A stretch of DNA of 64,000 nt from contig NC_087454.1 in the NCBI RefSeq assembly GCF_036321535.1, forward strand, positions 20,026,001 through 20,090,000, read 5' to 3'. Shown piece by piece: positions 1 to 64,000 of this stretch (position 1 is its first letter; each line of letters starts with the position of its first letter). The notes beneath the pieces were generated by a model that worked only from the letters and a program-made list of their open reading frames with translations, ran no database searches and was not told where the DNA came from. The position numbers were made by a program, and so were the translations under genes. The DNA comes from Camelus dromedarius (taxonomy: Eukaryota).

Positions 1-271
1 ACATGCAGATGTTTGTATAGTGTGTAGGTCAGAGAATAGATTTGGGAGTTAAGAAAGAGAAATCATTTGATGAGAAGAGACCTCATATAGAAGTCTTTAA
101 ATTAAACATCCCAACAGGGCATCAAGATGGATGGGGTGGGGGTGGGGGTGGGGGGAAGGCAATGGATGATGAATTTGTCAAGTGTCCACTATGCACCAGG
201 GGCTTTAAGTAAAGACCCACTAAGTAACAAGGAGAATCTAAAGAGCTGGGGGAGCCAGTTTCATGAGATCA

Positions 272-8972
<8,701 letters not shown>

Positions 8973-9562
8973 AACTGAGCCGGCAGGGGGAGAAGGGGAG
9001 GGGTCTTTGGATAGGTTTACGCAGAATAAGCGAAAACAAGGGAGGAAGGAGAGTGGGGGCTTGAGGAACAGCAGAAAAAAATAAACACAATAGTTTCTGA
9101 CAGAAGAGCTGGGGGAAAAAAACAGGGAGAAGACTCATCAGTCATGAGCTGGGCCTTCACAGCCTTTTCTATACCCACACTCTTCCTGCTCTCCCTAAAC
9201 TATGAAACATTTATTTACCTGGAAAGAAAAGTAACAAAGGAACAAAACATAATAGCAAAAGGCAAACATAATACAGGTAATAGAGAAAGTGGCCCCAAGG
9301 GAGGTAGTTAGGACACAGGTTCCCAAGGAGACAGGATAGGAGAAGCAGAAAAAGCTAAGTTGTAAGGGCAAGACCAGCTTATACATAGTCTTGGTCTGTG
9401 ACGGTAGTGAGGGGAAAAAAACCCGTGAAAAACAAAACATGACTAATGACTGAAGAGAGCGGAGAATGAAGGCGGAAATGACCAAAAAAAGAAAAAAAAA
9501 TCCTCAATGGACGACCTTGGTGCTTTCCCTACAATCTCAAAGCGTCAACCTCTAACATAGCA

Positions 9563-9639
9563 GCCATCAGTCAAGGGTGATAGATTCAAGTCGTCATTGC
9601 GCAAAGCGCTTATCTTTCAAAATGAAAACATCATGTGGC
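9563..9639 (-). ncRNA. SNORD84: C/D box snoRNA SNORD84
   Basis: Minus strand GCCACATGATGTTTTCATTTTGAAAGATAAGCGCTTTGCGCAATGACG…TCTATCACCCTTGACTGATGGC, with box C, box D and terminal stem GCAGCC/GGCTGC; in DDX39B intron 1. Confidence 0.92.
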
Positions 9640-10067
9640 TGCCATCCACCTCTCCCACCCAGCACTCCAGCCTCTCAGTCCTCACTAACCTCCTTCTGAT
9701 GCTTAAGAAATCCTTAATCAATGGGGGGGGGGGGCAGAGAAATGGCCCGGCCAGAAAAAACTCCTTCATACGATGAGTAAAAAGGTAATAATTGAGAAAG
9801 ATGTATTCTCGTTCCAGCTAACAGAACCTTTACCAAGTGGTCTCACAGCACCGTTGGGCTACTCCTCAGGGACGACTCCTTTCCGAAAAACACAATGACA
9901 CCACTCGTCAACATTTGGACAGCGCTCCAAATAATGGTGGACAAGTAAAGTCCAACTAGGCCCAGAAGCCAACTACTTCCACCGCGGGCCGAGGGCTCAG
10001 AGAAAAGCGGGAAGGTGAGAAGAGCCCCGCCTTCCCCCAAAGCCCAGGATCAGAGAACGCCTAACAC

Positions 10068-10520
10068 CTCCTATCACGGTCGCTGGGGCCTCTGATAAAT
10101 TAGGAGTCCACTGGAGGAGCGAAGAGCAAAGGAAACACAATGGCGGCGAAGCCACCATCTTGGATTGACCCCCTAGATTTCCTACCTCCCCCTGAAAATT
10201 ATTGCTCCCGAAAGAGATGCAAACGATGGATGTAATGACCCAATCAGACCCCAGCGACCAGACCAGAGCCTATACTGTGGTTATCAGGAGCCCATGAGAC
10301 AGGATGGCCGCAGAGGAACGCAGATGGACGTGGATGGTACGGAAGGCCAAGGCTTACCTGGGCAAGGCGAAGACGTATGGCGGCGGCAACAGAGACGAAG
10401 GAGGGAATCTGCCTTCACTTCCGGTTCCCGGCTTCCCTCTACCCAGGTCTCCCGCCTTCTGGGCTGCGAGAGCGCAGACGCAAGGGACCGGAAGAAGGAC
10501 CTTCCACTGTTCTATAGTTC
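10068..10520 (-). promoter_or_regulatory. DDX39B non-coding exon 1 and CpG-rich promoter
   Basis: Donor GAG|GTGTTAG at 10068/10067. YY1-type motifs CAATGGCGGC (~10139-10147) and CCATCTT (10155-10161). ETS cores ACTTCCGG (~10427) and CCGGAAG (~10488). The exon-2 acceptor is probably at 9108. Confidence 0.7.
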
Positions 10521-11569
10521 CGCACGCTCCCTGGTTGTCTTTAGAGATGCCTGTGTGAAAAAAAAATTTTTAAGCCACTTCTAAGTGCTCCGCTACTGCC
10601 AGTAACAAAAGCATAAAGGAGACTAGCATCTTCTCAGATGGTTATTTTTTTCTTCTTGTCCTACTCTTTTCCACGCCCTTCTCCTCTTTATTTAGGTTCT
10701 TGCCACGCAGGTCTTCTCTCTGGGCACCCCTCCGGGGGGCACGAGGACCCAAGGTGGCGGGACTGAGAGTTCCCACGGGGTCCTTGGCCCGGTAGTCAAG
10801 GTGACCTGGGGGCGTTGGAGCGGGAGCTAGGGGACTGCAGGCTCCAGGTGAGAGAAGCGAGTGCTCACGGTCCTACCTCTACCCTTTCCCTAGCCGTAGG
10901 GCAGGCGGGCGGCATTTACCCAAAATAAAGTGGGCCGATGTAGCTGATGCCTTAAGGTCCCTGAAGTTCGTGGACTTGGACTGCGAATCAGAAAGGTGTT
11001 CTGAAGCCACCGTATGGGGGACGGGGTCTAGATTCTGCCCCAAGTGTTAAAGATAAATGGTAGGGCTGGAGGGTTATGTAACATTTTATAAATATTGTTA
11101 ATTTGACCAGAATGTACTTAGCCCCGCCCCCAGTAGCTCCTTTGTTCAGCCTGGATTTTTCTTGAATAAAACATTTGATGTGTCCCTCCCCAACCCCCGC
11201 CTTTATATGCTACAGAAGTCAAATGTGACATAACAAAAATGACAAACGTTTGGCCCTTTACCTGTTGTCACACTTAACCACTTAACATCATGGTGTATCA
11301 TTAATACCATTCTATAATAAGCAAGCAGATTTAGAGTAATAAAGCAACATGTCCAAAGTAATACAGCTAACAGGTGACAGAGCCAAAATGTACACATCTC
11401 TTTATTCTCTACTGTATACTTTCCACCTGCTTCAAGAGTCTAGTTAATAAACTACGGATTATCTCATTGGTTTAAGTACTTGATGAAACAGGCTTGTTTC
11501 CTGTGGTCAAAAGAACAGTAATCCAAGGATGGTGTCATGGAAGGGCAGTTTTTCCAACCCACAATATCA

Positions 11570-11765
11570 ATTTTTTTCAACAGTATTTATCAATTGTCTA
11601 TCCTGTGCCAAGTGCCATCCTAGGATCTGGGGACGCAGCAGTGAACACCTGTGATCACAGAGTTCACATAATAGGGGAGACAACACATAAACATGTCAAG
11701 TATTGATAAGTGCTACGAAGGAAAATAAAGCAACGTAAGGGGCAGAGTGCTTGTTCCTACATCCT
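11570..11765 (-). mobile_element. L2 LINE 3' fragment
   Basis: caacagtatttatcaattgtctatcctgtgccaagtgccatcctagg… is the reverse complement of the typical L2 3' end. Confidence 0.6.
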
Positions 11766-12003
11766 AGCTTTTCTCTACAGTTGCCATCTTTAGTCCTCAG
11801 GTTCCCAAAGGAGGAACCACTTGTTTCTCACTTTAGAGAAAAAATTACGTACCATTTGCTTTTGTTTCTCCAACAAGCTTCAAAGGACAGCCCTTTTGGC
11901 TGTTTGGGGAATCCGTAAACAAGGAACAAGAGTGACTGAAAATGAGAAATGATGAAACAAAAGGAGGCTGATTCAAACCACCAATCGATTTGCCCATAAT
12001 TAT

Positions 12004-12023
12004 TTTATTGACACTTTTTTATT
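12004..12023 (-). terminator. Tandem AATAAA polyadenylation signals, probably for ATP6V1G2
   Basis: tttatt at 12004-12009 and 12018-12023, about 0.9 kb past the inferred stop codon. Confidence 0.55.
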
Positions 12024-12920
12024 GTTACAAAGGCAAAGTAAGGTGTTGAAGATGTAGAAAGGAAGGCCATGCATACGAGGGAACAGGGTCACTTTAGATC
12101 TCAGGAAGCAGTGAACATCTGATGGGTCTTTGGAGAATTAGGGAGAGAGGGAAATCCAATAAAGAGAAAGACCAATTTAAGAGAGACAAAAAGAGAGGCT
12201 AAGAAATGCAAACATCTTCCTGGAACCACAGTAGAGAGGCTAAATGAGATCATCATTTCATTTTTTCAGGGATCATAAGGTCTCTGGGAAAAGAGGTGGG
12301 AAGAACCAATTCTTTAGAGAATTACTCGCACCACAGAATGAATGAGTAGAATTAGAAAGCCACAGACAGAAGTGAGGAATCAGCTGTGTTTAGGTTTTGG
12401 TAGGTGGGCAGGGAATAGTAATAATATAACAGGGTTGCCATTTATTGGACCACAGCTACCACATGCCAGAAACCATGCTAGGCTCTTTACGGAAGAATCC
12501 TAGTAATTGCAGCAACCCTGCAAAGTAGGCATGATTGTTACTATTCCAGTCTTGCAGAGGACACTGGGGCTACAGCTGAAGTAGCTTGTCCTGGTTGCCA
12601 AGCCAGCAAGTGGCAGGGTTGGGAGAGAGACCCAAGCCTTCCAGGCTTTGAAGTTAGTATTTTCCACATCCCTATTTCTCCATGCTACAAATTTCATGAG
12701 GGTGACTTGGGAGTTTATGAGGTCCCACTGAAGGTTAAAGGACAATCAGGAGATTCAGGTCTCAGCAGGACATTTATGAATTTCAAGGGAGAATTATTGG
12801 AGCCTGCTTCCAAGAATTTCTAGGGAGTGGAAAGGAGAGAAGGATTATGGTGGGAGGTGATTTTGACTTAGGGAGTTCTTTGAAGGAAGGAACTGGCAGG
12901 AGGAGTCAGGCCCTGGGGTG

Positions 12921-14076
12921 NNNNNNNNNNNNNNNNNNNNNNNNNNNNNNNNNNNNNNNNNNNNNNNNNNNNNNNNNNNNNNNNNNNNNNNNNNNNNNNN
13001 NNNNNNNNNNNNNNNNNNNNNNNNNNNNNNNNNNNNNNNNNNNNNNNNNNNNNNNNNNNNNNNNNNNNNNNNNNNNNNNNNNNNNNNNNNNNNNNNNNNN
13101 NNNNNNNNNNNNNNNNGGAGGAGTGGAAGAGAGAAAGGAAAAGGCAGAAACAGAAAAAGAAGCATCCAGGCATGTGGAGGGAAGGATCCTGGAGCCAGGC
13201 CAGGAAGAAAGGCCCTCTCCAAAACCACTCCCATCCACGGTAGTATCCAGACACCAAAGAGAGCCACACAACGCCCTCTCCTCTAAGACCTGACATGCAG
13301 CATCATCCTAAAACCGACCGTACAATCCCCACCATCTCACCACCATGCCCATAAAGCTCTGCCTTCCACCCCAAATGTCATCATCATACTCTACATAAAA
13401 TGTGGCGATTCCCCCCACCTCCCTAAACTGTACAAGCCCTTCAAAACTTCCAGACTCTTTTACATACCACAAAGCTTGACCAATGTCATGGTCCTCGCCA
13501 GGGTCCCCTTTAGCCCTTTACCACCTTATTTTCTTGTGGGATCACCCTATACACACCTCACCAGAGGTATCCACCAACTTGCACCCTGGAGTCCCCTCCC
13601 AGCTTCCCCAGGACTCACCGCCTGCTGCTTGCTCTGGAATTCCTGTTCTCTTTCTCTGCGGTATTGCTCCACTTCCATCTGTGCCTCTTCCTTTGCCTGC
13701 TTCAGACGCCGGGCCTTTCCTGGAAGCAAAAGGAAGGACAGAGGTGTAGAACCCCCCCCCCCCCACCAAATGTGATGGTAGGGGTCAGTCCTTTCCAAAA
13801 AGTTATTCTGCCTTCTCTCAGCCAACCAGGTGCTAGATTCCAACAGCCACCCATTTCTTCCCTTCTAAGAAGCCACTGCAGCCCCCAGCTGTCTCCCTCC
13901 TCTCCAGCCTTGAGTTATCCCAAGGACTCAAAAATGTTTGTTATCACGTCCAATTTTCTTTCCAGACTTCTAACGGAGACATGAGGAGACTCACTCTTTC
14001 TGGCATCTGCCACCTTCTCAGCCGCCCGCTTCTCGGCTTGCAGGAGCTGCTGGATACCTTGGGACTGACTGGCCAT
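12921..14076 (-). CDS. ATP6V1G2: V-type proton ATPase subunit G2
   Basis: Exon 13995-14076 (MASQSQGIQQLLQAEKRAAEKVADARK, 82 nt) and exon 13619-13719 (RKARRLKQAKEEAQMEVEQYRREREQEFQSKQQA, 101 nt). The third coding exon is hidden in N-run 12921-13116, so the stop position is not visible and the start coordinate is approximate. Confidence 0.95.
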
Positions 14077-14879
14077 TTGTGTCGTTATGACCGATGATGT
14101 TTCAGATGCTACCAAGGTACCAGATGGCTCCCCCTTCTTTCCTCTCCAAACCGCCTACTTCTCCTCCTCCAGCTGTTTGCTGCAGCCTTCCCCTACCCCT
14201 GGGTCTTAGTGCTCCCCTTTTCACTCAGCCTCCTGCGCCCGGTGTCTCCCCCAAAATGATCCTCCCATTGATGGCTGGTCCTCTTCCACATCTCACTCTG
14301 GCAGTACCCAGAAGAACCGCCTGAGGGCAGCAGAGACCACGCCCAAAGCTGCCTGCTAACATCATAGACTTTCCCAGTAGGAAGATCTAGGAATGGGGGC
14401 AGGGGTAGAGAGGAAAGGAGTACTGGGGAGAGGAGGCATAGAGGGATTAAAAATGGGTTGAGGAGAAAAAGAAATTATCATGCGTGGCGTGTTGGGAACA
14501 GAGTATGCTGGGCTTCTCTGAATTCTTCCAATTTCTCTTCCTCTCTTTTTTCTCCCTGCCATTTCCATCTCATTTTTCTACATCTTTCCCAATTCCAAAT
14601 TTCTGCACCCATCTCACTTTCCTTGTCCTACTGTTGCTCCTCGTGTTTTTTTATGTCTGTGTTTTTCTCTTTTATGACCTGTCCCTCTTCTTGGCCTCAC
14701 TATGGTTTTGGGTTTGGTTTTCCATTTTCACTGTGATGTTTATCCTGTTTTTATATTCTCCTATTTTCTCTCTTCTCATCTTTTTGTCTACCACTGAACC
14801 ATCTCCTCTCTCTTCTCAGTTGGGGGAGGCGGGCTTAAACCTCCAAATAGCCCTTGCCTATGCTCCTTTTCATCGCATA

Positions 14880-15170
14880 TCGCATTATCGTCCAGTCTTC
14901 CGGTTTCAGACGGACCGTTTGTCTTGAGTTCCCTAGTTTCCCCCCCGGAGGCTACAGCGAGGAAACGCCTCCCGCCCCCTTGGGGCGGAAGGACATCGGT
15001 AACGCGCCACACAGTTCATTTCCGCCCTTCACCTGCGTCTTGGCTTGCGCCATTTCCGTCAGCCTAGAGTGTCTCCGCCCTTCCCGCCTCCCTTCCTCCG
15101 AGCGTCTTAAACACAGGCCTTGAGCCTACTGCTCCGGGGGTACTTAGGGGGGCGGGGGGGGGGCAGGTCT
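14880..15170. promoter_or_regulatory. CpG-rich divergent promoter region between ATP6V1G2 and NFKBIL1
   Basis: CpG-dense, with GC boxes (ccgcccc/gggcgg), ETS cores (TTCCGG/TTCCG), E-box CACCTG at 15030-15035 and a G-tract just 5' of the NFKBIL1 ATG. Confidence 0.75.
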
Positions 15171-15171
15171 G

Positions 15172-18100
15172 ATGAGTAACCCCTCCCCCCAAGTCCCAGA
15201 GGGAGAAGCCTCTACATCCGTCTACCGGGTACATCATATTCAATTTCTAGATCATTATTTGAAATTATCCCTGACTTTTTAAGATTCAAATTTCTTTTGA
15301 TAAAAATTTACCCCACCAGTCTGTTTTTTATTATATAACAAAGTCCTTTATTTAAAAAAAAATGGACTAGTGAGCCTTGAAGTAATCATTTATCCTTTCC
15401 TCAAATTTTACATTAAAAAAGTAAATGTAACCCCAGCCCCCCTCAAAAATTTTTTCAAACCTATCGCCTGGTAAAGGAATGAGGGTTAGGACAGGCCTTA
15501 TCTCTAGCTGAAGATGTCAGAAGAAATGGGGAACGGAAGGGAGAAACAATGTCAGAGATGGAAGGGAAAGGACCATCCAAGGCTGGGGGTCCTGACTGCT
15601 GCATTTTTTTCCTTCTTCCTCAGCCCAAGAGTTCCATGGCCTCCACTTCCCGTCGCCAACGCCGAGAACGTCGCTTCCGTCGTTATTTGTCTGCAGGACG
15701 GCTGGTTCGGGCCCAAGCCCTCCTCCAGAGACACCCAGGCCTTGATGTAGATGCTGGGCAGCCCCCACCACTGCACCGGGCCTGTGCCCGCCATGATGCC
15801 CCTGCCCTGTGCCTGCTCCTTCGGCTTGGAGCTGACCCTGCCCACCAGGACCGCCACGGGGACACGGCACTGCATGCTGCTGCCCGCCAGGGCCCTGATG
15901 GTGAGTCTGCCTGGTGGGGGACAAGGTCATGAACAACTGATGGGGTCTGAGACCAATGGTTGAAGGCCAGTGGTTGAAAAATAAGCTAGTTTTCTGGTCA
16001 TGGGACTTAGGGAAGTAGTTGATCAAGTTGGCTTGTGGCTATCATTTGTGCCTTTACATTATTCCCCAAACAGCAACTAGTATCTGGTTTCACATCTTTC
16101 CGGATTAGTAGCTTCTTTGTCTCTTGACTGGTTGTTGCCTGTAGTGCAAAAAGTAGAATAGAGGGTACTCTCCGGAGTTACATCGCCTGGGTTCAAATCC
16201 CAGCTCCACACTTAATAGCTGTGTATTCTTAGGCAAGTTACTAAACTTTGCTGATCTTTAATTTGCCCATGTGGAAAATAAAATAATAACCCTTGTTGTG
16301 TGCCAGGTGCTTCTCACACAGCAACTCATTTAATTCTTACGACTACCCTATGAAGTTATAAATACTCATATCATCCCCCATTTCTCAGATGCAGAAACAG
16401 CACAGAGAAGTTAAGTAATTTGCCAAAGTCACACAGCTATTAAGTGGTAGAGCAGGGGTTGTATCCCAGGCAGCCTAACTAGACTACCCATGCTCTTAAA
16501 TATCTGCTCTATCTGGTGTGATACTTTATAGAATTATACAGTGATAATGCCCGTGTTCACAGTGCCCGTGTTGTGACACGTGTTTTGAGAATCAGCTGAC
16601 ACCATACATAATTAAAGCACCTGACACATGATAAGCACTCTAGTTGCTGGCCACTATTCCTGTGGTTATCAACAGATGCATCCTCTCTTACCCTTAGTTC
16701 TGAAACTCAAAAACACTCTTGAGAATGAAACATTTTTCGTCAGTTTGCCACCAAACTCATTTGGTGACAAAACCTAACCTGAACTAAAATGAGGCTATCT
16801 CTGATATGTTTTTCTCTTATTGATGTCAATATTCATACATTTCACTGCAGAAACATTAATGCATTTGGGGACTGGGGCTGCCCAGGCTCTCCTGGGTTAC
16901 ATAATATACAGTGTGCAGTTGTCCCTTGATGTCCAAGAGGGATTGGTTCCAGGACCCACCTCCCTGAATCCCAAAATCCACAGATGCTCAAGTCCCTTAT
17001 ATAAAATGACATAATATTTGCATCTAGCCTACATACTATCTTCTTGTTACTTTAAATCATTTCTAGATTACTTGTAATACCTGATACAATGTCAATGCTA
17101 TGTAAGTAGTTGCAGGAAAGCATCAAATTCAATTTTTGCTATTTGGAACTTTCTGTAATTTTATTTTTCCTGAATGTTTTAGATCTGTGGTTGGTTGAAG
17201 CTGCAGATGTGGAACCCAAGTATATGGAGGGCCGACTCTATGTACTTTCAGATCAACTCAGTCAAATCCCCAAAAATATCTGCATTCTGGAAAGCCTTCG
17301 ATATGGAGGGTTTCAGATGGGGACCTGTTAATACTATAGTGGCAGTGGAGGGAGCTCTGTAGAGGTACAGCTCTCCCTAGGAAGATAGTAGGTGAAATCC
17401 CCTTTCCCCTTCTAGAGATTTTCCTTCTCGAGTAAGAACGTTAGATGAAAACCTCTAGGTTGAGATGAGCAACCTGAACTCAGTTTGATTGCTGTTATCA
17501 TCCCCCAGCTCTCCAAGAATATACAGGAACCCCACCCACACCCTGGAACCTCCCCAATTTGGTCAAAAATCCCCTTTTCTTTAACTCCCCTAACATGAGT
17601 GAGATAGGCTGGCCTACTCGGATTTTTTTTAACTTAAAAACAAAGAGAGAAGGTCTTCAAAGGGCAGGCATCCAACTTGACAGCTGCCACTGTACGTGGC
17701 AACAGAGCAGAGTACCCTGAGACAGACCTCAGACCCCATCCAAGTTCCAGCTCTGTCACTTAAAGGCTGTGTGATGGGGACATGCAGCTTAGCCTCTACA
17801 AATCCAATCTGCTTCTCTAAAGTGGAAGTTGTGACTAGTAAATGAGGCAAGCACTTGGTGCAGTTTTGGTACTCGCCAGATGATAAGAACTGATATTTTT
17901 ATTCTTACATTATTTAACTAAGGCTTTCTGAGTAACAAAAATTTCCCTCATAGAAGATAGGTGCTTTCTTCATCATACTGAATTCTAAGAAGCATATGAG
18001 ATTGATATTATTATTCCATATACAGATGAGGGAAGCAGGGCCCAGAAGGTTCAAGACCTTGCTGAAATCTCACTTGTACTCAGGTCACTCCCAAGCCCTC

Positions 18101-21100
18101 TCAGGCCTTCTTTCCTCCCAATCCTCTGCCAGCCCTGCCAGCAGGTGGCCTTCTAACTCCTTGGTAGAAAGGCCCATCTCTGGAGACCACTGCCTTAAAA
18201 TGCAAATGTTTTCTTTGAACAGATGAAATGACCCAGAATCTCCTGGGGGAGTGGAGGTTTTCCCTCAGTTCCTGTGTCAGGTCTGAGGGACGTGCCAGTT
18301 CATGCTGGAGTGGCTGGGCTGGGTTGTCACATCCAGTGAGGTGCCAGTGGATGGCACTGCTTTTGAAGCCTTTGAGTGAACGTTGAGAAACAGGAGGTCA
18401 TTTTCTCACAGTCTTTGTAAAAAGAACAAGTCCAAAGCCAGCTTAGTTTTTTTTTTTTTTTCTTTTTTTAATGTAACATTCACTGCACTTCTGCTCTGTG
18501 CCAGCACAGTATTAGACATTTCCCACCCATTACCCACTTTGATCTGCTCAGTAGAAGTAGGCTGTGGCCCTGCTTTACAGATGACTGAGCCATCCGGTTT
18601 ACGTTCCCTTTGCCTTTCCAACTTTATCTCTCACAGGACACCTACAAATCTGCAACTTGTGCTACATGGTTCTGTCTTCAGTGACCCCAAGCATCTTTTC
18701 AGCAAACCTGCCTGTCTGTTATCTGTCTCTTGCCTTTCACTTTCCTGTCCACCTTGCTAAGTTTTCCACCTTGCTGAGTTATTTTCCCTTCTCAGCCAGT
18801 GTAAGCCCCACCTCCTTCTAGAAGCCCTCTCCAACCACTCGGCCCACTGTTACCTTTTCTTCCTCTGCACCGCAGTCAGTCGTCACTCAACATAAGCTTT
18901 TGATACAGGCAGTTTTTTCAAAATATGTCATACCAGTTAGTATGAACATCTCTTTAAGGTAGAAATCATGTCTCATTATGGGGAGAAGAGCAGTGCTTCC
19001 ATCACTAAGATGAAGTGTGGGTTTTTTCATATTTTTCCCAAAATAAAAGTAGAACATGTTAATTAAAGAACATTGAGAAAAGTTGATCTTAGACTGCTAA
19101 ATTGATGGAAAAGTCAGCATTTCACATCACTAGAGGGGGGTGGTGAACTATTTAATAAATGGTACTAGACTATTTGGCTTCTCTGGGGAAGAGTTTTAGC
19201 TCACAGCCAACTCAAAAGTAAATTACAGTAGATTAATCATCTAAATATGACAGGAAGGATACATACCAAATGCATGGGAGGGTTTTCCCTGCACAGTGGA
19301 GGGTGGGGTGGATAAAACTTGGAAGAATCAAGAAAAGCTTAGCTTTATCTATGATGTTTTTACTTCTTTAAAGTAAAATGATGTTGTAAAAATGAAAGTA
19401 CATTAACATACCTCATATGTTAGCAGGAATAGGGATGCTTATCGTACTGTGCTTTACATTTTTTTTTCAGTTTTTTTTCTTTTTTTTGTCTTTATCTTTT
19501 TATTTACTTACTTATTTTTGATGGAGGTACTAGGGATTGAACCCAAGACCTCGTGCATGCTAAGCACACACTCTACCACTGAGCTATACCCACCCACCTC
19601 AGTTTTTTATATTTCTAAAAAATAAATGTGATAGGAAGAAATACAAAGGAATGACCTTGGAGTGGATAAAACCTTCCTAAGAGTGAAATAAAGTCAAAAT
19701 CTATAAAAGAAAATATTGTTTCAGATTTAACTACATAAACACTTTAAGAAGACAGATGGGAGAAAATAATTACAATATATGTAACAGATGCAAGGGATTG
19801 ATATCTATACTGTATTAAGAGCTCTCATGTCTGCATATATAATTTCTAGGGGGAAAACAGACAAAGAATATGACAATTTATTTTCAAGAGAAACACAAAG
19901 AGCCAGAAAGCATATGAAAAAGAAAAATCTTTCATTAGTAAAGTCGTTTGTTTAATCTATCAGATGGGCAAAATTTAAAGGGTTGGTAATACTCAGGTTT
20001 GGTAAAGGATGACACAAGCACTCGTATATTCTTGATGAAGTGTTGGCCAAACTTTTTGAAAGCAGTTTGGCAAAACTGTACATATTGTTTGACTCAGAAA
20101 TTCCACTTCTGAGAATCTACCCCCACAGAAGTACTGTAAGGAGTCCACAAAAACGGATGCGTGAGGCTCATCATTTTTGGAAACAGAGTCTGTCTTTTGG
20201 GGGTGGGAAGATTTGTTTGTTTCATACACACAGCAGAACACTACACAGTCATAAAAAAGAATGAGTTAGACTATGTCTACTCCTGTGGAAAATATAAATG
20301 AGGTGTTAAGTGAAAAAAACAAGTTGTCAAACAGTACATTGTAGTATGGTCACATATCTCTGAAAAGAAATTATCATTATGTATGTCTATATACACCAAG
20401 ACAAGACTGGAAGGGTCCATAGCAAATTGTTAACAGTGATTAAATTTATTACTCATTCTTTAAAAAAAAATTTCATATTATGTCCCTTTCACATAAAAAC
20501 ATCAGCTAAGACTGGGGGAAAGCCACCCATAGTCCTACCACTCAGAGACTAGAAGTTTTACATCTTTCCCTCCAGGCTATTTTTTCAACCATAGGATTTG
20601 GTCTCTTTTTTTATGCAGTTGTGATAGGATCCAATGCACAGTTTTGAGGTGAGCTTTTTCCACACACAAACATAATTTTTAGTGGCTGTTTAACATTCTG
20701 TAGCAGATTCTACTTATCATGTTTTATATAGTTGGAGGACTTGCTCCTTAAAATCTGTGAATTTAAAAGCCTCCCATGCAAGCCTGAGCATCCACCTACC
20801 TTCACACTGGCTATGAACCCTGGTGGGGAATAAACAGTTGAAAGACAAGACCAGGTACTTGCTGGGTGGGACAGGTTGGGAGGGCTTGTGATGGGTCACA
20901 TCGGTACTAAAGCCAAGCACCCTCAGCCCTCATCCTGATGTGGTTTGGGTGGGGTGACATGCAAGTGTGCCAGGAGGTGAGTGGGGGCAGTGGGCCTTGG
21001 CCAGCCAAGGTTGGACCCAGTCTGTCTTCTGCTTTCCTGGCAGTGGCAGGACAACCCTTCCACTGTCCTGTCCTTTTGCAAGGTAGCCAGTATGTTCTAG

Positions 21101-23001
21101 CACCACAGAATAAAGATTTAAGGATTGCTGGCCCATTTCCTCCTGCCCTAGGGAGAGAAAGTAGGTTTACAGGAAGGGAGGGTGCCTCACTCCCCTTCCT
21201 CTGTCCTGGGAGTGAAGAGGCCGTGACGAGTGGGGCTGGCCAGGGGTAGGGTGCTGGGTTGGCAGTGAAGTGAGCAGCATGGTACTTGGCAGACACTAGA
21301 GGAGATGCATTGAGGTCAGGGCTCAGGAAGAAGGGAACTCAGAAATTTCAGTCCCTCTGCTGTTTTCCGCCAGCCTCCTGTCAGTCAGCCCCTGGGTGAA
21401 ACCCTCTGTCTCAGCCCCTTTCCCTTGCCTTAGGTTAGTGGTCATTTGGAAAGAGTCTGCTTTGTGCTGGGAACATTTCTGTGGCTCAAATTCCTTGCTG
21501 GTATGGACTCTCTACCTCTCCTCACCCCCCTCCCAGCATCCCCTGGGCAAGGCTGGCTGAGAGAAATTCCCCTGAAAATAATTATCTTACTCAGTTTATT
21601 GAAAAGTGATATAAAAAGGTAAATATTACATATTTTATATTTATAATGGTACAGGGTAGGGTGTTCAGGTATTTTATCAGTTTGAATAGTTTTGGCTGAG
21701 AAACACATTGAGAGGTATTCAAGCCCGAAATGGAATACATAGTCAGGAGTTCTTGACATCCCCTAGATGGCTAGAGGCAGGCCGGAAAATGTCATTTGAC
21801 ATAGTTGAGCTCCCAGGACACTAAATTGGTTTATGAAGACACAGGTCAGAATATTTTAAACTACCATGCTTATCAGGCATGTGGTAAGCTATCAGTAAAT
21901 ATTTTGTGAGTGACGGTGATTTCCTAATACCCAGGAGGCATCCACGTGGGCAGCCTTTTTGTTGCTCAGTGAGTGACCAGCAGGATTCAAGATGGCGGCC
22001 CTGCCAAGGAGTGGGAGTCCCAGCTAACTTCTGCTCAATGCTCTCACACCAACAGCCTACACGGATTTCTTCTTGCCACTGCTGAGTCGCTGTCCCTCTG
22101 CCATGGGAATAAAGAATAAGGATGGGGAGACCCCTGGGCAAATTCTGGGCTGGGGACCCCCCTGGGATTCTGCTGAAGAAGAGGAGGAAGATGAGGCTTC
22201 CAAGGAACGGGAGTGGAGACAGAAGCTACAGGGAGAGCTGGAGGATGAGTGGCAGGAGGTCATTGGAAGATTTGAAGGTAAGGAATCCATTTTCATCCAC
22301 AGCCTCCCTTCTTCCCCAGTGGCCGCTTTTCCTCCACTCGCTGCACGAATGCTCCCATGGCACCTTCTCACGGCCTCTCCCTGACCACCCCCATCCTGCC
22401 CTCCCAAACAGATGATGCTGCCCACGAGACCCAGGAACCTGAGTCCTTCTCAGCGTGGTCAGATCGCATGGCCCGGGAACATGCCCAGAAGCGCCAGCAG
22501 CAGCAGTGTGAGGCGGAGGGAGCCTGCCGACCCCCGCGGGCTGAGGGCTCCAGTCACAGCTGGCGGCAGCAGGAGGAGGAGCAGCGGCTCTTCCGAGAGC
22601 GAGCCCGGGCCAAGGAGGAAGAACTGCGTGAGAGCCAAGCCAGGAGGGCGCAGGAGGCTCCCGGGGACCGAGTGCAGGAGCCAGCCAGGGCAGGGCCCAG
22701 GGCAGAGCACCCCAGAGGAGCAGGGAGGGGCAGCCTCTGGCGCTTTGGCGATGTACCCTGGCCCTGCCCTGGGGGAGGGGACCCGGAGGCNNNNNNNNNN
22801 NNNNNNNNNNNNNNNNNNNNNNNNNNNNNNNNNNNNNNNNNNNNNNNNNNNNNNNNNNNNNNNNNNNNNNNNNNNNNNNNNNNNNNNNNNNNNNNNNNNN
22901 NNNNNNNNNNNNNNNNNNNNNNNNNNNNNNNNNNNNNNNNNNNNNNNNNNNNNNNNNNNNNNNNNNNNNNNNNNNNNNNNNNNNNNNNNNNNNNCAAGTG
23001 A
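15172..23001 (+). CDS. NFKBIL1: NF-kappa-B inhibitor-like protein 1 (IkBL), 381 aa
   Basis: Exons 15172-15228 (MSNPSPQVPEGEASTSVYR), 15624-15900 (PKSSMASTSRRQRRERRF… ankyrin repeats), 22056-22277 (AYTDFFLPLLSRC…) and 22412-23001 (partly N, ends K-TGA). Total 1146 nt; all visible junctions are GT-AG and in frame. Confidence 0.97.
16140..16500. mobile_element. Two MIR SINE fragments in opposite orientation
   Basis: + copy ~16140-16285 (cctgggttcaaatcccagctcc…ggcaagttact) and - copy ~16290-16500 (ccccatttctcagatg…aagtcacacagct). Confidence 0.7.
16916..17238 (+). mobile_element. MER2 (TcMar-Tigger) non-autonomous DNA transposon
   Basis: cagttgtcccttg…gattggttccaggaccc…gatgctcaagtcccttatataaaatg…ggagggccgact matches MER2; the ends are inverted repeats. 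Confidence 0.8.
19461..19595 (-). mobile_element. Young tRNA-derived SINE (camelid type)
   Basis: Poly-T followed by gggattgaaccc…ctctaccactgagctataccc, the reverse complement of the 6463 element; flanked by a tcagtttttt duplication. Confidence 0.9.
19620..20410 (+). mobile_element. Old L1 (L1M) fragment
   Basis: AT-rich, with L1 ORF2-end/3'UTR-like motifs (gaaagcagtttggcaa…aattccacttctgagaatctaccc). Confidence 0.6.
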
Positions 23002-24284
23002 CCCCAGGGAAAAAGCAAGAAACTGCAGGGAGTGCAGGGCAGTAGGAAGGGGATGACAAGGAGGAGGCCTGTGGTGCTGAACAGCAGAGGATATGGGGTG
23101 GGAGCAAAACTTGTAATGAGCGGGGGTGGGGGGATGTGGGCCACCACCACTGCTCCTTGACTCTGCCATTTCCTAATAAGACCTGGTTCCACATCTCACT
23201 CCTGGTGTCTCCTCTGCCTTTTTCCATTGCTGTGGTTTTCATCACCCATGACATCTCCTTTCCCGCTCCGCCTGCCAAACCCACAGCTCCTACACACCTG
23301 CACCATGCATGCACACACTAACTCGTGCCCTCAGCTGGAAACTAGAAGCTCCCTGTTTGCCCGCCTGCCTGCCTTCCCACAAGGGCAGCCCTAAGAAGGC
23401 CCAGTTTGCCCTCTGGTCTCTCCACTCCCTATGCTGGGCTCCTCTCCGCTCTTTAGTCAGTGGTTGGAGAAATAGATGTGAACGGAGGCAAAAAGGGGAA
23501 CAAAAGCAGTTTCCCTCCCCTCCTCAGCTCCCCAACCAGAACCACATCCTCCTCCCCACTTAACACCCCCGTCCCCCAACACAGGGCTTTCCCTTTGCTG
23601 AGTCACTGAATGATCTGAATTGGGGGCAGCTGGAGCTGGAGGACCATGAGGAGGCTATGGGAGGATGAGGGATAGAAGCAGGATGGATGGAGGAAGAGCC
23701 CTGTTGGGGAGTGGAATTTTGGTTGCTAAAGTTAGGAGCAGGGGAAGGAGGTGGAAAGAGCCAAATTATGTAACCTGGGTTGTCTGTTCTTGGGCAATCA
23801 GGGATCCACACCCGAGGCCATCTCTCCTCTCTGCCTTCTCAGTCCTGTGTCTCCTCCTCTAGAGCCCCATTCTCAGTTCCCTCCATCCAGCTTCTGCCCC
23901 ATCCTGGGGCAGAAACAAACCTGGGCTTGTCTCTGGGCAGCCCAATCTTGGCCTTCCAGATAAACATCTCCTTCTGAGGTTGAGGAAGAGATCCTGGAGG
24001 GTGGAGAGAGAGGGTTTAGGATTCCCAAGGTGGAAGGAGCGGGGCACCATCCCTTCCACTATTCATACCCAGTTCTCACTCCAGCTCCCCGGAACTGGGA
24101 TAGGAAGTTGTAGACAGGACCAAACCCACTGCCCTCCACCAGGACACTACAGGAAGCTCGGCAAAAAGAAAGGGCAGGACTGAGAGGAGAGCACAGATGT
24201 GTGCTGGCATGTGTGCAGTCTGCACGTGTCTGCAGCAGAGAATCTTATGAATCAGAAACGTATTTTTCAGGTTTGGTCTACACA

Positions 24285-24294
24285 GGAAAGTCCC
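24285..24294 (-). promoter_or_regulatory. Perfect consensus NF-kB site
   Basis: GGAAAGTCCC is the reverse complement of GGGACTTTCC. Confidence 0.6.
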
Positions 24295-25359
24295 AGGAGT
24301 GGAAGTGGAGGGCGATAGGGGACAGGGAGGGGACGCCTCTGGAAGCATGGGAATATGGGTTGGGAGTGAGACCTTTGGAGAAGGCAGAGCCAAGAGGCAC
24401 CAGGTCTCCGAGCGACCAGGCAGATGTTCATGGGGCAGGAGAGGAAGGGCTGGTGAGAAAGATCCTGTGAGAGGAAGCTGCTGTGATTCAGAGAAGAGAC
24501 TTCGAGCTGTGAGCAACCCAGGCGTCCGGTTCCTCTCACAGGCCGGAGCTTTCGGAAGTGGCATGCAAAGAGCTCAGGTTCAGAGTGGGGGGTGGAGTTG
24601 GGGTTAGGATCCCTAAGCTGGGGGTTGAGAGGTAAGCAACAGAAAACTTGGGTGTCTAAATGTGTTCCTTTACCCAGAAGGTTTTTCTCTGGTTTTTAAG
24701 CACATTATTTCTCTCTCTGCAAGAGTCACATAAAACTAAAGCAAAATAAGTCCTGTTAGTTGGCTCCCCAGACCTCCCTCTTTCCAACGTCTCTACCTGG
24801 TGTCTGGCCCCCAGCCCTGTTGGGGGTTCCCCTGAGATGAGGGCTGTTCACTTTCTCTGACCACATGGTTTCCGCTTCTGTGTCTCTTATTTCCTAGGCT
24901 GATAAAAATACTGAGCCCCAGAGGCCCTGGCTTCCTCTGACCCCCTGGGGCCAGGCAGCAGGCATCCTGTCCACCACGGAGTGGGTGGGGAGGGGGGACC
25001 AGGGATCCCCAAGGGGTGACTCAGTGCCTACAATGAAACACTGGGGTAGGTGGATGTGTATACATCTGTCTGCTCTCTAGAGCTGGAATGAGGAATCACT
25101 TCTCAGTGGAGAATGCATTGGGGTTCAGTTAGAGAAACAGGGTTGGGAATGAGACTGGTGAGATTGAAGAGGATAATCTGGGGGACTGAAATTGTGGTAG
25201 GTTTGGGTTAAGAAAAGGGTCTGGGAGGGACTCTATTCAGTGCAGTTCAGCAGAGCATCAAGTAGCCCAAAGATAAATTCAAACTCTGCTTCAAGCTTAC
25301 ATCCAACAGGAGAGGCAGGCCCCATACCTAGTTAACTGATTCAAGGCATGCTGAGAAAT

Positions 25360-26150
25360 GTTAAGAGTAAGGTACGGTGGATATCGAGAAAGGGGAGGTG
25401 AATTCTAACTGAAGGCACCCTGGGGTCTCTGAAGAGGGACAGGGCATTTGAGCTGGTGCTGATGAACAGGTGGGATTTCTGCGGGCAGGGGTGATAGAAG
25501 GAAGGGCTCTGGCGATGAGTGAAACGGCTTGAACAGAGGCTGGGCATCAGAAAATAGAGTGTGTACGTTCGGGAAAGATGAGTGTCCCGAGGTAGATGAA
25601 GTGCAGGTGTGAGGGAGCACATGTTGAAGAAAGGACACAGAATGTCAACATAAGGGATTTGGACTTTATCCTGTGAGCAGTGGCGCTGTGACAACCATGA
25701 AGAAGAGGGAGAACTGGGGAGCGCTGCAGGCGTACAGGCAAGGGATAAAGAAAACAGCTGACATTCTTTGAACACATACTATATGTTAACCACGTCAAGC
25801 CCTTTTCAAAACTAACGTCAGAATCCTGCCAGCAGCTGTCAAAAGGTAGGTGGTGGCTCTCCAATACACAGGAACTGAGGAACTGAGGCTCATCCACACA
25901 CTATAACTTGCTTAAGGTCACAGCTAAAAAGTAGTGGAATTAGCATTAAAATTATCTTACTCCAAAACTTGTGTCCTGTCTACTTAGGTCCCAGTCATTC
26001 CAAGTGGCATTAAAGGGAAGGAACAGATTTTACAAACTTTTGAGAGAGAAGTCATTAGGACACACCAACCACCTGGATGGTGGGAGTGAGGGAAGAGGGG
26101 TCTTAGATGACTCCAAGTTTTGAGCTGAGGGGATTGGAAAGATGATGCCG
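25360..26150 (-). mobile_element. L2 LINE fragment(s)
   Basis: …ggactttatcctgtgagcagtgg…, …gatgactccaagtttt…gagttaatttcagacat are typical antisense L2 motifs; boundaries are approximate. Confidence 0.55.
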
Positions 26151-28260
26151 GAAGCCCTAAACCAAGAAGATGTGTGGCTGAGGGGAAAGATGAGTTAATT
26201 TCAGACATACAATCAATAAATTTTTATTAAGGACCTGATAGGAGCAGGATGCTCTGCTAGACAATGGGTATAAATGAAATAGTCACTGCCCTCACAGGAC
26301 TTGCAGTCTAAAACAAACAATATACAAGTACCAACTACAGGTAATGATGGGAGGTGCACCTGCTTAGAGTAGTAAAGTGCTCAAAGAAGGTCTGCTGAGT
26401 TTAAGGTGTTAGCATAATACTCAGGTGGAGAGTTTCAGCAAGCAGGTTTGGAGCTCAAGAGAAAAGTTGGGGCTGCTGAAGGGACAGATTTGGGCATCGT
26501 TCCTTTTCCAGTGGAGGTTGAACCTCTAATTGAACAGGATCCCCCCACCCCCCGCCAAAAGAGAATGGCCAGAGGAGCCTTGAGGATGATCAAAGAAAGA
26601 GGAACCAATAAAAGAGAGAGGTTGGGGGAGCAGTCAGAGAAGTAGGGCAAAGGAGGGGTGTGCCAAGCAGAGACTGGGCAGCCACATCTGATGCTTCAAA
26701 GAAGCCTAGTAGGTGAGAGTTCAAAGGATCCTTTGGGTTCAGGAACTAGACGATTACAAATTTTGAGAAAACAGTTTCCACTTACCAGAGGGGCAGAAAT
26801 TGCTTTACCTAGGTTGAGGAATGAGTGGGAGGTGAAGAAAGGGAGGTGGTGAAGACAAAGTCATAGAATGGTGACTACAAAAGATAACTGAGAATTAACT
26901 CTAGTTCAACCCACGAATTCTACAGATGAGGAAAATTTACCAGTTCCCAAAAAAGTGGTTAGTTAGGGGGCTAGTCTCTTGAGACATCATGCAGAAAAGG
27001 AAGGTGAGAGATGAAATGGATATTTGAGGGAAAAAATGGAGTCCAGGGGAGTCTTTTTTTATTTTCAAGAAGTAAAGATGAGTATGTAAAATGAAGGCAC
27101 ATGAAAAGAGAAAGATACTGAAAACATAACAAAGGTGGGAAAGAGTATAGTAAGGACAGAGAAGGGGGATACAGAGTACAAAGCATCAGCCTTGGACCGG
27201 AGGAAGAGTCTCTGAGTCAAGACGAAAGGAAAAATGAAATATTAACTAAAGGGAAAAGAAGGAGGTAAAGAGATCCACCTTGAATGGTCTTAAGCTCAAT
27301 AAAAAGATGACAGCATCACCAACTGAGAGTGAAAAAGTAGGGAGGCATGGAGATTTAGAACATCACCTGCAGGAGTAGAACAAGGGAATCAACAAAGTTT
27401 AGGGAACACTGAGGGTTGTCTGAGGTTAGATGGCCAGGCTCAGTAGAAGGCAGGCCTCTTATGGTGACATCACTCTCTCCTGCAGTCCTTGGTAGCCTAG
27501 GAGAAAGACCCAACCATGAGACCATCGAGTTCACCAAAATCAAGTTTTTCAAGATCTTCTTGGTAGCCTATATCAGACAGTGATCCTAAAGTGCTAGTGA
27601 AGGTAGTTGAATTTTTGACTATACAGTACAGGTTAAACCAAATAAGCAAGGAAAACAAGGAAAGAAGAAGATGGAGGTCTTGGCAAGAATGAACTGATTC
27701 AATGGGAGGGAGAGAGTGGAAGGTGTGAAAAGTGGGTGGTTGTGATGAGAGGGAAAATTTAGAGTTCAAGAACTTGAAGGTGTAGCCTTTCCAAGTGATG
27801 CTGAGGTGTGAGGTACCACCTTCTGGGTGGTATGCTTACGGGTGGCTAAAGTGGAGCAGGGAAAGAGGCTATAATGCTGTTGAGAAAGTTGAAAAATTTG
27901 AAGCACTGAGAGGCCAGATTGTAAGATTCATCATGTCTGTGTGGTTTTGAAGTCACTAAAGCTAGTAGAAGGGGATGAGATGTGGAGAAAAACTGCTAGG
28001 TATACAAATTAAGAGCCTGGTAGAGATTTTGGTGAAGATTGTGCTGTGAAGACCAGAAGAACATGGAAAATGCAAAAGGCATGGGCTTCAAGAAGAGGAG
28101 GAGGTTATCAATGGTTCAGAGGGGAGAGAAGAGAAGAGTGGCCTCTCCTCTGACTCCTCCTGTCCCTAGTGATGGACATGAAAGAAAGAGCAGCCTCTCC
28201 CCCCCAAGACAGAAGGAGCATCATTAGGGGAAAGCCAGGTTTCAAAGTGCCAGAGGAGGA

Positions 28261-28410
28261 GGGGAGGGTATAGCTCAAGTGGTAGAGTGCATGCTTAGCA
28301 TGCACTAGGTCCTAGGTTCAATCCCCAGTACCTTCTCTAAAAATAAATAAATAAACCTAATTATCTCCCTCCCCACCTAAAAATAAATAAATAAATAAAA
28401 TTTTAAAAAT
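28261..28410 (+). mobile_element. Young tRNA-derived SINE (camelid type) with TSD
   Basis: ggggagggtatagctcaagtggtagag…ggttcaatcccc…(aaat)n tail; gtgccagagga at 28247-28257 and 28420-28430. Confidence 0.9.
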
Positions 28411-28799
28411 TGTGACAATGTGCCAGAGGAAGATGCTTTCAAAAGTGAAACAGAGAATTTGAACACATAAGGAGTTCCATAAAATATTGTGAAATGGATT
28501 GGTAGAAGCAGTCTTCATTGGATAGGGAATTGAATCCAGGGAGGATTTCCAGTGAGAGTTCAGAAGAAGACAAAGCCTGGAGAGATTTGCTTCTGGACAC
28601 AAGAGGCTATTGCTTCTGGAGTTTAGAATGGAAGATACATTGCATTTATTGTGAGGGAAAACATAAAATACCTTGAAGGGGTCTTAGGGAGATGGGCAAG
28701 ATAAAGTATCTCTTCCAATTCCATGGCTTTCTTCATGTTGACAGTTCCCAGTGTTGACACCCTAGTTCTGATATTGCCTCTGAAATCTACTCATATATA

Positions 28800-29780
28800 C
28801 AACTACCAAGTGACATCTCTTGGCAAGATTTGAATGTCATCCAAGACAGGAATGTCTGTCTGATAGATTTAAACTGAAATCCAAAATTGAACTTCTAGTT
28901 CTCCCATCCCATCAGAATCCTGCTTCTCTCCCAGTCTCCCCACCTCACCTCCATCACCATTCATCCAGTCAATCTTCTGATCTTATCAATTCTGCCCCTG
29001 AAATATATCCCAATATATCCCAAATTTGTCTACTTCTCTCCATCTTCATGGCTACCACCATCTTCTCTCCAGGATGACTGCATTGCCTCCTAACTGGTGT
29101 CCCTGCTTGCAATCTTCCCCACTACAGTCCAGTCTAAACACAGCAGCCATGATGATCTTTTAAAAACATAAATCCAATCACCTGTACCTCATACCTACAC
29201 CTCTCTCTGTCTCATATGCACACATTCATACATTTACACATACATAGACACCCTCCAAAGTTTCTCATGGTTGAGTAAAATCCAGATGCTTTACCCATCC
29301 TTACATGGCCCTGTGTGATCTGGCCCTTGCCCCTCCTCTATGACCTCATTCCCCACCCGTCTCCCACTCTCTCTGTTCCAGCCACACTGGCCTCCTCTCT
29401 GTTCCTCAACAGCCCCAGTTCATTTCCACCTTCCGGCCCTTGCAATAGCTATTCCCTTTCCTGGAAAGCTCCTTCCACAAACCTTCACTCAGCCACTCCT
29501 ATCATTTGGGTCTTAGCTTAAAATGCCACTTACTCAAGAAGGACTTTCCTGACCTTTCCTGTGTCTAAAATAGTTCCCTGCCATTCGTATCATATGACCC
29601 TGTCTTATTTCCTCATAGCACTGCTTACTGATTTCATCTTCAGTGTATTTCTTTTCTGCCTTGCCTCACTAGAATGTCAGCTCCATGAGTGCAGGTTCCT
29701 TGTCTGACTTGTTAGCCACTATGTCCCTACTGCCTAGAACAGTGCTCAGCACATAGTAAGCACTCAAGTAAGACTCAATT
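28800..29780 (+). mobile_element. L2 LINE 3' region
   Basis: cctcctaactggtgtccctgc… through ctagaatgtcagctccatgagtgcagg…gcacatagtaagcactcaa (L2 3' terminus). Confidence 0.7.
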
Positions 29781-31869
29781 ATTAAATGGAGGCTTGGGTG
29801 AATAATGGAGTAAAAGCAGAATAAAGCTCAACTTTGGGTTTGTGGCTCAGACTGAACTTACATTTAGAGTCAGGTTTAACTATAGGGTTAAGCATGGAGA
29901 TGAGTTGATTTCCAGACTAGCTCTAGAAACAGGGTTGGGTTTGTTCAGAGGGTAAGTTTATTTGGGGCTTCATCTATTGAGCTGTGTTTATATTTGAGGT
30001 TAGGGTTGAGTTTGAGTTGTGATTTGAGTTGAGGTTAAAGATGGGTTAGGATCAAAGTTGGCATTAAATCCCAGTTTAGCTTTTGAGGCGAAGTTCAACT
30101 TTGAGTCTAATGTCAGTTCAACCTCATTTGGAGGGCTCAGAGATTTCACTAGTTCCTCCTCAGAGACCACTGTAGAAACTGTATTTCCCTAAGTTTGGGG
30201 CACAAGACTCCAGTCATCACCCCTCCCACCCAGGGAAAGCCCCAAACCAACTGCTGGCCTCCTCAAGAAAGAAACCAAATTTCACACAACCTCCGAAACT
30301 GAGATTGAAACCAAGATTGGCCCATCTCAGGGAGCGTCCTTCAGCACATCGCAAACACCCATGACACGGAGCCTCGGCCCAGTTCTTGTCCTTCCTTCTT
30401 TTTTCCTCCTCGCCTTCCCTTTTTTGTCCCTCAATGCCCCAGTCTTCCTCTCTGATTGAAGTTTCTCCCTTTCTCTCTATTTCTTACCATTAACGGCAAC
30501 ACCATTTTATATTTTAATACAGCTCAGGTCTCTCAGTCCATCAGCTCCCACCACTGGAGAGGCAGAAAGAGACTGATGGAAGAAAAAGGGACTCCAGAGG
30601 AAGGGACACAGGAAAGGAAAGGAGCAGGGACCAAGAGGGAGGCCAACAGTGACAAAAGACACAATGAGGTTAAGAGAAATAAAATGAAACCAAGATACAG
30701 ATCAAGATATTTAAAAGAGGGATCTGTGGCTATGCGTCTTCCTCTGTCACATTTGGTCAGCCACCAAGACCTGGAGATTTTGCCTAGAAACTCTCCTTTC
30801 CACTCTCCTGCTGCTGCCTTGACATAAAGGTAGGCTCCTGTCACTTCCTTGCTGGGTTGTTGCAAAACCCTCCGCACTTCTGGTTTCCCCTCCAGCCCCT
30901 CAACTCCCATACCTCAATTTCAGATGTTTTACCCATCCTTACTTTCTCAATTCCTTCTTCGTGTAGCTTCCAGGCTGATTTTTAAAAAATATGCCAATCT
31001 GGGTGGGTCCCTCTCTCACTTAAAATTTGTGGTGGCTCCCCATCCTATTTAGAAGGAAATCCAAACCTTCTTTCTTGGTTTTAAACCCCCCAGGATGTGT
31101 TCTCAGCTTACCTCCCAAGCCTCATCTCTTCTCCTTCTGTTTGTACCCACTTGCACATGTTAGCACACTTCATACTCTTTTACATCCAGTCTTTGCACCT
31201 TCTCTTCCCTCTATCTCGAATGCGTTTCACCGTCTTCTTTCCCTTCATAAGATGCCTGAATCATCTCTCCCCCAGGCCAAGTTCGATGGCTTTTCTATGG
31301 GCTGCCGTAAGCCCTCTGTCACAGAATGTATCACACTTTATTGTAATTATCTGATAATTGTGTCTCCTACACTGGTCTTTGGGCTCCCAGAGATCAAGGG
31401 ACTGTCCTTCATGTTCGTCTCCTCAATGCCTTGTGCAGGTGCTCAATAAATGTTTGTGAAATAGAGAGAAAACCAAAGAGATGGAATGAGAACGAAAAGA
31501 ACTAATAGGTTAGACTAGTAAGGCATGAAAGACAAAGTTTCAGGGCCTCAAGGAGGGGAAGGAAAATGGAAAAATAACTCATGCACACCCTGAATATCCT
31601 GTATGTGCCACCAGACACCAGGACCCTTCAGGAACTTTCTGCCCAGTGTAACAGAGGGAGAGGTTTAGCCTCCATCACCACCATCCTCAGCCCCAGCCCC
31701 TCCAAAACCTTCCAAATGAAAGCATAACAAGTAAGAACAATAATAATAATAATTGAGGCAGCCAATTGTTATTTTCTCAGTCTTACAAAACGTGACAAAA
31801 ATCATCTTTAGAAACCTTCCTTTTTTTTAAACCTGCAACCTACAAGCTAAGCAAAAACTGGCTCATGTT

Positions 31870-32335
31870 CGAGAATGTTCTTATCAACGTTTTTCATACT
31901 AGCTAAAAACTAGAGACCAACGGAATGCCCATCAACAGAAGAATAGATAAGTAAGTTAGAGTATATTCTCATAATAGAATATTGCATCAGAGTGAAATAA
32001 AAATTACTACTGCTGCATACAACCATATAGACTAGTCTCACAAATGTAATTTTGAGTGAAAGAAGCCAAACACAGATGAGTACAGTCTACAGGATTTCAT
32101 TTATATGAAGTTCAAAAGCAGGAAGAACTAGTCTATAGTGACAGAGGTCAGAAAGTGGTTGGTTATCTTTGAAAGATATGAACTGGGAGAGGGTCCGAGA
32201 GAAAGTTCTGGGGACCTAAAAATATGTTGCACTGGATGGTGGCTACATGGCTATAAACAGATGAAAAAATTCATCAGGCTATCCACTTAGGAGAAGTGCA
32301 CCTCACTGTACCTAAGGTCTACATCAATAAAAGGT
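31870..32335 (+). mobile_element. Old L1M 3' end
   Basis: atgcccatcaacagaagaatagataag…ttgagtgaaagaagccaaacac…atttatatgaagttcaaaagcagg…aataaaa. Confidence 0.7.
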
Positions 32336-33150
32336 GGAAATCCTTGATGATTTTACAACAGTGCATTCATTGACATTACATTGATAAGTCCCTTCACTGC
32401 CTGCCTCCCCAGCCCAGGTCACCCACCCTTAAGCTCTATCTGTGTGGGATTCTGAAGCCTCCCCTATAGAGAACTTTAGAAGTTGCCACATTCCTTGATC
32501 CTGGAGTGTATTTGTGTGGAAGGGACAGGTTATAAGTCTGATCTGTGGGGCCCACCTAAGGGTGGGATGAGGTGGAGGACATCCTTCAGCAGTTAAGACG
32601 AAATCTCATCATATGTGAGTTCCTTGCCTCATCCTTGAATAGGATTTTCCAAACCAGGATACTTTTGAGCTCAAAAGGGGGCTCCATGAATATTTCTACC
32701 AAGACAACAGGCATAAACCAGGATGTCCCAGGCAGGAGGGTATCTAGTGGAACTTCTTGATGTGAAATCTGCCAGATGAGCTGGAAAATACACATATTGG
32801 GACAAGTGTGACTTGAGCCTTTTGGGACAAGGACAGGGGTACCAGAGGAGGAAATGTGCACAGAGAGAAGCCTGTAATCAGCCAAGGGTGCAAAGGTGTT
32901 ATACATAATCGCTCTTCAGGGAACCAGGCGACCAGCCCACGCCCCAGCTGCTCCCCTTCTCCTCTGAATTTACTGTCCCTTCTCTGGAACTCCTAAGCCT
33001 GACCCCACTCCCTGGCCCTCCCAGCCCACGGTTCCCCTGACCCCGACTCCCTTTCCCAGAACTCAGTCGTCTGAGCCCCCAGCCTGCGGTTCTCTCCTAG
33101 GCCTCAGCCTTTCCTGCCTTCGACTGAAACAGCAGCATCTTCTAAGCCCT

Positions 33151-33268
33151 GGGGGCTTCCCCGGGCCCCATCCCCGGCCTAGAACCCGCCCGCCGCCTGC
33201 CACGCTGCCACTGCCGCTTCCTCTATAAAGGGACCCAGGCGTCCGGGCCAAGAGGCCCCACACAGCAG
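33151..33268 (+). promoter_or_regulatory. LTA promoter and non-coding exon 1
   Basis: kB site GGGGGCTTCCCC at 33151-33162, TATAAA at 33224-33229 and donor CAG|GTGAGA at 33268. Confidence 0.85.
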
Positions 33269-33654
33269 GTGAGACTCTCCCACCCCATCTCCCTGGGCTG
33301 CCCGGGCGGGTGGACTCCTTCCCCCGTGGGTTCGGTCCCTCCCCCGTGCCCTGACCCCTCCTGCACCTCCCCGCTGGGCCTTGGTGGGTTTGGTTTTGGT
33401 TTGTTCCCTCTCTCTGACTCTATGTGCCAGCCTCTGGCACACGCTGTGTGTTCCTGCCCCATCCCTCTCTCTTCCCTCCCTGCCTGTTTCTCTCTGTCTC
33501 CCCCTGCTCACCTCGGGGTTTCCCTGACTGCATCTCGTCCCCTTCTCTGTCTGCCACCCTGTCTCTCAGGGTGGCGGTCTCTGCAGGCAGGAGGCCCGTC
33601 TTCCGCATCGTGCCCCGCCCCGCTCACTGTCTCTTTCCCCCGCAGGTTCTCCCC

Positions 33655-34596
33655 ATGACACCACTTGGACGTCTCTACCTCCTGAGGGTGTGCAGCACCC
33701 CCCTCCTCCTCCTCCTTCTAGGGCTGCTGCTGGCCCTGCCACCTGAGGCCCAGGTGAGGCAGCAGGAGAACCAGGGCCACAGGGGTGGCCCAGCCCAACC
33801 TTGGGCCTTAGATCCTCTCTCAACTCCGTTCTCCCCTAGGGACTCCCACCCTCAGCTGCACGGACTACCCATCAGCAACCCCCGAAGCATTTCGCCCAAG
33901 GCACCCTCAAACCTGCTGCTCACCTTGTTGGTAAACACCCACCTGCCCTCCTGGACATGTAGCCCCCAGCCCTCCTCCTACTCGCCTTCAAGGACCCAAG
34001 CATCCCCTCCAGCTTTCCCCCATCTTCCCTCACCCCCAAAACAGAGGCATCCCACTCCCTCCGTCCTCCCAACCACCCCCCAGGAACTCAGTCTAGCACC
34101 TCCCTCCTCAGGGATTGAGACCTCTGACCCCCAGGGCTCTGACCCCCAGGGCCCTGACCCCCACCCCCTCTGGCTCTTCCTAGGAGACCCGAGCACCCAG
34201 GACTTGCTTCGCTGGAAGGCAAACACAGATCGTGCCTTCCTCCGCCATGGCTTCTCTTTGAGCAACAATTCCCTCCTGGTCCCCACCAGTGGCCTCTACT
34301 TCGTCTACTCCCAGGTGGTCTTCTCTGGAGAAGGCTGCTTCCCCAAGGCCACCCCCACCCCTCTCTATCTGGCCCACGAGGTCCAGCTCTTCTCCTCCCA
34401 GTACCCCTTCCATGTGCCTCTCCTCAGTGCTCAGAAGTCCGTGTGCCCGGGGCCGCAGGGACCTTGGGTGCGCTCGGTGTACCAGGGGGCTGTGTTCCTG
34501 CTCACCCGGGGAGACCAGCTATCCACTCACACAGACGGCATCTCCCACCTGCTCCTCAGCCCCAGTAGCGTATTCTTTGGAGCCTTTGCTCTGTAG
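33655..34596 (+). CDS. LTA: Lymphotoxin-alpha (TNF-beta), 200 aa
   Basis: Exons 33655-33753 (signal peptide [12 protein letters not shown]…EAQ), 33840-33930 and 34184-34596 (TNF domain …FFGAFAL-TAG); 603 nt in frame. 3'UTR has ATTTA elements at ~34940-34980 and AATAAA at 35203-35208. Confidence 0.98.
34122..34163. repeat. 15-bp unit x3 in LTA intron 3
   Basis: ctctgacccccaggg / ctctgacccccaggg / ccctgaccccca. Confidence 0.85.
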
Positions 34597-36323
34597 AAAA
34601 ATCTGGAAAGAAGAAAATTGGTTTCAAGGCCTTCTCCCCATTTGCCTCCATTCTGACCACTTCAGGGGTCACCATGCCTCTCCTCTGACCATTCCAACAA
34701 TCTCAAGTCTTCCCCTCTCTCTCAGCACCTGGAGGTTCCAAAGAAGGAATTATCGGCACCCCAGGAGACCACACTCCCTGAATCACCCCGGATGCTCCGT
34801 TGAGGATTTCAAGCCTGCGTAGAAATGCCCACCCAGAGCCCTTCACCAGTCCTGCCAGTCTAGGGGGGGTCCTCGCCCTGGACATGGAAGGGGAGGGACA
34901 CATGAGGGAGCTTGGGGGGATGACTGGAGGCAGGGGGTGGGTTATTTATGAAGGTGAAAAATTAAATTATTTATTTATGGAGGATGGAGAGGAGGGAGTA
35001 ATAGAGGGACAGAAGAAAGAGAAAAATATGCCCAAGGGATGAAGAGTTGAGAGGGCGTCGTCTTAAGGATGACCTAGGGAGAGAGGAAAAGAAGTGGATC
35101 TGAGGGACCAAGGGGGTCTAGAAGGAAGTGAAAGGCTGTTAAGAAGCAGCAACTGCTTGACTGGACAGCCCAGGAGGAAACATCCAACCTCTGATGAAGC
35201 CCAATAAACCTCTTTTCTCTGAAATGCTGTCTGCCTGCATCTGTCTGTCTGGGAAGGGAGAATTCTCCAGAAGTCTCGAAGGAATGGTGGGAGGATAGGA
35301 ATCAGAGGGTTCAGGAGCGGTGCATGTACACAGAGGCCTAAGGGGCTTGGGGGAAGTATGGTGGACTCGCGGGGGTGGGGCAGCCAGGTCACTGCAGGGG
35401 AAATGAGGATAAGCTGCGAAGACAAAGCAAAGAAGCAGGTCCAAGGTCTGGAGGACTGCGTCAGGGACCCCTGGCAGATACGGCCACGTGGAGATGGTCT
35501 GAGGAATGGGGTTTACAGGAGGCCTCTGGGGAGCAGTGACCACACTGAATGGTGTTCAGGACTATGGGGTAGGGTATGAGGACCCTCTGGCAGACAGACA
35601 TGGCCAGGCAAGAGCCCTGAGAGGTGGGAGAGCCTCCAAGGAGAGGAGGCTGGGGAATTCAGGGGACATTTGAGGAGACATGGTCCCGCACAGGGGCTCC
35701 GAGGTCCAGGGCTGTCTCCAGGAATTCTTTGGGGATACATGGGCACACACAGGGACTCTGAGGGGTGGGGACTTCATGCAAAAATCAGAGTCTCACATTC
35801 CGTTGGATGCCAAAACTGAAACCAGCACCAGAGTTCTGGTGAGTCCCCCGTCAGAGTGAAAGGAGAAGGCCTGCTCTGGTGGGGTTTGTGATTTCCCAGC
35901 GTTGCTTTGACTCCCTCTGGGACTGTCCCAGGCTCATCCCTGTGCTCCTCCCCCAGTCTCTGCAGAGCCTAAGCTCCCCTTCCTCCTATTTCCTTTCCCC
36001 TCAAGGAACCGAAATACACATCTAAGGACCCAGTACCCCTTCTCCCACGTTTGCTATTAAGGACTCAGTTTTCTGAAGCCCCTCTCATTTCTAGTTCAAC
36101 CCCTATAGGAGTCCTGTCTAGAAATCAGAGAGAAATAAGCCACAGACCTTGTCACCAAAGAAATGGAAACAATGGAATTTAGGGTGAGGGGCAGAGGGAA
36201 ACGAGAGCCCCGTCCGTAGGGCCCCACATACACAGCAGGAACTGGCCCAGTGAGCCCCCTTCAGAATCTGGGTGAGGAGGGTAGGAAGTATCCTTGATGC
36301 CTGGGTGTCCCCAACTTTCCAAA

Positions 36324-36478
36324 CCCCCGCCCCCACGATGGAGAAGAAACCAAGACAGAAGGTGTAGGGCCCACTACCGCTTCCTCCAGATGAGCTCATG
36401 GGTTTCTCCACCAAGGAAGTTTTCCGCTGGTTGAATGAGAGTCTTTCCCCGCCCTCCTCTCACCCCAGGGCGTATAAA
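36324..36478 (+). promoter_or_regulatory. TNF proximal promoter
   Basis: GC/Egr box at ~36324-36334, ETS ccgcttcc at ~36377, CRE-like TGAGCTCA at 36391-36398, kappa3 GGGTTTCTCC at 36400-36409, Sp1 box at ~36447-36454 and TATAAA at 36473-36478. This is the same arrangement as the known mammalian TNF enhanceosome. Confidence 0.9.
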
Positions 36479-36692
36479 TGCAGCTGTCTGCACACCCAGC
36501 CAGCAGAAGCTCCCAGAGCGAGGACACCAGGGGACCAGCCAGGAGAGAGAGAAGCAACTCCAGACCCCCCTGGAAACAACCTCTCAGAAAACACACCCCT
36601 GACAGGCAGCCGGGCGACTCTCTCTCTAACACACGCTGCCCCAAGGCTCTACCATCTCCCAGCTGGAAGAAAGACCCTTTGAAAAAGACACC

Positions 36693-38482
36693 ATGAGCAC
36701 TGAAAGCATGATCCGGGACGTGGAGCTGGCAGAGGAGGCGCTCCCCAAGAAGGCAGGGGGCCCCCAGGGCTCCAGAAGGTGCTTGTGCCTCAGCCTCTTT
36801 TCCTTCCTCCTTGTCGCAGGAGCCACCACGCTCTTCTGCCTGCTGCACTTTGGGGTAATTGGGCCCCAGAAAGAAGAGGTGAGTGCCTGGATAGCCTTAG
36901 CTCATTCTACCACCCAGAGAGAAGTAGGGGGGAAAGAGGGTGAGAGATGGGATGCGGGAAAGAGGTATGCTGATGGGGAGGCATGGGGAGGAAAAACATG
37001 GAGAGAGATGGGCAGGCAGAAGGAGATGTGGAGAAAGATGGGGGAAGAGAGAGAAGGACAGGGAAATGGGGTGCCTGGCACCTGGGAGATGCTCTCTAAA
37101 TATTTGTTGAATGAATGAGCAAGCAGGGATACAGATGTAAAGAGAGATGTGTGAACTGATAAAGGGTGAGGGTAGAGAGATGGAGAAAAAACAAGTGATG
37201 TGGACAAAGATGGTGAGATAGAAAGGGATATAGGAGCTATGAAAGAGAGAAGGAAAGGTGTAGACAGGGTGCTTAGCAAGTGGAAAGAACTCAGTGAAAG
37301 AGTTATTGAACAGATGGATGATGAAAAAATGAATGAATGGAGAGAGAAGACTAGACACAACAGGGCAGAGAGCACAAACTAGAGAGGCAGCCAGCTGTTT
37401 CTCCTTTAAGGGTGACTTGCTCTGATACTAATCCTCCATCTTCTCCTCAACAGCTCATGACTGGCCTCCAGCTCATGAACCCTCTGGCCCAGACCCTCAG
37501 TAAGTGTCTCCAAAACCTCTCTCCTAATTCTGGGCTTGGGCAGAGGTGGGGGTTAGTCCTGAGATAGAAGCAGTAGGGGAAATTTAGAGTTTTGGGTTTG
37601 AGGGGAGACGGAATGGAGGTCAAAGTAGCGGGATATTTTCTGGGAAGCTGAAGGGTCTCACCTTCTTCTTTCTTCTTTCCTCTTCAGGATCATCTTCTCA
37701 AGCCTCAAGAGATAAGCCTGTCGCCCATGTTGTAGGTAAGAGTTCTGAGGCTGTTCCTGGGGGCTGAAGAAGCAGATGGGACGGGGAGGGATAGGGTTTG
37801 GGGGCTGAACCCAGGTTGAGGATAGACAGACCCGGGAGACAGTGTGAGAAGGACTCACTGAGCTCAAGGAGAGGGTGGAGGATACCTAGCACTTGAGGGG
37901 GAGACTCAGAACCTCATGGCCAGATGGGATGTGGGAAGACAAACAGAGGGGACAGGAACCGGATGTGGGGGGTGGGCAGAACTTGAGGGCCAGGATGTGG
38001 AGAGTGGAACTGACAGGGTCACACTGACTTACCCCGCCCTCTTTTTCTCCTTCCTTCCAGCCGACCCCGCTGCCCAGGGGCAGCTGCAGTGGGAGAAGCG
38101 GTTTGCCAATACCCTCCTGGCCAATGGTGTGAAGCTGGAAGACAACCAGCTGGTGGTACCGACTGATGGGCTATACCTCATCTACTCCCAGGTCCTCTTC
38201 AGTGGCCAGCGCTGCCCCTCCACCCCTGTGTTCCTCACTCACACCATCAGCCGCCTTGCAGTCTCCTACCCAAACAAAGCCAACCTCCTCTCTGCCATCA
38301 AGAGCCCTTGCCAGGGGGACACCTCAGAGGAGGCTGAGGCCAAGCCCTGGTACGAGCCCATCTATCTGGGAGGGGTCTTCCAGCTGGAGAAGGATGATCG
38401 ACTTAGTGCTGAGATCAACATGCCCAACTACCTGGACTTTGCTGAGTCTGGGCAGGTCTACTTCGGGATCATTGCCCTGTGA
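36693..38482 (+). CDS. TNF: Tumour necrosis factor, 233 aa
   Basis: Exons 36693-36878, 37454-37499, 37688-37735 and 38061-38482 (186/46/48/422 nt); [15 protein letters not shown]…QVYFGIIAL. Confidence 0.99.
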
Positions 38483-38924
38483 GGGGGCAGGACATCATCC
38501 CCTCCCACCTCAATCCCTTTATTATTTAATCCTTCAGACCCCTCATCCCCTTCTGCTTTAGAAAGAGAACTAGGGGCTGAGGGCTGGGCTCCAAGCTTAA
38601 AACTTTAAACAGTAACAACACTTAGAAATTGAGGTTGCAGGAACATGTGGCCTGGACAATGGGGCACTGACCACTACTGAGAATTCAAACGAGGTCTTCC
38701 AGAACTCACTGGGGTCCCCAGGTTGGGATTCCTGGATGCAACCTGGGACACCTGGAATGTGGGAGCCAGGGAACCTTGGCTTCTGTCTGGAACACTTCAG
38801 AACATCCCATGAGAAGATCTCACCTGGAACTTGACATGAGTGGACTTCAGGCCTTCCTTTCTTCAACTGTTTCCAGACTTCCCTGAGATGGAGGGCCCAC
38901 CCCCACCCCTAGCAGGGCCAGTTC

Positions 38925-39273
38925 CCTCTATTTATGTTTGCACTTGTAATTATTTATTATTTATTTATTATTTATTTATTTACTAATGAATGTATTTATT
39001 TAGGAGGTCAAGGTGTCCTGGGAGAGCCAGTGTAGGGGTTGCTTTGGCTAAGACATGTTTTCTGTGAAAACGGAGCTGAATTCTAGATTGTTCCCACCTG
39101 GCTTCCTAGCCTCTGTGCCTCCTTTTGCTTATGTTTTTTAAAAAACTATTTATCTGATCAAACTGTCTAAATAACGCTGATTTGGTGACTGACTTGTCGC
39201 TACATCGCTGAACCTCTGCTCCCCAGGGGAGTTGTGTCTGTAATCGCCCTACTGGTCAGTGGCGAGAAATAAA
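38925..39273 (+). promoter_or_regulatory. TNF 3'UTR control elements: AU-rich element, constitutive decay element and polyA signal
   Basis: Overlapping ATTTA cluster at ~38949-38983, Roquin-type CDE hairpin TTTTCTGTGAAAA at 39058-39070, and AATAAA at 39268-39273. Confidence 0.9.
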
Positions 39274-39515
39274 ATGTGCTTAGAAAAGAAGTATGGCCTC
39301 TCTCTCTGGGAATTAATTCTGCATCGGCCTCTCCTTGTGAGGAGCATGGGAGCCGCTCCCTGAAGTTCTTTCTTCTCAGGCTTAAGGTCCCTGGACCCAG
39401 TTCTCATTATTGGGGTGACTGGGACTCCAGGGACCCTACAGAAAACAAAGTCCTTTGGAATATGCTCCTCCCCCAAGAAAGGAGCCTAAACTTCATTACC
39501 TCTCCCTTGGGGCAT

Positions 39516-39560
39516 GGGAATTTCCAACTCTGGGAATTCCTATCCAAGCCGGGGAAATCC
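39516..39560 (+). promoter_or_regulatory. TNF downstream kB4/HSS+3-type enhancer
   Basis: GGGAATTTCC at 39516-39525, GGGAATTCCT at 39532-39541 and GGGGAAATCC at 39551-39560, about 250 bp past the TNF polyA signal. Confidence 0.8.
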
Positions 39561-41242
39561 TGCAGCTCAGGTGAGATTTCCGTCTGTTTAGGCCTGAGAG
39601 AAAGAGCTGGAGAGGGGCCAAATTCACAAACACCTGAGTCACAGCCAAGGGACTTTCAGACACTCAGGCAACTGAGCTCCAAATCGCCTGATCCCACCCC
39701 ATGTCCCTCCCCTGCCAGCCTTTTCCTAACTGTGCAACCAGAACCAGATATTGAACCCCATCTATCAAAGAGCAGTAGGAACCCTGACCATGTATGGAGC
39801 CATGTGAGAACAGAAGACCTAAATAAACTACATCTGAGTACCTAGCAGAGCACCCAGTGAATTCTGGCTTTCTCCCTTTATCCAGCTCCCAGTCTTCTAT
39901 CCCCTTCCATCCCTTAGCGGAAGGGATTGAAGAGAAAGAAGAAAATAAACAAGGAAGAAGATGTAGGTCAAGGACTTCCATGCCAGCTTGGTCTCACTGA
40001 TTTTCTTGGCAAAGGATGAGGAGAGGGATGTGAGATGGGAGAAGTGAGAAGAAAAATGCATTCCCTCCATCTTCCCCCCAACACACACCCAGGAAGGCTC
40101 TTCTGGACACAAAGATAAATATGGAGTCAGAAATGAAGACTCAGAGAGTTGTAGCCCCACCTCTGGGCTCAGAAGTTGCATTTTCCTTCCTGCCAGGCGG
40201 GGAAAACCGTGTGGTGTGTCACAGGGGTGGGGTGACCCACTGGGGTAACCTAGATAGAGCATTGGATTCCTTTCTGCCTCCTCCAGCCCAGGGCTAAACG
40301 TTAGTCATGGGGTGAGGGGGCTACTGTCACTCACCCTGGGGCTCCCACCCTTCTTAGAGAAGGGGACCTGAAGGTGAGGGTCTTCACATCCTTCCATCCC
40401 ATTCTGGACAGGACCAAGTGGCATCAGCTTTTCTTCCTCCCCTTCCTCCCCAGGTTCTCCTTGGTGTCCTTAGGCATTATCCCCACCCCATCTCCCTTTC
40501 TTCATCACCCTCCCAATTGTCTCCTTCAGCCTTCTGACTTCATATCCCATGAGCTGTTGGTTCTTCCCTTGGAAGAGAAGAGTTGACTGTGAGATAGTAG
40601 CTAATGGAGCCTTCAAGCAATTAGCAGGGGAGAAGTGCTGACTCCTCAGTGCTTCATTATCAGCCCTATTTGGATTTACTCTGCCAGTTGGGCCTTTCTG
40701 AGTTGTGCTTGCCTTCCCCTGTAATGACCTCTGTCACTGCTGGTAGGGACCCAAGAGAAAAGAGTGCAGTGTTGAGTCCCAGGGGGGACCATGTGGCCCT
40801 GAGAATTAGGATGCTTGGAGATGCTTTGGGATTTGAGAAGGTCCCTTTCCTTCTACCCATCCAAATGGGCCAATGGCGCAAGGCCATTCAGAGGCAGGAG
40901 TGGATGGGATCCACAGACCCCCAACCCAGGGAACAGAGGCCATACCAAATGTCATGAACTGTTTCAAGAAACCAGAAAAGAACACACACACAAAATAACC
41001 CCAGTATATTTAACCATGACTTGTGTACCCACCCTGAATGAAGACACATTAGCATCTCAGCATCTGTATCGGCAGCACTAAAGCTTTACATTCTTTATTT
41101 CCATAAGGCTCAAAATCAGTTTCCCATCACCTACATTTTCCCCACGGCTATGGGGTCCCTGGTGTCTGAGTCCCCAATATCTGGGCTGATTCATTCACAC
41201 ACTCCCACCATGCAGTCGTTTTCCCCAGGACGCCAGCAACCC

Positions 41243-43016
41243 TCAGCCCACCATCACCGCACCAAAGAAGGTCTTTCCTCTCCTGTAGTCCACCATATCG
41301 GGGTGACTGATATTGACGTACACCCTCTCGCCCCTCCGGAGCTGCACCAGGCCACCGAACCCCACGCTCGTATACCAGAGGGGCCCGTACTCGTGCCTCC
41401 GGGAGGGGTCCAAGACCGGGGTCACGGTCTCTGCGCCCTCGAGCAGCAGCTCAGGAGTCCCGGATCCGTAGGCACCCCCCGCCCGGTACAGCCGGCTGAG
41501 CAGCGTGACCGAGCGGTCCAGGGGGTCCCCGCCGGGAGGGGGCGCCCGGCCCCGGTAGCCGATGTGACAGTAGAGATAATAAAGTCCATCCTGAGGGAGG
41601 GCCAGCCCCTCGGCGCCCGAGAACTGCGTCCCGCTCCTCAGAAATGCCTCTTCTTTCTTCGTCTCCCAGCCTAGCCCCTGCCCGGTGGTCCAAGCGCCTG
41701 CGGAGAAACGGCCTGTCGGCTCTCGGGGATCCCGAGAGGAGTGACCCAGGCCCGGGACTTTCTGGGATGGTGAGCGGGAACCAGCGGGGGAAGAGGGAGT
41801 GGGGGTTGGTGTTGGGGGAGTGGTGCTTTTTAATTCCCGGCAGGAAGCCAGCCGGGCTCGGGGCAGCGGGGTGATGGCGCTCACTCTGCCAGTGTGAGTA
41901 TTGGCTGGGGACCGAGGGCACCTGGGTGTGCCGTGCAGAGCGCCGTAATGGGAAGATCCAGACCGGGTTTCGCCTCCTCCGGAGGAGAAGCGAGAAACAA
42001 GAATGCTGGACAAGCGGAAGGGTGGGCACTAGAGTGGCGGTGGAGCAGGTGGGCAACCGAGCACAGCAACAACAGAGCAGAACTGGCACTCATGGACTAT
42101 TCAGGTCTATGAGATCCTTACCAATGAGATGGGCAGCTGGGAGCCTGGGGCTGAGATCTGTTTCTACCTCCTCCTCTGGCTGCTCCTGGGACTCTGGAAG
42201 GGGCAAAGGGTCCACAACTGGGGGCAAGGCAGCCACTCACACACAGTCCTCCTAAGAGGACAGGGCACCAGGGCCCAGGGATGGGGCACCTGGATTCATG
42301 GAGGAAGAGAGTATCTGGGGATGCAGATGGATGGGAGCTGGGAGCCCCTGAGAGGCAGGAGCCGGGGAGGGGGAGATGGTCTGCTCTTACCCAGTTGCTG
42401 CCGGGCCTGTGCCTGTGCGCCTGGGTCAGCAGTCCCTGTTACCTGAGTGGGTGGGGTCACAGTGCCCAGAATTCAGTCTTAGCTGATACCAACCCCACCC
42501 CTCCCATTCCCAACATAGACCCAAACTCTTCCACCAACCCCAGCCTCAACACACACCTCCCTGGAATGGAGAGCAAGCAAGGCATCTGTACTTGGGCAGA
42601 GAGACAGAGGCCCGAGTATGTCTTGGAAAGAGAAGAGGAGACAGGCAGACAACCAGTAAAGGGCTTGGAGATATCAGGACACAACAGCATCACAGGAACA
42701 CGGAGAGAAGACCAGCAAAGAGACAGACAAGACATCCTCACTGAGGACAGCCAAACCAGCTCAGCAGGATGAGGCAAGAAACCCTCAGGCATAACCAGAG
42801 GTGAGTGAGCAGCAGCAATTTACAGCCCTTCAAGGATTTGTTGCAGCCACTCACCAGTCCTCCCTGCTCCTGGGGCACCAAAGCCAGCATAGCCAGGACA
42901 GTGATAGGCACAGCCAGCAGGAGGGTCACCAGGGAAGTGGCTCCTGCCACAGCCAGCAGGAGGCATCCCTTCCCCTGAGGCCTCCTGCCCCGGCCCTCCA
43001 GCCCCAGTGCCCCCAT
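41243..43016 (-). CDS. LTB: Lymphotoxin-beta, 246 aa
   Basis: Exons 42855-43016 (MGALGLEGRG… TM), 42391-42442, 42122-42193 and 41243-41697 (…KTFFGAVMVG-TGA); 741 nt in frame. PolyA signal AATAAA at 41094-41099 (-). Exon 4 and intron 3 are CpG-rich. Confidence 0.97.
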
Positions 43017-43101
43017 TGAGACTGAGCCAGGGCCAACGCAGGGGGGCTTTCATACCTCAGGGGTGGGGCCACCCCCTCCCCACAGACGCACACACCTGGC
43101 T

Positions 43102-43111
43102 GGGACTTTCC
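43102..43111 (+). promoter_or_regulatory. Consensus NF-kB site in the LTB promoter
   Basis: GGGACTTTCC about 85 bp upstream of the LTB ATG. Confidence 0.8.
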
Positions 43112-43959
43112 GCACACCCCTGCTCCACTCACCCTGCTTCCTGTTTACCCAGAGCTAGGGTGGGGCAGCTGGATGCTTGGGTTCTCTGAACTGGGGAAGG
43201 AGTTGGGGTGAAGAGGCAGGCTTTCAGGGTAGAGCTCAAGGGGGCCTTAGAGATCTTCTGACTCAGTGGGGAGGGAAACTGAGACTCAGGGAGGGAAGGT
43301 AGCTTGCAGAAAGTCAGGCAGCTGCAGTGAGAATGCAGAACTCTAGATTTCCAGTGTGGTCTGCATTCTTCTGCACCCCAGAGGTGGGTTCTGGAGGGAG
43401 GACTGTATCCCTGAGGTCAAGGGCTGGAATAGGAAGACAGGAACTGGGGTCTTGAGGGATGGATGTCTAGGTCCCTAAGAAGAACCTATCCCCACATTGG
43501 GCTGAGCCCCTCCCATTCCTTTGCTCCTTCCTAGCCCCCAGAGCTAAGTGAGTAAGGCACCAGTCCACAGTGATGACAGCTGAAGGGGGCCTCAGCCTCA
43601 CCACTGACTGTTAACTCACTGAAGAGGGATGGAAATGGAGTGTTACCTCTCTTGCTACACATAGTGCAGACAGGAGAGTGTTGAGGCACCCACCCCCAGA
43701 CAGCTTCTCAATCTAGAATGAGCCCCATCCATTTATAGATGCTGGCTAAGTGTTAAGTGAAGAAAGGACAAATAAATGAATGAGTAAGCAAAACAAAGCA
43801 GTATGGACCAAATGAATGCTATAGTAGGCAGTGCAGTAGGAGTCGAAGGGAGGAAAAACCAGGACAAGGAAGTTAGAGGTAGTCCCAGATCATCTCTCCT
43901 TCTTGATATCTCTGTGTGTTCTGGTAATATTAATAATAATAATGATAATAAAATATAGC

Positions 43960-44160
43960 TAATATACAAAAAGCATTTGGCGTGTGTCTGCCACAGATCT
44001 ACACCCTTTATATATAATAACGCTTTTAATCCTGACAAAAACTGAGAGGAAACTGAGGCACATATTGGTTAAGGAATTTGTGGAAGGTCACACAGAAGTG
44101 GCAGAGTCAGGATTTGAACCCAGGCAGTCTGGCTCCATGCCCTTAACCACAAGACAGTTT
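43960..44160 (-). mobile_element. MIR SINE
   Basis: aactgaggcac…aaggtcacacag…ggatttgaacccaggcagtctggctcc…cttaacca. Confidence 0.75.
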
Positions 44161-44259
44161 AAGAACTGAGTACTGACCTCAGATTTGTGCATTTCAGTGT
44201 ATGTAAATCTTGCCTTCCTTACCACCCCAAAAAAAGAAATGGGGAAACAAATACTGAAC

Positions 44260-44475
44260 TCAAGTCAATGATAAGCATCGTAAAGGGTTTAGAGGTAAAA
44301 TGTACTGATGTTTGCAACTTTGAAAGGTACCAAAAAATGAGATGGATTGATAGGTGATAAAGCAAATATAGAAAAGTACTTATTGTAGAATCTAGGTCGT
44401 AGGGATACGTTCACTGTTAAATTCTTTTAATTTTTTCTACGTTTGAACATTTTAATAATAAAACATTTTTAAAAA
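44260..44475 (+). mobile_element. Old L1M 3' fragment
   Basis: ggtaaaatgtactgatgtttgcaactttgaa…attgtagaatctagg…tttgaacattttaataataaaa. Confidence 0.55.
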
Positions 44476-46304
44476 CTGAATATTGTCCTACTATCCTGCA
44501 TGGGGAACATCGTGAATAGGGGAAGGGGAGAAAATAACAGAAAGTTTCTGAATTTGGAGAAGGAAACGCAAGTGCATATGGACCCAGGCACCAGATCTCC
44601 TCCCCACGCCTGGCTTTCACATGAGTCCTCAGTCTTCACCCTCCTAAATGACTAGGTGTGCCATCCTCCAGCATCCATCGCCCTCTCCATCACAGTGCTG
44701 CTAAGAGGCCTTCATCTGTCCAGAGGGTTTCAGATAGCCACCCTTACTTTTGTGCTTAACATCAGAATGCTGCCCTCTGCAGGAAGCCCACCTGGATTGC
44801 CCACACATCCTTTCCCAGCACCAACTTATCATCATCTTTCTGTCCTTGATCTATTAGCAGTGCTCATGTAGATACAGCTCCCTCTGACTCTCCCATTTGT
44901 TAATCAGTCAGCCAAGTGTTAGAAACAGCTCCAGAACACCAGGAAGTTACCCTAAATCCACCAGAACTCCCAGTCAGCTGCAGGAGCTGGGGTGTGTGTC
45001 CACACACATACACCAGGATCATGAGCTCTCAGCGATGCACCAGGAAAAGGTAATCAGGGAAGGCACCTGGAAGGCATACGTTCACTGGCGATTTGCAGGC
45101 TTGGTAGGAAGGCTGGAGCTGCTGGGGTTCACAGGCTAAGTTACAGACTCAGGAGTCTGAAAGGAAAGATGTTGTAACCCTAACCCTCAAAGCCTAACTT
45201 CTTCTCCTAACGATGCTGGAGAGTCACCCAGGCTGGGGGAGAAGTTAAACCAGAGGAGGGGCAGGAATGTCTGAGGTGGCAACACATCCCAGGCAGCTCT
45301 AGCTGGTCTGGAGCGTGTCCACCCGCAGGCCACAGAGTCTGGGTAAGCTGGAACCCTCACAGGGGAAACCCAGGGAGGGGATGGACATAGCCCAGAGGGA
45401 GGAGCAGCTAAGATGAGGGAAGGGAGAGTATGGCTTTGAGGTTCTCTTGGCCCTGGAGGAATCCTCTGTCCAGCCTCTGTCTCTGCTCCCCAGAGAAATT
45501 TAAAACAACCTACTTCCACTCCCACTGCCCCTCATGACCACCCAAACCCTCCTCTCCACCTGTGCTTCTGCTCCCCCCACCCACACAAACCCCAGCATTC
45601 CTCCTGAACCCAGGATGGTCTCAGTTTCCAGACCCTGGTCAGTGCATCTGGCTCTGGGTGAAGTCAGCGACCCCCTCTTCGCCCTCAAACAGGAACCAGT
45701 GGTTGCAGGGCAGGAAGTGCCTGAGGGGAAGTTACGGACCCCAGACACACCTCCAGGCCCTACTTCAGCCCCAGCAATATCTGCCCAAGGGAAGCAGCTC
45801 TCCACACCAGCCCAGCAGGGCCCCATTCTCCTGAGTTGCTCTGGGGCTGAAGGAGCAGCCCCAGTGGCCAGGTGGCACTGGGCACCGCCCTCCCTGTTTC
45901 CCCACCAGTCCCCACACGCCCTACCCTGGCTCCTCCCTCAGCCCCCTCACCAGAACCTAGAACTATCCAGTGCTGGAGAGGGCCCTGTGAACCAGCTGGT
46001 CAGCCTGGAGTGGGGGAAAGGAGGTGAGCTCTGGAGCTGGACAGAGCTGGCCTTGAACCCCAGTTCTGCCACTGCTGGGCTGGATGTCCTTGTTACGGGG
46101 ATTTGCAGTGACAAACAGAAAGCGCCCCATTCAGGGCTGGCACGTAACGAAGGCTCCTCAGCCTGGGAAATGATTGTAACAGAGGGCCCTGAACTTTACA
46201 GATGAGGAACTTGGGGCACGTGACTCACCCCAGGCCATTTAGCCTGGAAGAGCAGGGGCCAGGTTTTCTGACCTGCAGGCCAGTCTTCAATTCCCAACCT
46301 AGTG

Positions 46305-47632
46305 ATGATTTGTGAGACTCGAGGTAAGGCAGTGCTCTGCCCAGGGAGGGCTGTGGTGCACGGGGAACCGTGGGTAAAAAGTGGTGTGTGTGGTTCATGA
46401 GTAGGTGGCCAGGGCCTCTCGGGACCAGAGAGTGCAAGTGGACAAGGGACTTCATGGGGAGGCCCAGAGAGGGCAGGGATGGCAGTGGGAGGCTTCTGAG
46501 GGGTGAATGAGGTAACCCGTGAGGGATGGCTACCTCTGGTGGGAAGTGAGGGAATGCAGTCTGGGGTGAAGGATCTCTCAGAGAATCTTCTGCCTCTAAC
46601 ACTGTTGGAGAGAGGAGTTGAGATCCATGGCCAACCAGGAGGATGGGGTGAGCTGAAGAGAAATGGGCTCTTTAATACTCCCCTCTTTTCCCTACAGAGT
46701 TATGTCTTTACGAGTATGTGACCTTAGGGCTGGGGGGGCTCCTGCTCCTGGTTTTGGTCATTCTGTCCATCTGCCTGTGTCGGCTTCGTGTGAGAGGTGA
46801 GCCCCACCCTTAGCTCCCTCATTTGCTCCTCGCTCCTCGGCCATGCCCCCTGCTACCTGCCCCCCATACCACACCCTTCCTACCACTCTCTCTCCAAGTC
46901 TCCACCAATCCTGAGTGAGGAAGGGGGCAGAAGTCTGGTGGGAGAGGGGAGGGGAGAGTGTCCAAAGAGAGAGGCCATGTCTTTGGCCGTGTGAACCACA
47001 GGGAAGTTGGCAAGTGAGGAAATGCCTGCTGGGGGTGGGGAGGCGGAGTGAGGGGGCTGGAAGATAGCACAACAGGAGGGCTGAGCTGAGCTTCTTCTTT
47101 TCTTCCAGTGAAGAGGCTGGAGAGGAGCTGGGTGAGTCTGCGGGCAGGGAAGTGTGTGATGGGGCCACAAGAGGGGGATGTGAGGGCTGTGGTGGGGGTG
47201 GGCAAGAGAAGAGAGAGAAACAGGAGCATGAGAGAGTCAGAGAGGGAATGAGAGAGACACAGGGAAAATAAGAGAGAAACCAAAAGAAAAATAAGAGGGA
47301 GAATGAGAGTGAGAGAGACCCAAAGAGAAAAGGGTGGGAGAGAGAGAGAGAGATGGAAAGAGATGGAATCTCCCCTCATGAGGAGGCAATGAGGCAAGAA
47401 AGCAGGGGTGGGGGTGGCAAGCACTCAGAAGGAAGGGTTGGGGTTGGTGGGGAGGCTCCTGGGTGACCTCCTGTCAGCGCCTTCTGCCCGGGCCCAGTCC
47501 CAGCTCCCAGAACAGGAGCTCCACTACGCATCCCTGCTGAGGCTGCCAGAGCGGGAGGGACCTGACCTCCGCAACCAAGAAAGGGAAGACAGAAAGGAGG
47601 ACCTCAGCACTGACTACGCCTGCATTGTCTAG
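46305..47632 (+). CDS. LST1: Leukocyte-specific transcript 1, transmembrane ITIM adaptor, about 91 aa
   Basis: Coding exons 46305-46323 (MICETR), 46698-46796 (ELCLYEYVTLGLGGLLLLVLVILSICLCRLRVR), 47109-47131 (VKRLERSW) and 47498-47632 (SQLPEQELHYASLLRL…TDYACIV-TAG). Two ITIM-like motifs, LHYASL and TDYACI. A probable non-coding exon donor lies at 45342/45343. Confidence 0.88.
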
Positions 47633-49116
47633 AACAAACCCACCTGAGCACCCCCAGATGCCTCCCCCACCGCAGGCGGGTGGTCAGGGCCGCCCTGAGT
47701 TTCACCCAGTAAAGACCATGATCTCACACATTCTGTGTCTTGGGCTTCTCCATCCCTCTCAAACCCCGGCTCCACATGGCCATCATCAAAGTCTAAGTGA
47801 CTTACCCTCCCGCCCGCTCTGGGGTCAGATAGGGATTCATTGGGTGAAGAAGGGTGTTGAGGGACCCACGCTCCTCTGAAGGCCAGAAAAGAGAATTTGT
47901 CTATGGGCCATTGACAAGTAGGACTAATCATGCCTGAAACTGCATTTCTCAGGCGAATGGGACTTAGCCTCCTGAGCGTGGGAGAGGGAGGTACGTTGAG
48001 TCCCAGAATGGTGGTGGTGGGAGGGGGCTCTAGGCAGGAGTGCTGGGAAGCTCCCTTCTTGGGCCAATCCAGGCCCAACTTGGTAGAAGGGAGAGTAAGA
48101 GCCAGTCGGGAGAACCCGGAGAGGGGCACATGGGGGCATCTGAAGATGGAGAAGAAATACACAAGACTCATAAGAAGCAGCTAATGGTGAGGCAGAGAGG
48201 GATTTATTGGGGTCTCTTGAAGAACACTGGGATTATTGGGGTCTGGAATCACTTATCAGAGGCCATCCAGGGAGGGGCAGTGTGTTCCCAGGTGACAGTG
48301 GCCTGATGGAGAGGTGACAGGAGTCGCGCAGCGCTGGAGCCCTCCTCCTCTTCTTGGTCTCTGTCTCCTCCTCCAGGCCTCTCACTGACCCTCTCATCTC
48401 TTCAGCCATTGTCCCGGCTCCATTACTCACATTTGCCCTAATAATAGATGGTACTGCCCATGGCCACAGAGAGAAAGCGGAAGGCATAGAATCCATCCCG
48501 AAAGAGGAGGGCTGTGCCGGCCACTAGTAGAGGGGGTCCTGCATGTGGGCAAGGGGTGGGGAGCGTTAAGTAAAGGATGCCTGGGGAAGAGGCGTGCACA
48601 GGGTCAGGGAGGGACAGAGGGCAGCGGGCCTCAGGAAGGTCTCTCAACTTCTAGAGAGAGTGGAGCCTCCAGACAAGGAGCACCAGACAACTTCTCAGCA
48701 ACTCATCTTTCTCCATCAGCAGCAGAGTCCCATTCCCTGTTCCAACACCCAGGCCCAGTACCTCCATCTGGCATGTGCTGACTCTGGCATCATGGTCTCA
48801 GGTGTCCCAGATGTTCAGCTCAGCCTGGTGGGCACTGAGGAAGCAGGAAGAGGCAAGAGGGGCCAGATGGCCCCTGAACTCTGGGGTCCCATTTCTCACC
48901 TTCTTCCCTGGGGCCACTTTGTCCTGGTACCATGTGACAGACCCAGTGGCCATTCTCCCTTGGCTGGCATTGAAGGAACAGGGTAGGGAGGCAGGGGGGC
49001 CCTCCTGGGTGTGGATCTCAGGGAGCTGGGACACCCAAAGAACACAGGATCCTGGGGGCAGAGAGAAGACCCAGAGAAACAACCCCCTAGCTACTCCAAA
49101 GATAAAAGACAAGAGT

Positions 49117-49253
49117 GGGAGAGGGTATAGTTCAGTGGTAAAGTGAGTGCTCAGTATGCACGAGGTCCTGGGTTCAGTCCCCAGTACCTCCATTTAAAAA
49201 AATAAACAATAAGCCTAATTACCTCCCTGCTAAAACAAAACAAACAAAACTCC
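49117..49253 (+). mobile_element. Young tRNA-derived SINE in NCR3 intron 1, with a 12-bp TSD
   Basis: gggagagggtatagttcagtggta…gggttcagtcccc…A-tail; aaaagacaagag at 49104-49115 and 49254-49265. Confidence 0.9.
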
Positions 49254-49779
49254 AAAAGACAAGAGAGCTTGCAGTAGAATACCCCAGCTGTACCCCTACC
49301 CATTAAGGGCCCAGAGGGACAAGTCCTTAGATGCCTCATTAAAACCCTTTTCTCTTTACCAACATAATTTCTTAACATTGCTTATTAAATAGTTTTTCAA
49401 ATTCTTTCCCATACCAACTCTCACCCTCTCCCATCATTCTCCAGTTACATTCACTAGTAACATTTTGCTGAAACTTAACCTGTCACAGTGAAATTGAAGC
49501 TCATTAATGAACGTGGCTGCCTAGTTAAATAATATCATTAATTACATTATTCCAAGTATTATTTTAGTACTAACAGCATTCAGTAGTAGACCACTTTTGC
49601 TAATTTTTGTTGTTATTGTTGTTGTTAAAGAGTATTAACTAATTAAATCTCCAGGTGAAGACATGGCTATAATTGATTGAGATCACTGTTTAACTCATTT
49701 AAATTGATGAATTAAACCAATTACTAAAATCCTTGATTAAATTCATTAGTTAATGAAATTTACCAGTCATGCTTCTATG

Positions 49780-49950
49780 TCAGTGATTCTCAAACTTGAG
49801 GGCACACTGGCACCACCTGGAGTGATTGTTAAGACAGATTCCAAGTCCCCACTCCCAGCCTTCTTTATTCACTGGGTCTGGAGTGGGTCTTGGGAATTTG
49901 CCCCAGATCCCAGCTGATGCTGAAGCTGAGGGTCTGGAGTTCACACTGCA
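49780..49950. mobile_element. MER5A-like DNA transposon relic
   Basis: cagtgattctcaaactt…gggtctggagtggg…gagttcacactg. Confidence 0.65.
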
Positions 49951-51837
49951 TTTAGTTAATGGATCTGTCTGATAATTAAAATCAGGTTCATTAAGAAATA
50001 GATTTAATTAGGTCTCCCAAACTGCTAATTTGATCTAGACCCTAGATAATAGGTTTTGTTTAATAGGCTTATTAAACTCATCAAATTAAAACTGACCCCT
50101 TTAAAAAAAAATTGACCCCATCCTTCAAGCCCTTCCTTCCTTTTTACTGGTTCTTTAAATTTGATCTCTTCAGGAAGGTGGCTGAGAAGAAAAGAATTCT
50201 GGGATGGAAGCTGGGGAATGACCCTCCGAGCAGGTGACATGAAGGGAACTGTGAACTGGGGCATCTATATCCAGCCTCCTCCCTCCTCCCAGCCCCACAC
50301 CCCTCAGGGTCCTAGAAGAAAGCCTTGTCACCTGGATGGACTGTGATAAAGACGAGCAACAGAATCCGGGCCATGTCAGAGGGCGTTCCTGTTGACAAGG
50401 AGAACCTGAGCAGTGAGGTCTGGGTGGAGGAAGAATGACCCACTACTTGTGACCAGGCCTTGGGTCACTAGATGGGGGTGGGGGGCTTCCTATAACACAC
50501 AGGACTCACACATCACTTACCAAGGACTCAACTGCCTAGGACATCGGGCATCAAATGCATGCCTCCCTGAGGAAAGAGGATGTTGCAGACAGCGGTATCT
50601 GGGTCGCTAGGAAGTGCGGGCAGCATGTGGGCAGGTTTGAGGGAGAGGGTGGAGCTTAGATGGTTGGTAAGTCAGGATGGGTTGGTGGACAAGTGAGACC
50701 AGGAAGTGGTTCCCCCACCTTCTGAGGTTCAAGAAGATCAGCCCCTTACCCAGAATAAGCCTCCAGGAGCCTTTCTGGGCCCAGAGCTAAACTACTTCCC
50801 CTCCCCTTGGCTCAACAGTGCCCAAGCCAACCCCATCCATTCCCTTCTGGCCCTCCCCCAGGGCTGCTCTAGAAATCCTATAAATAAGAGGATTAGCTGA
50901 CGCCATCCATCAGCTGGCGGCTGCAGGGGGTTGCTAGGGACTTTGTCTGGAAGCTGCATTTACATAGCAGTCATCCGGTTTCACTTAGACTGTGTGGACT
51001 TGGGTGGACTGGCAGAGAGAGTGCAGCTGATGGAGAAGTTTGGACTCATTCATATTCTGGTCTCCACTAAAGGGATACACCTCTCACAGAGGTCTGCTTT
51101 ACCTAGTGCATTCTGCACAGATTTATCACCCACTGGTAAATTCACTCATTTTGATTATTTTATTCATTATTTAACTCACATTATTGAGCAATTACAAATG
51201 TAGTTTCTAGTTTCTAGAAAATGTAGTTTTCTGTAGTAAAATATATTTTTAAAGACAAAAATGAAAAACATATTGCAATACACAGAACTCCAAGGTTATG
51301 GAGGATTAGTACAAGAGTACACCACAAACTCTTGGATACATATTACCCACCTACATGAGATAACACAGCACAAAGAAAAGAAGGATGACGTGTAATGTGC
51401 TGGGGGAAACCTGCCCAGCCCTCACTGCACATTTGCTCTCTGGTTCCTTTCACATTAATACATACTCTTTCTGTCCGTGTTTCCAGCTCTCTTTCATAAT
51501 ACAATTGTAGACTGTGCAGTTCCCACCCTTCACTGCAGTGATCTGGAGCCTTTTCCCCCCACATCACAACAACCTTTATTGCCCCAAGAGAAACTCTATT
51601 CTTCTTGCTCCATCTGCCCTCCTGTAGGACCAGAGAAAAGGGGCCCTGGAGCCCAGAACATCAACATGCAACATAAAGGGGCTCAACAGGGAAGTAAGCC
51701 CCACTGCAGCCGGGTTCCGGGTGCCTGCCTCGCTCATCCTGGGTGAGAACCGGGTCCCCTGTGGAATGCTGGGAGAGCATGGACTGCGAGCCTTTTTTTT
51801 TTTTTTTTTTTTTTTTGAAGGAGCATTGATTTTATGG

Positions 51838-51975
51838 GTTTATTTTTTTTAACATTTTTTTTATTGAGTTATAGTCATTTTACAATGTTGTGTCAAATTC
51901 CAGTGTAGAGCACAATTTTTCAGTTATGCATGAACATACATACCTTCATTGTCACATTCTCTTTTGCTGTGAGCC
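51838..51975 (-). mobile_element. 5'-truncated L1 3'-UTR insertion with a 10-bp TSD
   Basis: tttattgagttatagtcattttacaatgttgtgtc… is the reverse complement of the L1 tail at ~56660-56790; gattttatgg at 51828-51837 and 51976-51985. Confidence 0.8.
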
Positions 51976-52544
51976 GATTTTATGGTTAAGAACGCTGGCT
52001 TGGAGTCAGGCTAGATTCAAATGCCAGCTTCCCTACAAACTGATTACATGATCTTGAACAAGTTATTGAGCCTTTCTGAACCACCCAGACAAGCACAGGT
52101 ACCCCACAATCTGGGGAGGAGTAACAGCCATTCTCCATCAACAGTGGCTGCCTCTTCAGGGCCATCTAAGCAGAGGCTGTGGCACTGAAGTTCCATGGCA
52201 AGGCAAGGGCTGCCCCCTGGTGGTCACAGAGCATGGGGCAGCCTGAGGAACCAATACATGGCTTTTCCCAACCGGGCCTTAATTTTAGCTTCTGTCTGTC
52301 CATTACCTTGCCTTGTCCTATCCACACCCCATGCCCAGCCCCAGAGAGTAATGTGGAGCGAACATCCCATCTTCATCTTCCCTGGGCTCTCTTTCCCTCA
52401 CTTCTTGCCTTATCTCCTATATCTTCAACATTCTGCCCGTAACTCTTTTTTGTCTCACTGTCTTTATTATTTTTTACCATTTGTTTCTTCCCTATCTCTC
52501 TACCCACATGCCACATCCCTCTAAATATCTTTATCTCTCTCTCT

Positions 52545-52577
52545 ACACACACACACACACACACACGTGTGTGTGTG
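52545..52577. repeat. (AC)11(GT)5 compound microsatellite
   Basis: acacacacacacacacacacacgtgtgtgtgtg, preceded by (TC)n. Confidence 0.9.
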
Positions 52578-52959
52578 AGTGCACGTACACATCCGCTTAT
52601 TCACTAATTCATTCTCTCTTCATATTTCTCCCTTTCTCTTCCCCCACCTCTCTCCACATCTCTTTTTGCTTTCTCATCTTACTCTATGATGTCCCTCCCA
52701 CCCTTCCCCATCAGCACACCTCTTTCCCCTACTCCATCTCTCACTCCCTTTCTCCCTGATTTCTCTGAGTGGAAGAATGAGCCAACACTGGCAAAGTACT
52801 CACCTTTCCCTCTGGGAACTGATCACCCTCCACTGAGAAGCCTTCCCTGACTCTGCCAGGCTGGATGGCTGCGACCACTCCTGGGTGCCCTCAGACTCTC
52901 CGTGCAAGGATCCTTTTTTGTTTTTTTTTCTCTATAATATTAGTGGAAGACTTTAACTT

Positions 52960-54300
52960 ACATCTCTCAGAAAGTGGTAAATCAACCTAAAGACATAGAG
53001 GAGTGAAACCAGACAATCAACAATTTTGCTCTAATGGAACTATGCAGTATATTAGAATAACTAGAAAAATTAGGAAGTAGACATTGTTTTCAGGTACACA
53101 GATAGACATTTAGAAAAAAGAATCAAAATCTATAGAATACAATTGCTGACCAAAATCCATGACAATTGAAGAGTAACAAAAAATATTTATCATATGTTTG
53201 GAAAATTTAAAGATGCATTTCTAACATATTTGTAAACTTTAAAAAACCTACTTCTAAATAATTAAAATGCTAAAAGAGAATACAATGGAATTTAAAATAT
53301 TTTGAATGGAATGACAGGGAAAACACTGCATATCTAAACTGTGGAATGTAGCTAAAACAATTCATGGAAGAAAGTAAATGTGCATATTACAAAAGAAAGT
53401 TTGAAAATTAATGAGTTGAACGGATATCTCAAGAAATTACAAAAAGTGCACAGAGTAACTCCCCAAAATCTTAGAAGGAAATAATAGATAATTTTAGAAA
53501 TTAATGAAATAGAAAATAATAGAGCAGAAAACAAATACATATTTACAGAGACTTCTTATATCTTTTTTTTTTAGTTTTTTTTGGGGGGGGAGGGTAATTA
53601 AGTATTTATTTATTCGTTTATTTACAGAGACTTCTTATATTAAAAAATCTCTATCCAAATTGGTAAAGCAGAAAAAGAAGAGAAAAGGCATACACAGGCA
53701 TACACAAAAGTAATTTGAAGGGAATGTAATGCCAGATGCAGCAGATATTTAGACTGCAGATTTTGAGAAGATGAATAATTTTCTAGAAAAAAAAATGACC
53801 AAAACTGACTCAAGAAAAAATTAAAAGCCTGATATGTTTGTAACCATTAAAGAAACTGAATTAGATGTTCAAAATTTAACCACCAAAAAAATCACCAAAC
53901 CCAGATAGTTGTGAAACCTTCAAAACAGAGGTCATTCCGATCATATAAACATTATTCCAGTGATCAAAAAACAGGAAAAGTTTCTCAACTTCTTTCATGA
54001 GACTAATATACCCTTGCTATATGGACAATTTGAGAAAATAAAACTATAAAACAATAACAATTTCCCTCACGAAGACAGATGCGAGAAAAAAAAAACTTAG
54101 AAATATTAGCAAACCCGAATAGAATTTACTAAATAATATAAAACTTAACCAAGCAGTCTTTATCATAGGAAAGCAATTCACTATTCATGCAATTCCTGGT
54201 TTCTATTCATACAAACCACTGCATTAAGAGATTAAGGAGAAAAGTCCATATGACCTCAATTAATACGGTAAAAGCATTTCACAAAAACTGTTCATGCTAA
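52960..54300 (+). mobile_element. Old L1M ORF2 fragment, decayed
   Basis: A-rich; ctgtggaatgtagctaaaac…, aaaactgactcaagaaaaaattaaaagcctga…, aaatattagcaaac are typical L1 ORF2-region motifs. Confidence 0.65.
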
Positions 54301-56189
54301 ACAACTATTCAGATTTTAAAAAGAGAAAAAAACCCATTTTACAACAGTTATTTATGATTTTTAAAATTAGGAATATATATTAAACGTCTCTCTTCTCCCA
54401 TAAAATGTAATGTTCACTTTTGAAATGGCTTTGTATTTTTGTTTTCTGTATTTTTCCCCATCTTCCTACTCATATGTTGTGTTACCCATCATTATAAATG
54501 AGCTAGATTCTTCTAAAGCGTTAGCAGTTTAGAAGGTGAGGGTGGGGAGAGTGCCCAGGAGGGCTTTCCAGACTTACAACTTCGATGACTCCTCTTTTGC
54601 CATAACAATGGTTTACCTTAAATATTGTGTAGCCACTACCTCCTTGGTCTCTGAGAACATATCCCAGTTAAGCAAGCATTTTACCACCAACTTTAGGCTT
54701 TTTTTATTTCACAAGAGACCTTGCAGGCTGCCAAATGCACCTAAGGGGATTCACTTAATATTAGAAGAATTTTGCTGGCCCTTTCTGAAATCTGCCACCT
54801 CTGGGTTGGGTTCTTTGGAGCACGTTAAATCATTCTCTCTCCACCTTTACAAGTATTTGAATCTGTTCAGTCAGCTCTGACTTCAGCTTTTCCCTCCTGG
54901 GATGAAGACTTTCCTCCCAGGAAGGAATATCTGCTTTTTTTTCCAGCAGTCATTGGACCCTCCCTACTCTTAAGCTCTTCCCAGAGGCACTCCTGGGGAT
55001 GGCCTGCTCAGCTGGGTATTTGGTCACATGTAACGCATAAATTAGAGTTTGTAGGTTACCTCCTAGCTTCACTGAAAATGTGTGTGTGTGTATTTCCAAT
55101 TTCTTTATGGTTTCCAGGCATCAAGAGAAGAAACTTAGAAATAAACTGTTGGTATGTTCCCCATAAAGCTCTACAAGGAGGCTTTTTAGAAAAGTCTTTG
55201 GCAACAGCAACATCGGTGAGTTAGTTCTGGTTCTACAGAGCTGCACCAGAAATTAACACAACATTGTAAACTGACTATACTTTAAAAAAAATTAAGTTAT
55301 TAAAAAAGAAGCTATTGCTCGTCCCCACCCCCAGAGTTTCTGATTCCACAGACCTGGGCTGGGGCCCAACAATGTGCATTTCTAACATGATTCCATATGA
55401 TGCTACGGAAGGACCAGTCATTGAGAACCACTGCTTTAAGGAGATTCTGCATATCTCTGCTCAGATCTAGATTGTGTAGCCTAAATGTCAAAGTGATCTA
55501 CTTCCCTTATTTCTAGGTTCTTATCAGATTCCTTGCTGCTTTGCAGCTCTCTGCCCAGAGGGCCCGCCTCCCCTTCAGCCCTAACTGTGAGCAAGCCCTC
55601 TCTGTGGTCCAGGGGGTGGGGCCCTGAGTTTGGGAGAGAGGTGTCTTCTGGCATCTCTGTTCTTTCCAGGTTTTCCCCATATCTGTGTTTAGGCTGAGTT
55701 TCATTCTCCACTCACTGGCCCATCTCGATGCCCTTTATCCTTCACTTTTGTCCCATGGCCAGAGCAGCCGTCACTTTCTCTATCCCAGGAAGTTTCTCTG
55801 AGCACCAAACTCTATGTCACCTTGGTAGTCGGCCAAGCCACCCTCCATGGAACTACTACTCTGGGAGGCAATCCACTCCAAATATAAGCCAGATTCTTCC
55901 CAATGGCCTACAAGGTCCGACACAATCTGGCTTGCATCTTTTGCCTCTGCTTTCCCTCACACACGTGGCTCCAGCCGCGCTGGCCTCCCTGCTGCTCCGT
56001 GAATACTCAGACATCTAGACATATCCTCACCTTAGTACCTTTGCACTTGCTGTTCCCTCTGCCTGAAATGCTTCTTTCCCATCTGTCCACGTGGCGTATT
56101 CCCTCACCTCCTTGAAGTCTTTGCTCAAATATCACTTTCTCAGAGAAGCCTCCCCGAGCACCCTATTTAAAATTGCAGTCCAATTTCCA

Positions 56190-56790
56190 GAAGGAACCCT
56201 ACTTCAAAAAGNNNNNNNNNNNNNNNNNNNNNNNNNNNNNNNNNNNNNNNNNNNNNNNNNNNNNNNNNNNNNNNNNNNNNNNNNNNNNNNNNNNNNNNNN
56301 NNNNNNNNNNNNNNNNNNNNNNNNNNNNNNNNNNNNNNNNNNNNNNNNNNNNNNNNNNAACGCCATTTGCAGCAACATGGATGTCCCTGGAGAATGTCAT
56401 TCTAAGTGAAGTAAGCCAGAAAGAGAAAGAAAAATACCATATGAGATCACTCATATGTGGAATATATATATTAAAAAAAGAACATAAATACAAAACAGAA
56501 ACAGACTCATAGACATAGAATACAAACTTGTGGTTGCCAAGGGGGAGGGGGTGGGAAAGGACAGGCTGGGAGTTTGAAATTTGTAGATACTGACAAGTAT
56601 ATGTAGAATAGATAAACAAGATTATACTGTATAGCACAGGGAAATATATACACAATCTTGTGGTAGCTCACAGCAAAAAGAATGTGATAATGAATATATG
56701 TATGTTCATGTATAACTGAAAAATTGTGCTCTACACTGGAAATTGAAACAATATTGTAAACTGACTATAACTCAATTAAAAAAAAAACTG
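56190..56790 (+). mobile_element. L1 3' end (artiodactyl/camelid type), partly masked
   Basis: gccatttgcagcaacatggatg…attctaagtgaagtaagccagaaagagaaag…, ending in tcaatt(a)n. Confidence 0.85.
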
Positions 56791-56889
56791 CAGTCCACAC
56801 AGCCCTTCCTAGCCCCCTCCTCCGTACTTAGCTCTTCTCCATAAGCACCTACTGCCATTAATATACTTGTTTATTCATTTATTTATTTT

Positions 56890-57075
56890 GTAATTGAAAT
56901 ATAGTCAGTTTACAATGTTACACCAATTTCTGGTGTGCAGCATAATGTTTCAGTCATCCATATACATACATATTTCTTTTCATATTCTTTTTAATTATAG
57001 GTTACTACAAGATACTGAAGGTAGTTCCCTGTGCTATACAGTAGAAACTTGTTTATCTACTTTATATATAGTATT
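56890..57075 (-). mobile_element. L1 3' end fragment
   Basis: attgaaatatagtcagtttacaatgtt…gttccctgtgctatacagtag. Confidence 0.7.
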
Positions 57076-58312
57076 TTTATTGTCTGTCTTCCCCAGTTAG
57101 ACTGTCTATGAGGACAAGGGTTTACATTCATTTGGTTCACTGGGTGGAGAAGTACAACTGGTATCATAGTAAGTACTCAATAAATATTTGTTGAATGAAT
57201 GTATGAATAAAAAAGTGAACTCCTCCCACTAGGCACTGAGACCACTGGACCATCCAGCTGCAGGGTTGCAGCTTTCTCTTCAGGGAGGAGGCAGCTGCAA
57301 TAAAGAGAAGTCAAGAGGTCAGAGTCCACTCCAGCATCTCCCCCAACCTGCATGGGTCAGGGAGAGGGCAGTGAGAAGTAAAACCTCGCAGCTGCAGAAG
57401 GGGAAATAGCTTGTGGGAGGAGAGGAGAAGGAAAGGTGTGTCCATCTGGGGCAGAGTGGCTGGAGTTCATAGAAGGGAGTTTAGACAAAAGTGTCTCAGT
57501 GAGGGGGATGCTCCGTCTTTGCCTCCCCTAGAAGCCATTAGCCAAAACGAGCAGCAAAGGGGATAAAGGTGTCCCTTGGGTCTACCAATCCGGTCTCTCT
57601 CAGTATCATGTTGCTCCAAAGAATCTACTTAAATTCTTGAATTCCTGAGCAATGTTGATTTTACTGAAAATTTCCAAGGAGATAAGAGGATTACACTGCA
57701 CATCCAGAAACAAATTAAGGTTCCTTTGTTAGTTCCGTATTTCTAAGTGCCTCTCTGGAGCTGCCAGGCTAGAAGAGAAGTTTCTCTTCCTTTCCAGACC
57801 CTGCACCCCATCTCACCACCCTCCCAAATCTGTCAGCGGACTTCAGGTTCTCCTGCCATTCACAGAGCAGAAAACCTCAGTCAGCCTTTCCTCCGCTCCC
57901 TATCCAAACCTGCGTGCCCAGACTTGTGAAACCCGAGACTTAGAGTTACCTGAACGTCCAGACCTGTTCAAAGACCGTTTGTTCCTGAGAATAAATGTCC
58001 CTGGGGACTTACCGACCTTCCCCCACACCTCTGGTGGCTTCTCAAAATATTTCTTTCATGCACACACTGGGCTCCCCTTAAGAGGAATTTAGGAGAATGT
58101 TATTTTCTCATCTCTTTTCTACACCCAGCTCCTCCTTCTTCCTGGGTGCTAGTGTCAGCAGAAACTGATGGGGAAGTGAGGCCTGGGACCTGAGGGGAAA
58201 GAGGAAGTTTGGGAGGGAGGCTTCCAGGAAGCTGGTGGGAGAGCCGACAGACAGAGAGAGGCAGCCAGTTTGGTCTGTTTCCACCAACATCTCCACCAGC
58301 ATCTGCTGAGCA

Positions 58313-59824
58313 ATGAGCCAAATCAGGGATTTACAGGGTAGGGAAGGTGGCATAAGGCAGGATCCTAAAATGGGAGAAAGGAGCTCGACAGTCCTGGGCT
58401 GGGGGCTAGGAGAAGATGACGGGGTGGGGGTAGGGATGAGGATACATTAACCTTGGTGCCCCTTTAGGAGGAAAAGCCTTTGGACTGCTGAAGGCCCAGC
58501 AGGAAGAGAGACTCAATGAAATCAACAAGGTAAAAGGAAGAACTAAGGGGCAGGGTGTGGGGGGGGAGGTGGACCCAGAGGGCCAACCCAGGATCTTGCT
58601 TTCCCCCACAGCAATTCCTGGATGATCCCAAATTTAGCAGTGACGAGGACCTGCCTTCCAAGCTGGAAGCCTTCAAGAGTAAGGGGGAGACTGTAGGGGT
58701 GGAGAAGGGGTGAGGAGGATAGGATTTCCCTAAGAACAGAGAAGAGACAGAAGAAACAGTGGACTTTTGTGGTGGGAAGATGGGAGGGTGCCTCTATTGC
58801 CACCCTAGTTACAGTCTGTTCCCCTGTCCTGCCCCTCAGCACCCCCTCTAGTTCCCTACACCTTACTAGGGCCTCTCAACTCCCCAACCCCCACTTCTTC
58901 CCCCTGCCCCACCTCCTCCTCACCTTCTCCCTAACCTAGTAACCCCTTCTCAATCCCTGCTCTGCCCTTGCCTGTGACCCTCCAGTCAGTGCTATCCTCT
59001 TTGCTTTCTCCTCTCACCCAGAGAAATACATGGAGTTTGACCTGAATGGAAATGGAGATATCGGTGAGAAAAGGGTGATTTGGGGGGAGTGTGCAGATCT
59101 AGGAAGAGGGAGGTCTTTCCTACAGTGCTCCATTCCCAATGGTTTGGGAGAGAGCCCAGCTCCCAGGATAGGAGGAAGGGGAGTGGGAATATGGAAGTGG
59201 GCGGGGGTAGAGAGAGAGAGGGTCCTCCTCTCTTCACCTCCATCATCTGCCTCCAGATATCATGTCCCTGAAGCAAATGCTGGAGAAACTTGGGGTCCCC
59301 AAGACCCACCTGGAGCTAAAGAAATTAATCCGGGAGGTATCCAGTGGCTCTGGGGAGACTTTCAGCTACTCTGACTTTCTCAAGATGATGTTGGGCAAGA
59401 GATCTGCCATCCTAAAAATGTAAGGGTCCAGTTCCAACCTCCTGTATACTTACCTGTTTTTTCTCCACCCCTACCTCTGTCCCCAGGCTCAACTTCTATA
59501 CTACTCAGCATCTATTTTTTCCATCTTTTGAGAGACCCTTCCAAAATCCTATCCCCCTCCATGGTTCTGGTCCCCACAGCCCCCAGCACTCCCACTCCTG
59601 CTCTTCCTCTTTCTCCTCCTACCCCCACAACCCTTATCCTTTTATGGAATTTCCAGCAGCCTAAGATCTATTCTCTTGAGAGGACTGTCCGACTGTCCGA
59701 CTGTCCCCTGATCCCCAAGTCTCTTCCTATCTCAACCAGGATCCTTATGTATGAAGAGAAGGCGAGAGAACAGGAGAAGCCAACGGGTCCCCCAGCCAAG
59801 AAAGCTATCTCCGAGTTGCCCTGA
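58313..59824 (+). CDS. AIF1: Allograft inflammatory factor 1 (Iba1), 147 aa EF-hand protein
   Basis: Exons 58313-58337, 58468-58529, 58612-58678, 59022-59063, 59257-59419 and 59740-59824 (444 nt); [20 protein letters not shown]…[14 protein letters not shown] at 59921-59926. Confidence 0.97.
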
Positions 59825-60989
59825 TTTGTGGTGGGGAGATGTGGTAGGATTGAAGGGGCTTCTAGTGACCCCAGCATAGAAAAGAAAGACAAAACTGTGA
59901 GCCAGAGTCAAATTAATTTAAATAAATTATCCTTGTTCAGATCAACTCAGCTTGGTCTTTGTTTTGGAGGGATGTTTTTTCCTGGGTTTGGGAAGGATAA
60001 AGCATCTTTGATGCAAAGATAACAAGGATTTCCCAAATGACCAATCCATTAACAATTTTGTAGTATGTCTACCACAGCAGATGGTTTTGTACACCAAGGA
60101 GGATTCCAGGTGTATAAGATAGCCTTGAACTCAAGGAATTTAAGTGGGATGAAACGACATGTACAGACAAAAAGTATTATTGCTCAAGCCAGTGATGAAA
60201 GGCAAGGATACCTTGAATCAACATTCTCTATCACTATGAGCTTCGTAACCTTAACAAATCACTCAGGATCTCTGAGTCTTTCATCTGAAAATGGAAATAA
60301 TATGATCTATCCTGCAGTGCCTGACATATCATAGGCTCTCAATAAGGTATAAACCTTGAATGAATGGATGGATGATGGATGAAATAACTGGTGTTATCAA
60401 ATTAAGTAAAGGATTAATGACCCTATAAAGCCGGATAATTTAAGTGAAAATGAGTTTTGAGGTCCTTCTGGGGACAGGCTACAAAAACTGAGTCTACCTA
60501 ATAAAAGGAAAAAGGGTTTGTATTAGGAAGAAACTAAGGGCAGATTCTGGGGATACAGCATCCACGGATGGTTGCAAGAGTTAAATAGCCAACTCCAGGG
60601 AAGGCAGGAGCCTGAGAGTTTCCAGACCTTCAGTGAGGCTATTCCTGGACCTTTCCTCCAGGGGGTCCAGATGTATTAACTCCAGCAACTTCCAGTCTCT
60701 GGCCACTACATCAGACTTTCTTACTCCTTGGAAAGCAAGAATCCAATTGGCCCAGCTTGTTTCATTTACTGAGGACAAATGGGCGCCCTAGGGCCACCCA
60801 TGTTGACCCACACCAATGGTAAAGCCAGGCTGGCATTCTAAAGAGTGCTACAGTAACTGTATAGGACTTCAAATGAAGAAGAAATCAATGCGGGTTGAAT
60901 AAACTCTCTGAATATAAAAAAATTAATAGCTAACCTTTATGGAGCACACACTATATACTGGATAGATGCTTTCCGTGTATTAATTCATT

Positions 60990-61360
60990 TAATTTTTGCA
61001 ACAACTCTGGCAACACCAAGGAGGATACAAAGGATCTGTGGCTTAAACAACTTGTTCATTCAGGATAAATAAATTGGGTTATATTTACACAACAGACTAT
61101 TATTATATAGTAATAAGAATGAACAAACTAAATGCAACAATTTCATTAATATAGTGTGGCACAGAAGAAGACAAACAAAAAAGAACACTTACTGTACAAT
61201 TTCACTCATATAAAGTACAAACACAAGGAAAACTAATAAATATTGTTAAAAGTCAGGATAGTAGTTAGCCTTGGGGGAGGGCAGTGACTAGAAAAGGCCT
61301 TGGGCAGCTTCTGTGGTGCTAGTTAAGGTTCTGTTTTTGTTTACATGTTCTGCTTAGTTC
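60990..61360 (+). mobile_element. Old L1M 3' fragment
   Basis: ataagaatgaacaaacta…tttcactcatataaagtacaaac…aaaagtcaggatagtagttagccttgggg. Confidence 0.6.
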
Positions 61361-61419
61361 ATGAAAAGTTATGAAATTCTTTGATACTTTGATAAAAAAG
61401 ATTTTTAAAATCATTTAAA

Positions 61420-62500
61420 AAATCATTATGTGTCATTCCCTCCAAGCACCATACAGGTGCTTGGGATATAAGAGTGAGCAAAACAAAGCTCCCTGCCTTT
61501 GTGAAGCTTACATTCCATTGTGGGAATTGGTGCGGGAAGAGAGACAGACAATAGAAGGTCAACAGAATTTACAATTTGTATGCTCTTTTAGAAGATGACA
61601 AATACTATGACAAAAAGAGAAAGTAGAGCAGGTTAAAGGGAATCGGGGGTGCCAGGATGTAAGGGAAGATTAAAATTTTGGAAGGGTAATCAGGATAGGC
61701 CTCATCCAGAAGGTGACCAACATTAAGCAAAAACTTCAAGGAGGTAAAAGAGTGAGCCATACAGGTTCCTGGGGGGAAGAGCCAACTGGGCAGAGAGAAA
61801 AGGAGCAGAAGAGCCCCAAGGTGAGACAGGCCTGTGCAGATGGGGAGAGTAATACAATCAGAAATATAACAGGGGGCCAAGTCATCAAGGGTCTTGAAGG
61901 CTGCTGTAAGGACGTTGGTTGGCTTTTACTCAGAGAGAAACAAAGAAGCACTGCAGGACTTTGAGCAAAGGAGTCCCCTGAAACCTCTTTTGAGAAAAGG
62001 CCCACTCTGACTGCAGTACAGAGAACAGACTTCAGGAGCAGGGGTAGACTCGGGAAGACCAAGTAGGAGGCTGTGGCTATAACCCAGGTGAGAGATAAGG
62101 ATGGTTCAGATCAAGGTGAAAGCAGTGGAAGTGGAGAGGTTGGACTCCAGATATTTTCTCAAGATAAGATTTCCTGTCTGACTGAAAGTGGTGAGGGAGA
62201 GAAAGAAGGGAGTCCATGAGGTTTCCAGGACTTTTGACTTAATTGGAATTTTTAAACTGTCATCAGCTGAGATGGTGAAGGCTGTGGCTAGAGAAGGTTT
62301 TGAAGGGCTGGAGATCAAATGTTCAGTTTTGGACACACTGAATTTGAAATGATCTGTTAGATACCCATGAGGAGATGTCAAGTACATAGCTGCATATTCA
62401 CGTCTGGAGTTTAGGAGAGAGGCCTCTGATGAAGATAAACATTTAGTTGTGATTAGCACATAAATGCTATTTCAAGCCATAAGACTGATGCCCTTGACAT
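61420..62500 (-). mobile_element. L2 LINE fragment
   Basis: ggcctcatccagaaggtgac…, gatgtcaagtacatagctg…tctggagtttaggagagagg are antisense L2 motifs. Confidence 0.65.
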
Positions 62501-62859
62501 ACCCAGTCTGGGTAGAAGGTGGGGATCAAGGCTTGACTGAAGTGAGTTTACAAAAGAATAAGAGATGGTGTGTATGGGTAGCTCTTCCAAAAAATTTTGC
62601 AGTAGTAGCTGATCAGGGAAAGGGGACAAGAGAAACGTTTTGAAAGTTTGAGAACTCAACCATCTCAAACATCTTAAAGAGCCCCAGGATAAAATTCTTA
62701 ACACATTCTTTTAAATTTTTTCCTCTAATGTCCACAATGGACAGGCAGTCCCTTAATTTAGCCACACCAGCCTAGGCATAAGTTCTAAACCCATGCCTCT
62801 GCTCATCAGTTCACTGGGCCTGAGATGTGTACCCTTTCTTCAAACTTGGCTAAACATAT

Positions 62860-64000
62860 ATTTTTTAGTTGAACTATAGTCAGTTTACAATGTTGTGTCA
62901 ATTTTTGGTGCACAGCATAATAGTTCAGTGATACATACACATACATTTCATATTCTTAATTTAGCTTTTTAAACTTACATAGTTATCAAAGGAATAAAGC
63001 CAATCACAAAATAAGAGTAACATGCAGTAATCCAATCATAAAGGACAGTCAAATGTGCTTACACATATTCAAGATATCAATCACTTAAGTTNNNNNNNNN
63101 NNNNNNNNNNNNNNNNNNNNNNNNNNNNNNNNNNNNNNNNNNNNNNNNNNNNNNNNNNNNNNNNNNNNNNNNNNNNNNNNNNNNNNNNNNNNNNNNNNNN
63201 NNNNNNNNNNNNNNNNNNNNNNNNNNNNNNNNNNNNNNNNNNNNNNNNNNNNNNNNNNNNNNNNNNNNNNNNNNNNNNNNNNNNNNNNNNNNNNNNNNNN
63301 NNNNNNNNNNNNNNNNNNNNNNNNNNNNNNNNNNNNNNNNNNNNNNNNNNNNNNNNNNNNNNNNNNNNNNNNNNNNNTTTCATTGTCTTGGCTATTGTAA
63401 ATAGTGCTGCTAAACTTGGCTAAATCTTAACTAGTTCTTCATATCAGTTAACCACAGTCACATTTTTCTAGAAGCATTTCTGAACCTGCCCAGGCATGAT
63501 CTGGTTTTTATTCCTTCACTTCTATAACATTCTGTGCATATCTCTGCTGCATCCAAAACACAGCTGTCGACAATGGGTCACTGAAGAAATCAAAGAGGAA
63601 ATATAAAAATAACTGGAGACAAATGAAAATGAAAACACAACACTCTAAAATCTATGGGATGCAGCAAAAGCACTTCTAAGAGGGAAGTTTACAGCGATAC
63701 AAGCCTACCTCAGGAAACAAGAAAAATCTCAAATAAACAAAATAACTTTACACCTAAAGGAATTNNNNNNNNNNNNNNNNNNNNNNNNNNNNNNNNNNNN
63801 NNNNNNNNNNNNNNNNNNNNNNNNNNNNNNNNNNNNNNNNNNNNNNNNNNNNNNNNNNNNNNNNNNNNNNNNNNNNNNNNNNNNNNNNNNNNNNNNNNNN
63901 NNNNNNNNNNNNNNNNNNNNNNNNNNNNNNNNNNNNNNNNNNNNNNNNNNNAGAGACAGTCCAAATCGATAAAATCAGAAATGAAAAAATGAGAAGTTAC
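62860..64000. mobile_element. L1 fragments: antisense 3'-end piece, then a sense ORF2 piece from ~63560; partly masked
   Basis: cattgtcttggctattgtaaatagtgctgc (antisense L1) and gaagaaatcaaagaggaaat…tatgggatgcagcaaaagca (sense ORF2, carrying stop codons). Confidence 0.75.

What the first reader, a model, noticed from the sequence alone, without database searches (positions are those of the whole stretch)
48256..50374. NCR3/NKp30 is a unitary pseudogene with three independent inactivating lesions
Seen in sequence: the four-exon structure is fully preserved (43/345/108 nt plus tail). However, codon 99 is TGA at 48798-48800 (context GACACC-TGA-GACCAT; the human equivalent is Arg, so probably CGA>TGA CpG decay), upstream of the second Ig cysteine C108. 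The exon-2 donor reads AAAG|ATGAGT instead of GT, and codon 163 is TAG at 48438-48440 (YY*GK versus YYQGK). Established: NKp30 is an activating NK receptor for B7-H6/BAG6, functional in human and a pseudogene in Mus musculus. Inference: this camelid lineage lost NKp30 independently of mouse, within an otherwise intact MHC III block. I have some recollection that camelid NCR3 has already been annotated as non-functional, so novelty must be checked.
Basis: partly seen in the sequence, partly recalled or inferred. Interest (0 to 1): 0.8.

Follow-up and report, generated by a model that had tools for sequence, protein, structure and literature searches.

The report
Dead NKp30 gene in camels
The dromedary copy of NCR3, the gene for the natural-killer-cell activating receptor NKp30, is broken by two stop codons and a ruined splice site, but this loss in camels and alpaca was already published in 2019.

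Summary
NCR3 lies on the minus strand at 48256-50374, with exons of 43, 345 and 108 nt plus a tail. It carries TGA at codon 99, an AT in place of the GT donor of exon 2, and TAG at codon 163.

The window is identical to a dromedary assembly. Two other Camelus assemblies carry all three lesions. Alpaca shares TGA99 and the dead donor but still has CAG at codon 163. Two lesions therefore predate the split of Old and New World camelids, and TAG163 is specific to Camelus.

Sheep, sperm whale, hippo and dog have intact genes with the same exon lengths, CGA or CAA at codon 99 and GT donors. Camelid-clade dN/dS is 0.97 against 0.39 elsewhere.

The core claim is not new. Futas et al. 2019 (PMC6614441) amplified this same 3,040-bp locus and reported the same two premature stops in all dromedary and Bactrian sequences, plus stops in alpaca. 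A 2026 review repeats it.

Three small things go beyond the passages of that paper I read. These are the donor lesion, the order of the lesions and the neutral-rate estimate.

A read pile-up could not be run. B7-H6 co-loss was not tested. Interest is low.

The parts
50332..50374 (-). NCR3 exon 1 (43 nt): ATG and signal peptide, followed by a normal GT donor
   Evidence: Same length and position as in sheep, sperm whale, hippo and dog.
48707..49051 (-). NCR3 exon 2 (345 nt): V-type Ig domain
   Evidence: This exon up to the stop is 82% identical to peccary and bat NCR3 and matches PDB 3NOI at E 2e-35.
48798..48800 (-). Lesion 1: in-frame TGA at codon 99 (ancestral CGA, a CpG C>T change). It lies before the second Ig cysteine (C108) and is shared by Camelus and alpaca.
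48705..48706 (-). Lesion 2: the exon-2 splice donor reads AT instead of GT (G>A at +1). It is shared by Camelus and alpaca.
   Evidence: All four outgroups read AAAG/GAAG|GTGAGG.
48431..48538 (-). NCR3 exon 3 (108 nt): stalk and transmembrane segment. The Arg143 codon is still present.
48438..48440 (-). Lesion 3: in-frame TAG at codon 163 (ancestral CAG). It is present in all three Camelus assemblies and absent in alpaca (CAG).
48256..48302 (-). NCR3 exon 4 coding part (CHCHLGTHCPSLDGL tail, like that of sheep P0012). The normal stop TGA is at 48258-48256.
47870..50909 (-). Span of the 3,040-bp PCR amplicon of Futas et al. 2019. Both published primers match exactly.

Best explanation
This is the single-copy orthologue of NCR3 (NKp30) in the dromedary MHC class III region, and it is a fixed, old unitary pseudogene. 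A CpG transition changed Arg99 (CGA) to TGA inside the Ig domain. A G>A change destroyed the +1 base of the exon-2 splice donor. Both happened before Old World camels and New World camelids split. A third hit, CAG>TAG at codon 163, arose later on the Camelus branch, before dromedary and two-humped camels split. Any product would stop after 98 residues. It would lack the second cysteine of the Ig disulphide, the stalk, the transmembrane arginine that couples NKp30 to its signalling chains in human (established knowledge), and the tail, so no receptor can be made. Since inactivation the coding sequence has drifted at the neutral rate. Shown here: the lesions, their distribution across assemblies, and the rate shift. 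Inferred: absence of the protein and the date of the loss.
For: Anatomy and lesions. Identity of the window with a dromedary assembly (100% over 21.8 kb). Same three lesions in two more Camelus assemblies. Alpaca shares TGA99 and the AT donor but has CAG163. Outgroups are intact with identical exon lengths, and give the ancestral states. All three sites are present in 14 DNA runs of two organisms. Relaxed constraint by parsimony: the camelid stem has 33 non-synonymous and 8 synonymous changes against 67 and 55 in non-camelids, Fisher p = 0.005. Relaxed constraint by my own ML branch model: camelid clade omega 0.97 against 0.39 background, LRT p = 0.015, not different from 1 (p = 0.92). Of 58 positions at least 95% conserved in 45 non-camelid NCR3 proteins, 9 are changed in camelids, including Tyr106 of the Ig Y-x-C motif. 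No intact camelid NCR3 appears among the protein hits; the only camelid entry is a 'LOW QUALITY PROTEIN' model that dodges the stop and reads into intron 2. Published: all sequences from 9 dromedaries, and all Bactrian sequences, carry the same two premature stops, and alpaca has stops in the Ig domain (PMC6614441).
Against: No read pile-up was obtained, so per-base read support rests on sampled k-mers and on independent assemblies. I did not search a whole camelid genome for a second copy; that point rests on the protein search and on the published BLAST of CamDro2. RNA-seq runs hold most words of the locus, introns included, so the locus may still be transcribed; this does not restore a reading frame. 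With the stem alone as foreground the ML test is not significant (omega 0.82, p = 0.10). The background omega of 0.39 leaves modest power.
Confidence: 0.95

Rival explanations
1. The lesions are assembly or sequencing errors, or rare alleles of the sequenced animal, and camels have a working NCR3.
For: No read pile-up could be made.
Against: Three independent Camelus assemblies have identical lesions and an alpaca assembly has two of them. Fourteen DNA runs of two organisms hold all sampled words across the three sites. PCR re-sequencing in 9 dromedaries and in Bactrian camels found the same two stops in all sequences.
Confidence: 0.01
2. This copy is dead, but an intact NCR3 paralogue elsewhere in the camelid genome supplies NKp30.
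For: No genome-wide DNA search was possible with these tools.
Against: The search of 5.8 billion proteins returned no intact camelid NCR3, only the broken C. ferus model P0053. The best hit, P0001, comes from a contig that is 76-79% identical to camel, alpaca, sheep, sperm whale, hippo and dog alike, so it is not a camelid. Futas et al. [quoted passage not shown] NCR3 sits between LST1 and AIF1 in every mammal fetched here where the fetched stretch reached both flanks; elsewhere only the LST1 side was seen.
Confidence: 0.02
3. The locus survives as an expressed non-coding or truncated-product gene. Examples would be an intron-retaining transcript or a 98-residue secreted fragment with some residual regulatory role.
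For: Camel RNA-seq runs hold 0.66-0.97 of the sampled words of the locus, including intron words.
Against: Word presence in Logan contigs cannot tell unspliced RNA from genomic DNA carry-over. Coding drift is neutral (omega 0.97). A 98-residue fragment lacks the second Ig cysteine and strands F and G, and conserved core residues are already mutated.
Confidence: 0.05

Closest known systems
Camelid NCR3 pseudogene as described by Futas et al. 2019 (Front Genet 10:620, PMC6614441)
   Same: It is the same locus. Both published primers match the window at 50909 and 47870 and give the published 3,040-bp amplicon. [quoted passage not shown]
   Different: In the passages and the supplement I read, the paper does not mention the exon-2 donor G>A. 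It does not state which stop is shared with alpaca and which is Camelus-only, and it gives no rate analysis. Those three points are added here.
Mouse Ncr3 pseudogene (Hollyoake, Campbell and Aguado 2005, cited in PMC6514059)
   Same: An MHC class III NCR3 orthologue disabled in place by premature stops while the neighbouring genes stay intact (for the citation).
   Different: It is an independent event in a different order. [quoted passage not shown] The camelid loss predates the Camelus/alpaca split and is shared by the alpaca and all three Camelus assemblies examined.
Functional NKp30 of human, ruminants, whales, hippo and dog (PDB 3NOI; 3PV6 contains an NKp30 chain)
   Same: Same synteny where seen, the same four-exon layout (43/345/108 nt plus tail), 75-82% amino-acid identity over the first 83 residues of exon 2, and a retained transmembrane Arg codon.
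   Different: The camelid copy has two stops and a dead donor. It has lost residues that are near-invariant elsewhere: I50T, E65K, R76H, R84C, D88A, Y106S, V107T, V110M and V127M.

Membership tests
NCR3 / NKp30 orthologue | Position in MHC class III between LST1 and AIF1, on the same strand as LTB | tested here: met
   AIF1, NCR3, LST1, LTB, TNF and LTA lie in this order in the camel loci. The LST1 side, and in hippo LTB, TNF and LTA as well, is the same in the sheep, sperm whale, dog and hippo loci.
NCR3 / NKp30 orthologue | Four coding exons of 43, 345 and 108 nt plus a tail, with conserved phases | tested here: met
   lengths are identical in dromedary, alpaca, sheep, sperm whale, hippo and dog.
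NCR3 / NKp30 orthologue | Sequence closest to NCR3 proteins and to solved NKp30 structures | tested here: met
   53 hits down to E 4.8e-38, and every hit that carries an informative name is NCR3; 3NOI, 6YJP, 9FWW and 3PV6 at about 1e-35.
NCR3 / NKp30 orthologue | Complete V-set Ig domain with both cysteines in one open frame | tested here: not met
   the C39 and C108 codons exist but are separated by TGA99. The fragment before the stop scores 17.3 bits against Pfam V-set (cut-off 26), whereas sheep NCR3 scores 31.7. This is the failure expected of a pseudogene of the family.
NCR3 / NKp30 orthologue | Arginine in the transmembrane segment, needed for signalling-chain pairing | tested here: met
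   LLFRDGFY retains the Arg143 codon, although the next residue has become Asp (A144D).
Unitary pseudogene | Disabling mutations in the orthologous, non-duplicated locus | tested here: met
   two in-frame stops and a +1 donor mutation. Single-copy status is only partly tested (and the published BLAST).
Unitary pseudogene | Lesions fixed in the species or lineage, not polymorphic | tested here: met
   and PMC6614441: three Camelus assemblies, an alpaca assembly, 14 DNA runs and published amplicons.
Unitary pseudogene | Relaxed purifying selection after inactivation | tested here: met
   omega 0.97 in camelids against 0.39 in the background (p = 0.015), not different from 1; the N:S ratio is 33:8 on the stem.
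Unitary pseudogene | No functional protein or spliced mRNA | not testable with these tools
RNA runs hold words of the locus, but splicing could not be examined.

The most novel reading that the evidence does not exclude
Its dedicated ligand gene NCR3LG1 (B7-H6) has decayed in parallel. Camelids would then be a second natural mammalian knockout of the whole NKp30/B7-H6 axis, in a large animal, and much older than the mouse loss. No paper in the searched library links NCR3LG1 with camelids, and I could not test it.
Probability: 0.3. Interest if true: 0.3.

Novelty: already known. Interest (0 to 1): 0.12.

Why it matters
NKp30 is one of the three natural cytotoxicity receptors of NK cells. In human it recognises B7-H6 and BAG6 on stressed or tumour cells (established knowledge). 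Its absence from all camelids is relevant to camel immunology, for example NK responses to MERS-CoV or camelpox, and to the design of camelid NK reagents. This has been in the literature since 2019 and is repeated in a 2026 review. The increments here are small. They are a third, splice-site lesion; the order of events (TGA99 and the donor first, TAG163 later and only in Camelus); and evidence that the sequence has drifted neutrally across the camelid lineage. The only open question of some interest is whether the ligand B7-H6 was lost together with the receptor.

Tried and rejected
1. Read pile-up. The cap is one call, so there are no per-base read counts and no splice joints. I substituted a k-mer search of a 401-base stretch covering all three lesions.

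2. Second intact copy. The best protein hit, P0001 (intact Ig domain, with a camel-like 'SQLPEIHTQEG'), was checked as a possible camelid paralogue. Its contig L010 is 76-79% identical to camel, alpaca, sheep, sperm whale, hippo and dog alike, so it belongs to another mammal. Rejected.

3. B7-H6 co-loss. No tool gave me a B7-H6 sequence to use as a query, and typing one from memory was not acceptable. The literature search and the scan's own notes gave nothing. Not tested.

4. Selenocysteine or read-through of TGA99. Rejected on anatomy: there is a second stop and a dead donor, conserved core residues are lost, and omega is about 1.

5. AT-AC (U12-type) intron as a rescue of the AT donor. Rejected: the donor ATGAGT lacks the ATATCC consensus, the intron ends in AG, and all outgroups have an ordinary GT-AG intron here.

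6. Earlier notes of this scan held nothing near this place or about NCR3.

Full report
**Observation**

- Exon 1 is 50374-50332 (43 nt), with an ATG and a GT donor.
- Exon 2 is 49051-48707 (345 nt). Its acceptor is AG, but the intron after it begins AT (48706-48705), reading AAAG|ATGAGT.
- Exon 3 is 48538-48431 (108 nt, AG/GT).
- Exon 4 starts at 48302, and the normal stop TGA is at 48258-48256.
- Codon 99 is TGA at 48800-48798, nine codons before the Cys108 codon.
- Codon 163 is TAG at 48440-48438 (YY*GK).

**What the gene is**

- The uninterrupted part of exon 2 finds only NCR3 proteins among those hits that carry an informative name. There are 53 hits, with E down to 4.8e-38 and 75-82% identity to peccary, bat, whale, ruminant and human NCR3.
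- It matches the solved human NKp30 structures 3NOI, 6YJP, 9FWW and 3PV6 at about 1e-35.
- In camel assemblies the locus lies between AIF1 and LST1, followed by LTB, TNF and LTA. This is the MHC class III arrangement.
- In the same assembly those neighbours have ordinary protein models with the expected Pfam domains.

**Whose genome**

The window is 100% identical over 21.8 kb to GCA_036321535.1. Its LTB protein is named Camelus dromedarius by NCBI. It is 99.75-99.8% identical to GCA_048773025.1 and to GCA_009834535.1. Both of those carry the model that NCBI names Camelus ferus NCR3.

**Are the lesions real?**

- Both other Camelus assemblies carry all three lesions. Within the exons they differ from the window at a single site, 48805 (D97G in L001).
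- The only camelid NCR3 protein in the 5.8-billion-protein collection is a 'LOW QUALITY PROTEIN' of C. ferus. Its model starts in intron 1, changes frame, skips the stretch that holds TGA99 and reads through the dead donor into intron 2 (MEKDELLRSCLVLLVWRLHSL).
- As a substitute I searched a 401-base stretch spanning all three sites. Fourteen DNA runs of two organisms, from at least five studies, hold 37 of 37 sampled 31-mers.

Taken together with the published re-sequencing described below, assembly error is excluded for practical purposes.

**Order of the lesions**

The alpaca assembly GCA_048564905.1 (L003, fetched through its LTB gene) is 97.7% identical across the locus.

- It shares TGA99 and the AT donor, and also the loss of the Ig-core tyrosine (VSTC in place of VYVC).
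- It has CAG (Gln) at codon 163.

Sheep, sperm whale, hippo and dog NCR3 loci have the same 43/345/108 exon lengths and are intact. The one difference in layout is a one-base gap in the sperm whale's exon 4.

- All their donors are GT.
- Codon 99 is CGA in the three cetartiodactyls and CAA in dog.
- Codon 163 is CAG or CAA.

The order of events follows from this:

- TGA99 and the donor G>A arose before Camelini and Lamini split.
- CAG>TAG at codon 163 arose later, on the Camelus branch, before the dromedary and the two-humped camels split.

**Relaxed constraint**

- By parsimony on a fixed tree, the camelid stem carries 33 non-synonymous and 8 synonymous changes. All non-camelid branches together carry 67 and 55 (Fisher p = 0.005).
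- After the split, the Camelus and alpaca branches add 8 non-synonymous changes and 1 synonymous.
- I wrote a maximum-likelihood codon branch model (F3x4 codon frequencies, stop positions masked). It gives omega 0.97 for the camelid clade against 0.39 for the rest (LRT p = 0.015). This is indistinguishable from 1 (p = 0.92).
- With the stem alone as foreground, omega is 0.82 and the test is not significant (p = 0.10).
- Of 58 positions that are at least 95% conserved in 45 non-camelid NCR3 proteins, nine are changed in both dromedary and alpaca. They include Tyr106 of the Y-x-C motif.
- A rough inference from these values is that the gene was already dead for most of the camelid stem branch.

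**Mechanism**

- Any translation ends after 98 residues, before strands F and G and the second cysteine of the Ig fold.
- Even without that stop, intron 2 cannot be removed at its normal donor, and reading into it gives a stop after 21 codons.
- In Camelus the transmembrane exon carries a further stop.
- That no NKp30 receptor is made is an inference from this anatomy. It was not measured.

**Comparison with what is known**

- Futas et al. [quoted passage not shown] - Their supplement lists a 3,040-bp NCR3 amplicon sequenced in 9 dromedaries. Both primers match the window exactly, at 50909 and 47870, which are 3,040 bp apart. It is therefore this very locus.
- A 2026 review repeats the statement.
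- The mouse pseudogene is cited in PMC6514059.
- The central claim is therefore already known.
- Three points go beyond the passages I read: the donor lesion ('splice' occurs only once in the paper, in another sense), the order of the lesions, and the rate analysis.

**Rivals**

- A second intact copy is unlikely. The one suspicious hit, P0001, is not a camelid sequence.
- Residual transcription is possible. Camel RNA-seq runs hold 0.66-0.97 of the words of the locus, introns included. I could not tell unspliced RNA from DNA carry-over.

**Not done**

- B7-H6 (NCR3LG1) co-loss was not tested, because no query sequence was available from any tool and there is no literature on it in the searched library.
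- There are no per-base read counts.

**Verdict**

This is a real, correctly read unitary pseudogene, lost independently of the mouse loss, but it is already published. Interest is low.

Noticed in passing
window 49110-49193 (minus strand), intron 1 of NCR3: An open frame (MEVLGTEPRTSCILSTHFTTELYPLP...) runs from 49193 into exon 2. By eye it looks like a tRNA-derived SINE-like sequence. NCBI's C. ferus 'LOW QUALITY' NCR3 model P0053 starts at this ATG, and the 243-residue dromedary model in L005 starts at the same coordinate. Annotation pipelines therefore build artificial proteins from the pseudogene.
   Followed up: partly
window 48805 (minus-strand codon 97): This is the only exonic difference among the three Camelus assemblies. 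The window and L002 read GAC (Asp), while L001 reads GGC (Gly). It is a non-synonymous variant inside the dead gene. Futas et al. report 2 predicted variants per camel species, but I did not check whether this is one of them.
   Followed up: partly
window 48200-50400; runs X15-X18, X39, X40: Camel RNA-seq runs labelled 'reproductive system metagenome' hold 0.66-0.97 of the sampled 31-mers of the NCR3 locus, including words from introns 1 and 2. This means either unspliced transcription of the pseudogene or genomic DNA in the libraries.
   Followed up: partly
L003 2635-4824 (alpaca) and L005 3824-4836 (dromedary): Both assemblies carry called protein-coding genes of 210 and 243 residues over the NCR3 pseudogene, with no Pfam hit on record. 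The public annotations therefore still present the locus as coding.
   Followed up: no
The tool itself says this is no evidence of anything. It is noted only so that later calls avoid the stretch.
   Followed up: no
window 607-63951, nine runs of N (147-286 bases each): There are masked or gap stretches, for example at 56212-56358 between NCR3 and AIF1. None touches NCR3.
   Followed up: no
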